From contig JBEKGO010000001.1 in the NCBI GenBank assembly GCA_050012755.1, forward strand, positions 1 to 64,000: 64,000 nt of DNA, read 5' to 3'. Made by a program: the position numbers and the translations under genes. The stretch comes from Candidatus Bathyarchaeia archaeon. Lineage in GTDB: Archaea; Thermoproteota; Bathyarchaeia; Bathyarchaeales; Bathycorpusculaceae. The notes below the pieces were generated by a model, which did not search any database, was not told where the DNA came from, and saw only the letters and a list, made by a program, of their open reading frames with translations. The first letter of the stretch is position 1. Each line of letters opens with the position of its first letter. This document shows, in pieces, positions 1 through 64,000 of the stretch.

Positions 1-121
1 ATCAGCATTGGAGTTTTATTCGCTACTATAACTATACGAGGCCTCATGAGGGAATAGGCTATTTAACTCCCGCTGAAATATACCTCAAAGAAAAAGTGTA
101 GCCCATTTTCTAGATAGAACA
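1..121 (+). mobile_element. Right end of an IS481-like insertion sequence (transposase C-terminus 3..101 plus terminal sequence ending ACA)
   Basis: Frame 3 reads FIRYYNYTRPHEGIGYLTPAEIYLKEKV*, the YNxxRPH...TP motif of rve/DDE transposases. The sequence ends ...tagatagaACA (IS481-type TGT/ACA ends) directly before a truncated kinase. Confidence 0.7.
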
Positions 122-122
122 C

Positions 123-377
123 GGTGGACAATTAACAATAAAATCGGTAGCCAATCCCGAGGGATCAGTATCAGTAACTGTAGAAGACACGGGAGTAGGG
201 ATACCGGAAAAAATTAAACCTCAAATTTTCACACCCTTATTCACCACCAAACCAAGAGGACAAGGCTTCGGCTTAGCCGTCTGCAAACGAGTTATAGAAG
301 CACATGGTGGCACCATCTGTTTTGAAAGCCAAGAAGGCAAAGGCGCAAAATTCACAATTCAGTTTCCAGCCAGTTAA
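123..377 (+). pseudogene. Histidine kinase HATPase C-terminal fragment, cut by the IS
   Basis: GGQLTIKS...VTVEDTGVGIP...FTPLFTTKPRGQGFGLAVCKRVIEAHGG (G1/F/G2 boxes). There is no start codon and the N box is missing. Confidence 0.85.
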
Positions 378-697
378 GGCTCAACCATTTCTTTTTGCTC
401 TTCAGTCCCTTTCAATCTTTGCCTTAGACTATAGAGGAATGCTATAAACCAAAAAGCAACGGTTGCCCAACCCAAAGCAAAACCAATAATGTTCCCAATC
501 AAATAATAAGCGATTTCAAAGCCAACGATGGATACAAACGTCAAGAATGAGCCAAGAATGCTGTATCCCCGAAGTACTTTTCTGTTTTTAATCACTGCTC
601 TCAGCATCAAGAGCAAAGCGGTAAAATTAACTATGCTAGCGACGCTTAAAACAATATTAGCTACTGCAATTGAATCCATTTCTTTGTTTTTCCTCAA
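374..697 (-). CDS. Small 3-TM membrane protein
   Basis: Three hydrophobic segments; the start may be at 679. Confidence 0.6.
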   Translation of the reverse strand: MRKNKEMDSIAVANIVLSVASIVNFTALLLMLRAVIKNRKVLRGYSILGSFLTFVSIVGFEIAYYLIGNIIGFALGWATVAFWFIAFLYSLRQRLKGTEEQKEMVEP

Positions 698-787
698 TGC
701 AGAAATGTTTTGCGCAACTTAAAACTTATGCCACAGCCAAATCCATTTTTGAAGGAGTGCTTCTATTTCAAGCGCTGTCCTGTCGCC

Positions 788-1336
788 TTATTTGTCCAAG
801 CCGATAGATGTACTGCGTTGTTTGCAGAAAGAAGCATAGAATATTTCCTGTAGCATGTTCCAGCTTCCAGCAATCGACAATTTATTTCTTAGTATTTCTG
901 TTGCAGGCAATATCTCGCTCAGTTGCTTAAACTGCCCCTCATCCGGAGAAAATTTGGATTCACATTCTTTGCTTAAGATAATGAACTTAGGTTTGTGTCC
1001 TGCAACCAATTTGACCTCTTCGATTTCATCGTGGGTGTAGAAACAGCTTTTTTTGCTGAGCTTTAAAATTTCGTCCAGGGACAAGTTTTTTATTTTTTCG
1101 TCAATCGCCTGCTTGTCTTCTGTCTTTTCTATGTACGATGACGTGATTGCAGGTACTCCAAATGCCGAAGGTATCACGGAAACTTGCGTTAACTTGTCGC
1201 TTTCAAAACGGTTTGCTCTACCCATACAGACAATTGCAATACGCTTGTCCGTAAAATAAACATCATACCTTGTGTCAATATCAAGCGGTAAAACAATGTC
1301 TCTAATGATTCCCAACTGCTTTTCAGAACTTGACAC
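788..1336 (-). CDS. Hypothetical protein (probable GTG start at 1336)
   Basis: The ORF's 5' extension runs through tRNA-Ala, so it was trimmed. The rest has globular composition. Confidence 0.55.
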   Translation of the reverse strand: MSSSEKQLGIIRDIVLPLDIDTRYDVYFTDKRIAIVCMGRANRFESDKLTQVSVIPSAFGVPAITSSYIEKTEDKQAIDEKIKNLSLDEILKLSKKSCFYTHDEIEEVKLVAGHKPKFIILSKECESKFSPDEGQFKQLSEILPATEILRNKLSIAGSWNMLQEIFYASFCKQRSTSIGLDK

Positions 1337-1426
1337 GCATCGAGTCTCCTTGTAGATGCTTTTTGCTTGCGCTAATTCATAAGGTTTGTTATGGCTTAAG
1401 CCTTCGAGTCTTGTTGGAGATAAAAA

Positions 1427-1504
1427 TGGTGGACGAGCCGGGATTTGAACCCGGGACCTCCACGATGCCAACGTGGCGATCATGCCAGACTGATCTACTC
1501 GCCC
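1427..1504 (-). tRNA. tRNA-Ala(GGC), CCA encoded
   Basis: Reverse complement GGGCGAG...CCACG-TTGGCAT-CGTGG...GGTTCAAATCC...CTCGTCCACCA folds as a cloverleaf. Confidence 0.95.
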
Positions 1505-1670
1505 AAAACCTCTGGCTTCTAAGGTTTAATCCGCGTCATTTAATAAGCGTTTCTTATGAACTTGCATACAAAGATACGAAATGCGCCCGATGGGGATTTT
1601 GTGTAGGCACATAACAAAATAGCTTTTTATAATCCATTCGCAAATAGAGAAGCCAAGCAAGGTGCTACGT

Positions 1671-2729
1671 ATGCCTAAAGTTAAAGTTGCATTAATTGGA
1701 GTTGGAAATTGCGCTTCAGCCTTCATCCAAGGCATCCAATATTACTCGAAATTCCAGAAATCTCAAGATTTTGTTGGTCTGCGCAACCCCGTTTTGGTTG
1801 GTCTGAGCCCAAAAGACATTGAGGTCGTTGCAGCTTTTGATGTGGATGAGCGGAAAGTTGGAAAAGATCTTTCCGAAGCCATTTTTGCTCAACCGAATAA
1901 TGCTCCGAAAGTGTCTGATGTCCCTAAATCGGGCGTGAAAGTTAACAAAGGACCTTTGCTTGATGGTTTAGGAAATTCAAGTAAAGCTATTGTAAAAGTC
2001 AGCAATGCATCTGATGCGAACGTTGTTGAGGTTCTGAAAGATGCGAGCGCTGAAGTTATGATTAATCTGTTGCCGAGTGGAGCTTCAAAAGCTTCTCAGT
2101 GGTATGCTGAACAAGCTTTGGCTGCAGGATGCAGTTTTGTTAACGCTACGCCAAACTTCATCGCGAGCGACTCAAAATGGGCCAAAAAGTTTGAGGTTGC
2201 CAAACTTCCGCTTGTGGGCGACGACTTGGTAGACCAGGTTGGCTCGACAGCTTTGCATAAAACATTGCTTAAGTTGCTTTCGGATAATGGTGTGAGGATA
2301 GATGAGACTTACCAACTTGATGTTGGCGGAGGAACAGAATCCGTCGATACTATGGACCGGAGCAGAGATGCAAAACGTACGATCAAAACTGAGTCTGTTG
2401 CAGCATCGTTACCATACAAAGCCGAGGTTGTCGCTGGCTCAACTGATTACGTTGATTTTCTTCAAAACAAACGTGACAGTTACTTCTGGATAAGCGGTGT
2501 GTATTTCTGTAATGCGCCGATGAAGATTGACCTTAAATTCCAAACTGTTGATGCGCCAAACGCTGGTTCTGTGCTATTTGATATTGTGCGGGCTGTGAAA
2601 GTAGCTATGAAAAGGAAGCTTACTGGTGCAATTCAACCGGTTTGCGCCTACGGATTTAAGCGTCCGCCTCAGATAGTTTCGCTAGAAGAAGGAGAAAAAG
2701 GATTCTCAAAGTTCATAGCTAAAAGTTAA
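1671..2729 (+). CDS. ino1: myo-inositol-1-phosphate synthase family protein
   Basis: VALIGVGNCASA, VAAFDVD..KVGKDL, FVNATP, GDD, DAPN motifs. Confidence 0.85.
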   Translation: MPKVKVALIGVGNCASAFIQGIQYYSKFQKSQDFVGLRNPVLVGLSPKDIEVVAAFDVDERKVGKDLSEAIFAQPNNAPKVSDVPKSGVKVNKGPLLDGLGNSSKAIVKVSNASDANVVEVLKDASAEVMINLLPSGASKASQWYAEQALAAGCSFVNATPNFIASDSKWAKKFEVAKLPLVGDDLVDQVGSTALHKTLLKLLSDNGVRIDETYQLDVGGGTESVDTMDRSRDAKRTIKTESVAASLPYKAEVVAGSTDYVDFLQNKRDSYFWISGVYFCNAPMKIDLKFQTVDAPNAGSVLFDIVRAVKVAMKRKLTGAIQPVCAYGFKRPPQIVSLEEGEKGFSKFIAKS

Positions 2730-3829
2730 TTGAGCTTTGATAATTCACTTATTATTTTCTCTTTAACCCCATTTTGTTTCAACGTGTCCTTTAGGTAGTT
2801 TATTGTTTTAACAGGCGTTGGGTCAACCCCTCGCAGAAACGCCAAGTAGACGCTGGTAAAATCGCCGATGCAAACCGTCGAAAGCATTTTTGCTAAAGAG
2901 CTTTTACCTTGAACTGGCACTTCAAAAACAGCTAAACCCGCTTTGGCAACAAGTTTCTTTGTAATTTCAATTCTGCTACGAATCTCCGTCGGCTCTTCTT
3001 TGTCTCGGATGAAAATAGTTGAGAAGCATTTGCCGAGTTCACCTGCATTTTCCCAGCCTACAATTTCGTTATGGTTGAGTTCACTGAAGACTTCCCATTT
3101 CGCAGGAACTTTACTGTTCTCATTGAACTGTTGCTTAAAACGCATAGCTACGCTACGGTAGATACCAAAACCATAAACTGCAGGAGCCGTTTGCCCGATG
3201 TCTAGGGCTAAGGTTTTGGAGAAATTCTCTTTTGCTGGCTTTTCGGGTGAGTTATCTTTGCTGATTTTTTCTACGAATTTTAGGGCTTCGTTGAGTTCCT
3301 CTGAGGCGCCAGCGGCCAAACCCGTTTTCTCCAAGTAAATTAAGAGGGGAACAAACAGGTATGGAAGCGCTGCCCTTGGAGGCACACCCCTCGGAACCCT
3401 CAGGTATGGAACTCTGAGTCTCTCCGCATTCTCTAAAAGAGCGCCACCGCTACTAACACAGAAAATCATGCATTTACGCTTCAAAGCGTCAAGAAAAGCA
3501 CCTAAGGATTCCTCTGTCTCTCCTGAGTAACTTGTAATTAGCACTAAAGTTTTTTTGCCTGCGTACTGTGGAAGTTGGTATTCGCGATTCACTTCAATCG
3601 GTACCGGGATTTTGGTTTTTGCCCAATCTTTGAGTAAGTCTCCGCCGATTCCTGAGCCGCCCATACCTGCAACGACGATGTTGTCGGGTTTAGGATAGCT
3701 AACTTTAATTTTTTCCGCTAATTTGGCGCCTTCGCCGTAAAGTTTAGCTGAATTTATACAAAAATTAATCATATTGCCTTTGTCAAGGGCTTTGATTTTT
3801 TCAATTTCATCTAAAATGGCTGATTTCAT
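2726..3829 (-). CDS. Bifunctional phosphoglucose/phosphomannose isomerase (SIS)
   Basis: GMGGSGIGG, SYSGETEE, PPRAA, QFNENSK, ELNHNE. Confidence 0.92.
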   Translation of the reverse strand: MKSAILDEIEKIKALDKGNMINFCINSAKLYGEGAKLAEKIKVSYPKPDNIVVAGMGGSGIGGDLLKDWAKTKIPVPIEVNREYQLPQYAGKKTLVLITSYSGETEESLGAFLDALKRKCMIFCVSSGGALLENAERLRVPYLRVPRGVPPRAALPYLFVPLLIYLEKTGLAAGASEELNEALKFVEKISKDNSPEKPAKENFSKTLALDIGQTAPAVYGFGIYRSVAMRFKQQFNENSKVPAKWEVFSELNHNEIVGWENAGELGKCFSTIFIRDKEEPTEIRSRIEITKKLVAKAGLAVFEVPVQGKSSLAKMLSTVCIGDFTSVYLAFLRGVDPTPVKTINYLKDTLKQNGVKEKIISELSKLN

Positions 3830-3919
3830 TTTCAGTCCGGACCTGCAGTTTTATATCTCAAGTCTCCTTTTTAAGCTCAATGCAGACAAGAATTGTGCAA
3901 ACGATGGGAATAGACAATT

Positions 3920-4774
3920 ATGGATAAAGTGAAACTTGCAGTTGCCATTCCAGCGTCAACCATCTCTGATACACCTCATCTTAGAGAAAAGACCGCGAAA
4001 ATAGGGTTGATTGGACGGGCAGCAGCGATTTTCAGAGTAGACGAAATCATAGTTTACCAAGATAATTCTAGAATTAATCAAACAAAAGAGCTTGATTTCA
4101 TTGCTCTTCTGCTAAAATATATTGAGACGCCGCAGTATCTTCGTAAACGGTTGTTCAAAATCGAGCCTGACCTGCAGTTTGCTGGGATTTTGCCCCCTTT
4201 GCGTACGCCACATCATCCACTTAGCGGTAAACCCAAGGATTTGAAGGTTGGTGAATGGCGTGAAGGCTTGGTTTTATCTCAAGCTAAAGAAGGCTTACTT
4301 GTGGATATAGGCATTGAGCGTCCAGCGGTTTTGCGAGAAACTCAGTACGCTGTTGGCGACCGTTTAACATTGCAAGTTATCAATGTCGGCACACGCGTTG
4401 AAGTGCAGGCGGCAAACCGAGATGACGTGCCAGTCTACTGGGGTTTTAAGGTTCGTGTGGAAAAACGACCTTTCGTGCAATTTGCAAAAGACCACGAGTT
4501 TGATTTAACTATAGCCACGGCAAAGCTTGGCTCTAAATTCGCGTCAGTTGCAGGTGAAATAGGGAAAAAATGGGGTCGAAGCCAGCATGTTTTGGTCGCG
4601 TTTGGCGCTCCATCCCGTGGTTTACATGAAATTGCCAAAGAAGAAGGCGCAAAGCTTGAGAGCATAGTTAATTTTGTGGTTAATACTATTCCTGAGCAGG
4701 GAACAGCGACAGTTAGGACTGAAGAAGCGCTTTTTGCTTCACTTGCCATTTTGAACGTTCAATTTAATTCCTAA
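3920..4774 (+). CDS. SPOUT RNA methyltransferase (DUF171/MTH1-like)
   Basis: ETPQYLRK, LPPLRTPHH, C-terminal NTIPEQGTATVRTEEA knot motif. Confidence 0.9.
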   Translation: MDKVKLAVAIPASTISDTPHLREKTAKIGLIGRAAAIFRVDEIIVYQDNSRINQTKELDFIALLLKYIETPQYLRKRLFKIEPDLQFAGILPPLRTPHHPLSGKPKDLKVGEWREGLVLSQAKEGLLVDIGIERPAVLRETQYAVGDRLTLQVINVGTRVEVQAANRDDVPVYWGFKVRVEKRPFVQFAKDHEFDLTIATAKLGSKFASVAGEIGKKWGRSQHVLVAFGAPSRGLHEIAKEEGAKLESIVNFVVNTIPEQGTATVRTEEALFASLAILNVQFNS

Positions 4775-4894
4775 TCTCTTTAGCGCCCTTAATTATGATC
4801 TCTTTTTTGTGAATGTGTAAAACCTTCTTTTTTGCTCTGTTTTCATATCTAAAAAGCGCCTATCCTAAAATTTTAATCATAAGAAAGCCATGTA

Positions 4895-6103
4895 ATGTTT
4901 CTTTGGTTTTCAGCTAAACAAATAAATGCATCTTTACTTACTTTGGTCTCTATGCCCTCCATAGACATTGCCATGCCGATAGCGCTGTTCGCTGTAGTTA
5001 TTGTTGCAATGCTTTTGAACAAACGTGTTCAAGGAAAATTGATGGCAACAGTCGAAGAAAAGGAATTCCGGCCAAGAGACATAATTCTTCTTATCGTCTT
5101 CATGGCGATTATAATTTCCGCCATAGGGTACACTTCAATAGTTAGCCCTGGAGACGTCTTTCCAACAATTCTGCTTGTAATCTTTCTCTCATCGTATACC
5201 ATGTTGCTCTTTACGTTTTCTTACGTTTTCTCTAATCTTCCAAAAATACGGGCACAGTTGCTTTCTATAGGTTTTGGTATTGCAGGCTTGATCGCTGGGT
5301 TTGCCAGCTTTTTAGGTCCACTTCAAGATAGCATAACAGTTCTTAGGGCAGCTGCATTTTTTGGTTTCGCAGTCTTTTGTTTTGCCGTTAGTGTTGTTGA
5401 ACAGAAAAAGATATCCTCTAACGCGCGATGGTATGTCGCAGTTCAGCCCCCGGCAATTTTTGTGATGTTATTCATTTTCTTTAGCGGCATCTTCAACATT
5501 TACACGGGTAGCTTACAGGTGTGGGCTCCTTTTCTTATGGATGTCTTCGGCTTCACATTCGCAATTCTGATAATTCTTTATCTTAGCTCGCTGTTTAGCT
5601 GGAAGACAGTAGGCATATTTGCAGCGCTCTTGACGATTATGGACATCATTCTGGTAATAGGTACTCCAGTAATGCTTGGTGCAGCGCACACTTTCACTGG
5701 ACTTGGTTTGCCAGTGCTAGTTTATCTGCCAAACATTCCCACTATTACTTTGCAGGGTGCTCTTCTATTCAGAGGGCTAGGTTTAGGGGACTTCTTCTTT
5801 GCAGGTGTCCTTGCTGTTCAAACGTTCAATAAATTTGGTAAAAAAACTGCATTTATAGCCGCGATTGCAATGGCTCTAGCTTTCGGCATTTGGGAAGCAT
5901 TCCTCGGCGATATAATTCATTTGCTCATTCCAATTGTTGGGCGAAACATCGGTGGCTTCCCAGGCACTGTGATGATCATTAGTGGTTGGGCGCCTATCAT
6001 CGCTTGGAAAATATTGTCAGATAGACGAAATAAAATCGTTGTGCCGCCAGTTGCTCAACAACCAAATACAGAAGTAGCTCCAAGCAATGACTTAACAAAA
6101 TAG
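4895..6103 (+). CDS. Presenilin/signal-peptide-peptidase-like GxGD intramembrane aspartic protease
   Basis: Multi-TM protein; TIMDIILV (YD-equivalent), GLGLGDF, FPGT (PAL-equivalent). The start may be at 4952. Confidence 0.7.
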   Translation: MFLWFSAKQINASLLTLVSMPSIDIAMPIALFAVVIVAMLLNKRVQGKLMATVEEKEFRPRDIILLIVFMAIIISAIGYTSIVSPGDVFPTILLVIFLSSYTMLLFTFSYVFSNLPKIRAQLLSIGFGIAGLIAGFASFLGPLQDSITVLRAAAFFGFAVFCFAVSVVEQKKISSNARWYVAVQPPAIFVMLFIFFSGIFNIYTGSLQVWAPFLMDVFGFTFAILIILYLSSLFSWKTVGIFAALLTIMDIILVIGTPVMLGAAHTFTGLGLPVLVYLPNIPTITLQGALLFRGLGLGDFFFAGVLAVQTFNKFGKKTAFIAAIAMALAFGIWEAFLGDIIHLLIPIVGRNIGGFPGTVMIISGWAPIIAWKILSDRRNKIVVPPVAQQPNTEVAPSNDLTK

Positions 6104-6343
6104 AAAAGGTTCATGCAAAGCGCGCCGCCTTGTCCCTTTATTATGAGTTTCTTCAAGCGGGTAATTGATGTTGATCCTTGAATTCAAACCTAAAATTGTT
6201 GTGAGCCGAGCCGTTTAGTTTTATGACTTTAAAAACAAAAAGGTTTATGGGTTTTACGAAGTTTGATCGCATAAGAAGTTGAACGGGCTTTTATTTATCT
6301 TCTTTCTTACAGATGTCTAATCGAGCAAATATTGTTGGTTTTG

Positions 6344-7075
6344 TCATGTCGAGTCAAATGTTTTCTTGGTTCGTCCGTAAGGGCAAATGTATACGCATAA
6401 ACCGCATATTCCGTCTCCTATGGATTGTGCCCGTTTGTTCATGTATTCGTTACAAAGGTGAGCATTGAATCTAGCTTCTCTTGATTCTGAATTTTTGAAT
6501 TTCACTCCCGTGAAGGCTTTGACAGGACAGATTTTTATGCATTCACTACAGTTGCCGCACCGGTCAACAGGCGGATTTCCGGTATTCATCGGTGCATTGG
6601 TGAGAATCGTTGCCCATCTTACTCGTGGACCGTGTTCGGATGTAATTAGTAGGCAACTCCTTCCAATCCAGCCCAGGCCTGCAAGGTGAGCCGCCAACTT
6701 ATGTGAAAAGGCGCCCTCGAGTTTGACAGGGTTAATTTTCTGGGCCGCGGGAATTGGATATGCCTCAAAACCTAAGTCTTGAATCCTCTTCGCAATAAAG
6801 AGGGCTGCTTTATCGAGGCTGCTATTCACTGAATTGTAAAGCCCTCTGTAGGTGAAAATGACAGAAGGTTCTTCGTGATGAGGCAACTCGTCCACGACGG
6901 CGTCAATCAAACGCACACCTATCGAAACGGCTCGTGGAAAACGTGCAATAGCTTCACCGCCTTGAGTTAACAGAAAATCTTTTGCCACTGCTAAATCAGC
7001 CACACCAAAGTGGTCAACACCCAAACTCTCAGCGAAGTCCCGCAACTGCTTCTGCATAGCGTCTATCATGTTCAC
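6344..7075 (-). CDS. QueG/epoxyqueuosine reductase-like 4Fe-4S protein
   Basis: SHKLAAHLAGLGWIGRS, GPRVRW, CxxCxxCxxxCP, CGLCVYICP. Confidence 0.8.
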   Translation of the reverse strand: MNMIDAMQKQLRDFAESLGVDHFGVADLAVAKDFLLTQGGEAIARFPRAVSIGVRLIDAVVDELPHHEEPSVIFTYRGLYNSVNSSLDKAALFIAKRIQDLGFEAYPIPAAQKINPVKLEGAFSHKLAAHLAGLGWIGRSCLLITSEHGPRVRWATILTNAPMNTGNPPVDRCGNCSECIKICPVKAFTGVKFKNSESREARFNAHLCNEYMNKRAQSIGDGICGLCVYICPYGRTKKTFDST

Positions 7076-7328
7076 CGAGCGGATTATTCCTTTTTAGTTG
7101 ATATAAGAGTTTCTTGATAAGCAAGAGATTTCAACCAAAGAATAATGAAGCATTTTTGGATATTTAGACAGAGGTCATAAAAAAAGCGTACATATAGAGG
7201 AGCATTATTTCTGCTTTTTAAAACATTTTTCACGCGCTGCCTTGTCCCGATATCATGTACAAACAATTTTCTTGTGTGCCAGTAAATTTTACAAGAACGC
7301 TTTTATCCAACAACCGTACAACTAAAAA

Positions 7329-9275
7329 ATGGATGTTACATTGAATAAACCGTTTTTAAGTTTTTTCTTGATAGCTATTACAATTTGTGGTTTTTCATTA
7401 GTTAGCACACTGCATTTTGGCTCGGCACAAACTGGAACAAATGTTATTGGCATAATATCTTCAAACACAACTTGGGCACCAGCGAATAGTCCATATACCC
7501 TCTTAGGACCTACGGCAGTAAACGTAGGCATAACATTGACTATTGAGCCAGGAGTAACAGTAAATGTAAATGGTTACTACATTCAGGTCAATGGCACCTT
7601 AACTGCTATGGGCTCCGCCAACAACATGATTCAGTTTAATGGTGGCGTTCTCCGTTTCACGCCAGTGAGCACTTCATGGAATGACATAACTCGTGCCGGT
7701 TGCACAGTACAGTACGCAAACCTGTCCACAACTTCAATCTCAGCCAGCGTAGCCATAAAGCTGGACAATGACGTGTTGTCAGGCAGCGTGCAGGTTGGCG
7801 ACAGCTCGGTAATTTCAAACAGCAACATCTCTCCAGCTGTCACCGCTGGAAACTTCTGCAGGTTCATAAACAACCAAGTCAACAGCAGCGTTACCGCAGG
7901 CAACAGTAGCACTATAACAAACAACAACATCGAAGCTGGAATTACCGCCGGCGATGAATGCAGCATCTTCAGCAACACCGTTGTAGGCGGAGTCGTTTGT
8001 TCAGGTAGCACATCTGTAATCTCAAACAACAACATCCAGGGGGGGCAGGTTACTGGCGGCTCAATAGCGGGCAACACAATATCCAGCGTGTTCAGCACCT
8101 ATGAAGATATGAATGGTTACACCTTATCTTACTTCCCCAACGTCTATGTCACTGGAAACGTGGTGTCGAACAACAAAATAACCAACGGCACCATCCAAGC
8201 CACACAGACAGTAACCAACAACGTTGTTGTGAGCGGCACCTACATAGGTTCGTTCAGAGTGTTCGGCGGCTGGGCAGACATTACAGAAGACAGCCCAGCG
8301 ATTACAACTACAGGATCACCAACCATCTCCGGCAACACCATTACAGGAGGAGGAACATTTACGAGTGCCTTCATTTTTAGCGAATCTACTAACATTGTTC
8401 CAGCAATCGACTTAACCTCCGGTGGCGGCACAGCCACAATAACCAATAACACCATTTTCGGCGACTCTGGACTAGCAATCAACGGCAACTGCTCCTTAAT
8501 CTCAAACAACACCATAACAGGCGACATCAATGGATCAGTCACCACAATATCCAACAACATTGTCAACGGTTCACTCAACCTTGCCAATGGAACCCTCACA
8601 GTCTCAAGCAACAACGTGACGGCAAGCATTTCTGTGAGTTCATCTTCATGGCTTGTTAGGGGGAACACTGCTCAGGGAATAACTGCGACCCAAGGCAGCG
8701 GTTACATACTTGACAATTATGTAACGGGCACCTATAACGGAGTAGGAAACGTCGGCAACGGGACCGTAGTTTACGGTAACGGTACAGGGATTAACGTTCT
8801 CAGCGGAGGAGTAGTTGAGAGAAATTATGTCTTTAACAGCACATTTGGAATTTTAGTTGCGAACAGTACTGCCATAATAATTAACAACACTATCTCCAAC
8901 AACAGCGTAGGAATTGCCCTGTTTTCGCCTTCCAGTTTAACGACAATCAACTACAACAACATCGAAGACAACGGCCAAAGCATTGTTCTGGAATCGGGAA
9001 CAACAAATGACATTAATGCTACTAATAATTGGTGGGGAACTACAAACTCACAGGCAATTAATGAGTCAATTCACGATTTTAAGAACGATTTCAACTTAGG
9101 CACGGTAAACTTCATTCCTCTTTCAGCAAGCTCAAATCCGGAAGCAATACCCAATCCAAATATAACAATAACTATTCCAGAATCTCCACAAGTCTTGGAG
9201 ATTGCGGTACTATTCCTGTCACTTCTTGTCGCAACTTCAGGGTTAATCTTGAAAAAGCAATTGAAAAGGGACTAA
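7329..9275 (+). CDS. Secreted parallel beta-helix (NosD/CASH-like) surface protein with C-terminal anchor
   Basis: Signal peptide; N/T/S/G-rich ISNN repeats; ATNNWWG; C-terminal IPE + TM + basic tail (PEF-CTERM-like). Confidence 0.8.
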   Translation: MDVTLNKPFLSFFLIAITICGFSLVSTLHFGSAQTGTNVIGIISSNTTWAPANSPYTLLGPTAVNVGITLTIEPGVTVNVNGYYIQVNGTLTAMGSANNMIQFNGGVLRFTPVSTSWNDITRAGCTVQYANLSTTSISASVAIKLDNDVLSGSVQVGDSSVISNSNISPAVTAGNFCRFINNQVNSSVTAGNSSTITNNNIEAGITAGDECSIFSNTVVGGVVCSGSTSVISNNNIQGGQVTGGSIAGNTISSVFSTYEDMNGYTLSYFPNVYVTGNVVSNNKITNGTIQATQTVTNNVVVSGTYIGSFRVFGGWADITEDSPAITTTGSPTISGNTITGGGTFTSAFIFSESTNIVPAIDLTSGGGTATITNNTIFGDSGLAINGNCSLISNNTITGDINGSVTTISNNIVNGSLNLANGTLTVSSNNVTASISVSSSSWLVRGNTAQGITATQGSGYILDNYVTGTYNGVGNVGNGTVVYGNGTGINVLSGGVVERNYVFNSTFGILVANSTAIIINNTISNNSVGIALFSPSSLTTINYNNIEDNGQSIVLESGTTNDINATNNWWGTTNSQAINESIHDFKNDFNLGTVNFIPLSASSNPEAIPNPNITITIPESPQVLEIAVLFLSLLVATSGLILKKQLKRD

Positions 9276-9427
9276 TCGCAACGTGCCAAGTAGTTGCAAG
9301 CCTTCAACTTTTCAAACATTATTTAGACTTGAGCTAATCTCTATTCTCCCTTATTAGAAGATCTAAATTGAAGTCTGGAAAAATAAAACATAATTGGGAA
9401 AATTGGTTAAGAATAAAGTGAGGCTTA

Positions 9428-9465
9428 TTTACCCGAATAAACTACCCATTAGTGGGCGGTTAATT
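9428..9465. repeat. Left att site (12-bp core plus palindromic arm)
   Basis: TTTACCCGAATA followed by AACTACCCA-TTAG-TGGGCGGTT. Confidence 0.8.
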
Positions 9466-9505
9466 ATATATACAACTTCGGTATTATGTAATTACAGGGA
9501 TTAAG

Positions 9506-10789
9506 ATGCGTAAGTTCGCACGAGAGTACGTAGAAAAATACCCCAGCGTCAAAAAGATGAACGATTCCATTACTGGGTCAAGACGCATGGGCAGCGAGAA
9601 AACAGTTTCTAACTACATCAACGGTATAACAAGATTTGTAAAATATATAGGCTATCCAGACCCAGAAACAGCACTCAAAGCCATGCTTGACGGCAAAGTG
9701 GACGCTGGAGCCAAAGTTGACACTTTCATTGATTACGCTTTGGATGAAATGAAAAGAAGCCACACTTCAGTGAGACTCTACGTTTTTGGAGTAAAGAAAT
9801 GGCTTGATCTCAACGGTGTTAAAGTCGAATGGGCTAAAATTGAGTTGCCAACAGCTAACGAAACTACTGAAGACGATAGAGCACCAACAAAAGAAGAAAT
9901 CAAGAGGCTTCTCAGCCATGCCAATGCGAGGGATCGCTTTGTCACTCTAGGCGATAGCAGTAGTGGCTTGAGAATTGGCACGTTTCTAAGTCTCAGAATT
10001 GAAGATGTGGACATGGATTACCCTGACGTTGCTAGAATAACAGTTGAGCGTAAACGTGGCCGTAAATTCTCAAACAGAGGAAGAGCAACTGGACGTTTAT
10101 TTTGCACTTTTATGACACCTGAAGCAAAAGTAGCAATGAAAGAATATTTAATGGAAAGAGAACAAGCTGGAGAAGTATTGACACCTGAGAGCCCATTGAT
10201 AACAGACTATACTAACAGTGGTGCCTTTGTTGATGTAAACGGATATCGGAAAGCCTGGACTAGACTGCTTAAAAGAACAGGATTAGCTCAAAAAACAAAC
10301 TACTTCCATGTTCTACACATTCACACTTTGAGGAAATATTTCAGGTCAAACTGTTTTGGGATTGATGCCTCTTTCCGAGAGAGATGGATGGGTCACAAAG
10401 GCCTATACTTAGACATAAGTTACTTCAAGGCAGAAGAACCCTTGCATCTAGCAGAATATCGCAAAGCAGTTCAAAACTTGAGTGTTTACAATATGCCAAT
10501 AGAAGAAAAGAAGCTGAGAAGCCAAATGCTCTTAGACTTTGCAAAGCTACAGGGATATGAGCCTACTCAACTTAAGAGATTAGAAGAAGTATTGGCAAGG
10601 GCTAGAGACCCAGATGAGGCGATAACGGAATTTCGGAAACTCGGAGATCAAGCGCAGCCTACTCAACAGTCACATGGACAGCCGAAACACATAATCGTCA
10701 AAGGCGATTGTGAGCTTCTCAAAAAACTTGAAGCTGGTTACAGTTTGGTTGAATCCTTGGAAGTTGACAAATTTCTAATGAAAATCTAG
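9506..10789 (+). CDS. int: Tyrosine recombinase/integrase
   Basis: SSGLR, HTLRK, WMGH and downstream Y (DISYF); N-terminal core-binding domain. Confidence 0.92.
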   Translation: MRKFAREYVEKYPSVKKMNDSITGSRRMGSEKTVSNYINGITRFVKYIGYPDPETALKAMLDGKVDAGAKVDTFIDYALDEMKRSHTSVRLYVFGVKKWLDLNGVKVEWAKIELPTANETTEDDRAPTKEEIKRLLSHANARDRFVTLGDSSSGLRIGTFLSLRIEDVDMDYPDVARITVERKRGRKFSNRGRATGRLFCTFMTPEAKVAMKEYLMEREQAGEVLTPESPLITDYTNSGAFVDVNGYRKAWTRLLKRTGLAQKTNYFHVLHIHTLRKYFRSNCFGIDASFRERWMGHKGLYLDISYFKAEEPLHLAEYRKAVQNLSVYNMPIEEKKLRSQMLLDFAKLQGYEPTQLKRLEEVLARARDPDEAITEFRKLGDQAQPTQQSHGQPKHIIVKGDCELLKKLEAGYSLVESLEVDKFLMKI

Positions 10790-10881
10790 TCAAAGAGTGA
10801 TTATGGAACTGTTAGATAACTTGGTAGCCTTCACTTAATTACCAGAGAATACCGAGTTGGCCCTAATGTAACGCAGGTACT

Positions 10882-11331
10882 CTATCTGTTCCTACTAGGG
10901 CTCTTTAGAAGAACCCTTTGTTGTCTTTCTCTAAATGTAACATCATATTTCCTAAAGATAGAGTCTCGTCCTAAGACAACATACGGTATTCTATCCGCTT
11001 CAGTTGGAACATAGGCTGGAAAATTGGGAAAGGTAACAATTGGAGTTGTTCCCTTGAGAATTGATATGTTCACTTTCCTTATTGTATTTTGAAATCTTCC
11101 ACCTGCACCCACAGCTTGCACTTGTGTTTCAACTGGAATGGCAAGCATTTCTGCTAACTCTATTGGAACGAAAGTGGTAGTAGACCCAGAGTCAACAAGT
11201 CCTATAGTTCTTAGCTTTGCGTCCTTGTAAGAGAGTCTGACATGAAGCAAGGGCAATCTAATAGAAACAGGGGGGTTGGTATTTGGCAGACTATAGCTAA
11301 GATACTTACAATTTAGGACTGTATGGGGCAA
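10882..11331 (-). CDS. Retropepsin-like aspartic protease
   Basis: GLVDSGS and VVLGRD motifs. Confidence 0.85.
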   Translation of the reverse strand: MPHTVLNCKYLSYSLPNTNPPVSIRLPLLHVRLSYKDAKLRTIGLVDSGSTTTFVPIELAEMLAIPVETQVQAVGAGGRFQNTIRKVNISILKGTTPIVTFPNFPAYVPTEADRIPYVVLGRDSIFRKYDVTFRERQQRVLLKSPSRNR

Positions 11332-11335
11332 AAGA

Positions 11336-11539
11336 TCACAACAGCATTACTCTGTCTGATGGAACTTTTAGAATAAGAGGCTCGTTATTTGGACATTTAT
11401 CTTGTGCCTCTTTAAAAACAGCTTTTCCATCATCACCGCTGGCCACAATCTTATCTCCAACTACAGCAATCCATTTCCCAATATAGTCACCTAGATTAGG
11501 CATAGACATTAAACACTGAAATTCATTTCTAGTAGGCAT
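11336..11539 (-). CDS. DUF5678-like small protein
   Basis: YIGKWIAVVGDKIVASG...ILKVP pattern, directly upstream of the protease. Confidence 0.75.
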   Translation of the reverse strand: MPTRNEFQCLMSMPNLGDYIGKWIAVVGDKIVASGDDGKAVFKEAQDKCPNNEPLILKVPSDRVMLL

Positions 11540-11572
11540 TTCTATAACCTCTTATCAAATAATGTTGAGCAA

Positions 11573-11773
11573 TCAAGATTGCTTCTCTTCTTGCTTATTA
11601 AACTCTTCTTCCTTATTAGAGTTTTGTGAAGTAGAAATCCAGAGTATCATTGCTTCTTCAACTGCTTCTTTTAAGTTTCCTTTTTTGAACCCTTTGCGTT
11701 TGAATACTTCAGTTCTGAACCTGGCATCAACGTCTCGCTTTACATTAATGTTTAGTTTTCCCATTTTTATCAC
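11573..11773 (-). CDS. Ribbon-helix-helix-like DNA-binding protein
   Basis: KLNINV..DVDARFR...KGNLKEAVEEAM. Confidence 0.7.
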   Translation of the reverse strand: MIKMGKLNINVKRDVDARFRTEVFKRKGFKKGNLKEAVEEAMILWISTSQNSNKEEEFNKQEEKQS

Positions 11774-11944
11774 GATGGCTACATATGTAGATATCTACTT
11801 ATAAATATTACTGCGTCTCTTGATAATACAGAATATTGTACAACAGATAGAAGAGTCAGAACGCTAAACCAAAAGCGTGTTAACCTGCTTATCTAACTCG
11901 TTAAGGATTTTTACTGAGTAAAAAAAGAAAAGGGGAGTAGTTGG

Positions 11945-12163
11945 TCATTTGCCATCCATAGCTTGTATTATTTTATAGAAACGGCGACTTGAAACGAAAC
12001 TTGCAAACAACATTGGAAGAAGCAGTGCAAAGTAGTCTAGGGTTAGTTGAGTTCTCAAAATAAGAGCACCTGAAACCCCCAATGATAATATTAACATCAT
12101 AAAAATCAATGGGAACTCCAATATTCTTCGAATCATAAGATTCCGTTTGGCGCTTTTTTCCAT
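11945..12163 (-). CDS. Small 2-TM membrane protein
   Basis: Two hydrophobic helices. Confidence 0.5.
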   Translation of the reverse strand: MEKSAKRNLMIRRILEFPLIFMMLILSLGVSGALILRTQLTLDYFALLLPMLFASFVSSRRFYKIIQAMDGK

Positions 12164-12176
12164 CCGAGTACACCAC

Positions 12177-12851
12177 CTAAGTAGTTACTTTCAGCATTCT
12201 CTCTCTCAGCGATTCCATGACAAACTCGTTTAGATCAGTGTAGTACCTTGTTTTTGCTAGGTATGCCTTTACGTTCTGCAGGAAGGCTCTAGGAACTTTA
12301 ACAGTTATTGTTTCATACTCGGTTTTTTCAGCTTTCTCGGTACTGAATGGAACATTCTGTTGTGGAAGCCATCTTATACCGCATTTTTGGCAGTAAAAAT
12401 TTTCATCTATGTCTTTCTCTGAGGGTTTCCCATCAACATGAAAGACGTCAAGGAATTTCTCCTTTACTAGCTTTGTTCCACAACCATTCGGACAAAAGAC
12501 TGTTGTGCTTTCTTCTTTTCCAACGCTAGATGCTGTGCTTTGGGGTTCTCCCTCGTGTTTCTCGTCACTTTGGAATTTCTTAGGGGTAATATCCTCTTGC
12601 TCCATCCATCTTTCTAAGTTCCAAGGATCAAAGAAGAATATCCGAGTGTTTTCACTTTGTTTTTCTAAGGCTGCACCATAAAGATAATCTATTGCTGTCA
12701 TCAGTGCATCCACTTGTTTTGTTTCTGGTACTTTCATTAGGATTGGGTTTGCATTCGACCTGATGAGCTAAAGCGCATCTATGAAACCGTGAGTGTACTC
12801 GATTTCTTTCTCAAACATTAAATCCTCAGCGTTCTTTTCTAATTGAGACAT
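12177..12851 (-). CDS. Zn-ribbon + C-terminal RHH protein; N-terminus interrupted by in-frame TAG at 12768-12770
   Basis: CPNGC/CQKC and TITVKVP...DLNEFVMESLR. The upstream in-frame segment reads MSQLEKNAEDLMFEKEIEYTHGFIDAL*LIRS. Confidence 0.6.
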
Positions 12852-13186
12852 TCTTCATTTCTCCTTAGACCCTCGTCAAGAAGCTGTGAGTTTGGCTCTT
12901 TTATCCATGCAAGTTGTTTCTCTTTTGGCAGCATCCTAAGCGCTTGAATACCAATACAGGCCCTACAAGCCTCTGTAGCTAACGCTTTTCGATATCCTGC
13001 GGTGCCTTCTTTGAAGTCTTTCAGGTTCACTGGATCAGGTATTTTTAGGTTAACCATAGTGACGTATGGCTTTTTTGCCCTTATGTTGTGACGGCAGTTC
13101 TTACAAGGTTTCAAGTGTTTCTGAAGTTTTTCTATTGTTTCTAAAATCTCTTCGGGGGTTGATTCTTTTTCTATTTTGGTTGACAT
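12839..13186 (-). CDS. Hypothetical protein with two CxxC motifs
   Basis: CKNC and CRAC; first gene of the leftward operon. Confidence 0.6.
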   Translation of the reverse strand: MSTKIEKESTPEEILETIEKLQKHLKPCKNCRHNIRAKKPYVTMVNLKIPDPVNLKDFKEGTAGYRKALATEACRACIGIQALRMLPKEKQLAWIKEPNSQLLDEGLRRNEECLN

Positions 13187-13280
13187 TTTTTATTTTCTCC
13201 TTAACTGATATATGCTATTATAAGGCAAAAGCTTATAAGATTTACTATAGTAAGATGATAGCGGTTAAAGCCTAAAAGAG

Positions 13281-13451
13281 ATGACTAATAACATGGAAAG
13301 TATGCCAAAACAAAAAGTCACAATAACAGTCGAGAAAACCCTGCTAGATTGGATAGACAAACAAGTACAGAGTTACCGATTCAGAAATACTTCTCATGCT
13401 TTCGAGTATGCGGTAGCTAGGCTAATCGAGTCAGAAAAAGAGAAGGAATAG
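13281..13451 (+). CDS. CopG/RHH regulator (56 aa, below ORF-track cutoff)
   Basis: MPKQKVTITVEKTLLDWIDKQVQSYRFRNTSHAFEYAVARL. Confidence 0.8.
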   Translation: MTNNMESMPKQKVTITVEKTLLDWIDKQVQSYRFRNTSHAFEYAVARLIESEKEKE

Positions 13452-13453
13452 AT

Positions 13454-13915
13454 TTGGCCGAAAAGAAGCAACCGAAAGAAAAGAAAATCAAGTACCCAAC
13501 AGCCGAAATGGTGGTTGCAATTAACCGATACATTCTGACAGGTAAAGATGAAAGTGGTCTGCTATCTCCAGAACAGAAAGCAAAAATTGATAAAATGAAT
13601 GCTAATCTGACCCCCCGAGACCCAGCAAGAATTGACCAAATACTTGACGCTCTGAAAACAATATGGAAAACGGTTCCAGACCAGCGATTAGGCCAACTCC
13701 TATTGAACTATGCCTTTCGAGAAGCTGACCATCGAGATCAGACCTCAATAGAAATGTACGGTCAAGAAGACACTGAAACATTGGAAGCCTTGAAGAAAAT
13801 AGATGCTCAACGTAGGGCAAGAGAAAACGACACTATAGAAGACCTACACGCTGACGATATGCTTACAAGTGGAAAGCCTTGGGTTAAACCAAGACAACGA
13901 AAAAAGAAAGCATAG
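13454..13915 (+). CDS. Hypothetical protein with phage-type RDPxRID...PDxRLGQLL (DUF1040/YihD-like) motif
   Basis: Motif recognised by eye. The N-terminus IKYPTAEMVVAINR resembles a Fic/Doc first helix, but there is no Fic catalytic motif. Confidence 0.55.
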   Translation: MAEKKQPKEKKIKYPTAEMVVAINRYILTGKDESGLLSPEQKAKIDKMNANLTPRDPARIDQILDALKTIWKTVPDQRLGQLLLNYAFREADHRDQTSIEMYGQEDTETLEALKKIDAQRRARENDTIEDLHADDMLTSGKPWVKPRQRKKKA

Positions 13916-13929
13916 TATCAAGTGAGACC

Positions 13930-14727
13930 ATGATTAACCTGTTACCAAATCTCGAAATTTTCCTTACAGAAATACGAGCTCAATCTGAAATGGTGGAAAG
14001 CATCTCAGAGAATAACGGTGTTATAGAAATCAAGCTAAACTATGAGAGCTTTTGCGATCGTAAGAAAGCTTTTCCATTCTTTATAATTGTTGATTCTCTA
14101 AAAAAGAAACTGCAACTTGTAGATCACATTAAACTAGTCGAAACTGGACCCTATCCAGACAAGAAAATCCAGTATGCTGGGCATGAATACCGTATTAACC
14201 TTGCAGCTATCAAAGAAGCCAAACTCAATGATAACCTGAAGACGTTCCTTTCAATTATCAAGAAACGAATGGAGATAGAGAATATCTCCAAGACGAATGC
14301 TGAAATAATTATAACCATTAAGAACGAATTTCTTGTTCATGAAAAGATTTGGCCTTTTATTCATTTTGTCAACTTACTATCAGAGAATCTTGGCATCGAA
14401 CCTGAGTATATGAGACTTGAGGCAACTAAGCCTTGTGTTACGGAAACCACTCGGTATTCTGGAAGAGAGTATCACATCGACCTCGTGCCTCTACATGCTG
14501 AGCGATTAAGATACTTTTTTCACAAAGATATGACTCAAAAAGAAGCTTGCGACAGCATCTTTTTCCTAACTAGCCAGGGCTGGAGCCAAGAACAATTCAA
14601 CGATGTTGGCGTCTCACGTGCGACTTACTTTCGGTATAAATCTAATCTAAAGGAAACTGATAAGACTCAACCTGATAATACCGAGATCAAGAGCCCAGTT
14701 CAACCTCTTTCTAATGCTCTCACCTGA
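13930..14727 (+). CDS. Protein with a tandemly duplicated ~90-aa domain and C-terminal HTH
   Basis: NLxxFL...E(S/N)IS...PF...YxGxEYxIxL occurs twice; GVSRATYFRYK HTH. Confidence 0.65.
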   Translation: MINLLPNLEIFLTEIRAQSEMVESISENNGVIEIKLNYESFCDRKKAFPFFIIVDSLKKKLQLVDHIKLVETGPYPDKKIQYAGHEYRINLAAIKEAKLNDNLKTFLSIIKKRMEIENISKTNAEIIITIKNEFLVHEKIWPFIHFVNLLSENLGIEPEYMRLEATKPCVTETTRYSGREYHIDLVPLHAERLRYFFHKDMTQKEACDSIFFLTSQGWSQEQFNDVGVSRATYFRYKSNLKETDKTQPDNTEIKSPVQPLSNALT

Positions 14728-15298
14728 GACTATCACATTTTCCCACATAATCTGTAAAGAGAACAGTCTAAAACCTAATAGCTGCAGGATCTTACTCTAA
14801 AACTAAATAGATTTAACAATGGATTGGACTTTGCTACATAAATGTGTAATTTCATGGAAAATAGCAAAAACCTATTTCGAAAGGAGCGGAGAATCGATGT
14901 GTTTCTGCCGTCATGTTTTTCGCATGGACTTTTTCCATACAAGACCCTGAAATGACACCAAAAAACCAACTCTAAAAACCTAAATGTGATAGCGAAAGCA
15001 TGGAGCGCCTTATATAGTGTAGCAATAGCTTTTTTATGTGACGACCCGTAAGGAAGCCCATATTAAACTGTACTAGCAGCTCAAAAAGTCAAAATCGCGG
15101 TCGATTTCTATTTCGTGATTGGGGTATGGCATGTTGTTTTATAGGCAATTAATCACTAATTAATTGACTTTAGAAGATCGACATAGCTAACTCAATTTTT
15201 TTGTTTTTGAAAGAAAAATTTCCGTATAGAGACAATTCTACAGCCTAAAACAAACAATCAAGGCTAAAACAAAGCGATAAAGCGATTAACGAAGAGAG

Positions 15299-16348
15299 TT
15301 AAACCTCAAATGATAAAAAAGGTTCATACTTTTTGTATTCTTTTCTCCATTCTTCAGTAGACATACCACTGATAATGTAAGCATCATGTAACCTTGAGAC
15401 AGAATGACCCATCCAATACTCTGCATAGACTTGAGGACATTTACCTTTCACCAATAGCTTCTCAAATCCAGCTCTAAGAGAGTGTGGCCTCATTGGGCAG
15501 TTACCTTTTCCCCATGGCTTCAAAGAAGTATCAACTGAGACTTGCTCTTTCCGTTTGATCTTCTTTGGCTGAAGCATCTTAATGCAGCGTCGGCTAAAGT
15601 ATCTCTCAACTGTTTCTTTCTCAATGGGGAAGATTCTCTCATTAGGTTTTGGTTTTCCTTCAGTCTTGAAGTAATTAGATAGCAAGTCTAAAGCAGAATC
15701 GCCAAGGAAGGTAACGTATTTGATACCAGTTTTCTTTCTCTGCATTGTGAGCATTAGTGGCCGAGTGTTTGATTCAAACTCAACCAGGATGTCACTGTAA
15801 TTTAGACAGAGGATTTCATTCAAGCCTTGACCACTTTGGAATAGAGAACCGCCAAGGGCTTGATACATTGGCTTCATGGGTTTAAAGAATTGGCTGATCG
15901 TCTCAAGTTCCCAAGGTGTTTTAGAGCTGACAGGTTCAGGAGAAGGCAAGCCTATTTTCTTACAAGGGATTCGATACTCATTCTCAAAGGCATCTGAGAC
16001 TAAGCTTCTAATGGCGCCAACGTAAGTATTGATTGTCATAGCAGAAAGAGGTTGACCTTTGACACTCGTGTTATCTAACACTTTCTTGGATTGCTTTAGT
16101 TGCAGCTTCATGTAGTCAATGAATGCGCTCAAGGTTGTAGTTGCTACATGTTGACGCTTACCTAAAGGTAAACTCAAGTCAGTAGCTATTCGATTGATAA
16201 AATCGTCAACTGTTCCTCTGTCTTTATAGAATGACTGAAAGACTGTTAGCCCTGATCGGTAGATGTCTCTTGTTGATTCCTTCTTAATCGAGTCCAGGAA
16301 TCTTTGAGTCCTATCATCAAAAGGTTGCAGTTCTAAAGCTTGAGCCAT
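15299..16348 (-). CDS. Second tyrosine recombinase (divergent)
   Basis: HSLR, WMGH, DAY present; box I reads QSGQGLNE, without the usual Arg. Confidence 0.85.
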   Translation of the reverse strand: MAQALELQPFDDRTQRFLDSIKKESTRDIYRSGLTVFQSFYKDRGTVDDFINRIATDLSLPLGKRQHVATTTLSAFIDYMKLQLKQSKKVLDNTSVKGQPLSAMTINTYVGAIRSLVSDAFENEYRIPCKKIGLPSPEPVSSKTPWELETISQFFKPMKPMYQALGGSLFQSGQGLNEILCLNYSDILVEFESNTRPLMLTMQRKKTGIKYVTFLGDSALDLLSNYFKTEGKPKPNERIFPIEKETVERYFSRRCIKMLQPKKIKRKEQVSVDTSLKPWGKGNCPMRPHSLRAGFEKLLVKGKCPQVYAEYWMGHSVSRLHDAYIISGMSTEEWRKEYKKYEPFLSFEV

Positions 16349-16361
16349 CAGTTCAACTCTC

Positions 16362-16640
16362 TTACTGTTTGGCTAGATTCCAGCCAACGAAAAGAACATC
16401 AGCCAACCCAGTGCCAACGTCCAACGGAAAATCGGGCAGGAGTGTTAGGACTAACAGCACACCAATCACGATCCAAGACCCAGCCGAGATTCCTAAAAAC
16501 TTGCGTCCTGGTTTCCGTCTTGTTACTTTGTGTTTTGTTTTCATCGTTTTCCCTTTCTCTTTCGATGTGGACTTTCGCTTGAGATCAACCAGTATAGAAC
16601 CGATAAACCTGTACCTGTTGTGCCAATGATAATTAACCAC
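16362..16640 (-). CDS. Small basic membrane protein
   Basis: K/R-rich segment followed by a hydrophobic helix; the true start is probably internal (MKTKHK). Confidence 0.45.
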   Translation of the reverse strand: MVNYHWHNRYRFIGSILVDLKRKSTSKEKGKTMKTKHKVTRRKPGRKFLGISAGSWIVIGVLLVLTLLPDFPLDVGTGLADVLFVGWNLAKQ

Positions 16641-16658
16641 CCAGCTATGACATTCAAC

Positions 16659-17147
16659 TTACTTCGCCTCCTGTTGTAGAGTGAAACCAAAGGATTCCAA
16701 ACTTGTCTTTAGAGCTTGCAGTTGTTCTGGGTAAGGCTTTTCTGAAGTTGGGTTCTTCTCTAACTCTTTGGCCTTGTCTTCTGTTTTCATAACTCTGTAT
16801 GTCAGAAGAGGTTGACCGTTTCGAGGATCGCATAAAATAACATCGACTCTTTGCTTGGCAGCGAGAATTGAAAGCCCCTGCACTTGCGCTAACAAATTTT
16901 CGTCTTTAAGTTTACAGGTCCAACTACCCCGAGACAAGTTCTGATTTCCTCTAATCAAGATCGGGTACTTTGTTCTGGGTTCAGGGTCAAGACCTTGCTG
17001 AATGTCAGGATTCGGTGATGAGTGATTTAGGTTTGTGTTAGATAACAAAGCTTTGTTTCTGTGATTCGTGTTTCCATAAGCAACTGATCTAACAGGTCTT
17101 CGCTGGTTGCCATAGTTACTGTTCTTACTTCTGCTCGGATAACTCAA
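16659..17147 (-). CDS. Hypothetical protein
   Basis: 162-aa ORF co-oriented with the second recombinase. Confidence 0.5.
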   Translation of the reverse strand: MSYPSRSKNSNYGNQRRPVRSVAYGNTNHRNKALLSNTNLNHSSPNPDIQQGLDPEPRTKYPILIRGNQNLSRGSWTCKLKDENLLAQVQGLSILAAKQRVDVILCDPRNGQPLLTYRVMKTEDKAKELEKNPTSEKPYPEQLQALKTSLESFGFTLQQEAK

Positions 17148-17492
17148 GTTTTAGCGATCTCCACCTTTGTTGAAATTAGAGAAGGAAAGGGTTGCTTGGC
17201 ACAACAGCCCTTCCCCTCTCTCGCCTTTGCTGGCTATTGCTTGTTGCTTTTCTGACTTTTTGTCAGTGGGAAAATAGGTTCTGGAAATGACAAGGAAAAC
17301 CGCTAGTAGCCTACGGAGAGAGGCAATTGACATTTCCAGAAACCTTGAAAGATATGTTGGGATTACGGAGTGCCTCATGGCTTTGGCTGAGAGTGTCGGC
17401 TGCAAATAAAAAAACTCTTTCCGACCCCAACTCCAGGAGACCTTCCGCAACCCAACACTCTCATTGAGAGTGTGATTACTAACTCGATAAAA

Positions 17493-18407
17493 TAGACTAA
17501 GTAAAAGACTAGTCGGTTTTGAAATTGGGAAAAGAGATTATCAGTTGAAAGGGTTTCTCACGAGGTTTACTCTTGTTTTCATCCATTGCCTTGGGAATAA
17601 CTATGTCCAGTATTTTCTTTATATCGTCATCTGTGAGCAAAGGGACAGTCTCGCTCGGACTAGTGACAATTTGAATCTTTACCAATTCGCAAACTCGTCT
17701 CAATCTTTCCATGGCTTTTTCCTTTTCCAAAGCCATATTAAACAGAGCAGTGTAAATGAATGGCAAGGCAGCAATCGGTTTGGGTTTTGCATCGCTATCA
17801 TCGGTTCGGCTAACGGTATCTTTAATTTTTTTGATAATACCTTTTTTCTGGGATTCATCCCTAAGAGAAGAAACATTGTATTTCTTCTCAACCCTTTCAT
17901 AGAGGTTTTTTGGTTCTTCTATTCCTTCTTTTGCTATTTTTTCCTCAGCTATTTTGAAACCCTCGCTTGTTTCATCCATGGCTGTTTTATATACATTAAA
18001 ATCCAATTGCGCTATTTGTTCAGCAACCTCTGCGTATCTTTCAGGTGAGATTTCAACAGCGACAGAACTTAGCTTTCCCTCTGTTATGTCAGTTTTAAGA
18101 ACAGCTTTTTCTCCTACTGTTTTTGCTTGCTCTGTTTCACGGATTTTGTACCACGGAAGACCTGTTTTGGGGTTTTTGACCTTTTCAACGTACTTATCCT
18201 TAATATTGTTCCAACGAGTTACAAAAGTGCTGTAATTCCACTTGCGTTTAACAACAAATTCATTTTTCATTCCTGTCCAGCCGACATTGATTCTCTTAGT
18301 TATGAAGCTAATGATTTCTGTTTCTTCTGGTCCGATTTTTGGGTCAGTTTCAATGTCTGAAGCCATTTCAATAGTCCCCATTTCCGACTAGTCTGATACT
18401 TAGACTA
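17493..18407. repeat. 24-bp imperfect inverted repeat pair (17493-17516 / 18384-18407) bracketing one gene
   Basis: TAGACTAAGTAAAAGACTAGTCGG vs reverse complement TAGTCTAAGTATCAGACTAGTCGG, 21/24 identical. Confidence 0.75.
17509..18381 (-). CDS. Hypothetical protein, possible N-terminal winged helix (repressor-like)
   Basis: 290 aa; EIISFI...GWT...STF...YVEK...PWY wHTH-like pattern; divergent from an RHH gene. Confidence 0.55.
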   Translation of the reverse strand: MGTIEMASDIETDPKIGPEETEIISFITKRINVGWTGMKNEFVVKRKWNYSTFVTRWNNIKDKYVEKVKNPKTGLPWYKIRETEQAKTVGEKAVLKTDITEGKLSSVAVEISPERYAEVAEQIAQLDFNVYKTAMDETSEGFKIAEEKIAKEGIEEPKNLYERVEKKYNVSSLRDESQKKGIIKKIKDTVSRTDDSDAKPKPIAALPFIYTALFNMALEKEKAMERLRRVCELVKIQIVTSPSETVPLLTDDDIKKILDIVIPKAMDENKSKPREKPFQLIISFPNFKTD

Positions 18408-18453
18408 CATATATAACGCTATCTATCACTGTCTAACGAGGTAATACAAAAAC

Positions 18454-18642
18454 ATGGAAAACAGCGTCTATATTGGAACTCGAATCGAGCTGGAAATCAA
18501 AGAGCTCATCGAGAAAGTCTGCAAGTCAAGAGGCGAAGATGTCAGCGATTTTGTTAGACGATCAGTACGCAAAGAACTCGCATCGATGTCCTACTTACCT
18601 GCAGAAGACAAAAAAGCTCTAGGCATAAAACTGGAGACGTAA
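18454..18642 (+). CDS. RHH/CopG regulator
   Basis: IGTRIELEIKELIEKVC..RGEDVSDFVRRSV. Confidence 0.8.
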   Translation: MENSVYIGTRIELEIKELIEKVCKSRGEDVSDFVRRSVRKELASMSYLPAEDKKALGIKLET

Positions 18643-18645
18643 ACC

Positions 18646-19557
18646 TTGAGTGATCCTGAACTGCAAGGGAAAGGAATTGTTCCAGTTCCAGTCATGCCAT
18701 TGGTAACACCTGAGAAGGCAGCCGAGCAATGGAAACTCTTTGAGGCATTGAAGGCTAAGCTACTAACTGAAGAGGATTATCAGAGTATTGCTGGAAAACG
18801 GTATATTAAGAGAAGTGGTTTTCGCAAGATCGCAGTCTATTTTGGCATCTCAGACAGAATCATAAAGGAAGAAAGACTCGACAGAGAAGACGGTTCTTTC
18901 AGTTGGCGCCTTGAAGTTGAAGCTTACGCTCCAAATGGCCGTAGTTGCATAGGAGTTGGTGCATGCGATTCTAAAGAGAGAAAGTTCGCTCACTCGGAAC
19001 ATGATGTCTTCGCTACAGCCCACACAAGGGCAAAAAGTAGAGCGATATCTGATCTGGTAGCTGGTGGAGCCGTAAGTGCCGAGGAAGTCTCTCCTGCAGA
19101 TTTAGAAAGTTCAGACGAAACGGCGGCAACAACCGCGCCGGCCCCGTCACAGCCGCCGACTATGCCGACACCAACAAAAGAGACACCGATCCCTCATGTG
19201 CCAATAGTCAAAGATACACTAGTAATGGAAGGCTTGAGGCAGTTCCCTTTATGCGAAGGGTTGAAGGCTCTAGGCATGTTGAACGTCTTCGAGGACGAAA
19301 CATCGATTATTCCAGAGCATCCCTTGAAAATAGATGGACCAACAATTACTAACTTTCTGTTCCCCAAAATCCTTGACCCAATGGTTACCAAACACAATTT
19401 CTCATACACCATAGCAAAAACCGCAAGCGGAGAACTTGACTACATTCTTGTAATCGGTAGACTTTCAGACCAACAAATCAAAGAGTTGCAAACAGGTAGC
19501 CGATGGGCTTTCGCAAAAGCTCTAGAAAAGGAAGATGAAAAACAACCAGCCACTTGA
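18646..19557 (+). CDS. Phage/plasmid protein, possible Rad52/RecT-like single-strand annealing protein
   Basis: GKRYIKRSGFRKIA...GVGAC...AHTRAKSRAISDLV, then a P/T-rich linker and a C-terminal domain. Confidence 0.5.
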   Translation: MSDPELQGKGIVPVPVMPLVTPEKAAEQWKLFEALKAKLLTEEDYQSIAGKRYIKRSGFRKIAVYFGISDRIIKEERLDREDGSFSWRLEVEAYAPNGRSCIGVGACDSKERKFAHSEHDVFATAHTRAKSRAISDLVAGGAVSAEEVSPADLESSDETAATTAPAPSQPPTMPTPTKETPIPHVPIVKDTLVMEGLRQFPLCEGLKALGMLNVFEDETSIIPEHPLKIDGPTITNFLFPKILDPMVTKHNFSYTIAKTASGELDYILVIGRLSDQQIKELQTGSRWAFAKALEKEDEKQPAT

Positions 19558-19677
19558 GGTCTCTGATATTGTCTGTTTGCTTTGCAAATCATGTCTACGG
19601 AAAAACGCTCGAAACAGCTCTGAAAATAATCACTCTCAGTCAAACTTCTAGATCCTTGAAACGCAAGAAAGCCATAG

Positions 19678-19920
19678 GTGACTGAATTGAATCACTATTA
19701 TCGAATTGGCAAATTTATTTGGGCTGAAGCAGGTACTCCCATAGATGTCTTTTTGTTAGATAAAAATAACCGTTATGAACAAATAGGATTCTCTTCTCCC
19801 AAAAGGCTTGACATGTTTTTACGAAAGAAGGTTGAGCAAGTTGACATTGTTTTCTTTAGCAATACGATTTTGCCAGGTTGCATAGAGATTCCAGCCGAGA
19901 TTTTGGGGCTGACACTTTGA
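19678..19920 (+). CDS. Hypothetical protein
   Basis: 80-aa ORF whose stop overlaps the TTG start of the helicase. Confidence 0.5.
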   Translation: MTELNHYYRIGKFIWAEAGTPIDVFLLDKNNRYEQIGFSSPKRLDMFLRKKVEQVDIVFFSNTILPGCIEIPAEILGLTL

Positions 19921-22070
19921 CCGAGCAACCAACAAACTCAGACAAGCCGTTATTTTGCTCAAGTTGCAACAGTGAAGTAACTGCAGCGCATAAAGACGAT
20001 ACTAACACTCAATTTTACAAGTGTCCTAAATGTGGTTACGTCACCAAGGTAAGAGAAGCTATTCCAAAGGGAAAAGAAAAAGAAGTCTCAGAGACCGATT
20101 TGCCTCAAGTTTTGGAACATATCAACAACATCGAGAATCCGAAATTAATTGGCATGCCAGTGATTATTGAAGCAGTCATTTCCAGCACAAGTATCTCTTA
20201 TCCTGTTCCTTGCCGAATCAAGATGTGGGTAAAAGGTGAGACTGTAGACGATAACATGGAAATTCTAAAAATCATTGAAGCAAAAGACCCTGTAAACATT
20301 GGCTTAGTTGCTGTTTCAAAAGAGGCTCAAGCGTCCAGGTTGAAAAGCTTGCTTTACCCACAAAGAGTGGGTATCGAGAAAATAACGAAATTCCGTACAG
20401 TCTACATGATCAGAGTTAGGCCTCCTGTCTTTACCTTGGAAAAGTGCGGTGACAAGATTGTTGACGAAAAAGGTTATGAGTACAAATCGCTGGACCTTTA
20501 CGTTGCATCCGATACACCATTGACTTTTCAACCTAGCACGTTAATGCGAATAGTTGGCTTGCCCTTGCCGAACCCAAGAACCCAAAAAACAACCTTATTG
20601 GCTTACGAGGTAGAATTTCCCGAGGATATTCTGAGTTTTGATCTTACAAAGTTGGCAGTTCTTAAGGAAGTTTTTGCTGGAAAAACTGTAAGTGATCGAT
20701 TACGGTGGATTTTAGACAACTTTGAGTTATTCAGCCATATCATCGGTAGAAGAAACATAGCTACGGCTGGGCTGCTGATCTATTTCACTCCTTTGTACAT
20801 TCAGTTCAACGGTGAAAAGAAAGAGGGCTGGGGAAAGTGCGGTATTATTGGCGATACTACCACAGCCAAATCCGAAACCATAAAGAAAATAGTCAAACTC
20901 TTGAAGGCAGGAAGCATAATCTCAGCCGAAACCGCTAGCACCGTTGGTCTAACTGGAACAGTTACTCAAATCGAAAAAGAAGGATGGTTCATTGATTGGG
21001 GTTTCTTGCCACTCATGGACCGCAAGCTCTTGGCTATAGATGGAAGTCAGAAATTAAATTCTGCGTGTTGGGCAGCTTTAGCCGAGGCAGAACGTAGCGG
21101 TATATTATCCATTGCGAAGGCAGCCAAAAACGCAACCTACGCAAGAACAAGACAAATTAGAATTTACAATGCAGTCGACCCTGAAGCCGACAAGTACAGC
21201 ACAAAAAGCCTATCTTCTTTCTTACATCCAGCGCAAGCATGGAGCACAGTGCTCGACAAGACAAGTATAGCAAGATTAGACGTAGCAGTTTTTTCAGATC
21301 AACGTGACGTAGCACCTGAGAAACTAAACATCAAAATAACCAAAGAGTACGATCCGAAACTAGATTACATGGCTGAAACTCTCAAATGGTGCTGGTCTAA
21401 TACGGCTAAAGTTCAATGGGAAGAGGCAGCCGTAACCTTGCTTCTAGAAATGTCAACAGAGCTCTATAACACTTTTTTCAGCGAAGAAATTCCCTTAGTC
21501 AGCATTGACGAAAAATGGAAGATTGCAAGGCTAAGCGTAGCATTGAGTTATCTAACAGTATCAACTAACGAGGACTACAGTGTTGTAACTGTCACAGCCG
21601 AGCATGTTGAAACCATTGTTAATTTCTTGACTGAAGAATACATCAAAGCAGGTCTCGGAATCATAGCCCAGGAAAACAAGTTTGAAAAGCTAGACTTGGA
21701 AGACGTTAAAGAAATACTCAAGACGCTATTTCTCAAAACAGAAGGAAAAATACCAATTGTTAGAGAGGATAACGAAGAGAAAACTCTGAGTAAGATACTG
21801 CATTGGATAGTTACACAAAACAGAGTTACTAAAGAGGTTCTTGCGTCAAAATTCCAGTTAGCAGACAAAAACGAAACACGGCCATTATTGGCAGCTTTGC
21901 AGAGTCAGGGCTTATTGAAAGTGGCTAAAGGCTACTATTCGACCCCGAAACTGATTGAAGCGTACAAAGTTACTGAAGGTTTTGCCACGATTGCCCTGCT
22001 TGCCACAGTCGAAAACGATACCCCCACCCCCAAAAAAGAAACAAAACTAGGAGATTACGCTAATGATTAG
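19917..22070 (+). CDS. MCM-like AAA+ helicase with N-terminal Zn ribbon
   Basis: Walker A IGDTTTAKS; ASTVGLTGTV..WFIDWGFLPLMDRKLLAID (MCM SxxGLTA..GALVLAD-like); ARLD arginine finger; CSSC/CPKC. Confidence 0.8.
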   Translation: MTEQPTNSDKPLFCSSCNSEVTAAHKDDTNTQFYKCPKCGYVTKVREAIPKGKEKEVSETDLPQVLEHINNIENPKLIGMPVIIEAVISSTSISYPVPCRIKMWVKGETVDDNMEILKIIEAKDPVNIGLVAVSKEAQASRLKSLLYPQRVGIEKITKFRTVYMIRVRPPVFTLEKCGDKIVDEKGYEYKSLDLYVASDTPLTFQPSTLMRIVGLPLPNPRTQKTTLLAYEVEFPEDILSFDLTKLAVLKEVFAGKTVSDRLRWILDNFELFSHIIGRRNIATAGLLIYFTPLYIQFNGEKKEGWGKCGIIGDTTTAKSETIKKIVKLLKAGSIISAETASTVGLTGTVTQIEKEGWFIDWGFLPLMDRKLLAIDGSQKLNSACWAALAEAERSGILSIAKAAKNATYARTRQIRIYNAVDPEADKYSTKSLSSFLHPAQAWSTVLDKTSIARLDVAVFSDQRDVAPEKLNIKITKEYDPKLDYMAETLKWCWSNTAKVQWEEAAVTLLLEMSTELYNTFFSEEIPLVSIDEKWKIARLSVALSYLTVSTNEDYSVVTVTAEHVETIVNFLTEEYIKAGLGIIAQENKFEKLDLEDVKEILKTLFLKTEGKIPIVREDNEEKTLSKILHWIVTQNRVTKEVLASKFQLADKNETRPLLAALQSQGLLKVAKGYYSTPKLIEAYKVTEGFATIALLATVENDTPTPKKETKLGDYAND

Positions 22071-22274
22071 TACCAAGTCTCCAAATCTAATCAATAAAAC
22101 GGCAAGCATCAGCATAACAACTAATGCTAATGTTGGCAATGGTTGTATTGAAGCATCGGATTGTAGAGTTAAATTATCAAAAGGGGTAGGGGGGTCCTAT
22201 TTTGAGAGTGGCAAACACGGCAATCATGGCAACATACAATCCTGCATAACAAATGTTACAGAGGTTTTTAGCTA

Positions 22275-22598
22275 ATGGTTAGCAAGGATTTTGAGAAAGG
22301 CGATCTGTTTTCTGAGGCTGAGAACTTGCCTCAACCTGAAAATACAACTAATACCGATGTCGGTAATAGTTGTATTGTTGCGAAAGAACCTCTAAAGGAT
22401 AAGAAGCTGTGCCCTCGCTGCCAACAGAAAGGAAGTGGACCTTACGGAAGATGGGTAAAGAATTCAAGTGGGCGAGTCTACAGTCCATATTATTATTTCT
22501 GCCATAAAATCGATGGCAAGATTCAATGGTGCTACATCACTCGTGAGCAGTACAAAAAACTAACAGAAGAACAGAACTCAGGAGATTTGGCGCCTTGA
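22275..22598 (+). CDS. Small Zn-finger protein
   Basis: CPRC...GPY...PYYYFCH...WCY. Confidence 0.6.
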   Translation: MVSKDFEKGDLFSEAENLPQPENTTNTDVGNSCIVAKEPLKDKKLCPRCQQKGSGPYGRWVKNSSGRVYSPYYYFCHKIDGKIQWCYITREQYKKLTEEQNSGDLAP

Positions 22599-22948
22599 CA
22601 AAAGAAGCTCAAAGTCAGATTCAAACGCAGATGCAAAGCTGCCTCAACCAACTTGGAGTAAATTTGATTGTGATCTGGAAACCAGACGAATCAAAAACAA
22701 ATCATGGAGAGATCAAGGGCAATGTTATTTTTGTTTACGACCTTAAGAAAGAAGAGGCTTGGGCTACTCTAACGCATGAAATTACGGAATTCAAACTTCA
22801 AAACGTCACTAGACCATATAGGCTCTTAGTGAATAATCTGATCGAAGCCATAGAAAAGCAAATTTACACTGAAAAAGAGCAGTTCATTGATTTTCTACCA
22901 AAAATGATTGAAATCATTAAGGAAAGCCAAAGAGAAAGCAAGTGTTAG
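22595..22948 (+). CDS. Hypothetical protein with HExxE zincin-like motif
   Basis: TLTHEITE; overlaps the stop of the upstream gene. Confidence 0.55.
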   Translation: MTKEAQSQIQTQMQSCLNQLGVNLIVIWKPDESKTNHGEIKGNVIFVYDLKKEEAWATLTHEITEFKLQNVTRPYRLLVNNLIEAIEKQIYTEKEQFIDFLPKMIEIIKESQRESKC

Positions 22949-23565
22949 TTTGCGGTTGTTTCTTTGATGACATCCTTCAAATAATTAATGTACTCAGGAC
23001 ATAACTCGCATGAGTATTCAAGGCCTTGATTTACACCAGGTTTGTCTGGAAAACCAACTAAATATTTTCTCTCTTCGCCTAGCATGTTTCTTAATTTAGC
23101 GGTAGCTTTCCCTGATTCTACAAGAGTGTTATTTTCCATTGAAGAACTTGGCATATGTCTATCCTCTTTCTTTACCCAAAACTCCAGCCTAGTTCTTAGA
23201 GTTCTTAGACGTTGCTTTTTAAACCCGTTAATGATGTTTGAAAGACCTAAGACATCCATTAGAAGAGCAACGTCAACATGTGAAGGAGACCAAGTTATCA
23301 CATTTCTTACTTTAACTTTACTGACATCACCAATTTTTTGACTTAACGGATAACTCTGAAGCCCACCAACTAAGTTTGCGTCAAAATAATAATATCTCTT
23401 TTTGTATCTTTGGTCATCGGTAGGAGTGTTTTTTGTATTCAAAAAAGCTCTACTAGCAATTCGTAGATTTTCACCTACAAAATCAGCGTCAAAATGAAAT
23501 ATTATCAGAAAAGTCTCTGTATCTTCTTGCCATTTCCATTGAACGTAAATTGTCATATCTCTCAA
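22945..23565 (-). CDS. Hypothetical protein (element cargo)
   Basis: 206-aa ORF next to the right att site with its own TATA-like upstream region. Confidence 0.55.
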   Translation of the reverse strand: MRDMTIYVQWKWQEDTETFLIIFHFDADFVGENLRIASRAFLNTKNTPTDDQRYKKRYYYFDANLVGGLQSYPLSQKIGDVSKVKVRNVITWSPSHVDVALLMDVLGLSNIINGFKKQRLRTLRTRLEFWVKKEDRHMPSSSMENNTLVESGKATAKLRNMLGEERKYLVGFPDKPGVNQGLEYSCELCPEYINYLKDVIKETTAN

Positions 23566-23664
23566 ACTCTATTTTACTTGAGCATTTATAAGAGATTTTA
23601 GGAAAGTCAAGTTTGTCTAAGAGCAAAAAATGTGTTGCCAATAGTAAAAAATAGTTTGTTGGGC

Positions 23665-23700
23665 AATAAACCGCCCATTAGTGGATGGTTTACCCGAATA
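23665..23700. repeat. Right att site (palindromic arm plus 12-bp core)
   Basis: AACCGCCCA-TTAG-TGGATGGTT overlapping TTTACCCGAATA. Confidence 0.8.
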
Positions 23701-24013
23701 GGGCGCCTAATCCTTCTAGTGCTGCTTCTTCCTTGGCTTTTTCTTCTTCAGCTTTCTTCTTCTTGTCTTCTGGAGGAGCTGCTGCTGGTGCTGTTGCGCC
23801 ACCTGCTGGAGCTGCTACTGGAGCCGCCGCCATCATTGTTGGTGCCGCTTTGATTGCCTCATCAATGTTTACTTCACTGAGTGATGCTACAAGTGCTTTT
23901 ACTTGTATAGGGTCAACTGTGAGTCCTGCTGCAGTGAGAACCTTTGTTACTGAATCTTCGTTTATTTCTTTACCGGCCTTGTGAAGGAGCATTGCTGCGT
24001 AAATGTTTTCCAT
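23690..24013 (-). CDS. rpl12: 50S ribosomal protein L12 (P1/P2 stalk)
   Basis: [11 protein letters not shown], Ala-rich hinge, [14 protein letters not shown]-terminus. Confidence 0.97.
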
Positions 24014-24387
24014 ACCTTTTCACCTCTTCATCCGACTATTTTAACCTTTTCAGTTCACACAAATAGTCCAACAAGTGGTTGCTACCTTGTGTTTTACTGT
24101 AAATTTTAACTGCTATTTCCGTTAGGAGAAATGCCCAATTACTTAAGAACCTTTCGTACATTCTTTTGTGGTAAATTACAATATTTTGGTTTGCCAGCGA
24201 CATGTGTTAATTAAAAGTGCGCCTCCGACTAACATCAATTATTGATTTCCTAACGTAATGTCTTCTACTTGCGTACCATGCAAAGAAGAAAACACAGTTG
24301 TTCTTAGCGAAAGATATTATATGCATATGCAAAGCAATAAATGGAAAGAACTGACGAGCGGCAGTACGTAAATTTGAGGAAAATCGT

Positions 24388-25317
24388 TTGAATAACACTC
24401 ACCGGCCATTTTCGAGAAAAAACAAAATTTTAGCCGTCTTAATCATTTCAGCTCTGATAATCTTTAATTTTTATGTTTTCCTGTCGGCTTATCCTGAAAC
24501 TTTTAGGCTTGATGGGGGTGGAACGCTTGCAAAAGATTTTTCAGCTTACTATATAGGCGCGTGGAGACTTTTGCACAACCCCGCAAGCATTTACACCCAT
24601 GGAATAGTCAACGACGGAGAGCCAATTATCAATCCGCATCCGCAGGATTACAAATACTTCCCTTCGTTCCTCTTGCTGGTATCTCCATTCCTGTTTTTCA
24701 ATTACCATCAGGGATTAGTTGCGTTTGATGTTTTTCAATTTGCGCTTCTGCCATTGATTGCCATATTGCTTTATAGTTTGCTTTATCGGAAAGGATTGGT
24801 CCCGTTCTTGATTGTTGCCGCCATTGCTTTACTGCCTTTTCCTTTGCCACATTGGGGGCCACTCGCCACTTATTTTTGGCAATGGGCTGAGGGACAAGCA
24901 AAAGTTTTTGAAACTTTCCTCTTTCTGCTATCCTTCTATCTTGGCTTCAAAGGTAAATCAGTGGCTTCTGGAATCGTCTTTGCCTTCGCGGCTTTTGACC
25001 CTAGATTTGGTTTGCTTGGTTTGCCCCTTTTTATTTTTTACAACAAGAACAACATTGCTTCCTCGCTAAAAACCGCTGTCGCTGCGGTAATCGTTTCAAA
25101 CTTGGTTCTTTTTTACCCCGCGACGGGCATCGGTTTCCTTAACATGGTTTTCAATCGAGGCTTAGGCACCGCGCTATACGCATATGCGTTCATACCTTTG
25201 CTTACTTTGGTGGCTTTGATTATAGTCGATTTCAAAGGAATAATTGCAACTTTTTCCAACATCAACAAACGGTTAAGACGAAAAACGCAGAAATCAAACC
25301 TTGACCAGTCAGGTTAA
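24388..25317 (+). CDS. GT-C membrane glycosyltransferase (GT87/DUF2029-like)
   Basis: DFSAYY...YKYFPSF...EGQ; multi-TM. Confidence 0.7.
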   Translation: MNNTHRPFSRKNKILAVLIISALIIFNFYVFLSAYPETFRLDGGGTLAKDFSAYYIGAWRLLHNPASIYTHGIVNDGEPIINPHPQDYKYFPSFLLLVSPFLFFNYHQGLVAFDVFQFALLPLIAILLYSLLYRKGLVPFLIVAAIALLPFPLPHWGPLATYFWQWAEGQAKVFETFLFLLSFYLGFKGKSVASGIVFAFAAFDPRFGLLGLPLFIFYNKNNIASSLKTAVAAVIVSNLVLFYPATGIGFLNMVFNRGLGTALYAYAFIPLLTLVALIIVDFKGIIATFSNINKRLRRKTQKSNLDQSG

Positions 25318-25396
25318 AACGAATTAAGTTGCCGGAATTCTCAAAATACTTATCTTTAAGTCAGGCACATGGGGTTATCCACAGGGTAATGATAAC

Positions 25397-26368
25397 ATGG
25401 GAAACATTACAGTTGCTGTGTTGGGTGCCTTAGGCTACAGCGCAAATCTTGGCAAAAAAGGAACATCAACAGATATTACTTTCTACAACATCAAAAAAGG
25501 CGAAGACACCGTAACTCTGATTGAACCAGAACGGTACCCTGAAAGGTTAGCTCCACTATTCTATGCTGTTTCCCTATCGAAAGAAGCCATAGTAGTGGTG
25601 GATCAAATCGATGCCACATTTGGCGAATGCCTAGTCATGCTTCAATGCGCTGACATTAAAAACGGCTATTTCATTTTAAGAAACTATATCCCAAAAGAAA
25701 AAATTGAGCAACTTATAAAAGGAACAAGCCTTGAGAATTTCGAATTCTTGACAGATGACCCAACTGTTTTAAGAGAAAAACTTTTGGCTGAAGCTGCAAA
25801 GCAAAAACCAGCCGATTTGTCCGCTGGACAGTCGGCGATTGGAACGGTTCCAGTGGATCATGCATTTAATGTTAAAGGTGTAGGCGTCGTCATACTTGGC
25901 GTAGTTACAAGAGGAGTAATTCAGAAACACTCTTCTCTAAACGTCTTGCCAGGAGCAAAAACAGCTCAAGTGCGCTCAATCCAAAAACATGACGACGAAT
26001 TTGATATTGCAGGCGAAGGCGACCGTGTTGGGCTTGCACTAAAAAACATTGAAGTGGAAGATTTGGATCGCGGTACAGTTTTAACGAATGATTCTTCAAT
26101 TAAGACCGAGTCGAGGTTGGAATCGCAGGCATCTCTAGTTAAGTACTGGCAGATGCCGATTAAGCAAGGAATGGTCATGCATGTTGGCCACTGGACTCAA
26201 TTCATAACCGCTAAAGTGGAAGCCGTTGCTTTAGGTAGTGACGCAAAAAAGCCAGCTTTAACTTTAACATTGGATAAACCACTTGTTTATCGACCCAACG
26301 ATAAGGCGGTTTTGATGTATCTGGAAGGCTCAAAACTGCGGGTGGCAGGAATAGTTGAGCTACCTTAA
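25397..26368 (+). CDS. SelB/EF-Tu domain II-containing translation-factor-like protein with degenerate G domain
   Basis: VDHAFNVKGVGVVILG, VRSIQKHD, GDRVGLALK, RG; no GxxxxGK P-loop. Confidence 0.8.
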   Translation: MGNITVAVLGALGYSANLGKKGTSTDITFYNIKKGEDTVTLIEPERYPERLAPLFYAVSLSKEAIVVVDQIDATFGECLVMLQCADIKNGYFILRNYIPKEKIEQLIKGTSLENFEFLTDDPTVLREKLLAEAAKQKPADLSAGQSAIGTVPVDHAFNVKGVGVVILGVVTRGVIQKHSSLNVLPGAKTAQVRSIQKHDDEFDIAGEGDRVGLALKNIEVEDLDRGTVLTNDSSIKTESRLESQASLVKYWQMPIKQGMVMHVGHWTQFITAKVEAVALGSDAKKPALTLTLDKPLVYRPNDKAVLMYLEGSKLRVAGIVELP

Positions 26369-26390
26369 GAATCAAGTTTTTGTGCAGGCT

Positions 26391-27068
26391 TTATTGCATT
26401 AGTAGCTCTACACCAGGTATCTTCTTCTTCTCATATATAATATCCATTATTTTGGTGAACCCGGTAATCCATGCTAGATAAATTAATCCAATGACCAACC
26501 AGACTGGGAGGACGATGTAGTAATCTCCTATTATTTGTCTGCCTGCACCTACCATGTCATATAATCCAACGTAAGACACAACGGATGAACTCTTTGTGAG
26601 AGAGCAGAACTCGTTGGTCCACGAAGGAATAACTATCCGCAAAGCTTGGGGAATTATAATATGCCTTAGGGTCTGCCACCTTGACATGCCAGTTGACAGG
26701 CCAGCTTGCATTTGATCCTCATATATGGTTTCCATGGCAGCTTTGAGGTAGCCTTTCTGATATGCGGCACTGTTTATCCCAAAAACCAAGAAAGCCGTAA
26801 CGTACGGGTCGATCGGGATATGCGTTATTGCAGGTATGGAGTATTCAGCTATCAACAATTGAACAAGCAATGGACTGCCTCTGAACGCTTCTACATAAAC
26901 TGCAATAATTCCCTTGACCACTTTGTTTCCATATATGTCGCCAATTGCCAGCATTATTGCCAAAGCTAACCCTAAAAAAACGCCGAAAAGCGTAATCTCA
27001 ACTGTCAACTGAAGTCCTTGAAGGATTAAACCCCAGTGCAGAAATATAGGGCCAAATTGTCCAAACAT
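26391..27068 (-). CDS. Polar amino acid ABC transporter permease
   Basis: FRGSPLLVQL, EAA-like loop, PQALR. Confidence 0.9.
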   Translation of the reverse strand: MFGQFGPIFLHWGLILQGLQLTVEITLFGVFLGLALAIMLAIGDIYGNKVVKGIIAVYVEAFRGSPLLVQLLIAEYSIPAITHIPIDPYVTAFLVFGINSAAYQKGYLKAAMETIYEDQMQAGLSTGMSRWQTLRHIIIPQALRIVIPSWTNEFCSLTKSSSVVSYVGLYDMVGAGRQIIGDYYIVLPVWLVIGLIYLAWITGFTKIMDIIYEKKKIPGVELLMQ

Positions 27069-27071
27069 TGC

Positions 27072-27824
27072 TTATTCTCTGGTTGTTTTATTAATTATTC
27101 TCGTCATGAATTTTTTTGCTCGATCACTATCAGGTGCATTGAAAAAATGATCTGGTGTTCCTGTTTCCAGAATACTTCCCTCGTCATAGAAAATCATCTC
27201 TTCTGCAACTTCACGGGCAAACGGCATTTCATGGCTTACTATGACCATTGTTGTTCCTTCGTGGGCAAGATCTCGCAGAGTATCGATGACTTCTCCTGTA
27301 AGTTCGGGGTCTAACGCTGATGTGGGCTCATCGAGCAGAATGATGTCGGGATTGCGTGCGATGGCACGTGCAATTCCTACTCTTTGTGCTTGCCCGCCAG
27401 ACATTTGGGAGGGATATCGATCCTTGCAATCGATCACTTTCACTTCTTTTAACGCGGCTAAGGCACGCTCGCGAGCTTGGTCTTTTGGAAGTTTAAGCAC
27501 GACTCTAAGAGCTAATTCTACGTTTCCTAAAGCTGTAAGGTTTCTAAAGAGGTAAATGTGTTGGAATACATAGCCTATTCTTGCTCGCGCTTTGTTCAAG
27601 TCCACGCCTGGTTTAGTAAGGCATTCCTTTCCTAGGTAAATATCGCCGCTGTCAGGCTTGTCTAACATCGCCATGCAGCGGAGAAACGTGCTTTTTCCTG
27701 AACCACTCGGTCCAAAGATCAGTTTAATATCTCCCTTTCTGATTTGCAATGACACGTTTTTTACTGCTTCAAGTTTCGCGTAGTTTTTGCAGACATTTTT
27801 AGCTTCCATTACTATGTCGCTCAT
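27072..27824 (-). CDS. Polar amino acid ABC transporter ATPase (GlnQ-like)
   Basis: GPSGSGKS, MSGGQ, LLDEPTSALDPE. Confidence 0.93.
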   Translation of the reverse strand: MSDIVMEAKNVCKNYAKLEAVKNVSLQIRKGDIKLIFGPSGSGKSTFLRCMAMLDKPDSGDIYLGKECLTKPGVDLNKARARIGYVFQHIYLFRNLTALGNVELALRVVLKLPKDQARERALAALKEVKVIDCKDRYPSQMSGGQAQRVGIARAIARNPDIILLDEPTSALDPELTGEVIDTLRDLAHEGTTMVIVSHEMPFAREVAEEMIFYDEGSILETGTPDHFFNAPDSDRAKKFMTRIINKTTRE

Positions 27825-27828
27825 TTTT

Positions 27829-28479
27829 CTACAATCCTATTTTTTTCTTTCTTTTATTTCCCAGCCGATCAAGGTACATGGCAATTGGGAAGGTAAGTGC
27901 AATGTATAACACAGCAGCGAAAATGAAAGGTGTTATAAGTTCATACTGCGCTACTTTTAGATAAAGTGCTTTTTGCATAATATCTAGTATGCCTATAACC
28001 CATACGTATGATGAGTTCTTGATTAAGAGCGCATACTCGCTTCCTAAGCTTGGGGTTGAAAAAGTTATAACTTGTGGAACCATAATATGCCAAATTCCCT
28101 GCCATTTGGAACAGCCAACAGATTGTGCGGCAATCATCTGCTCGTCTCCGACACCTCGAATGGCGCCTCTGAAGATTTGAGACTGATCTGCCCCGCTAGA
28201 CAGGCCCAGAACAAGGGCTGCTACGAAGAAGGGATTACCAAAGGGAAAACTGAAGATTGGGCCTAAGCCGAAATAAAGAAAAAGCATTAGTACAATTTCT
28301 GGTATGCCTCTGAAGACCTTTTCGTAGACATCGACGATGAAACCAACTTCAGCGTCGTAAACGCGTAGGAATGCTAATGGCAACCCTATGCCTAAACCAA
28401 CGAAAAAGGCGATGATGGAAACGGAAAAAGTGAGGGGGACTCCCTCTAACAGGAAAATTAGTTGTTGCCCTACATCCAA
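27829..28479 (-). CDS. Polar amino acid ABC transporter permease
   Basis: FRGIPEIV, Q..AAQSVG, LIKNSS. Confidence 0.9.
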   Translation of the reverse strand: MDVGQQLIFLLEGVPLTFSVSIIAFFVGLGIGLPLAFLRVYDAEVGFIVDVYEKVFRGIPEIVLMLFLYFGLGPIFSFPFGNPFFVAALVLGLSSGADQSQIFRGAIRGVGDEQMIAAQSVGCSKWQGIWHIMVPQVITFSTPSLGSEYALLIKNSSYVWVIGILDIMQKALYLKVAQYELITPFIFAAVLYIALTFPIAMYLDRLGNKRKKKIGL

Positions 28480-28496
28480 GACGGATCACGTTTGGT

Positions 28497-29336
28497 TTAA
28501 GCATTCCATTTTACTTTCAATTGATCTAGTTGTCCCGTGCTAATGACATTGGACATCGCGCCGTCAAATTTTGCAAGGAAGGTTTGAGCATTTTTGCTGA
28601 CAACGAAGGCACATGGGTAGTATGGATGTTGAAATACGATGTCAATAGGTACTCCTTGAGTCGCATATTGTGCAATCCAAGCTGTTGTTATTGGAGTTTC
28701 AGCATAAACAGCCTGCACACTTGGATTAGCGCTTGACATGTCCTGAATAGCATCTGCAAAGCTGCCCCACGATCTTGTGTCTACTCCGGCTGCTTGGAGT
28801 TCGGATTGCTCGGTTGTTCCATCCTGGGTTCCAACTTTTATACCTAGGTTTTTGATGTCCGTCAGCGATGTTATTGTGCCGTTAGTTATGTGTAGTTTGC
28901 TAACTTCACTTTGAGTCATGATAAGTTGTGCTGCTGTTGTGGTGTGCGGAATTGTAAATGAAACGCTGTTAAGTCTGTCTGCTGTTATTGAGAAGCCGCT
29001 AACTCCCATGTCAAGTTGACCATTCTGAACTTCAGTTATGATGTCGTCAAAACTTACGTCGTGCCAGTGAATAGTCAAACTCAAATTCTGTGCGCAGACG
29101 TTTGCCAAGTCAACTTCGAACCCGACTATTGCACCAGTCGCGTTATCAAGCTGTTCGTAGGGTGGCCAGCTTGGGTCTGTCCCTACATTAATGTATCCTC
29201 TTTTCTCAATATTACTCCAGACCGTATCTGTCGATGAATTGCTTGTTGTTACGATGAAAGGACTTGCAATGAGACCGACGCCGAAGCCTACAATGAGCAT
29301 TATTACAACTAGAATCATTGTTAGTTTTTTTGCCAT
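28497..29336 (-). CDS. Amino acid ABC transporter substrate-binding protein (SBP family 3)
   Basis: GTDPSWPPYE, GFEVDL, SITADR, VGTQDGT; N-terminal TM. Confidence 0.9.
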   Translation of the reverse strand: MAKKLTMILVVIMLIVGFGVGLIASPFIVTTSNSSTDTVWSNIEKRGYINVGTDPSWPPYEQLDNATGAIVGFEVDLANVCAQNLSLTIHWHDVSFDDIITEVQNGQLDMGVSGFSITADRLNSVSFTIPHTTTAAQLIMTQSEVSKLHITNGTITSLTDIKNLGIKVGTQDGTTEQSELQAAGVDTRSWGSFADAIQDMSSANPSVQAVYAETPITTAWIAQYATQGVPIDIVFQHPYYPCAFVVSKNAQTFLAKFDGAMSNVISTGQLDQLKVKWNA

Positions 29337-29417
29337 TTCTTCTCCCTAGCCCTCATATCTCGAGGCTTTATGTATTTAAGCTTAAGCCATTGTCGAAAAA
29401 ATGATTTTCACTAAACA

Positions 29418-30308
29418 TTATTTCGATTTTAGAGATACCAATGCAATCGCGATGACAATTAAGAAGGCTCCAATGCTGGAGAATATTGTAATTGGCTCTT
29501 TCAAAACTATGATCGATAAGATGACTGCAACTACTATTTCAGATAAAAGCAGAATTGTCGAAGTAGACGCTGAAAGATGCTTAAGCCCTTCCAGCCACAT
29601 ATAATATGGTAGAACCCAACAAACTATTGCTGTGTAAAAAATCGCCAACCATGCGGTTCCTGTTAAATCAAAAAATCGTGGGCCAGACAAAACCGCGAAA
29701 GGCGCAATTGTAAGCATCGTTAATACAAGAACCCACGTCATAGATTGAAAGGTCGCCGAAGTTGAATTCATAATCAATTTCTTGTTGTAGATCATGAAAA
29801 GCGCCCAAGAAACACCTGAAACGATGAGCATCAAGTCCCCGATTAATTGCCCTTGACCTATCGTTGAAAAATCCAAGTTGGTGCTGACAAATACGATTCC
29901 CGTTAATCCAAATAATACACCGGCAATTTTCTTTTTCGAAAAACTTTCACCCAGCAACTTGGGACTTAAGATGGCAACCCAAATGGCGCTTAGGTTAATG
30001 AAAAGTGCAGCCTTTGCAGCGGTTGTATAATTCATGCCTACGTATTGAAGCAGGTAACCTGCGGCGTTCGCAATTCCTAAAAAGACGAGTAGCTTCTTGT
30101 TTGCCATTTTGAATTCAAGCTTTCTGAGAAGCAGCATTACAACCAGCAATGTGGTGGTTGCAACTAGAAACCGCCAAAAAACAAACGCGAACGGGTCAAT
30201 GTATGTTAAGCCGATTTTGATAATTGGAAATGAGGTGCCCCATAAGATGCCTGCTAGTATGGTTAGGAAGACGGCTCTGCTTTTTTTGGTTAACAGTGGA
30301 TTATGCAA
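29418..30308 (-). CDS. EamA/DMT family transporter
   Basis: LWGTSF, two EamA repeats, ~10 TM. Confidence 0.9.
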   Translation of the reverse strand: MHNPLLTKKSRAVFLTILAGILWGTSFPIIKIGLTYIDPFAFVFWRFLVATTTLLVVMLLLRKLEFKMANKKLLVFLGIANAAGYLLQYVGMNYTTAAKAALFINLSAIWVAILSPKLLGESFSKKKIAGVLFGLTGIVFVSTNLDFSTIGQGQLIGDLMLIVSGVSWALFMIYNKKLIMNSTSATFQSMTWVLVLTMLTIAPFAVLSGPRFFDLTGTAWLAIFYTAIVCWVLPYYMWLEGLKHLSASTSTILLLSEIVVAVILSIIVLKEPITIFSSIGAFLIVIAIALVSLKSK

Positions 30309-30410
30309 CCGCTTGTCTCCTTGATAGGTTTTCTCATAAGCAGGCTGAATTATAAAGGCTCTTTAGGCTCTGCTGATCTTTGACTTTGCCTTTGTACTTG
30401 GATTGCTTGG

Positions 30411-31168
30411 GAGAGTTTTTTTGGGACGCGAGGAGACGCAGCGAGACGGGAGAAGACGCAGGGAGACGCACAGAGACCCGTAGAGCCGCAGCTTGCAAGA
30501 AAATTAAGCTTCCACGCAGAAAAGCAACTTGAACCACAAAGAAAAAAAATGGGGAGGTTTGCTTAGGTTTGCGCAGGTGTGCTTGCTTTTGCTTCTGTTT
30601 GCTTCCTTTTGCTTAGGTTTGCTTCTGTGTACGCAGCCCGCAGAGGATTTAGATTCTGCTTCAAAAAACCAACCTAAAATACAAAGAACAAAATTGCGGA
30701 ACTTTTTCAGATTTTGACGGGCAGTGACGTTCTGTGACGTTTTATGACGTGTGGTGACGTTTAGTGACGTTTGGCGACGGATAGTGACGTATAGTGACGC
30801 AGCCTGCAAGGAAATCAAGTTTTGAATCAAAAAAGCAACCTGAAACACAAAGAACAAAAACAGTGGCAAAAGTGAAGCCCATGGACCCTCCCTCTCTTTC
30901 TGAACTTTTTTGGACTTTTTCCGACTTTATTAGACTTTATTCGACTCAACCTGCCAATAAAACAAACCCTAAACATAAAAAGCAACTTAAAACACAAAAA
31001 ACAAAAACTGCACAAAGAACCGTCAATAACAGATTCGGGACACAATAGACCAACCTGTCACTTCCTTTTTCTCACATTTTATCACAGATTCTCACATAAA
31101 AAACCGCAACCTGCAAACACCACAAGCCCCAAATCAAGAAAGCAACCCAAAACACAAACAACAAAAAT
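30411..31168. repeat. Composite non-coding array: five 63-bp repeats, each preceded by a 10-bp-period micro-repeat tract
   Basis: Repeats start at 30488, 30633, 30799, 30946 and 31106 and align without gaps. Tract motifs are GAGACGC, TTTGCTT, GTGACGT, GACTTT and TCACA. Confidence 0.9.
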
Positions 31169-31255
31169 TGCGCCGTCCGAAGCAAAAATGCCTAAATAGC
31201 TACTGCACCAAGAGAAAATCGAAAATCAGAAACTATCCACCAAAGAGAACTTGTT

Positions 31256-32389
31256 ATGTTTAGAACCGGTGTCGCAAATTTGCCTCTTCATGGTGGCAAA
31301 GCACCTTCATGGCTTACCGTTCGAATGCGTAAATTAGCCAAAGAAATAGCCGACATCATGGTTGAGGAATATGGCACACAAACTTTTATTCAGCGTTTGT
31401 CGGATCCGTTTTGGTTTCAAGCTTTGGGCTGCGTTTTAGCCTACGATTGGCACAGCAGCGGAGTCACCACCGTAGTCACGGGCATCCTCAAAGGCGCCAT
31501 TTCGCCGGAAGAGCACGGCATCGCTGTCTGCGGAGGAAAAGGCAAAACCTCAAAGAAAACACCAAGCGACATCGCCGTGGCAGGTGAAAAGTTCGGTTTC
31601 TCAGAAGAAACAATCCAAGCCCTAACTTATGACAGCAAGATGGCTGCAAAAGTTGACAGCGCCGCAATTCAAGCGGGATACCAACTGTATCACCACGCCT
31701 TTTTAGTAACAAGAGATGAGGAGTGGGCTGTTATTCAGCAGGGCATGAGCGAGCAAGACCGCTCGGCGAGACGTTACCATTGGCTATCAGATAACGTGGC
31801 TGATTTTGTTGTTGAACCGCACAACGCCATAGTCGGAGATACAAAACGTGAAATGGCCCTCAACATGGTAGCAAAGGATAGCGAAGCCGCAAGAAAAACA
31901 TCCGTTGACCTTGCCAAAGAACCCACACGCAAACTCATGAATCTCATTCAATCCACAGCAAAACCGCTCAACCAAGCTTCACTGCAAGATTGGCTACCAA
32001 AAACAGATGACCCTTGGCAGCAAACCCTCAATACGCTTAACATGCCCAGAAACATCAATTGGGATACGCTGAGCAGAGTGTACGAGTTTCAACCCAGTAA
32101 CTATGAGGAACTGTTAAGTGTGAAAGGAGTTGGGCCGGCCACGGTTCGCGGTTTAGCACTTGTAGCAGAGTTAGTTTATGGAGAAAAACCAAGTTGGGAA
32201 GATCCAGTGAAATTCAGTTTTGCATTCGGAGGCAAAGACGGTGTTCCCTATCCAGTTGATCGCAAAGCAATGGATGAATCAATCCAAATTCTCAAGGAAT
32301 CGGTGCAGCAAGCTAAAATCGGAGATAAAGAGAAACTGCGTTCGCTTCAGAATCTAATGCGGTTTGTTCCAGAGGATGCAAACTCTTAA
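31256..32389 (+). CDS. DUF763 family protein
   Basis: LPLHGGKAP, DPFWFQ, DWHSSG, AKVDSAA, HhH-like KGVGPAT, GGKDG.P.PVD. Confidence 0.9.
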   Translation: MFRTGVANLPLHGGKAPSWLTVRMRKLAKEIADIMVEEYGTQTFIQRLSDPFWFQALGCVLAYDWHSSGVTTVVTGILKGAISPEEHGIAVCGGKGKTSKKTPSDIAVAGEKFGFSEETIQALTYDSKMAAKVDSAAIQAGYQLYHHAFLVTRDEEWAVIQQGMSEQDRSARRYHWLSDNVADFVVEPHNAIVGDTKREMALNMVAKDSEAARKTSVDLAKEPTRKLMNLIQSTAKPLNQASLQDWLPKTDDPWQQTLNTLNMPRNINWDTLSRVYEFQPSNYEELLSVKGVGPATVRGLALVAELVYGEKPSWEDPVKFSFAFGGKDGVPYPVDRKAMDESIQILKESVQQAKIGDKEKLRSLQNLMRFVPEDANS

Positions 32390-32429
32390 AACAAGTTAAA
32401 CCCACTAAGGTTGCTGAGGAATCAATGGG

Positions 32430-33050
32430 TTGTCTGATTCTAGGGCAAACAGTCTGCAAAGAATTGGTGCGGCAAGCGGAATAATAGCTCCCATTTTCGC
32501 ATTCATCTGCATCATAATTGCAATCGCAACCCATCTCCAATTCAGTTGGATAAATAATGCCCTAAGCGACTTGGGAGTTATACAGGGTGTTACGGGGATA
32601 ATTTTCAATGTCGGGCTGTTCGCTTGTGGCCTTCTCGCCTTAAACTTTGCAATATTTGGCATGTACTCATATTTTAAGGGAAATTTGCTTGGCAAAATTG
32701 GCGTAGGTGTCTTTGCAGCGGCAACAATAGCTTTAATCTGCATAGGAATATTTAACGAAAATTTTTCTCCAACACACTACTTGGTTTCTGTTGCTTTCTT
32801 TGTATTTCTACCAATTTCTCTGTTGATTATTACAGGCACTTTCGCAGTTAAACACCAAACAAAGATGGCTATGTTCACGATACTTGTTGCAATCATCGCT
32901 GCAGCTCCATGGGTTCTGTATTTTATAATCCATTATGCACCAAACGTAGCCATTCCAGAAATCATCTCTGGTCTCGCCGGAGCAAGCTGGATAATTACAT
33001 TAGGCATCAAAATTCTTGAAAAAAACAGATCCATTGAAACAATTAATTAA
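32430..33050 (+). CDS. DUF998 family membrane protein
   Basis: FSW..NALSDLG, IFN, GIF, H, AIPE. Confidence 0.8.
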   Translation: MSDSRANSLQRIGAASGIIAPIFAFICIIIAIATHLQFSWINNALSDLGVIQGVTGIIFNVGLFACGLLALNFAIFGMYSYFKGNLLGKIGVGVFAAATIALICIGIFNENFSPTHYLVSVAFFVFLPISLLIITGTFAVKHQTKMAMFTILVAIIAAAPWVLYFIIHYAPNVAIPEIISGLAGASWIITLGIKILEKNRSIETIN

Positions 33051-33061
33051 CGTTTCAGGTA

Positions 33062-33976
33062 TTATTTTAAAAGAGGCGAAAGATTTCGAGGCATTTCACC
33101 TAAATAATCAGTCAAACTAAGCAACTGCAATTTCTGCATGGTTAACGCTGGAATTTGCTCGCGGGGTATACCTTTTAGCAGAAACTTGGTTTCCTGCTCA
33201 TCAAACTCAGCTGTTTCCCCAAACCTGCCCAGATATGGCTTGTTTTCGGGGCACGCGGCTTGGCATCTGATACAACCTACTATGCAATTGTGCCACTGGG
33301 GTTTAATCCATTTTGGGAACGGGATTTTGCCGTCTTTCTCGTTATGGTATGTGAGGCACTTTTCTGCGTAGAGCAAGAAACGATTTTTAGAAATGGCTCC
33401 GGTTGGACAAGCATTTTGACACAAGTTGCAGTTCACGCAGGCTTTCATCATTTCCGGTTCATGCCAATTATCCATTTCACATGGCATATTCGAGTAAACG
33501 GCGGTTAAACGCATGAAACTGCCCATTTCGCCAACATAAGCGATGTTGTTTCGCCCATATGCTGCTAACCCACTACACACTGAAAGCAACTTCAGCGGCA
33601 AATTGGGCGTAGCAATTTTGTACCCTCCCTTCTCAACCGCTTTTGCCACTGCGTGTTCAACAAGCAATCTCTTTTCATCGTATGCTGTGTAAGTGGGAGG
33701 CAAAATCAAGGCTTGTTTTTCTCCGTTCCAATTAAAAATCGCCTTTGTCGGCGGTCTGGGCATGGCAACCACGATGATTGATTCTGCATTTTTTAGTTCT
33801 TCAGGTGGAGTAAATTTGAATTGAGACAGATGCTGCTGGACAAATTCGCTGTCAAGCTGTCCCTGCTCTATGAGATTTTCGATTTCACGCTGTAAATCAG
33901 CAAGATGCCTCGTCGAAACAACTTTGAACTTACATTTTTCCTTCGTTAATTCCGCAAAATCAATCTCAGCTGTCAT
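33062..33976 (-). CDS. QueG-like 4Fe-4S protein
   Basis: SGLAAYGRNN, CxxCxxCxxxCPTGAI, C..Y, GCxxCQxxCP. Confidence 0.8.
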   Translation of the reverse strand: MTAEIDFAELTKEKCKFKVVSTRHLADLQREIENLIEQGQLDSEFVQQHLSQFKFTPPEELKNAESIIVVAMPRPPTKAIFNWNGEKQALILPPTYTAYDEKRLLVEHAVAKAVEKGGYKIATPNLPLKLLSVCSGLAAYGRNNIAYVGEMGSFMRLTAVYSNMPCEMDNWHEPEMMKACVNCNLCQNACPTGAISKNRFLLYAEKCLTYHNEKDGKIPFPKWIKPQWHNCIVGCIRCQAACPENKPYLGRFGETAEFDEQETKFLLKGIPREQIPALTMQKLQLLSLTDYLGEMPRNLSPLLK

Positions 33977-34083
33977 GAAACTACTCTTTCTGTTATTTCG
34001 CCCTTATTTGTTTATGCTTCCTTCTATCTAGGGAACGGTTATATTTTTATTGTTGCAGTTTCACTTAATTGCCGTACCTAGGT

Positions 34084-34254
34084 GGGGTCGTAGTCCAGCC
34101 AGGGTAAGACGACGGGCTCCAGAAACAGTTCGGGTTTGCTGACTCCTTCGGGGGAATGATATAATTCTGGAGCTGTCTTGAAGAAACCCGTAAACTTTGG
34201 CTTCTCGCCATTGTTGGGTAAAGGTCGTCGGTTCAAATCCGGCCGGCCCCACCA
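34084..34254 (+). tRNA. tRNA-Trp(CCA) with two introns (37/38: 34123-34185; 43/44: 34192-34221)
   Basis: Spliced sequence GGGGTCG...ACGGG-CTCCAGA-CCCGT-AGGTC-GTCGGTTCAAATCCGGC-CGGCCCCACCA; BHB-like junctions. Confidence 0.9.
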
Positions 34255-34427
34255 CAGCTCTTTCTTAAGAGGTGATTCTAAAAAGCGTTCCCACTGCAGA
34301 TTTCTCTGAATTTCAACCACCATTACTCCAAAAAGCCTAACTTTCTATTGTGTAACATTCTGTTGCTCCATTCGAGTTAGTCTAGCTTTTTAAGCAGCGA
34401 CTCGTCAACGCTGTTAGGCGTATCACG

Positions 34428-35369
34428 ATGCCATCTATAGAAGCAGTTAATTTAACAAAACAATACGGCTCATTCACGGCTCTCTCAGCTTTAAACCTGA
34501 AGCTTGAAGGGGCTAAATGCGTAGGTTTTCTGGGTCCGAACGGTGCAGGAAAAACAACTGCGCTCAAAATGTTCACAGATTTAATTCGTCCTACTTCGGG
34601 TGAAGCCCTAATAAACGGTATTAACGTGCATACTGAGAAGAAAAAAGCGTTGGCATCTGTTTCTTCGTTAATCGAGACGCCCGAAATATATCCTTCATTG
34701 ACACCACGTGAAGCTTTGTCGATGATTGCCGAAATACGGGGAGTGCCCTCGGCAGAGATTAAGAAGAGAATAGAAGAGGCTATCTCTGAAGTGCACATGA
34801 ATGAGTGGATCGATAAGAGAGTCGGGAGATTTTCCAAGGGGATGAAACAGAGAATTTGCGTTGCTTCAACGCTTCTCAGTAACCCATCTATCCTTCTTCT
34901 GGATGAACCCACCACTGGACTTGATCCAAGAGGGATGAGTGAGGTCAGAGATATTGTCAAATCTTTCAAGAGCAAGAATAGACTGATTTTCATGAGCTCT
35001 CACATTCTTAGCGAAGTTTCGGAAGTATGCGATGAAGTAGCCATGATTGACCATGGAAAACTGCTCGTGTACGACACAATTTCCAATGTCACTGCCAAAT
35101 TCTCTGGAGGCGCAAACATGGTTGAAGTTGGACTTCAGCGTCCCATTGATGCCCAAATGATAACACAAAAGATCGCCAAACTTCCCGATGTAGTCTCAGC
35201 AGAGCAAACAGATGGCAAAAACTTGCGAATTAGGTTTAGCGGAGGATTGGATGTGCAAGAACGGATTCTTTCTGATCTGGTAAAACTGAATATCGGCGTA
35301 ATAAGTTACAGAGTGGCATCCTCGGAACTCGAAGGTGTCTATCTAAATCTAATCAAGGAAACAGTGTGA
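34428..35369 (+). CDS. ABC-2 type exporter ATPase
   Basis: GPNGAGKTT, FSKGMKQR, LLDEPT. Confidence 0.92.
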   Translation: MPSIEAVNLTKQYGSFTALSALNLKLEGAKCVGFLGPNGAGKTTALKMFTDLIRPTSGEALINGINVHTEKKKALASVSSLIETPEIYPSLTPREALSMIAEIRGVPSAEIKKRIEEAISEVHMNEWIDKRVGRFSKGMKQRICVASTLLSNPSILLLDEPTTGLDPRGMSEVRDIVKSFKSKNRLIFMSSHILSEVSEVCDEVAMIDHGKLLVYDTISNVTAKFSGGANMVEVGLQRPIDAQMITQKIAKLPDVVSAEQTDGKNLRIRFSGGLDVQERILSDLVKLNIGVISYRVASSELEGVYLNLIKETV

Positions 35370-36250
35370 TAAACATGGTCGAAACCGAAACAACAATTGG
35401 AAATAAAGTGCCAAGTAGTATGGCGCAAATCGGCATCACAATGAAATACACATTTCTTGAGTATTTCAGATCACGCAGATTCCTAATACTTCTGATTATC
35501 ACTCTCGCGATAGCCGCGGCCCTTACTATTGTAGTGGCGTGGAGGCGACCTGTAGGCTTTCTATCTTCAAACTTAGGGTTTTACTCCAGCTGGTGGGGTG
35601 GTGCAGGCAGTTTCAGCATAGTAACGTTTGTAATTATACTTTCAGGAATTTTCTTCGGCGGAGACGCAATTTCAGGAGAATTTCAGAATAAGACAGGTTA
35701 CTTCGGAATCCCAAATCCTATTAGAAGATCTTCAATATATATTGGAAAATGGCTATCGGCTTTCTTAGCTGCCACTGCAATACTGGTCCTGTTCACAATA
35801 GTCACAATCGCTAATGGAGTTTACTATTTTGGCTCAGCAGGGTTACCGTACCAATTCCTCGAGTCTTTAATCTTTGCATGGTTTTATCTTGCGGCAGTGA
35901 TGGGATTCACATTTTTTTTCAGTTCGCTGTTCAAGAGCAGTTCCATATCTATTCTGGTAACGGTTATCCTTTTTCTGTTCGGATTCACGTTAATTCAAAC
36001 GCTGGTCTCAGACCTTGTCGGAATTGAACCCTGGTTTGTTCTAACTTACGGTGCAGGAATAATAGGAAACATTCTAACTTCGCCATATCCGTTGCATCAA
36101 ATTACACAGACAGAAACGTTCAGAAACCAAACAATTACAACCACCACTTTCCACGCTACAATACCAGAAGGGCTCGCAATCATAGGACTCTACTTCATAA
36201 TCACTGCAATCTTGGGTTTGCTTCTCTTCGAAAGAAAAGAATTCAACTAA
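35366..36250 (+). CDS. ABC-2 type exporter permease
   Basis: ISGEFQNKTG...PIRR..IYIGK; 6 TM. Confidence 0.88.
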   Translation: MINMVETETTIGNKVPSSMAQIGITMKYTFLEYFRSRRFLILLIITLAIAAALTIVVAWRRPVGFLSSNLGFYSSWWGGAGSFSIVTFVIILSGIFFGGDAISGEFQNKTGYFGIPNPIRRSSIYIGKWLSAFLAATAILVLFTIVTIANGVYYFGSAGLPYQFLESLIFAWFYLAAVMGFTFFFSSLFKSSSISILVTVILFLFGFTLIQTLVSDLVGIEPWFVLTYGAGIIGNILTSPYPLHQITQTETFRNQTITTTTFHATIPEGLAIIGLYFIITAILGLLLFERKEFN

Positions 36251-36429
36251 GAAAGGCAAATTCGAAGGTTTTCTCAGACTAAAGCTGCCCGGCTCAAATT
36301 CCAACCGGTATCTTCTTAACTTTTTAATTCCTTTTAGAAACAAAAGCAACTAAACACTCTCCAGAAAGGAAATTGAAAAAAGGAATAAGCTAATACGTTA
36401 AAAAGGAACATTAGGTTTAAGAGATTCCT

Positions 36430-37215
36430 TTGGGAAACAATCGAAGTCGAAATAATCTGCGAAAAAACGCTCCAAAACTAATTGTTGCAGCTATAGCCAT
36501 CGCTATCGTGGTTTACGTTTTGTTTGAGATTTTGGAAGATGTCTTTATTGAAGGTGCTCCAATGACAAGCGGGCCACTGATTAGCGCAATAATTTCTTTA
36601 ACTCATAATGTAAAAGACACCGTTCAGTCTTGGGGCTACGCCGGCATTTTCGTGCTGATGTTGCTTGAATCGAGTTCTCTGCCAATTCCAAGCGAAGTGG
36701 TTCTTCCTTTTGCCGGCTACTTAGCTTCTAGTGGCCTCCTAAATTTTTGGATTGCAGTCACAATTGCAACGGTTGCGGGGATAGTAGGATCACTTGTTGA
36801 TTACTACATTGGATTAAAAGGTGTTCAATCTCTTGCCAAACACAAGATTTTAGGCAGAGTGCTCTTATCTCAAACTCAACTTGAAATTGCTGCATCATGG
36901 TTTAGCAGGCATGGCGCCTCAATGGTGTTTCTTAGCCGACTCTTACCAGGTTTCAGAACGATAGTTTCATTTCCTGCTGGAGCAGTTAGGATGAAACTAC
37001 TGAAGTTTATAGCTTTTACAGCGGCGGGTTGCATCTTTTGGAACGTGATTTTGATTTATGTTGGATGGTATTTAGGGAATAATTGGGATGAGGTTGCAGG
37101 TATTTCTCGTTATTTAATTTTAGCAAGTGTAGTTGGCGCTTTGGTCTTGGTTGCTTACATCCTGATTAGAAGAAAGCGAATTAAGGCAGAAGCAGTAAAG
37201 CATCGATTGATGTAA
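36430..37215 (+). CDS. DedA family membrane protein
   Basis: ESSSLPIPSEVVLPFAG, SRLLPGFR, PAG. Confidence 0.92.
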   Translation: MGNNRSRNNLRKNAPKLIVAAIAIAIVVYVLFEILEDVFIEGAPMTSGPLISAIISLTHNVKDTVQSWGYAGIFVLMLLESSSLPIPSEVVLPFAGYLASSGLLNFWIAVTIATVAGIVGSLVDYYIGLKGVQSLAKHKILGRVLLSQTQLEIAASWFSRHGASMVFLSRLLPGFRTIVSFPAGAVRMKLLKFIAFTAAGCIFWNVILIYVGWYLGNNWDEVAGISRYLILASVVGALVLVAYILIRRKRIKAEAVKHRLM

Positions 37216-37227
37216 CAGTAGGACTGC

Positions 37228-38253
37228 TTAACTTTCCATGGTTATTTTTGGTTTCACGTCGCCTTTAATGCCTAGCGCCTTTGCTTCTTGAACTTGCAAC
37301 ATGCAATCCACATGCGAGGCTTCATTGAATAATTTATAATTAATCATTGACAGAAATGCCGCGTCAATTGAGACTGGAGAATTAGCGGCAAAGATTCCGA
37401 CGTCTTTCATAATGACTTCCCCTGGACTAGGCAAGCAATCACAGTTTGGAGTTATGTCTTTGGCGAAGCTGACATATGACACTTTTTTTGCTTTGAAGGT
37501 CGAGAGAACGCCAAAAGCTGCTGAAGCAAGCGCTCTGCAAATGTTTTCCTGATTCACGAAACTTATGGCTTCCATAGGGCAAGCCTGCTTGCACATTGGA
37601 CAGCGCATGCAAAGATTAGAGGTATTTCTTGCTTTTCCTTCGATAATCTCAGGCAGATTCATTGCGCATGCTTCTTTGCATTTGCCACAGCCCACACATT
37701 TGGTTGTGTCTATTTCTATACCTACGGTTCTGTGTTGCCGAAATTTGCCAGCTTTTGGGGTGCAGCCCATGCCCAAGTTTTTTATGGCTCCGCCGAACCC
37801 GCTGATTTCATGACCTTTGCAGTGAGTGACAACAATCATTGCGTCAGCTTCCGCAATAGCTCCTGAGACTTCAATCTCTTTCAAGATGCCTTTAGTGGGC
37901 ACTGTTCTGTAATTTTCGCTTTTCAATCCATCCGCCACAATAAATGGCGCCATGTTAAATCCGTTCATCAACGCGTTATTCATGTGGTCGTAGGCATTGC
38001 TGCGCTGTGCGTGATAATATGTGTTTGAGTCTGTTAGGAACGGTTTGCCTCCTGCTTCCTTAACTCTGCGAACGATGTCATGGACGAAAACTGGTTGCAC
38101 ATAATATGGATTGCCCAGCTCTCCAACATGGAACTTAACGGCGACAAGATCGCCTTTTTGTATGCAATCGAAAGTTCCAGCCGCATCATAAAGCCGATTT
38201 GCTTCTTCTACCAGGTTAAGTTTAGTGTTCCACGGAAGTAAATGAACAGGCAT
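37228..38253 (-). CDS. DUF362 domain 4Fe-4S protein
   Basis: KFHVGELGN, HCKGH..GFGGAIKNLGMG, two ferredoxin motifs, CDC. Confidence 0.88.
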   Translation of the reverse strand: MPVHLLPWNTKLNLVEEANRLYDAAGTFDCIQKGDLVAVKFHVGELGNPYYVQPVFVHDIVRRVKEAGGKPFLTDSNTYYHAQRSNAYDHMNNALMNGFNMAPFIVADGLKSENYRTVPTKGILKEIEVSGAIAEADAMIVVTHCKGHEISGFGGAIKNLGMGCTPKAGKFRQHRTVGIEIDTTKCVGCGKCKEACAMNLPEIIEGKARNTSNLCMRCPMCKQACPMEAISFVNQENICRALASAAFGVLSTFKAKKVSYVSFAKDITPNCDCLPSPGEVIMKDVGIFAANSPVSIDAAFLSMINYKLFNEASHVDCMLQVQEAKALGIKGDVKPKITMES

Positions 38254-38374
38254 CGTACTTCTTCCTCGCTTGACTATTTGAGAATTTTAATATAAACCTA
38301 ACTCAGGTTTGCGATTCCAAAATTACAACCCAAATATACCTGATTATTGTCATGTTTTCTTGATGTAATGCCGA

Positions 38375-39277
38375 ATGGGCAAGCTTGAGTGTTACGGATT
38401 AGCGAAGGTTTACGAGGATCACAGAAAGGCACTTGAGGACGTCAGTTTCTCTGTTGAAACTAAAGGTATTTTTGGTTTAATCGGCAGAAACGGCGCTGGA
38501 AAAACCACACTTATCCGAATCCTCGCCACTGAGCTTGAACCCACTGCTGGAACCGCAAGCATCAACGGTTTTAACATACTCACACAGGAAAATCAATTGA
38601 GAGAAAAAATTGCGATAGTCCCTCAGGAAGCCAGAACAATAAGGTGGATGACTCCTAAACAAACCGTTTTTTCCTATCTTCTTTGGCGAGGATACAACTA
38701 TAATGATGCAAAAAAACTTGCCGACAAGTCGCTAGCAAATCTTGGCCTAGAACAATACGCAAACGTTTTGAATAGTCGCCTCTCTGGTGGAACAAAAAGG
38801 AAAGTTCTTATCGCCACAGTAACTGCTTCAGAAGCAGACATTATTTTTCTTGACGAACCCACAACCGGTCTTGATCCAATCTCGAGACGTGAACTTTGGG
38901 AAATTCTTCGAGCGCTAGGAAGAGACCGGTTCATTTTTCTTACCACTCACTATCTTGAAGAAGCAGAACAACTCGCAGATAGAATAGGTATTCTTAAAGA
39001 TGGAAAATTAGTTTCTGTAGGAACCCTATTAGAACTGAGACACAGCTCAAAATATCAATACAGCATTAAACTGCCCCCGAACACACCTCTTCCATCTTTG
39101 AAAGACGCCGAAGTAACCACAAGCAAAACGGGAGTCACCCAAGTAATGACTCATGAAGAGGAGGCTTTCCGATTGGCTAAACTGTTCGCTGAACAAGGGG
39201 TAAAATTCTCTATTACACCAGTTACTTTAGATGATATTTTCTTTAGCCTTGTGGGGCAAAAAGCAGGAGATACATGA
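38375..39277 (+). CDS. ABC exporter ATPase
   Basis: GRNGAGKTT, LSGG, LDEPTTGLD, TTHY. Confidence 0.92.
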   Translation: MGKLECYGLAKVYEDHRKALEDVSFSVETKGIFGLIGRNGAGKTTLIRILATELEPTAGTASINGFNILTQENQLREKIAIVPQEARTIRWMTPKQTVFSYLLWRGYNYNDAKKLADKSLANLGLEQYANVLNSRLSGGTKRKVLIATVTASEADIIFLDEPTTGLDPISRRELWEILRALGRDRFIFLTTHYLEEAEQLADRIGILKDGKLVSVGTLLELRHSSKYQYSIKLPPNTPLPSLKDAEVTTSKTGVTQVMTHEEEAFRLAKLFAEQGVKFSITPVTLDDIFFSLVGQKAGDT

Positions 39278-40021
39278 TTGAGGCGAAATAGACTGAGCCA
39301 GATTCTTGCAGGTGTACTTGTAAACGCCATTTATGAAATGAAAAATTACCCCGTTGTACTAATCAGTACAGTTATTTCGCCGCTTTCGCTTCTGGCAGTC
39401 GTTACCTTTGTAACAAACGGTGCCCTTTTTGGAACCGCAATCGAAGGCGGCTTAATAATGATTTTTTTCTCAAGCGGAATTGCTCTTCAATCAGACCTTT
39501 CTCACTTAAAAAATGATTTCAAGCTTCAAGACATGGTTGTGAGTTCGCCTACAAGCGCTCGTTTGTATATGGGTGGAATGGCATTAGCAGAAATAGTGTA
39601 CTCAATTCCAGGTATCGTTATTCTTATTGTGCTGGCTGGAATCTACCTGCACCCTTCACTTCTTCAAATAGCAATCTTATCCATCGTATTGTTGTTGATG
39701 TTTGCGATTTCGGTGGCTTTAGGGTTCATGTTGTCTACTTTTTCAAATGATGTAGTTCAAAGCTACGCTTTTTCTCGACTTCTTTCACTATTGTTTGCTA
39801 CTCTACCGCCAGTTTATTATCCTATAACCTATATTCCTGCACCATTTAACTATCTTGCTTATCTTTCCCCCACAACCTATGCTGCAGAAATTATGCATTC
39901 AGCAACCGGCTACCTCAAAATATCAAGTATTCTGTTAATCTTTGATTGGGCAGTTTTAATAGCGGTGAGCGCAGTTATTTTGTACATTGCCGTAAAAAAA
40001 ACGCGATGGAAAGATGTTTAG
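39278..40021 (+). CDS. ABC-2 permease
   Basis: 6 TM; PVYYP...LSPTTYA. Confidence 0.85.
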   Translation: MRRNRLSQILAGVLVNAIYEMKNYPVVLISTVISPLSLLAVVTFVTNGALFGTAIEGGLIMIFFSSGIALQSDLSHLKNDFKLQDMVVSSPTSARLYMGGMALAEIVYSIPGIVILIVLAGIYLHPSLLQIAILSIVLLLMFAISVALGFMLSTFSNDVVQSYAFSRLLSLLFATLPPVYYPITYIPAPFNYLAYLSPTTYAAEIMHSATGYLKISSILLIFDWAVLIAVSAVILYIAVKKTRWKDV

Positions 40022-40024
40022 AAT

Positions 40025-40276
40025 TTAGTATTTTTTTCCTAAACTAAGCCTTTTTTGAACTTCCTGAGCTTGGGCTTCGTTATCGGCTAAGATGTTAACC
40101 CACAGGTCAAATTCTGCTTTTGAAATTTCTTTTTGAATGATGCCTTTTTGGTCTCCTGAGAAAAATCTTGACGAGCTACTAGCAAAATGTTTTACATAAA
40201 AAATTCGATCCGCAATTACCAATTCTGAAGAACAGCCTGCCCGCTCGCCAGCAGTATAATCGACTTCATAGCCCAT
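40025..40276 (-). CDS. Hypothetical protein
   Basis: 83-aa ORF with a GGAGG-like RBS upstream. Confidence 0.6.
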   Translation of the reverse strand: MGYEVDYTAGERAGCSSELVIADRIFYVKHFASSSSRFFSGDQKGIIQKEISKAEFDLWVNILADNEAQAQEVQKRLSLGKKY

Positions 40277-40419
40277 TGCAGCGACCTCCCGTAAGCGTTG
40301 ATTTCTTATTTACTTAAATTTTCTCTTCGCAAAACGGGATTTTGTTGCTTGTTCCAGCGCTTTAATCGGGCTAATAGCAAGATTTACTCATGAATATATT
40401 TTGTTGATGATCAGATTTC

Positions 40420-42039
40420 TTATTTGTTCTCAATGTCATCTATTATTTTTGTTTCTTTTTCTTCGCCTTTGCCAGTTTTTCTACGTTTATAAAACAGATA
40501 TCCAGAGGCTGAAACGATTATTACTATGACTACAGCAGCTACAACTGTTACAAATGGAAAAGAAGCAATGCTAAAATAAACAGTAGTTGAATCTGCATTG
40601 CCAACTTCATCTGTTGCGTAAATTGTTAAACGGTGAGATCCATCGGTTAATGCTGGCAAAGTGACATTTCCGATTATAGTGATATTGGTCTGGTCATCTA
40701 AACTATAAGATAAATCTTTGACTTTTTCATTGACGGTGAAAGTCAATTCTGTATCAGTTGAACCATATGTTTGGTTTTGTGGAATTAATATCTTGATGAC
40801 TGGAGGAATCGTATCTACCGAAAAGTAAACTATGTTAGAATAGCCCATGTTTCCTTGGCTGTCATTGGCATAAAGTATGATGCTATGTGACCCTTGAGAT
40901 AAACCAAGTAAGCTGGTATTAGTTCCTTCTTTTACAGTTATATTCCCTTGATTATCTAAACTGTATCCTATCCAGGAAGCACCCCTGTTGATGCTGAAAG
41001 TCAAGTTTACTTTAGAGTAAGTTATGTTTTCAGGAGAAGTGATCTGAAGTTTCGGCGGAACGGTCCCATAATCAGCTGGTTTGTACTGCTCATTTATGTT
41101 TAACCAATTTTGTCCGTCAAACCCGCCGATTGCATATAAAACATCATTTACGACTGCAAGAGCCAAATCTGCTCTCGGCGAGGATAATGATGTGCCTGTT
41201 GTCCATGAGTTGTTATAGGGATTATACACTTGAGTTTTGCTAGTTAAGACGTTCTGAGAATATCCACCTGCAAGATATAATCGGGCAGGCGCCAAATAGT
41301 CTTGAGTGGCTGCTGCAGCACCATAACTAGCGATCGTCAGCATATTTGCGGCTGAAGTCCAATTGTCTGTTTTGGGGTCATAAACTTGATTGGCGTCAAT
41401 TGAGGCGCTACTTTGTTGTTGAGCCGTTATAGTTTGTGAACCACCAACAATGTAGATTTTTCCGTTTATGGTTGCCGATTCGTATCCATACGAAGCAGTT
41501 GGGATAGATGTTTTAGTGGTCCAAGAATCATTAGCTGGATCGTAAACTTCGTTTAAGTTTGTTTCAGAGAAATAGGGATTTGTATTTGAATATTTTTTTC
41601 CGCCAATCAAATAGATTTTGTCATTTACTACGTTTGCACTTAAGTCGGATCGGGGCGTTGGCATAGAAGCTTTTGTTTCCCAAGTATTCGTGGAAGGATC
41701 ATATACTTCGTTGTTTCCAACAAAGCCATTGCCTACTGTTCCACCTATGACATATATTTTGCTATCATAAACAGCAATTGCGAAACCGCTTCTGGCTGTT
41801 GGCATTGGCATTTCTACAGTCCACGAATTCAAAACAGGGTCATATTGTTCATTATTGTTGACCGGCTCATTACCGTTCAAACCTCCGATAACATAGATTT
41901 TTCCATTAACAACTGCAACGCCTAGTCCACCTCGAGCTGTTGGCATAGGTGTCAATGTAGTCCATGAGGATTGTTCATTTTGCGCTTTAATGGCGGGGAA
42001 ATTGGATGCTGACAAAACAATCGTTGCAATAATAAGCAT
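40420..42039 (-). CDS. Kelch-repeat surface protein with Ig-like domains and C-terminal TM
   Basis: Six MPT.R...IYVIGG...YDP..W repeats; YSLD..GSH Ig-like repeats; TM + RRK. Confidence 0.9.
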   Translation of the reverse strand: MLIIATIVLSASNFPAIKAQNEQSSWTTLTPMPTARGGLGVAVVNGKIYVIGGLNGNEPVNNNEQYDPVLNSWTVEMPMPTARSGFAIAVYDSKIYVIGGTVGNGFVGNNEVYDPSTNTWETKASMPTPRSDLSANVVNDKIYLIGGKKYSNTNPYFSETNLNEVYDPANDSWTTKTSIPTASYGYESATINGKIYIVGGSQTITAQQQSSASIDANQVYDPKTDNWTSAANMLTIASYGAAAATQDYLAPARLYLAGGYSQNVLTSKTQVYNPYNNSWTTGTSLSSPRADLALAVVNDVLYAIGGFDGQNWLNINEQYKPADYGTVPPKLQITSPENITYSKVNLTFSINRGASWIGYSLDNQGNITVKEGTNTSLLGLSQGSHSIILYANDSQGNMGYSNIVYFSVDTIPPVIKILIPQNQTYGSTDTELTFTVNEKVKDLSYSLDDQTNITIIGNVTLPALTDGSHRLTIYATDEVGNADSTTVYFSIASFPFVTVVAAVVIVIIVSASGYLFYKRRKTGKGEEKETKIIDDIENK

Positions 42040-42388
42040 TACTGTTAGGATCTGAATATGCTTATTGATTGATGAACCCCCACATGCCTCTTTTAGATAC
42101 TATGTAATGCTTTACCTTTATATTGTTTAAAGAATTTCGCAAAACTCAATTGAGCACACAGAAGACATAAGCATAGATGACAAGGGGAATATAATTTTTA
42201 GTATTCTTAGTACAGAAGGAAACTATTCTGGAAAACAGGTAGCTATTCTTGAAAACCTTATTAGAGGTTTGATTGTTGATTTAGCAAACGAAAAGGCAGA
42301 GTTATGGCTTCAAACTCAATTAGTTAAGAAGTCTTAAATCTGTAATGCTCAGAATAAGCTAAATAAATAAAAAAAGAAGATACGCAAA

Positions 42389-42739
42389 ATGGTTAGTAAA
42401 CTAATCATTGGTATTGTAATCGGTTTAGTGGTTGGTTTAGTGTTAGGAATAGCAATTAGTGAGGTTATTAAGTTTCCTACGAAAAGCGGAACTGGAACAA
42501 ACAATCAAGTGAAAGTATCAGGTACAATTAGTGAAACAGGATTTACCGAGATAGAATTCACCAACATAGTCTCAGGAAACAGTTCGAGTGCTCTTATCAT
42601 AAATCAGGCATACAGTATTTTGCTTGTAGGTGGGCAATCTTATACCGTTCAACTCCTTGGCTCATACGGTACTACATATCCTTTCACTCAAGGAGTAATT
42701 GTTCCATCAGGTGTAACGACCTTTACAGCGAACTTTTAA
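42389..42739 (+). CDS. Small membrane-anchored hypothetical protein
   Basis: N-terminal TM, beta-rich domain. Confidence 0.6.
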   Translation: MVSKLIIGIVIGLVVGLVLGIAISEVIKFPTKSGTGTNNQVKVSGTISETGFTEIEFTNIVSGNSSSALIINQAYSILLVGGQSYTVQLLGSYGTTYPFTQGVIVPSGVTTFTANF

Positions 42740-42885
42740 ATTATGCTAAACTCTATTATCGAGTCATTCAAGGGTTAAGATGTACTCAGTAAAAGCTTTA
42801 TTCTAAGAATCATTTATTAAAGTAGTTCTTTTTGAAATTGAAAAGGTTGTATAACTGTTATGTATCAAATAGTAGGTATTTACCC

Positions 42886-43797
42886 ATGATTACAGTAATT
42901 GGCGCCGGCAAAGTTGGAAGTGCAGCCGCTTTCGATATTCTTCGCTACAAAATAAGCGATGTCGTCTTAATTGATTCTAATGAAAATCAAGCAAAAGGAG
43001 AAGCCCTTGACATGATGCAGGCGGCGCCCGCTATCGAATTTGATGGAACAATCCGTGGAACAAGCGACTATAGCCAAATGGAAGGCTCAGAACTTGTAAT
43101 TGTCACCGCTGGGTTTGGCAGAAGACCTGACATGACCCGGTTTGATCTATTGAATACCAATGCCCAAATCATGCGATCAATCGTTAAAGAAGTTGTTAAA
43201 TATGCGCCTAAATGCAAGCTTATGATTGTTACAAACCCAGTTGACATCATGACTTATGTTGCTGCTCAAGAATCAGGTTTTCCCCGTTGTTGCTTGTTTG
43301 GCATGGGCAATATTTTGGATACAATGCGTTTTAGAACGTACATTGCAAATGAACTTAATGTTTCAAGAGAAGATACCCGCGCTTTGGTTATTGGTGAACA
43401 TGGTGACTCTATGGTTCCACTGGTTGAATACGCTTCTGTCTCAGGTATTCCTATAACAAACCTGCTAACTAAAGACCAGATTGAAAGAATAGTACATTTA
43501 ACGATATCATCAGGTGCGGATGTTATAAAACTTAAAGGCTCAACAATCTACGCTCCCGGAACCGTCATAGCCATAACGGCAGATGCAATTCTAACAGGAA
43601 GAAACCGTGTTATGAGCGTATCAACCTGTCTCAGTGGTGAATATGGTTTTTCAGACGTTTCAGTTGGCGTGCCCGTAGTTATTGGAAAACAAGGAGTTGA
43701 AAAAATAATTGAGCTAGAACTGTCAAATGAAACAAGAGAGCGTTTTGAGAAATCAGTTGCTATCATTAAGGAAGCGATAGCAGCACTAAAGAGCTAA
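42886..43797 (+). CDS. mdh: Malate dehydrogenase (LDH-like)
   Basis: IGAGKVG, RRPDMTR, VTNPVD, LDTMR, GEHGD. Confidence 0.93.
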   Translation: MITVIGAGKVGSAAAFDILRYKISDVVLIDSNENQAKGEALDMMQAAPAIEFDGTIRGTSDYSQMEGSELVIVTAGFGRRPDMTRFDLLNTNAQIMRSIVKEVVKYAPKCKLMIVTNPVDIMTYVAAQESGFPRCCLFGMGNILDTMRFRTYIANELNVSREDTRALVIGEHGDSMVPLVEYASVSGIPITNLLTKDQIERIVHLTISSGADVIKLKGSTIYAPGTVIAITADAILTGRNRVMSVSTCLSGEYGFSDVSVGVPVVIGKQGVEKIIELELSNETRERFEKSVAIIKEAIAALKS

Positions 43798-44217
43798 TGC
43801 TATTAAAAAAAGTTGACCTTTAGCTGGTTAAGGCTAAGGTCGCGTTAACAACAATCCAAAAAAATTTTAGCCGTGGACTTGGTTGGGGCGTGCACAGTAA
43901 AAGTTGCCGTTCAATCTTGTGAAGGCTGGGCATTTACCCTCGTGGCAATTTTCAAGCCATTGGCATGGTGACCTGACTTCATATATTCTAGGCATATATC
44001 CTTGAGAATTAAAAATTTCTTTTGATTTTTGTCTTTTAGAAATTTTTTCCATGACTGCTTCCATTTTAGAACACCTTTTGAAAATTTCTAATTTAAAATA
44101 GTAATGGCAAACGGTTGCTATTAAAACTGTGTTGCAGTTGCCAAGCAACCACAAAAGCATATAAGCACTAACTTGGCGGAGAAAAAAGCGAATGTTTCTA
44201 TACAAAGTGTTATTTAG

Positions 44218-45171
<954 letters not shown>

Positions 45172-45174
45172 CTT

Positions 45175-47391
45175 TTATGTAGAAGTAAAGCGGTCGAAGG
45201 TTGACAGTGCACTCATAGAGCCGCAGGATGGGCATTTATGCACTGTTCCAAACCAGCTTTTCTTGCAGTTATCACAGTAACTTATTATTCGGTTGTAAGT
45301 GAAGAACTCCAAGGATTGGTTTTCAATGAGGCGCCTGGTTAAATCCATTAAGGCTTCAGGCTTAACTTCAACACCATCTAACTCTATTATATCCAATGTT
45401 CCGCCCGCACTCAACCCCTTCATTTTTTGCGCCATATCTAACGTTTCAGGAGGAATAGTGAGGTTTTCAGCAGCTTTCACTTGGAATCTTCTGGCGGTTG
45501 AATAATACGGTTTTTCTCTGGTTCCTGAAAACTTCACTTTGGCCACACCATACTTCTCCACATCTAGTTGGGCAAGCCTCTCTGATGCTTCAGAATTACT
45601 AAGAATCACGGGGTAAAGGCGCTTTCCATGTTTTCTGCCGATTTTCTGTTTGAAAGCCAAAAGGTTCTGAATAATTTCATCGGCAAACTTGCGGCTCTCT
45701 TCGGAGTTAATGTTTTTTTCAGTGAAAGCTTCTACTGCTTCTCTGAACCCGGCTAAATTGATTATTCTGGAGCAGTTTTCAAGCCTGAAATATGTGTCTC
45801 CACTGGAGCTTTTCAATAGGAACGGCAAGGAGTTCTTTCCAAATTGCTTCAACGCGTTGTTTTTGATTCCAATGGTTCGGGCAGCAACTTCAAAACGTTC
45901 CCTTACAAGTTCGAAAAATTTGTTTTTGTCCTTCTCACTTTCTTGAGCGATTCTGGGCAAATTTATGGTCACGCAACCAAGACAGCCAGTGCGAAGGGTG
46001 TCGGTTTCCCAGTCTCCTGTTAGATCTGCTGAAAGTTTAGCTCCTGACGGTGAAAAAACTGTATTTTCAGTTTCTTTCTTTGTTAAGTTTGCAAAATAAG
46101 GTGTTCCTCTTTCTGCGGCTAATCGGTGGGCTTTAAGGAGAATTGCTTTGGTGTTTTCATCACCTAAACTGTCTTGGTTAATTTTTATAATTAGTTTAGG
46201 ATTAAGAAGTGGCTTCTTAGCATTCTCTTCCAAAAATACATCACAGACAAGTGTAGCTAAATTTTGGCTTTCTTGGACGAAATCACCATATTTTCCTGCG
46301 ATTTTTCCAAGTGGACCAACTGCTTCTTTTTCAGCGGTTGACTTTGGAATTGAAAGTTCAAGCACTAATGTAGATTCAGTATGCTGGTTCAAGTTCAAAA
46401 TAAACAAACGTAAATTTTCCTTTATTCTTGTGGTTTCAGCGCCTTTAGCAAAGGGTGCTAGGAAAACGTTGAAGTAATTGCATATTTGCCCCCGATTTGT
46501 TTCTTTGCTTGCATGCAAGAACACATTGAAAGCAATTGACAAGGCAGATTCAAAATCGCTTGGAGGCTCCATTGATGTTTGAAGTGGATTGTCCATTCTG
46601 ACGCCGTTTTGAAAGAAGAACCGCAGGTCATGGCTGACTTCGTTTGGTTTCAGTATCCATGTACCTAAACTGTCAATGTGGATGGCGCCTGAGAGGTGAG
46701 CGTCTGCGATGTCTCTTGGAAAAATGTTGAGTAACGTGTACTCGCTAAGGACGGTTTGGCCTGCCCTTGTAAGTAGTGTTGTTGAGTCTGTGGCTTGGTC
46801 TTTTGCTTCTATAGAAGCGGTTACCTCATGTACGGGCATGCCGACTCTTGTGAGTTTATGACGGTACTCTTCATACCCTTTCTCAATCAAAATGCCATTT
46901 ACAACTTCCCTGATTAAAGCAGCAGTCAAATACTTTGTTTTTGATTTGATTAGGCGTTTTTCAGTTTCTTTCGCAGCTTTTTGCGCAAGTTCAGCAGGCA
47001 CTTTTGCTTCTCTGATGAGAGAATTTGCTATTTTGTTTGCATCAAACTCTTCAAGTGTTAAATGGGATGTGCGAACCAGCATTCCCTTTGGCTTGAACGC
47101 CTTCTTTTCCACACGGTCTGCGACGTCAAGAACCATTTTGCCGAGGTCGGTTAGATAGTATTTTTTTGCTTCAACATCTGCCTCAACCAAATCTGCTTTT
47201 AACATAAATTTTAGGTGATAAGCGAATCTGCCTGCGTCTCGGCTAGGATTCATTTTTAGCTGGTTCATTAACTCAGTGTATGAGAGGGCGCTTTTGTCGA
47301 AAAGGAGGTTGAGGATTTGCAGTCTGAGGGGTGACGACACGGCTTTGAGCACTTTTACGCCGCGTGCACGTTGCGGTGGCTGATTTACCAT
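45175..47391 (-). CDS. ArsR-type wHTH + ATP cone + degenerate class III ribonucleotide reductase (NrdD-like) domain
   Basis: RLQIL..SYTELM..FAYHL..YYLTDLG; FDANKIANSL..LIREVVN; DAHLSGAIHI, TINLPR, GG, CxxC..CPxC; no RxxGY motif. Confidence 0.85.
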   Translation of the reverse strand: MVNQPPQRARGVKVLKAVSSPLRLQILNLLFDKSALSYTELMNQLKMNPSRDAGRFAYHLKFMLKADLVEADVEAKKYYLTDLGKMVLDVADRVEKKAFKPKGMLVRTSHLTLEEFDANKIANSLIREAKVPAELAQKAAKETEKRLIKSKTKYLTAALIREVVNGILIEKGYEEYRHKLTRVGMPVHEVTASIEAKDQATDSTTLLTRAGQTVLSEYTLLNIFPRDIADAHLSGAIHIDSLGTWILKPNEVSHDLRFFFQNGVRMDNPLQTSMEPPSDFESALSIAFNVFLHASKETNRGQICNYFNVFLAPFAKGAETTRIKENLRLFILNLNQHTESTLVLELSIPKSTAEKEAVGPLGKIAGKYGDFVQESQNLATLVCDVFLEENAKKPLLNPKLIIKINQDSLGDENTKAILLKAHRLAAERGTPYFANLTKKETENTVFSPSGAKLSADLTGDWETDTLRTGCLGCVTINLPRIAQESEKDKNKFFELVRERFEVAARTIGIKNNALKQFGKNSLPFLLKSSSGDTYFRLENCSRIINLAGFREAVEAFTEKNINSEESRKFADEIIQNLLAFKQKIGRKHGKRLYPVILSNSEASERLAQLDVEKYGVAKVKFSGTREKPYYSTARRFQVKAAENLTIPPETLDMAQKMKGLSAGGTLDIIELDGVEVKPEALMDLTRRLIENQSLEFFTYNRIISYCDNCKKSWFGTVHKCPSCGSMSALSTFDRFTST

Positions 47392-47643
47392 AAACCCTTA
47401 TCCCCTGCACTCCTAGATTGGTGCTCTACCTATATCTTAAGAGAAGATTTTAAACTTAACTAATGTTTTCTATATCCCAAAAAGTGTCGAACATTCATTG
47501 CATCAATTGCACTTCAGCGATGTTTTCTTAAAATTATTAATGTGCGTCCATTTTTGTAGCAGTAAACGAAAAAGCTTTTATCGTCAAATATTTTGTAGTA
47601 GTCCGTTATTAATTGAGAATTATTGCGAAGGCAACCTATATTT

Positions 47644-49519
47644 GGTGAAAAACGCAAAGTTACCCGATAATGGAAAAACGGTTGATAAGACCCGTTCTGC
47701 ATCGTTGTACGCTCGGAGTCTCCTTGAAGCAAGCCTTGATCCTCTTGTAACAATCAGTGCTAAAGGAAAAATAACCGACGTTAACAGAGCCACAGAATTA
47801 GTTACTGGTTGTCCAAGAGAGCAATTGATTGGAAGCGATTTTTCAGATTACTTTACTGAATCCGAAAAAGCTAGAGTAGGCTACAAGAAAGTTTTCACAG
47901 ACGGTTTTGTTAAGGATTATCCTTTGGCTATCCGGCATAGGTCTGGAAAAATCACGGATGTCTTATACAATGCTGCCGTTTACAGGAATGAAACAGGCAA
48001 GATTCAGGGTGTCTTTGCTGCGGCGAGAGACATCACTGAGCGTAAGCAAGCTGAAGAGAAGCTGAAAAGCGCATATTTGTATTCTCGTAGTTTACTTGAA
48101 TCCAGCCTAGATCCCTTAGTCACCATCAGCGCCGACGGCAAAATCACAGACGTCAACCGCTCAACTGAGGAAGTCACAGGCTACAAACGTGAGCAATTAA
48201 TTGGAAGCGATTTTTCAGATTATTTTACGGAACCAGGAAAAGCTCGCCTAGGTTACAAAAAAGTGTTTACAGATGGGTACGTTAGAGATTACCCGCTTGC
48301 TATACGTCACCAATCTGGCAAAATCACTGATGTACTATACAACGCCACAATTTATAGAAATGAAGATGGCACAATTCAGGGAGTTTTCGCAGCTGCGCGG
48401 GACATTACCGAACGCAAAATAGCTGAACAAAAATTGTTAGCTGCCTCTCTTTATTCAAGAAGTTTAATCGAGGCAAGCTTAGATCCGCTAGTTACCATTA
48501 GCAAGGAAGGAAAGATTACCGATGTTAACATGGCAACTGAGGACGTTACCGGATACACCCGAGAAGAACTTATCGGTAGCGATTTCTCCGACTATTTCAC
48601 AGAACCCCGAGACGCAAGAGCAGGATACCAGAAAGTTTTCACCGAAGGCTTAGTCAAAGATTATCCATTGGCAATTCGTCATAAGTCAGGCAAAATCACC
48701 GACGTTTTATACAACGCGTCAATTTATCGAAACCCACAGGGCGACATACAGGGTGTTTTTGCAGCTGCAAGAGACGTAACCGAACGCAACGCAATGGAGA
48801 ACGAAATAAAACAAACCATGGAAAAACTCAAACAGTCAAATTCCGAATTAGAACAGTTTGCTTATGTAGCATCGCATGACCTTCAGGAGCCCCTGCGTAT
48901 GGTAGCAAGCTATGTCCAGCTTTTGGAGCGGAGATACAAAGGAAAACTAGATACGGAAGCAGACGAATTTATCGCTTACGCCGTTGATGGTGCCAACCGA
49001 ATGCGAGGATTAATTGAAGACCTCTTAACTTACTCACGTGTTAATAGACTCGGCAAGCCATTTGAACCAACAAATGTAGAATCAACACTCGACATTGTAC
49101 TTCTGAATCTGAAAGCATCGATAACAGAAAATAACGCTCTGGTAACGCATGATAAGCTTCCAATAGTGATGGCTGACGGCGGGCAACTTGTTCAGCTATT
49201 CCAAAACTTAATCGGCAATGCCATAAAGTTCCATGGAAAAGAGTCACCCCACGTACATGTGTCAGCTCAAGATAAAGAAAATGAATACATGTTTTCCGTA
49301 CAGGATAATGGAATTGGAATTGCCCCAGAATATTTCGATAGGCTTTTCAAGATTTTCCAGCGCCTGCATACCAGAGAAGAATATCCTGGCTCCGGAATAG
49401 GTCTTGCCGTATGCAAAAGAATCGTGGAACGCCATGGCGGACGAATCTGGATTGAATCACAAGTGGGAAAAGGTTCAACTATCTACTTCACATTAAACAA
49501 ACAAAAAAGGAGTGATTAA
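47644..49519 (+). CDS. Sensor histidine kinase with three tandem PAS domains
   Basis: 3x RSLLEASLDPL...AAARDITER; ASHDLQEPLR H box; N/G1/F/G2 boxes. GTG start at 47644 is inferred. Confidence 0.92.
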
Positions 49520-49524
49520 AAGAT

Positions 49525-49974
49525 ATGAAAAGAGTTGATGCATTAGCGGTGGATATCTTATTGGTCGAAGACAACCCCGGAGACGTACGCTTAACCAAAG
49601 AGGCCCTAAAAGACGCAAAGGTACTAAATGAAATTTACGTAGCTAAAGACGGAGTTGAAGCAATGGAATTCTTACATAGACAAGGAAAATTTGCACAGGC
49701 GCCCATGCCCGACATGATTCTATTAGATTTGAATCTTCCAAGAAAAGATGGTCGAGAAGTCTTAGCAGAAATTAAAAAGGACCCAAAGCTCAAGCATATT
49801 CCAGTAATTATTTTAACTACTTCAAAGGCTGATGAAGACATAATCAAAACATACAATCTGCATGCAAACGCCTACATTACAAAACCTGTTGACCTGAACC
49901 GATTTGTTGAAATAATACATGCACTTGAAGAATTCTGGTTCACAATAGTGAAACTGCCACCAAAGGAGCAATAA
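49525..49974 (+). CDS. Single-domain response regulator (Rcp1-like)
   Basis: LLVEDN, LLDLNLP, LTTS, ANAYITKP. Confidence 0.93.
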   Translation: MKRVDALAVDILLVEDNPGDVRLTKEALKDAKVLNEIYVAKDGVEAMEFLHRQGKFAQAPMPDMILLDLNLPRKDGREVLAEIKKDPKLKHIPVIILTTSKADEDIIKTYNLHANAYITKPVDLNRFVEIIHALEEFWFTIVKLPPKEQ

Positions 49975-49977
49975 AGA

Positions 49978-51501
49978 ATAACAATCCTCTTAATTGAAGA
50001 CAACGCCGGCGACGCCAGACTCATCCAAGAGATGCTGACTGAAGAGAAATTTTCTACGAGTAATATTGAGCGCGTCGACAGACTTTCAAAAGGACTAGCT
50101 CGTTTGGCAGCATCCGGCATAGACGCTGTTCTGCTTGACCTTGGATTGCCTGACAGTCAAGGTCTAAATTCTTTTGAGAAAATACACACAGCAGCAAAAA
50201 AGGTGCCTATCCTAATTTTAACTGCATTCAATGATGACGCAACCGCTTTAGAAGCAGTTCGAAGAGGCGCACAAGATTATCTGATCAAAGGAAAATTTGA
50301 TCCAACTTCGCTAGTTCGAGCCATAACCTATGCGATTGAACGTAAAAAACTGGAAGAAAAAGTAGAAAAGAGCATGCTTTCATTGAGGGCAAGTGAAAAA
50401 AGATATCGAACATTGTTTGACTCGATTGATGAAGGCTTCTGTATTATAGAGCTGGTTTTTGATGCGAATGGCAAACCTTTGGACTATCGTTTTCTAGAAA
50501 TCAATGCATCTTTTGAGAAACAGACAGGATTGCATGAGGCAGAAGGCAAACTAATGCGCACTCTTGTTCCGAATCATGAGTCAAACTGGTTTGAGATTTA
50601 CGGTAAGGTTGCCATGACAGGGGAACCAGTGCGATTTACGAATGAAGCAAAAGCGTTGAATCGTTGGTATGATGTTTTTGCATTTCCAGTCGGTGAAGAA
50701 AAACCCCGAAAAGTAGGTATCCTATTTAATGATATTACTCAGCACAGAAATCTTGAAAAGCAGCTTCAAGATTCTGAACGTTTAGCGGCTATTGGCGCTA
50801 CGGCGGGAATGGTTGGCCATGACATCCGGAATCCCTTGCAAGCTATCATCGGCGAACTGTTCTTATCAAAAAAAGAAATAGAGGATTTATCGGAGGGCGA
50901 AGCAAAAAAGTACCTCCAAGAAAGCATACAATCAATTGAAGATAATGCATTTTACATTAACAAGATTGTTACCGATCTTCAAGACTATGCAAAACCTTTG
51001 GCTCCTTCTATTGAGGAAACTGACCTAACAAAAATTGTTGATGATGTTTTTTCAAACTTAAAAATTCCTGAGAACATTAATGTCTCCTATTCTGTTGAAC
51101 CATGTTTTAGTAAATTAAAGACTGATCCTGCAGCGATGAAGAGAATTCTAACAAATTTGGCTTCAAATGCAGTTCAAGCCATGCCAAAAGGTGGAAAGCT
51201 AACCCTTGAAGCTGCAAAGAATAACCATAAGTTAGTGATAAGTATCCAAGATACTGGCGTGGGTATACCTGAGGAATCAAAAGACAAACTTTTCAAGCCC
51301 TTGTTTACAACTAAAGCGAAAGGGCAAGGTTTCGGTTTAGCAGTGGTCAAAAAGCTGACTGAAGCATTAAATGGTAAGGTAAGCGTTGAAAGCCAGGTTG
51401 GAAAAGGCACAAGGTTTATCATTGAATTCCCTCTTGAAAAAACTACTGCCCCAATTACTCATATTTCACATGGGGAATCCGTAGTCCACAACTCTGCATA
51501 G
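49978..51501 (+). CDS. REC-PAS-histidine kinase hybrid
   Basis: ITILLIEDN lies upstream of the first ATG (50032); LLDLGLPD, GHDIRNPL and HATPase boxes. Start uncertain. Confidence 0.85.
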   Translation: MTILLIEDNAGDARLIQEMLTEEKFSTSNIERVDRLSKGLARLAASGIDAVLLDLGLPDSQGLNSFEKIHTAAKKVPILILTAFNDDATALEAVRRGAQDYLIKGKFDPTSLVRAITYAIERKKLEEKVEKSMLSLRASEKRYRTLFDSIDEGFCIIELVFDANGKPLDYRFLEINASFEKQTGLHEAEGKLMRTLVPNHESNWFEIYGKVAMTGEPVRFTNEAKALNRWYDVFAFPVGEEKPRKVGILFNDITQHRNLEKQLQDSERLAAIGATAGMVGHDIRNPLQAIIGELFLSKKEIEDLSEGEAKKYLQESIQSIEDNAFYINKIVTDLQDYAKPLAPSIEETDLTKIVDDVFSNLKIPENINVSYSVEPCFSKLKTDPAAMKRILTNLASNAVQAMPKGGKLTLEAAKNNHKLVISIQDTGVGIPEESKDKLFKPLFTTKAKGQGFGLAVVKKLTEALNGKVSVESQVGKGTRFIIEFPLEKTTAPITHISHGESVVHNSA

Positions 51502-51898
51502 GGAAATCAAGAGCATGCTGATTTAAACTTGTTATTGTGATTGTACAATCACATCATTATTTATCATACAAGAAGCATTAATAGTAGAACGCGCAGAAGG
51601 ACGAGCCAAAGCGTGAAATAAACGGATAACTTGGATGCAGGCGAATGATTCCCCCTCTCTCTTCCGAATTTTTTTGTCTGCATCTAAGTTAATCTGTTTC
51701 TCTTAACTCGCTAATTTCAATAAAATTCAATGGTAATTTGATTTTTCTTATGTACAAATTTCAAGGTTTCAATATATGTCAACATAGTTTCATGTACCGG
51801 GGGGTCTACCCAGGTTTTTTGAGGGTTTTCATTCTTAATCAAATGACTGGTGTTAATTTTAATAAGTGTCTTAATCAGTATTTCTCTGAGCGAAAAAC

Positions 51899-53680
51899 AT
51901 GGATTACGCCGTTATAGCTGATGCCTACGAGAAAATTGAAGCAACATCAAAAAGGCTGGAAATGACCGATTTGCTCGTAGAGTTGCTAAAGAAAACCCCT
52001 AAAGAGGTCATGGCGAAGGTTGTTTATTTGACGCAGGGCAAATTGTACCCAGACTTTATGGGCGTTGAGATGGGTATTGCCGAAAAATTAGCTATAAAAG
52101 CCTTAGCCCGAGCATCAGGACAAAGTGAAAGCTTAATTTTGTCTGAACTGCAAAAAAGCGGCGACATCGGCCAAACATCAGAGAAACTCTTGGCTAAACG
52201 CAAACAATCCACCTTCTTTACAAAAAAGCTTACAGTCGAGCACGTTTATGAAACGCTAGATAAAATGGCTAAAACCTCTGGTTCTGGCGCCGTCGACACC
52301 AAAATGGTGTTGCTCTGCAGCCTTCTAACCGATGCTTCTCCAAACGAGGCAAAATGGATAATTCGCACCGTAACAGCCAACCTACGACTTGGCATAGCAG
52401 ATATGACGGTTCTTGACGCATTAGCAATAGCATACGCCGGCGGAAAAGAAGCCCGCAACCTCGTTGAACGCGCGTATAGCATTTCTTCTGACCTTGGCCG
52501 CGTTGCCGATGTGGTTGTCGAGAAAGGGCTGGATGGAATAAAAAACTTCCAAGTTGTAGTTTTTGAGCCAATACGGCCCATGTTGGCTGAGCGTTTAGCT
52601 TCGCCTGAAGAGATTTTGGAGAAATTCGGCGGCAAATGCGTAGCTGAATACAAGTATGATGGGGAACGGGTTCAGGCGCATAAGAAAGATGGCAAAGTAG
52701 TTCTTTTTTCGCGTCGTTTAGAAAATATTTCTAGCCAATATCCTGATGCGGTGGAGTTGGTTAAGGAAAAAATTGATGCGAAAGAAGCCATTTTGGAAGC
52801 TGAATGTGTCGCGATGGATTTAGAAACTGGCGATATGCGTCCATTTCAAGAGTTGATGCATCGCAGACGCAAATATGGCGTCGAAGAAGCCATAGCGCAA
52901 TACCCCATTTCCCTTTTCCCCTTTGACCTGCTCTACGTTGATGGTAAAGACTTAACCCTTGAACCGCTACCCAAGAGACGCAAAGAACTTCAACGAATCG
53001 TAAAGCAAACCGACCGCGTAACCCCAGCAATCCAAAAACTAGTCAAGAGTCCCAAAGAGCTTGAGGACTTCTTTGAAGAAGCCATAGAGAAAGGCTGCGA
53101 AGGATTAATGTGCAAATCCGTCTCCAAAGACTCAGTTTACCAAGCAGGCAGCCGAGGGTGGCTTTGGATAAAATACAAACGCGACTACAAAAGCGAAATG
53201 ACAGACACCGTCGATCTTGTGGTTGTTGGGGCTTTCTATGGCAGAGGAAAACGTGTGGGAACATATGGCGCATTGCTGTTAGCCACTTACAACGATGAAA
53301 AAGACACATTTGAAACAGTTACTAAATGCGGCACCGGCTTCACAGACAAAGACTTGGCAACTCTGCATGAAACCCTTCAGAAACATATAGTTCCCAAAAA
53401 GAACTCCCGAGTGGTTTCAATGTTGCAGGCAGATGTTTGGTTTGAACCTAGCTTGGTGCTTGAGATTTTAGGCGCGGAAATCACCCTGAGCCCCATTCAC
53501 CCCTGCGCTATGGATTCAATACGAAAAGGAAGCGGTTTAGCAATTCGTTTTCCACGTTTCACAGGCAAATACCGAACAGACAAAAGCCCCGAAGACGCCA
53601 CCACTTCAAAAGAAATTGTCGAGATGTATCGGGGTCAATTGAAAAAAATCAGTGAGCCTCAGACGTCACAGAAAAGCTAA
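51899..53680 (+). CDS. lig: ATP-dependent DNA ligase
   Basis: EYKYDGER, EGLMCK, WIKYK, RFPRF, R.DK. Confidence 0.97.
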   Translation: MDYAVIADAYEKIEATSKRLEMTDLLVELLKKTPKEVMAKVVYLTQGKLYPDFMGVEMGIAEKLAIKALARASGQSESLILSELQKSGDIGQTSEKLLAKRKQSTFFTKKLTVEHVYETLDKMAKTSGSGAVDTKMVLLCSLLTDASPNEAKWIIRTVTANLRLGIADMTVLDALAIAYAGGKEARNLVERAYSISSDLGRVADVVVEKGLDGIKNFQVVVFEPIRPMLAERLASPEEILEKFGGKCVAEYKYDGERVQAHKKDGKVVLFSRRLENISSQYPDAVELVKEKIDAKEAILEAECVAMDLETGDMRPFQELMHRRRKYGVEEAIAQYPISLFPFDLLYVDGKDLTLEPLPKRRKELQRIVKQTDRVTPAIQKLVKSPKELEDFFEEAIEKGCEGLMCKSVSKDSVYQAGSRGWLWIKYKRDYKSEMTDTVDLVVVGAFYGRGKRVGTYGALLLATYNDEKDTFETVTKCGTGFTDKDLATLHETLQKHIVPKKNSRVVSMLQADVWFEPSLVLEILGAEITLSPIHPCAMDSIRKGSGLAIRFPRFTGKYRTDKSPEDATTSKEIVEMYRGQLKKISEPQTSQKS

Positions 53681-53727
53681 AACTGATAAGCATCAACCAC
53701 TAAAATATGGAGCAGACGTGAACTGCG

Positions 53728-54348
53728 TTGTCTCAAGACACAGAAAAAATGAAATCTCTTATTGCATTCAAGAAGCGAATGGAAGAGCAACTGGAAAAAC
53801 TCGACGCTGAAACAAAAGAGGTTCAAGCTGCCTTGGATACGGTTAACAGTATTTTACTTGACAAAGGTTTCAAACGGGGAGACATCAAGGAAGTTCCTGA
53901 GATGCCTGTGCCTAAAGAGGTTGTTTTGCCAAAACAAGAGCCAGAACCACCAACAGTTGTTGTCCAACGCAGTGCATTTTTGCAAACTGAAAAAGAAAGT
54001 GTCATACCCCTAAAAACCATGGCTGATGAGCCGTTGGCATTAATGTATTTTGACAAGCAAGCCATTCATGTGTTGCCAGATGAAAGCAAAAACTTCAGCG
54101 TTAACACTCCGCCTTTCACCAATTTTCTTGTTGAAAAAGTCTTCTCTAAAATGCAGGAAAAAGACGCTGAACTTGTCAAAGCAAAACAGTTAACCACGGA
54201 TAAGATGTTCTCCTTTAACATTGTTCGTGAAGACGACCTGATTAGAGAGATAATAATAAAAAACGTAGATGAAGAACGGTTGAAAGAGCTTAAGTCGAGC
54301 ATCCGCTGGACTTTTGAGAAAATGCATGAAAAAATGAAAAGTGCCTAA
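53728..54348 (+). CDS. Conserved hypothetical protein with N-terminal coiled coil
   Basis: PPF..FLVEKV...ELKSSIRWT; follows the ligase. Confidence 0.65.
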   Translation: MSQDTEKMKSLIAFKKRMEEQLEKLDAETKEVQAALDTVNSILLDKGFKRGDIKEVPEMPVPKEVVLPKQEPEPPTVVVQRSAFLQTEKESVIPLKTMADEPLALMYFDKQAIHVLPDESKNFSVNTPPFTNFLVEKVFSKMQEKDAELVKAKQLTTDKMFSFNIVREDDLIREIIIKNVDEERLKELKSSIRWTFEKMHEKMKSA

Positions 54349-54349
54349 T

Positions 54350-54676
54350 TTACACTGAATGTTTCTTTAGCGTATCAACGATTTTGTTTTTGGGACACAA
54401 ACCTACAAGTCTTTCTGCTTCTTGGCCATTTTTGAAAACAATCATTGTTGGTATGCTGAAAACTTGGAAGCGTTCTGCAGTGGATGGGTTCTCATCAACA
54501 TCTAGTTTGCCAATTAAGATTTTGCCGTTGTACTCTTTTGCTAACTCCACGATTGTGGGAGCTAAAGCTCGACAGGGCCCGCACCAATTAGCCCAAAAAT
54601 CAACGAAAACCAAGTTGTTTTTCTTGATTGTTTCTTCGAAATTTGCGTCTGTTACATGAAAAGGTTCACTGCTCAT
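54350..54676 (-). CDS. trxA: Thioredoxin
   Basis: WCGPC, SIPT. Confidence 0.96.
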   Translation of the reverse strand: MSSEPFHVTDANFEETIKKNNLVFVDFWANWCGPCRALAPTIVELAKEYNGKILIGKLDVDENPSTAERFQVFSIPTMIVFKNGQEAERLVGLCPKNKIVDTLKKHSV

Positions 54677-54870
54677 TCGTACAAACTCCTTTTAACATTA
54701 TTATTCTAAAGATTTGTTTGATATAAACCGTTCGCGAACCTTAGTTTTCATAAAAAGGCAATTAATTCTTTTACGCATATTAAACAGTTAAAGTTGTATG
54801 CTATTAGGTATTTCAAACTGACACATTATTTTGTCAATAATTTGAAAGAATTTGAAGAATAAAAAACGTG

Positions 54871-56124
54871 CTAAACGAGAACAGGAACATTTGGAAACTT
54901 GTTAATTGCGATAACGCCCCACATGTTAACTATAACTCCGAGGATAATGAGTAGTTTATGATACCATTTGAGGTTTGTGCCCATACCTTTGACTGTTAGA
55001 ACGAACAGAAAAGGGTAAAAATCCATTGCATAGCGGTATCCAAATCCCCAGCCTGATAAGCCCTTGGTAAATATAACAAACGCTATGGATATTATGGCAA
55101 GCCAACTCCACCATGTTACTGGGTCTTTTATTTTAGATTTTAAGGCAAAAATGAAGGCCGGTGTTGTGACCCATATTGCTATACCAGTCATTGGAAATTG
55201 GATGAAGGGTGCTTTGGAGGTTAATGTTGGAAACCCAGTTAGAAATGGCCGCAAGTTATCTGTTATATATGAAAGACTGAAAAGTCCATGATTAAACCAT
55301 GGCTCATTTAAGATACCGGGAATCATCCAATAGCCAACATCAAAGATAGATCCAAACCGAACAAAATTATATATCATATCAAAGATTACGAATATACCTG
55401 CGCCAATTGCCAGTTTTGCGAGTGAAGGTAACGCTGCCTTAAACTTGACTTTCCAAGTTGGATTTTGTTGTCTTGAAATAGCTAGTCCTGCGAAAAAGAA
55501 GATGCCCAGAATTGTTGGGAGCCTACACCAGAAAGAAGCCCCTACGAGCAGTCCAACAAGCAATGATCGATTTTTGTTAAATGATTCGTGCAGAGCAAGA
55601 AAGAGGAAAAACGCAGAAATAACTTGGGCAATAAGCCAAACCGAGCCTATGCTTGTGAGATACCAAAAAAGGGTGCTAAAGCCAAACAGCACTGCAAACC
55701 ATACATATGCGCCTTCTTGTTTAAGCTGGGTTTCTATTGGTTTCTTGGTCACATCTTTAGCAACTAGGTATGCTAGGGGGACACTTGCTGCTCCAAAAAA
55801 CAAACCAAATAGAGTCTGGTTTAAATTAACCCCAAAAATGGCAACTAAGGGCGTCATGAGGAAAGCAGGCAACGGAGGGTAAACTACGTAGTACCCAACA
55901 CCTGAAGGATTAGGTATAAGCTCGTTGAGCCAACTAGGATTGGTCAGCAGGTAGAGCCGCCCATGAAGAAATGCATCAGCGAGGCGCACATAATAGTTGT
56001 AGTTTGTAGCGTATCCTGGACCCGTGACCCAGTAAATAATGAAAGCAACTATAAACAAGGTAACAAGTATCAGTACTGTTTTAGTCAAGTAGAAGGGCAG
56101 TTTTCGGTTTATCATGTCTTTCAA
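54871..56124 (-). CDS. Multi-TM GT-C-like membrane protein
   Basis: LADAFLHG, YPPLPA, YN.VRFG, FGYRYAMD. Confidence 0.65.
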   Translation of the reverse strand: MKDMINRKLPFYLTKTVLILVTLFIVAFIIYWVTGPGYATNYNYYVRLADAFLHGRLYLLTNPSWLNELIPNPSGVGYYVVYPPLPAFLMTPLVAIFGVNLNQTLFGLFFGAASVPLAYLVAKDVTKKPIETQLKQEGAYVWFAVLFGFSTLFWYLTSIGSVWLIAQVISAFFLFLALHESFNKNRSLLVGLLVGASFWCRLPTILGIFFFAGLAISRQQNPTWKVKFKAALPSLAKLAIGAGIFVIFDMIYNFVRFGSIFDVGYWMIPGILNEPWFNHGLFSLSYITDNLRPFLTGFPTLTSKAPFIQFPMTGIAIWVTTPAFIFALKSKIKDPVTWWSWLAIISIAFVIFTKGLSGWGFGYRYAMDFYPFLFVLTVKGMGTNLKWYHKLLIILGVIVNMWGVIAINKFPNVPVLV

Positions 56125-56263
56125 GTTGCTATTTTGTGGTGAACAATTTAAAAGTTCTCAAAACTAAATTATAATTCACCTGAAAAAGTGAATTGCTGAA
56201 TTTAGCGGAACAAATTAGGCTTCTTTTAACTTTGCCAAAAAAAGACTTAAGCTTTAATGAATC

Positions 56264-56695
56264 TTATTTGCAGGGCTTCATTTTTTCCAGCAAAGTCTTG
56301 AATGCTGTGTAAGAATCCTTTGGCTCAGAGATTTCAGCAGCGGCTTTTTCAAAGGGGCACACGCCTGTTTTATTTAAATCTAAAACATTTTCCACTAACT
56401 GTTGGCATTCGCAGGCTACCTTGTTCTTTTCGAAAAGTGCTTTGGCTTTTTTGCTTAAAACTTCTGCGTAAACCTCGCGTATCCCAGCGTAAATGCATAG
56501 GAGCGCCAATGCTTTGCCAACTACCCGATCCGCAACTGAAGCGCCGTTCAGTTGCATGCCTAAAGTGTCGATAGCACTTATGAAACCTGAGATTCTATGC
56601 GAATCTGTTTGAAAAAGCACTCGATTGTTCTTTACTATGGCAAGCGTTAACTGCTTACTATAGAGCTGTTTCTTGGCGATTTCGAGGTCTTGCAT
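56264..56695 (-). CDS. DUF1893 (TM1506-like) protein
   Basis: VADRVVGKA, CPFE. Confidence 0.85.
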   Translation of the reverse strand: MQDLEIAKKQLYSKQLTLAIVKNNRVLFQTDSHRISGFISAIDTLGMQLNGASVADRVVGKALALLCIYAGIREVYAEVLSKKAKALFEKNKVACECQQLVENVLDLNKTGVCPFEKAAAEISEPKDSYTAFKTLLEKMKPCK

Positions 56696-56748
56696 GATTC
56701 TTCACCAATTTGAAGGCTGGGCAGCTATAAACACTATTGGTTTTTGAA

Positions 56749-57192
56749 CTATTCAACGGTGATTTTGAAAAGTTGGTTCTCAGGCACTTCGGCAAGTTCC
56801 CAAGCATACGCTTCGCTTAGTTTATCTTCTTTTTTCCTCTCTTCAAGTATTTCTCTAAAATGTTTAGTAAGTGCTATTTTCACAATTTTTCTGGGCTCTT
56901 CAACTACAAAAGTTCCTTGAATAGTTTTTGAGTTTTTGAATTGAAGACGTTGATTGCCAATTGTGCATGTTGTGGCAACTTGTATGCCGTCAAGTAAACA
57001 GGAAAACGGCGGGTATAATGGCACAGCAACTTCTGCCCTTAAATGTGCTAATTCTGCGTCGGGAATGTTTAGGGCTTTTTTGGCTGCAGCACCCATTTTT
57101 AAGCCTATAACTAAGTATGGTCCAACATGCCCATGAAGTTGACGGGCGAATTCAATGATTGCTGTTTGTTCAGTTGGCATAGTTATCGCCAT
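56749..57192 (-). CDS. FmdE/FwdE-like metal-binding protein
   Basis: HGHVGP..VIG, C.LDGIQV.T.CTIGN. Confidence 0.85.
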   Translation of the reverse strand: MAITMPTEQTAIIEFARQLHGHVGPYLVIGLKMGAAAKKALNIPDAELAHLRAEVAVPLYPPFSCLLDGIQVATTCTIGNQRLQFKNSKTIQGTFVVEEPRKIVKIALTKHFREILEERKKEDKLSEAYAWELAEVPENQLFKITVE

Positions 57193-57193
57193 C

Positions 57194-58273
57194 TTAGTTA
57201 GTGTTTGCGTTTATTGAGGGTTGCTGTATATTCTTAAAGGGATCAAGTTTGTCATATTTCTTGTGGCGCCAGTAACCAAAGGAGATCAGCCAAGAAACAA
57301 CAAAGATACCTATTATTCCAAAACCCACCATTTCAAAATTAAGCGTGTTAAGCCAAGCCCAAAACAGTCCACTCAGGTTTAATTCACTTGAAAGCACTTG
57401 CAGAAGCTCTAATGTGCCAATTGCCCATGCAACAAGCACAGAAATTACAGTGACTGTCAAGTTATAGTAAATTTTTCTGATCGGGTTTAGGAACGCCCAG
57501 CCATAAGCCATGCGCATTGCAACACCATCAGCAGTGTCCACTGTGACCATGCCACAAGTAAACAATAATGGCAAAATAAGAACATAGTAAAGTGGAATAC
57601 CTGTGGAAACGCCGATTCCAACGCTAATCGCGATAAGAGCAATTTCGCTTGCAGTATCAAACCCTAAACCGAAGAGCACGCCAACAGGATAAATGTGCCA
57701 TGGTTTGCTTATGAGCTTGAATAGTGGGCGGAAGAAGCGGTTCATGAAGCCTCGGTTTTGAAGGAGATTTTCGAGTTCATCTGGATTCATTTTTCCTTGT
57801 TTTAGGGTTTGAAAAATTTTGTATAAACCGATGACTATCACGGCGTTGATGAAGCCGATTATCCAAAGGAAACTACCTGACACTAAGGTTCCGATTACTG
57901 CTCCTGCATTTTGAAGCGCAGGAATGTTAGCCGCGACTGTTCTTGTGGCAAAAATTAAACCGATAATGAGAGCAACTACCACTGTCGAGTGACCTAGAGA
58001 GAACCACATTCCTACTGTGTATGGGCGTTTTCCTTCTTGCATTAGTTTTCTTGTTGTATTGTCGATAGCTGCTATGTGGTCCGCGTCTACTCCGTGGCGC
58101 AAGCCAAAGACGTAGGCTACTATGCCTAAGCCGCCGAGGACAACGGCGATTTTTCCTATTACAAATGCCGCGGAGAAACCGACTGCGGTGATGGTTAGTA
58201 GTGTTGTGAAGATTATGGCTATTTTTATTTTTTCGTTGCGTGAAAGGCTGTAGGTTGCAGGTTTTGCCGTCAT
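57194..58273 (-). CDS. HoxN/NixA high-affinity nickel/cobalt transporter (NiCoT)
   Basis: GLRHGVDADHIAAID, FSLGHS, GLGFDTASE; start set at MTAKP. Confidence 0.93.
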   Translation of the reverse strand: MTAKPATYSLSRNEKIKIAIIFTTLLTITAVGFSAAFVIGKIAVVLGGLGIVAYVFGLRHGVDADHIAAIDNTTRKLMQEGKRPYTVGMWFSLGHSTVVVALIIGLIFATRTVAANIPALQNAGAVIGTLVSGSFLWIIGFINAVIVIGLYKIFQTLKQGKMNPDELENLLQNRGFMNRFFRPLFKLISKPWHIYPVGVLFGLGFDTASEIALIAISVGIGVSTGIPLYYVLILPLLFTCGMVTVDTADGVAMRMAYGWAFLNPIRKIYYNLTVTVISVLVAWAIGTLELLQVLSSELNLSGLFWAWLNTLNFEMVGFGIIGIFVVSWLISFGYWRHKKYDKLDPFKNIQQPSINANTN

Positions 58274-58275
58274 GC

Positions 58276-58303
58276 GTAACACTTTTTTTGGTTTTAGTGT
58301 TAC
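58276..58303. promoter_or_regulatory. Putative NikR operator
   Basis: GTAACA-N16-TGTTAC palindrome between the TATA box and the transporter ATG; same 6-16-6 layout as E. coli NikR sites. Confidence 0.8.
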
Positions 58304-58354
58304 TGAACATATAAAAGCTTTTAGGTGCAACAAACACTTTTTAATTGACCATAA

Positions 58355-58762
58355 ATGTCAAAAGTCATCCGCATAGGCGTGACATTCCCGCCTGAACTTC
58401 TCAAAGACTTCGACGAAATCATTAACAAAATGGGTTACGAAAGCCGCAGCAAAGCCATCCAAGACGCAGTAAGGCTCTATGTTTCTGACCAAAAATGGAT
58501 AAAAGAAGAAAACACAATCCAAACAGGTGTAATACTCATGGTTTATGACCATGACGCGAAAGGACTGGAAAGCGAACTAACCGAAACCCAACACGAACAC
58601 TCCTCAATCATCACATCAACACTGCACATTCACATCAGCGAACGGGACTGCTTAGAAGCCATAGCGGTAAAGGGTAAAGCCTCGGAAATACACCATTTAA
58701 GCGATGAATTAACAACTAGAAGAGGAGTAAAAATTCTCAAAACAACAATAGTAACTGTTTAA
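58355..58762 (+). CDS. nikR: Nickel-responsive regulator
   Basis: RHH (RIGVT..SRSKAI), QH, HIH, CLE. Confidence 0.93.
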   Translation: MSKVIRIGVTFPPELLKDFDEIINKMGYESRSKAIQDAVRLYVSDQKWIKEENTIQTGVILMVYDHDAKGLESELTETQHEHSSIITSTLHIHISERDCLEAIAVKGKASEIHHLSDELTTRRGVKILKTTIVTV

Positions 58763-59664
58763 ACCTCAAACATACGTTCAAGCGAAGCACGAGCTTTCTT
58801 GGCGACTGCATCAGGAACTTTTACAACGTTCTTTTCTTCTTTTAGTGCTGTGTAGAGCCTGTCAAGTGTCGTGAGCTTCATGTTTGGGCATATTGCGCCT
58901 TCATAGGCTAAATAGAAGTTTTTTTCTGGGTTCTCTTTCCGTAGGCGGCGCAAGAGACCCTCTTCTGTGCCAACTATGAAGTTTTTGGCTTTAGATTCTT
59001 TTGCGAAACGGCACATTTTGGATGTGCTACCTATGTAGTCGGCAACTTTGCGCATTTCTGCACTGCATTCAGGATGAACCATGACAGTCGCGTCAGGATA
59101 TTGCATTTTAAGCACGGTTACGTCCTCAGGCTGAAAGAGCAGATGTGTCGGGCAGAACCCGTTTTCAGGAATAGGAATCAGTGTTTTTCCAGTTTTTTCA
59201 GAAACATATTCCGCAAGGTTCTTGTCTGGACCAAACAATATTGTATCAGCATCAAGCGATTTTATAACTTCCACGGCGTTCGCACTTGTGCAGCAAACAT
59301 CACAGTGCGCTTTGCATGAAGCCAAAGTGTTGACATACAACACTACTGGAGCTTTTGGGTACTTGGATTTAGCCCGTTTTATTTCATCAACGGTGAGCAT
59401 CTGAGCCATTGGGCAACGTGCACCTAAACAAGGCAAAAGAACTTTCTTGTCTGGATTCAATATTGCCGCGGACTCTGCCATAAAATCTACCGCTGAGAAA
59501 ACTATCATTTCAGCGTCTTTTTCTTGGGCTGCTTTACGACTCAACTCGATACTATCGCCCACGTAGTCGGCTATGTCTTGGATTTCTGACCGCTGGTAAT
59601 TATGAGCTAAAATGACAGCTTTTTTTTCTTTCTTGAGCCTAAGGATTTTTTCGGATAAATCCAT
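58759..59664 (-). CDS. nadA: Quinolinate synthase
   Basis: LAHNYQ, FMAE, CPMA, YVN, HPEC, CPNMK. Confidence 0.96.
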   Translation of the reverse strand: MDLSEKILRLKKEKKAVILAHNYQRSEIQDIADYVGDSIELSRKAAQEKDAEMIVFSAVDFMAESAAILNPDKKVLLPCLGARCPMAQMLTVDEIKRAKSKYPKAPVVLYVNTLASCKAHCDVCCTSANAVEVIKSLDADTILFGPDKNLAEYVSEKTGKTLIPIPENGFCPTHLLFQPEDVTVLKMQYPDATVMVHPECSAEMRKVADYIGSTSKMCRFAKESKAKNFIVGTEEGLLRRLRKENPEKNFYLAYEGAICPNMKLTTLDRLYTALKEEKNVVKVPDAVAKKARASLERMFEV

Positions 59665-59802
59665 ATTTTCGCCAAGTACGTCTTAAGTTGAAAATTAAAG
59701 AGGACAGGTCAAGAGATATATGCTTTTACTTTTATCTCTTGAGGTTTAAACCTAAAAACATAGAGAAATTCGCCCCTTTCCTTTGATTTACGCAGTTTAA
59801 GC

Positions 59803-61410
59803 TTATCCTGTAAAGTTTAAAATGAAAATTCGCCTTGGGTTTGCGCCAAATGTGGCTTGATCTGATATTCCAGAAAAGTTGCCTGAATAATATATTTGCT
59901 CATAGACTTGATGCAGGTTAAGTGTTGTATTGAAGTACGGCACAGTAGCCCCATATTCGTACATGAAAACGAATTTTACATTATCCTGCCTGCATAAACC
60001 AATAAACTCAGTTAGGTTGAAGGTGGGCGTGTAAGTATCAACTGGCAACGCAGGGTACTGATAGGTCCTGATTTGGGGTGCGCCATCTGCCCAGAGGTAA
60101 AAGCTTACCATGTCTTGGCTAAAGTAGTTATAGGGGCATAGAAGGATTATCGACTGGTTTGATGGATCGTGTGCTAGTGCATAGCTTGTTGCCTGCCCGA
60201 TTTCGATGTTGATGTCATTTTGTTTGACATTATAATAGATGTCATAAATACTGTTAGCCATCGCTACAGACATGAATATAATCAACGAGGCAGCGGCAAC
60301 TTTAGCGGCTTTCTTCCTGTTTATCTTTACACTGTGCATCCAAGTATTGTGCAACTTATCGTAGACAAACAATACAAGAACTGAAGCGGAGATTGCCAAA
60401 GCTGGAAACAACGTTAAAACGTAGCGCCATTCCCGATTGGATATCAAAGTGAAAAACACAAAAACGCTAATGAACCAGACGAAAACAAACTTGTCTTCCC
60501 TCTTTCGTCGCCAAACAAACAAGCCTAAGCCAGTTAAACCTACAATATAGAGAAGAAGAGAAACGGGATGTACATCACTATATGGCCAAGTCATTTCTAT
60601 CAGGTAGAATATTGGGATTGGAAAGCGAACGCTGTAGAGTGACCTTCCAGGATTCCCCATCTGCAAAGCGTACATCCATTGGCTCCAGACGTACGAAGCA
60701 AGAACATGATAGACAATTAAAAGCCACGGAACAATCACTGCAAGCGCTGCAACGATTAAGATTGTAAACCTTGAAAACAACCGCTTAAGTTGACCCCACC
60801 CTAGAATCAACATGCTGACGACCATGACTGCAACGGCAGCAACGACTTGATACTTGGTTAAGAAACCAAATCCTAAAGCCAAACCGCTGAAAACTAACAT
60901 CCAATTTTTTCGGCTAATTAGCCAGCGGTAAAAGAAAAACAAGGACAACGTGAAAAAGAAAACAAGCATTATTTCAAGCAAAGCCAGGCGAGAGAGCCAA
61001 AAATAACCAGGCATGATTGCCAAAAGAACTGCTGAAATTAAGGCAGCTTTTCTCCCATACAGACTATAAGCTAATTCAAAAACTACCCAAAGGGAAAGGA
61101 TGCTAAAAACGGCAGAGACAAGTCTGGCCGAGAAAAGACTTGCGCCAAATAAATCGAAGGAAACTGTGGTGAAGACTGAATAGAGCGGAGGGTAGAACGA
61201 GTCACGTACAAAATTGTTGTATAAGCCATGTTTTAATTCCATTGCCCCTGTTAAGCGGGTGACTTCGTCCCAATTCATAGGCTGATTGGAGAGAAGCAGC
61301 AATAACACAACAAAATATATGAGCGCGAGAATCAGAAAGGCAACTCGCCACTTGTTTAAGGCTGCCTTCAGCTGAGCTAAAAGAGGTCTTGAATTAGATT
61401 TATCAATCAT
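59803..61410 (-). CDS. ArnT/PMT-family (GT39/GT83) glycosyltransferase
   Basis: WDE, YPPLY, ARL, LTKY, RY; multi-TM. Confidence 0.85.
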   Translation of the reverse strand: MIDKSNSRPLLAQLKAALNKWRVAFLILALIYFVVLLLLLSNQPMNWDEVTRLTGAMELKHGLYNNFVRDSFYPPLYSVFTTVSFDLFGASLFSARLVSAVFSILSLWVVFELAYSLYGRKAALISAVLLAIMPGYFWLSRLALLEIMLVFFFTLSLFFFYRWLISRKNWMLVFSGLALGFGFLTKYQVVAAVAVMVVSMLILGWGQLKRLFSRFTILIVAALAVIVPWLLIVYHVLASYVWSQWMYALQMGNPGRSLYSVRFPIPIFYLIEMTWPYSDVHPVSLLLYIVGLTGLGLFVWRRKREDKFVFVWFISVFVFFTLISNREWRYVLTLFPALAISASVLVLFVYDKLHNTWMHSVKINRKKAAKVAAASLIIFMSVAMANSIYDIYYNVKQNDINIEIGQATSYALAHDPSNQSIILLCPYNYFSQDMVSFYLWADGAPQIRTYQYPALPVDTYTPTFNLTEFIGLCRQDNVKFVFMYEYGATVPYFNTTLNLHQVYEQIYYSGNFSGISDQATFGANPRRIFILNFTG

Positions 61411-61905
61411 TGTTCTCAGCGCTACAAAGCCTGTTTTCTCAAACTATGAAAAGCATTCGATATAAAATCTTCCTAATTGCAACATTTAAGAGCTCAATTG
61501 GCAAGTGAGAAACGCTAAAGTTCATATGAATAAATTACAGTCACACGAATAGAAGGGTTCCTCTCGCTTTCTTCCTTCTATTCTATGACAAGGGTAGCAT
61601 GAAAAGGTAACAGAGCTACAAGAAATAGCGTGTTGATTCGGCTCATCAGTGTAGACTGTTACCGCTATCCTATTAATGAAAATAATCAGGCATACTTTGA
61701 AAACCACTATTTCTTTTTCTTGGTTTTTGCGTAAAATGTGACTTTCTTGTTCCCTTTTTAGGCATTTTTTCCCCTTATTTCAATAAACCGTTTGGCTATA
61801 ATAGTTTTTAGCTTATTCTTTTTATGTTATTTGAAACAGCCGAAAATGTTATAGCTGAATCAAAAGAATTGATAAGATGAACCGAATTCAAAGAAGTGAT
61901 TTTAG

Positions 61906-62046
61906 GTGTCATACAAGAAAACTCCAAAACCGAAGGCTCGAAGAAAGAAAGTCTCTTTTTACGCTACCGTGAAAAAACCAAAACGAGTAAAAGTCACTTT
62001 TTACGCCCGAAGAAAAACAACCGCAACTAAGAAGAAAAGGAAGTAA
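61906..62046 (+). CDS. 46-aa Lys/Arg-rich peptide with duplicated KV(S/T)FYA motif
   Basis: GTG start; SYKKTPKPKARRKKVSFYATVKKPKRVKVTFYARRKTTATKKKRK*. Confidence 0.55.
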   Translation: MSYKKTPKPKARRKKVSFYATVKKPKRVKVTFYARRKTTATKKKRK

Positions 62047-62052
62047 GCATAT

Positions 62053-62523
62053 TTGGGTAAGGTTAGCCAATACCACAGCAACATAGAAAAAGGCATCATT
62101 GCGTTTGGCAAGAAACGCAAACGGTTTAGTAAAATCTGTGGTAGCAATATACCAATTCACATAAATCATCCGACAAAGAAAATGTATCCGATTATCTATC
62201 GCCCAGATATTCAATTTGTTACCAAAGTTGGTAAGCGACTTATCTTTGAGGTTTTGGATAGTGAAATACGAGATTCTAACCTCATAATTGCTGATATACT
62301 GCAAGCTTGTTTGTCACCAAACACTTCAGATGTTATTTTCACCGTTCCAAAAGAAGAAGACCAAGACAAAGTAAGTGATTTATACCAAACAGTAACGGAT
62401 AATCTGATTAGCAAGGGAATCAGTAAGAAAGACTTGCCGAGATTCTACGTTTACTTCATATTAAGAAGTGAAGCCAAGACTCCTGAAAGTGTGACAGAAA
62501 TCTTTGTTGATTTGTTTCAATGA
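62053..62523 (+). CDS. PD-(D/E)xK-like nuclease-fold protein
   Basis: H...YRPDI...LIFEV pattern. Confidence 0.5.
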   Translation: MGKVSQYHSNIEKGIIAFGKKRKRFSKICGSNIPIHINHPTKKMYPIIYRPDIQFVTKVGKRLIFEVLDSEIRDSNLIIADILQACLSPNTSDVIFTVPKEEDQDKVSDLYQTVTDNLISKGISKKDLPRFYVYFILRSEAKTPESVTEIFVDLFQ

Positions 62524-62548
62524 GACAAGGGAATTAATCTACTGTTAT

Positions 62549-63089
62549 CTCAAAACAAAGAGAAAGAACTATTCTTTTTTCTGTGTTTTTTCTTAGGTAC
62601 TGGTTTTGGTACATTCTTTAGTTCTTTGGAAATCTGCTCATTGGTAATTCTTTAGCCAAAGCGTTCACATACTGACGCTTAGTTGGAGCTATAATGGTAT
62701 CGCTCAAGAAACTTCTTCTACCTTACTCTTCAATTTGATGTTGTGATTCTTTGCGAGAAACTTGAGTTCTCTCATACTTAGTTTGGCAAGAGCTTTCTTT
62801 GAATCATCTTCAGGGGACTTTATGCCAAGTGCTCTTCTTGCTTGTTTCAGCGTTAGTGTTCTCATTGATTTATTGCAAAGCGAACAAAGCAAAATTGCAT
62901 TCTGTAGATTCAGTTTTCCACCCTTTGAATGTGCCAAATCATGACCTATTTCAAAATTGAAAGGATCAACTCTTTCGTTGCATAATCGGCAAATGCCTTT
63001 ATCTCTTATGAAAATCATTTTCTTCAAGGCTTGAGTTGGCTTGGGTCTTTTCTTTTCTTTTCTTCTTCAAAGAACAATTATGTCCCCAT
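62549..63089 (-). pseudogene. HNH endonuclease domain protein, apparently frameshifted
   Basis: RDKGICRLC..GH..AHSKGG..N..LC.LCN. Plausible coding continues in shifted frames at both ends. Confidence 0.65.
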
Positions 63090-63355
63090 TTTTGAAATAG
63101 GTCTTTAAATTTAAATAATTTTGGTAGAGTTTGGTTTTTCAAATTACAAGTTTTCATTGATGATAAGTCTTAAATCTGCACGGCGTTGAATAAACTATGT
63201 ATAATATTTTGACTTTTTGGCAATTTTAATCAGTTGATTAATTGGAATTTTTTGTCTTGTCTGTCCTTCGCAGTTCAACATGCTGAAAAATAGATTCATG
63301 ATTCATAAAGTATATTTTCTATTCTACAATTAACCAAATACAAAGAAAGTTAACT

Positions 63356-63739
63356 ATGCATTATAGGACTCTATTTGAAATGTTCACATGTGAATATTGT
63401 GGTCAAGAATACCGATTCGTGCACACTTGTTATGAGCAGCAACCTCAAAAAGTCAAAGACAGGTATGAAAAGCCCTTCAAACAAGCAACTGAAAAAAAAC
63501 TGAATATGGTTATAGTTGATGGTCTTTTAAGTCAAGCTGATAATTATGTTAGGTCAAGCCAAAAATACGGGTTCTCTTTGAAAGACACGATTACCACAAA
63601 TGGGGCATTCGGAATAGAATCAGCAAAATTCGTCTTTGAATTGACACCGAAAACAGAAGGCACTATTCGATATTGTCAATATTGTGGAACAGTTAGAGAT
63701 ATAAGCAAAACTCCACTTTGCCCTAAATGTGGTGCGTAA
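63356..63739 (+). CDS. Zn-ribbon protein
   Basis: CEYC..HTC, CQYC, CPKC. Confidence 0.6.
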   Translation: MHYRTLFEMFTCEYCGQEYRFVHTCYEQQPQKVKDRYEKPFKQATEKKLNMVIVDGLLSQADNYVRSSQKYGFSLKDTITTNGAFGIESAKFVFELTPKTEGTIRYCQYCGTVRDISKTPLCPKCGA

Positions 63740-63817
63740 TAGGTTTTCTTATTCTGGGTATTGTAGGTTTTCACCACACATAGGACACGTTAAAGGCAGT
63801 TTCTTTTGGATTGCACC

Positions 63818-63985
63818 TTACTCTTTGATACGGTAATATGCTATTCCTAAAATGATTAGGACAGCTATACATGAAACCGATACGATAATTCCAAGGATTC
63901 CAGCAATTACGGAAAGAACAATGCCACCAAAAATAAGGAAAGCAACAAGAGCTATAGCAACATACGCAATTGCATCTTTCTTCAT
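63818..63985 (-). CDS. 55-aa 2-TM membrane peptide
   Basis: MKKDAIAYVAIALVAFLIFGG...LGIAYYRIKE*. Confidence 0.5.
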   Translation of the reverse strand: MKKDAIAYVAIALVAFLIFGGIVLSVIAGILGIIVSVSCIAVLIILGIAYYRIKE

Positions 63986-64000
63986 CCTTATTCCATGATA

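Follow-up and report, generated by a model that had tools for sequence, protein, structure and literature searches.

Ten-base-pair box arrays of peat-soil Bathyarchaeia as candidate operators of a family of 92-residue barrel proteins

In an intergenic stretch of a Bathyarchaeia genome, a constant 63-nt unit alternates with tandem tracts that repeat once per helical turn, each tract with a core motif of its own. What is such an array, and what reads it? We consider these questions for the copy of this arrangement that lies in a 64,000-nt window (positions 1 to 64,000 of contig JBEKGO010000001.1), and for its relatives in the same genome, in other genomes of the genus and in peat metagenomes.

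Architecture of the array

The constant unit, here called the tail, is present as five ungapped copies that start at 30486/7, 30631/2, 30797/8, 30944/5 and 31104/5 and are spaced by 145, 166, 147 and 160 nt. The initial annotation had the same spacings, with coordinates 1-2 nt away from these. Identity of the copies to the reference copy is 62-78%. Tandem Repeats Finder places a period-10 array directly 5' of every unit (5/5; Table 1), in agreement with the exact 10-nt period first reported, and in all five units a C recurs every 10 nt through the tract in register with the first C of the tail that follows. The fifth tract had been described as stopping short of its tail; it is indeed shorter and more decayed, but it is also in phase, because its C recurs every 10 nt up to the tail C. 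The proposal that phase is conserved rather than sequence is half borne out. Every class has one nearly invariant base per turn, which on the + strand is a C, and the pair of bases preceding this C is class-specific and conserved.

Table 1. Features of the array and its flanking genes, in window coordinates. Period-10 arrays are those of Tandem Repeats Finder.
Feature	Positions	Strand	Period-10 array	Phased C (+ strand)	Remarks
EamA-family transporter gene, flanking	29418..30308	-			PF00892, E 5.7e-45
Tract 1	30423..30486	+	30425-30477	30427...30477, then tail C 30487	six 10-nt boxes, core GAGACGC; on the - strand GCG followed by TCTC, 'TC' box type
Tail 1, constant 63-nt unit	30487..30549	+			repeat family D1; nhmmer E 2.6e-10
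Tract 2	30558..30631	+	30555-30624, 7.0 copies	30562...30622, then tail C 30632	seven boxes, core TTTGCTT; 'CA' box type on the - strand
Tail 2	30632..30694	+			nhmmer E 2.1e-11
Tract 3	30714..30797	+	30724-30799, 7.6 copies	30718...30788, then tail C 30798	core GTGACGT, 'TC' type; eight boxes, and in addition the first box of the tail itself
Tail 3	30798..30860	+			top-scoring copy genome-wide; E 8e-15, 62.5 bits
Class-specific leader before tract 4	30861-30900	+
Tract 4	30901..30944	+	30904-30946, 4.3 copies	30905...30935, then tail C 30945	four boxes, core GACTTT, 'TC' type
Tail 4	30945..31007	+			nhmmer E 6.8e-06
Optional 3' extension TGCACAAAGAACCGTCAATAAC	31009..31030	+			after tail 4
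Leader before tract 5	31031-31065	+
Tract 5	31066..31104	+	31067-31097, 3.1 copies	31075, 31085, 31095, then tail C 31105	three clear boxes (CTCACA) plus decayed ones
Tail 5	31105..31167	+			nhmmer E 8.4e-09; aligns with element L123
DUF763 gene, flanking, divergent from EamA	31256..32389	+			PF05559, E 3e-132

As had been noted, the + strand is A-rich (AT skew +0.14 over 30001-32000) and there is no continuous reading frame: a 10-nt period cannot hold one, and the two ORFs that run across it, one of 121 aa on the - strand and one of 84 aa on the + strand, are without support. The array is no assembly artefact, a concern raised at the outset. Three further peat metagenome runs yield contigs that cover most of it with 0-2 differences (for instance X3, 30338-30545 and 30803-31528; X4, 30773-31086; X5, 30390-30587), no one piece spanning the whole. 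Read on the - strand, the polarity of the array from its constant unit to its boxes points towards the EamA gene, as it points elsewhere towards the genes of the 92-aa protein described below.

Several known layouts were compared and set aside. The original judgement that this is neither a CRISPR array nor an integron agrees with what was found: the would-be repeats are no more alike than the tail identities given above, the would-be spacers have a period of their own and reappear at other loci, no Rfam match was found, and the hairpins of integron attC sites are absent. C/D-box sRNAs were rejected on the absence of C and D boxes from the sequences, and type III antitoxin RNAs on their repeat length of about 36 nt.

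A dispersed module confined to one genus

Tract and tail together form a module with 127 copies at 76 loci in this 2.4-Mb genome. In a profile search for relatives, as initially suggested, the tail was recovered from 68/100 further genomes of the genus and from 0/145 genomes that belong to other genera of the class; the module is confined to one Bathyarchaeia genus of peat-soil archaea, among whose 100 species its copy number runs from 0 to at least 52. Its periodicity is far beyond chance. Autocorrelation, another check proposed at the start, is best at lag 10 in 122/127 copies, and the mean self-match there is 0.61, against 0.26-0.32 at lags 5-15 and a mean of 0.26 (99th percentile 0.43) in 2000 random genome windows.

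The tracts are shared between loci. The initial annotation had offered a cassette array, in which distinct motifs are added or amplified beside a fixed repeat; the same tracts, 'variable' bases included, recur at other loci, which speaks against this as a local process. The unit with core GAGACGC followed by that with TTTGCTT recurs elsewhere as a pair, the GACTTT class is the commonest in the genome, and the last 70 nt of tract 3 (C1:30798) match the tract at C55:4848 without a difference. Downstream parts are shared as well: the TGCACAAAGAACCGTCAATAAC motif follows about a third of tails genome-wide, and CCGTCAATAA occurs 34 times in the genome, with a related motif 11-15 nt past the tail in 28/127 copies. 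Identity of tracts and identity of tails are weakly correlated (r 0.16-0.20), a relationship on which we do not build because the tails look saturated.

Within the boxes, conservation is concentrated. The base at phase 1 is C in 85% of boxes and G in 3%, and between diverged copies (84 pairs) the mismatch is 0.022 and 0.039 at two key phases as against 0.14-0.28 elsewhere, showing purifying constraint on exactly those box positions. This bears on the idea that the tracts are intrinsically curved or histone-positioning DNA, read by shape, which would predict no such strand-specific choice. The host does carry two histone-fold genes, and in the tracts WW peaks at phases 2-5 (0.54-0.63) and SS at phases 10 and 1, an arrangement resembling the archaeal nucleosome positioning rule described in PMC3691661, where 10-bp WW repeats are offset from SS repeats. 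Phased A/T-tracts are present in at least 5 of 7 turns in 42/97 tracts, but 29/97 have them in at most 2 of 7 turns, and many tracts hold A/T-only pentamers, which the same source describes as excluded from archaeal nucleosomes. A shape element also leaves the gene linkage and co-variation presented below unexplained, and we consider it improbable. Curvature through A-tracts as a universal property was rejected on the same count of 42/97.

The modules occupy every kind of intergenic context (22 divergent, 17 convergent, 14 plus 11 tandem), with 12/76 loci at contig ends. Element orientation is linked neither to GC skew (p 0.77) nor to local gene strand (p 0.22); neighbouring loci within 10 kb share it in 25/29 cases. 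Flanking genes are not shorter than average (median 273 aa versus 258 aa, p 0.52). At the orthologous DUF763 locus, 1/29 relatives carries any unit: only unit 5 has a same-locus counterpart, in genome G028. Alignment of the DUF763 loci of the 29 relatives does not reach further than about 46 nt before the gene, the relatives having diverged to 82% nucleotide identity or less. Elsewhere in the assembly, ten matches to tyrosine recombinases were found, and a Y1 transposase gene sits on an unrelated 3.3-kb contig.

These distributions do not favour the roles first suggested for the array, in partition as a centromere, in initiating replication, or in loading SMC or otherwise organising chromatin. 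Type II partition centromeres, among them parC of plasmid R1, typically consist of phased 10-11-bp repeats to which small proteins bind, and to that extent the array looks the part. However, 76 loci in one genome of this size, a position and copy number that vary between species of one genus, a unit present at so few orthologous loci and an orientation unrelated to GC skew are all at odds with such a site; in the window the cumulative GC-skew minimum, a comparison proposed at the outset, falls around 38-40 kb, away from the array, and the neighbours are EamA, DUF763 and ABC transporter genes and not those of a parC/ParR-type partition locus. We strongly disfavour a chromosome-organising role and hold it to be extremely improbable.

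The same distributions are in keeping with a selfish, non-autonomous mobile repeat of MITE or BOX type, whose orphan copies would have no host function and whose periodic tract would be kept solely since the copies retaining it propagate. The variable copy number, the restriction to the genus, the lack of conservation at the orthologous locus, the unfixed polarity, the near-identical copies at unlinked loci and the loci at contig ends all fit, and the shared orientation of neighbouring loci is as local spread would predict. The customary marks of mobility are scarcer. Terminal inverted repeats are absent, the four inverted pairs found in 29500-32500 being weak, distant and none of them at a unit end; self-BLAST of the genome turned up no IS of at least 300 bp in multiple copies; the one IS200-type Y1 transposase gene is accompanied by GC-rich hairpins of its own, with none of the elements close by; and neither TnpB nor a reverse transcriptase (RVT_1) was found in the assembly.

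A linked family of 92-residue proteins

Among the ORFs near elements, clustering singled out one family that recurs, its 10 members coming from 10 sources: a previously unannotated protein of 92 aa. In gene-linked copies the order is tail, then tract, then ATG, and the boxes are phase-locked to the junction. In this genome all six paralogues with an intact N-terminus have tail and tract 46-123 nt upstream, and two further paralogues are cut by contig ends. The association also holds where loci were picked by the protein alone. In metagenomes the module stands in the same geometry at 64/78 genes (64/70 of those assessable, with 6 lacking it and 8 not assessable), and in genus genomes at 65/80, the remaining 15/80 having no detectable tail upstream. 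Cross-tabulation of the 100 genus genomes gives 58 with gene and tail, 1 with the gene only, 10 with the tail only and 31 with neither; genome G107 has 40 tails and no 92-aa gene at E <= 1e-8. Paralogues number up to 11 per genome. Modules are far more numerous than genes: about 114/125 in this genome stand without one, the five units in the window among them, and about 4 of these orphans retain the truncated start of the protein gene, a further feature that a selfish repeat would account for.

Outside the genus the protein gene was found in 7/145 genomes. Several of the nine upstream regions examined there have a TATA-like box, and the clearer ones have 3-4 boxes at about 10-nt spacing before the start, which we infer to be the ancestral layout. 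Within the genus, some part of the tail, which is the head of the module when read towards the gene, may be the promoter. A strict TATA hexamer occurs in the head in 40/127 genome copies and in 12/29 short and 20/60 long gene-linked forms, and the promoter role is a guess because these are a minority of copies. All 29 short gene-linked forms (29/29) carry a Shine-Dalgarno-like motif, and in these the boxes probably lie in the 5' leader of the mRNA.

That placement is one point for viewing the units as small-RNA genes, transcribed so that the tract serves as a protein sponge or guide; their size of about 145-190 nt and their dispersed, intergenic and strand-asymmetric occurrence are others. We nevertheless judge this very improbable. 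There is no relevant Rfam match (window at gathering thresholds, array at E <= 10), the folds are no stabler than shuffles (z -1.07 to +1.35 in 8 folds, four units by both strands), and a 10-nt period that equals the DNA helical repeat, together with a linked protein of DNA-binding fold, points to double-stranded DNA.

The fold itself comes from an AF2 model (pLDDT 88.9), according to which the 92-aa protein is a single-chain, pseudo-dimeric beta-barrel of PhS018/AbrB type. PhS018 of Pyrococcus horikoshii (PDB 2glw) matches the model with a TM of 0.76 and E 4e-5 in Foldseek and with Z 12.0 and rmsd 1.9 A over 83/92 aligned residues in VIA. MraZ chains come next in Foldseek (probability 0.96-0.99), whereas their VIA score (Z 5.0) is within the range of unrelated barrels. 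By sequence, no Pfam or NCBIfam model matches above cut-off; for one protein of four, the AbrB model TIGR01439 scores 13.9 bits (E 0.034), below its cut-off of 28.3. Membership of the MraZ family by sequence was rejected on these searches and on hhalign, where E. coli MraZ aligns over 18 columns without significance (probability 1.7). Homo-oligomer prediction with four copies gave no support for protein-protein contacts, and no verdict on them.

Proteins and boxes vary together. Across 118 distinct protein/tract pairs, box position 10 is G in 113, while the adjoining bases follow residue 18 of the protein: R goes with TC in 51/74 pairs, K with AC in 12/21, T with TT in 10/11 and L with TG in 5/7, the exceptions being R with TA (15/74) and K with TC (5/21). 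Of the paralogues in this genome, the one encoded at C2:15854-16126 has G and R at residues 16 and 18 and upstream boxes of TC type, and the one at C17:24260-24535 has T at both residues and TT boxes. In an unbiased scan of all variable protein columns against box positions, residues 16, 18 and 14 rank highest (z 19.1, 18.7 and 18.3); the next z is 13.0, and the best z of most other columns is about 2-11. The internal repeat, together with a weak alignment to E. coli MraZ, places residues 16 and 18 opposite MraZ Lys13 and Arg15, for which contacts with the box bases are reported in the cryo-EM study PMC12957436. The co-variation could be partly clade structure, because the phylogenetically controlled test is underpowered: there are 2 independent pairs on well-supported branches (sign test p = 1), all informative pairs going in the same direction. 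Box types CA (12 copies), TG (9) and AC (7) have no matching paralogue in the assembly.

Linkage to a family of predicted DNA-binding proteins, combined with this co-variation, lends support to the original suggestion of protein-binding arrays on one face of the helix. If the repeat were purely selfish, there would be no reason to expect box bases to change with residues of the linked protein; we regard such a model as unlikely, although it overlaps with an operator function.

Candidate operators, their precedents and their meaning

The interpretation that we favour, and hold to be probable, is that the window contains five tandem gene-less 'orphan' copies of the genus-confined module and that the boxes are the operator of the 92-aa family. 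Gene linkage and residue/base co-variation make the tracts most likely operator boxes, with one protein per helical turn. On the - strand the module reads as a T-rich 63-nt head followed by 3-9 direct 10-bp boxes, and a complete module sits directly upstream of the gene for the barrel protein. One monomer may occupy each box, all on one face of the helix as MraZ does on its boxes; an invariant part of the protein, our guess being Arg62 of the second half-repeat, would recognise the nearly invariant G that ends the box (C on the + strand), and residues 14, 16 and 18, the variable ones in the first half-repeat, would recognise the class-specific bases beside it. That the protein binds the boxes is a prediction, and binding would presumably lead to repression of the linked gene. 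The orphan modules, about 115 in this genome, may serve as additional regulatory targets or as roadblocks for neighbouring genes, may act as sinks for the protein, titrating it, or may be relics.

MraZ offers a precedent for much of this arrangement. As described in PMC12957436, it has four GTG(G/T) boxes 10 bp apart upstream of its own gene, direct repeats with a 4-nt core and a 6-nt spacer, and one subunit sits on each box in the major groove, a Lys-x-Arg pair of the first half-repeat and an Arg of the second reading the bases. Gene-linked copies of the present module likewise place 10-bp boxes upstream of the protein's own gene, and both proteins have two AbrB-like half-domains in one chain. 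The same source depicts MraZ as a protein of about 150 aa, with additional helices through which octamer rings form, encoded by a single conserved gene that heads the dcw cluster and has 3-4 boxes. Here, in contrast, the protein has 92 aa and matches no MraZ model, genomes hold multiple paralogues with different box types, an array has up to 9-12 boxes, and over 100 arrays lack a gene. PhS018 is described in PMC4333400 as an uncharacterised single-chain AbrB-related barrel, for which AbrB-like DNA binding was predicted from an alignment. It too is archaeal and 92 aa long, with the same fold, but sequence identity is about 20% and the match marginal (E 0.0086). We know of no operator or repeat element for it.

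Among dispersed repeats, the BOX elements of Streptococcus pneumoniae and the BIME/REP mosaics of enterobacteria form hairpins and have an internal unit of about 45 nt. They share with the present module a dispersed, intergenic and modular build, in which an internal tandem module of variable number lies between constant ones; the present module differs in having no fold, an internal unit of one helical turn and an identifiable cognate protein family. The BrickBuilt MITE of Porphyromonas gingivalis, as presented in PMC4596501, combines a leader, a tandem minisatellite and a tail in an element dispersed between genes, restricted to its species and present in 19 copies. In contrast to our module, its repeat is of 23 nt without spacers and its ends are small inverted repeats, and no linked DNA-binding protein, helical period or core-motif subclasses are described for it. 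No description of our element or of the 92-aa family was found in the literature outside subscription journals and supplementary files.

A bolder reading, which we put forward tentatively and think unlikely as it stands, is that proteins and arrays form a diversifying, self-propagating recognition system in which a simple residue-to-base code at residues 14, 16 and 18 decides the 10-bp box that each paralogue recognises, the detached arrays spreading through the genome as mobile docking cassettes. Such cassettes would recruit paralogue-specific protein filaments that silence, insulate or block transcription at new places. This would be an archaeal counterpart of mobile insulators and silencers, and a compact, re-programmable DNA-binding scaffold.

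Returning to the operator interpretation, the dispersed non-coding repeats of prokaryotes (BOX, BIME, heptamer and octamer families) are, to our knowledge, mostly without an identified partner. Naming a candidate partner from sequence alone turns the function of such a repeat into a question for the bench. The structure of the PhS018-type barrel was reportedly solved in 2006 and its ligand is said not to be known; operator binding, if true, would be the first function for this type of barrel. It would also establish MraZ-like reading of DNA in archaea, by one small monomer per helical turn, within a family that has diverged into several specificities. Judging from the co-variation, there may be a residue-to-base code that can be read off, and such a code would be of use in protein design. 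The Bathyarchaeia that live in peat and wetlands are abundant and uncultured; in the present genome operator arrays would outnumber regulator genes by about fifteen to one, an excess that bears on how regulons and chromatin landmarks may arise from mobile DNA.

The window array and its dispersed family

The initial annotation described five 63-nt copies in the window, and these are borne out: they are ungapped, A/C-rich and spaced at 145, 166, 147 and 160 nt, and both sequence reading and tandem-repeat analysis place a 10-nt-period tract with its own core immediately 5' of every unit. We call the constant unit the tail, the repeats of the tract boxes, and tract plus tail a module. Tract and tail adjoin as described, and the fifth tract, said to end short of its tail, is in phase as well: in all five units every tenth nucleotide of the tract tends to be a C, aligned with the C that opens the tail. 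An assembly artefact had been considered; in three further metagenome runs from peat, contigs match most of the array with 0-2 differences, and although this confirmation is piecewise, with no one contig piece covering the whole, the array is real. An Rfam search of the array region matched no family; across all 64 kb of the window, one match alone passes the gathering threshold, a tRNA gene (RF00005, 60.3 bits).

Read on the minus strand, where the reverse-complemented tail forms a head, all five modules run from head to boxes and point at the EamA-family transporter gene (see table), which by sequence retains its own TATA-like box between its start and the last array box. We name box types by their first two bases in this direction. 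Units 1, 3 and 4 are of TC type (6, 9 and 4 boxes), unit 2 is of CA type (7 boxes) and unit 5 of TG type (5 boxes, in a count that allows one miss). All five are orphan modules, that is, copies without the linked gene described below.

A profile of the five units, of the sort that had been proposed, recovers after one iteration 127 copies in the window's own genome (G000; 2.41 Mb, 65 contigs, rated 100% complete). These lie at 76 loci: 43 singles, 21 pairs, 8 triples, 2 groups of four and 2 of five. Autocorrelation likewise confirms the period, lag 10 being best in 122 of the 127 copies over the 70 nt upstream of the tail, with a mean self-match of 0.61 against 0.26-0.32 at other lags and a 99th percentile of 0.43 in 2000 random windows. 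The genome holds 100 strongly 10-periodic tracts. A strict rule places 65 of them immediately upstream of a tail, and a further 30 come no more than 150 nt away from one, with the same arrangement by eye; at least two of the five without a tail are degenerate elements. Because nearly all periodic tracts adjoin tails and vice versa, the two belong together.

The tracts form about 19 clusters, with cores such as GAGACGC, TTTGCTT, GTGACGT, GACTTTT, CTTACAT, ACACA, GTCAAA, GACCTTT and AACGC. Copies of one cluster agree even at 'variable' bases and thus go back to the same sources. TGCACAAAAAACCGTCAATAAC comes after roughly one tail in three, and there are two spacing modes (~145-150 nt and 175-190 nt) because some classes carry leaders. 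Two module classes occur in fixed order, a GAGACGC unit and then a TTTGCTT-type unit (see table), and every ACACA unit follows one whose variant tail ends ...CAATGTACAGAGGACAAAGTC. Such fixed class pairs indicate that some arrays are composite repeats rather than independent insertions.

In a pattern scan of species-representative genomes, matches fell mostly in MAGs that bear the title Candidatus Bathyarchaeota or Bathyarchaeia and stem from several independent projects, and the 57 element-bearing loci supplied 79 further copies with the same architecture and many additional core motifs. Absence from relatives, raised as a possible objection, is not what we find: the tail model, which uses sequence only, has matches in 68 of 100 further genomes from the genus, with 1 to at least 52 (the scoring cap) per genome. 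In 145 genomes that belong to other genera of the class it has no match. Of 29 relatives, only one carries any unit at the orthologous DUF763 locus, a single decayed copy beside the gene with a different tract. Typical copies also occur on two contigs of 2.7 and 3.4 kb (loci L060 and L070) in a MAG titled Candidatus Acidoferrum sp., which are probably archaeal contigs mis-binned with an acidobacterial genome.

Coordinates of the window features and of selected loci elsewhere in genome G000 (C, contig; C1 carries the window)
Feature	Position	Strand	Remark
tRNA gene	1430-1504	-	window
EamA-family transporter gene	29418-30308	-	window; flanks array
Intergenic gap holding array			950 bp, between the diverging EamA-family transporter and DUF763 genes
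Array	30411-31168		window; five modules
DUF763 protein gene	31256-32389	+	window; flanks array
Region of the cumulative GC-skew minimum	36000-42000		window
GAGACGC/TTTGCTT-type pair	C1:30487/30632
GAGACGC/TTTGCTT-type pair	C4:11090/11238
GAGACGC/TTTGCTT-type pair	C38:22344/22492
GAGACGC/TTTGCTT-type pair	C60:10128/9980
GAGACGC/TTTGCTT-type pair	C60:6414/6282
GAGACGC/TTTGCTT-type pair	C61:1235/1079
Second five-unit array	C4:10857-11658
Histone-fold gene near this array	C4:13815-14000
Module hot spot (L145)	C33:11667-27561		15 modules in 16 kb
IS200-type Y1 transposase	C64:2780-3172	-	on a 3.3-kb contig

A linked gene family with a PhS018-like fold

Clustering of all ORFs within 1.5 kb of elements yields one recurrent family of ~92 aa, with the consensus MPLTxRVTFKxxLQKxNRxQIPKLIRW...KDGRIxIPKL...LEVTLEP. 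Eight matches occur in the window's genome. Six keep the N-terminus, and in all six a module lies directly upstream on the opposite strand, with 46-123 nt from tail start to start codon; contig ends cut the other two on the module side. In gene direction the order is reverse-complemented tail, boxes, ATG. Loci picked by protein similarity alone show the same layout, with a module at 64 of 78 metagenome genes (too little upstream sequence in 8, absent in 6) and at 65 of 80 genus-genome loci. The tail-to-ATG distance is bimodal. Genes of the short form (~50 nt) come with three boxes, and all 29 of them with a Shine-Dalgarno-like motif; the long form (~100-125 nt) has ~8 boxes and, by a permissive pattern, a TATA-like stretch between boxes and ATG in 42 of 60.

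Across 100 genus genomes, on the assumption indicated by their handles that both searches drew the same set, gene and tail occur together in 58, the gene alone in 1, the tail alone in 10 and neither in 31. One genus genome (G107; 98% complete, 7 contigs) has 40 tail matches and no 92-aa family match at E <= 1e-8; it may retain orphan arrays only, or its regulator may have diverged. Of the 145 genomes outside the genus, seven have the gene, each with 1-3 copies, and the tail model finds no match in these seven. Reading upstream of nine such genes reveals a TATA-like box at several and, at the clearer ones, 3-4 boxes at ~10-nt spacing before the start, which looks like an ancestral, ordinary autoregulatory arrangement. 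Within the window's genome, 11 of 125 modules have the protein's start-codon context past the tract (seven real genes and about four truncated remnants; background rate of the pattern, 1.5%), and the rest are orphans.

The 92-aa protein matches nothing above cut-off in Pfam or NCBIfam, the sole hint among those models being the AbrB model TIGR01439 (E 0.034 for one of four proteins, below cut-off). Almost all of 125 database relatives are unnamed or 'hypothetical protein', a few bear an automatic PrlF/antitoxin label, and none has a precomputed Pfam domain. Its AlphaFold model is of high confidence (pLDDT 88.9) and superposes on PhS018 of Pyrococcus horikoshii (2glw, also 92 aa), with a Foldseek TM of 0.76 (E 4e-5) and, by VIA, Z 12.0 and an rmsd of 1.9 A over 83 residues. 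PhS018 is described as an uncharacterised single-chain barrel grouped with the AbrB/MazE/MraZ superfamily (PMC4333400). Next in the Foldseek list come MraZ chains (probability 0.96-0.99), including 2026 cryo-EM complexes with promoter DNA. Their VIA Z is only 5.0, within the range of unrelated barrels, and aligning profiles gave no significant match with E. coli MraZ; we therefore class the protein as PhS018-like and not as a member of the MraZ family. The second-best structural match to the model (m09c1b29fe116) is 2d9r, PG0164 of Porphyromonas gingivalis, of unknown function (Z 10.3, rmsd 1.7 A, 75 residues).

Base constraints and residue/box co-variation

With all copies stacked in phase with the tail start on the plus strand, 85% of boxes have C at phase 1 and 3% have G; A predominates at phase 10 (65%), phase 9 holds G (46%) or T (30%), and phases 3-8 are AT-rich. 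Between diverged copies of the same class (84 pairs) mismatch is 0.022 at phase 1, 0.039 at phase 9 and 0.14-0.28 elsewhere, a profile that correlates at 0.91 with within-tract variability. Each helical turn thus holds one universal base and two constrained class-specific neighbours, while the remainder drifts. That C is favoured at phase 1 on one strand only speaks against recognition by DNA shape alone. Nor are phased A/T-tracts universal, being present in at least five of seven turns in 42 of 97 tracts and in two or fewer in 29.

Reading of bases has a precedent. As set out in PMC12957436, Mycoplasma genitalium MraZ binds four GTG(G/T) boxes, spaced by six nucleotides, upstream of its own gene; each box takes one subunit in its major groove, with base contacts from Lys13, Arg15 and Arg86. 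A weak local alignment places the invariant G61-R62 of the 92-aa protein on MraZ G14-R15, and its internal twofold repeat gives N17-X18 and residue 16 as the first-half equivalents. In the mechanism that we propose, diversified PhS018/AbrB-type proteins would read the operator array one monomer per helical turn.

Among 118 distinct protein/tract pairs the last box base is G in 113. Residue 18 varies with the dinucleotide that opens the following box: Arg occurs with TC (51/74) or TA (15/74), Lys with AC (12/21) or TC (5/21), Thr with TT (10/11) and Leu with TG (5/7). When all variable columns were scanned against all box positions, the three strongest associations linked residues 16 and 18 to position 2 (z 19.1 and 18.7) and residue 14 to position 9 (z 18.3); no other column exceeded 13.0, and the best z of most was ~2-11. 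The scan carried no prior on reading residues, and it picked alternate residues of the loop and strand matching the MraZ reading motif. A phylogenetically independent test found two pairs on supported branches, too few for significance because the protein is short and its tree poorly resolved; all informative pairs run in the expected direction.

Box types in the window's genome are TC (59), TA (18), CA (12), GT (9), TG (9), AC (7) and TT (4), and residues 14/16/18 of its four full-length paralogues are Q/T/T, Q/R/R, Q/G/R and Q/Q/R. TC is the Arg18-associated type, and at least one Gly16/Arg18 paralogue is encoded (on contig C2). Set against these residues, several orphan types have no matching gene in the fragmented assembly.

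Genomic setting and spread

The genome's 76 loci occupy every kind of intergenic setting: divergent (22), convergent (17), tandem with the module co-oriented (14) or anti-oriented (11), and contig ends (12). In 64 cases a gene start is faced 36 times by the tail end and 33 times by the tract end, so modules have no fixed polarity relative to genes. No relation to gene strand or flanking-gene size was seen in this genome. Neighbouring loci share orientation in 25 of 29 cases within 10 kb and in 5 of 13 beyond. The suggestion that the array marks a replication origin gains nothing from GC skew, to which module orientation is unrelated in this genome. In the window itself, cumulative skew has its minimum (-0.19) at ~38-40 kb and climbs steadily to +0.18 by 64 kb, and this could be a candidate origin or terminus ~8 kb from the array.

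In the hot spot on C33 the modules are interleaved with small genes, among them three PIN-domain genes, one of MazF/PemK type, one for a PadR regulator and three for paralogous proteins of ~150 aa that look secreted; module orientation there flips from plus to minus between 19.7 and 24.2 kb. The genome's second five-unit array lies ~2.2 kb upstream of one of two histone-fold genes, which may be coincidence.

Selfish spread is likely as an added component, and is compatible with the operator mechanism. Multi-copy IS, TnpB and reverse transcriptase genes were looked for in this genome and not found, and its lone IS200-type gene is unlinked to the repeat family. That ORF has a short internal duplication and GC-rich hairpins on both sides. 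RNA folds of four units, on both strands, are no more stable than those of shuffled sequences.

A literature search, with subscription journals and supplementary files outside its scope, found no description of the element or the 92-aa family. The finding is real and is not an ordinary one. As a module it is of the same kind as MraZ-type phased-box operators and modular dispersed repeats; what is distinctive is the combination of paralogue-specific boxes, with an apparent residue-to-base code, and arrays that exceed genes by about fifteen to one. The best-supported mechanism, which we think reasonably probable, is that a diversified PhS018/AbrB-type family uses the boxes as an operator array, each monomer reading one helical turn; the window would hold five orphan copies of that array.
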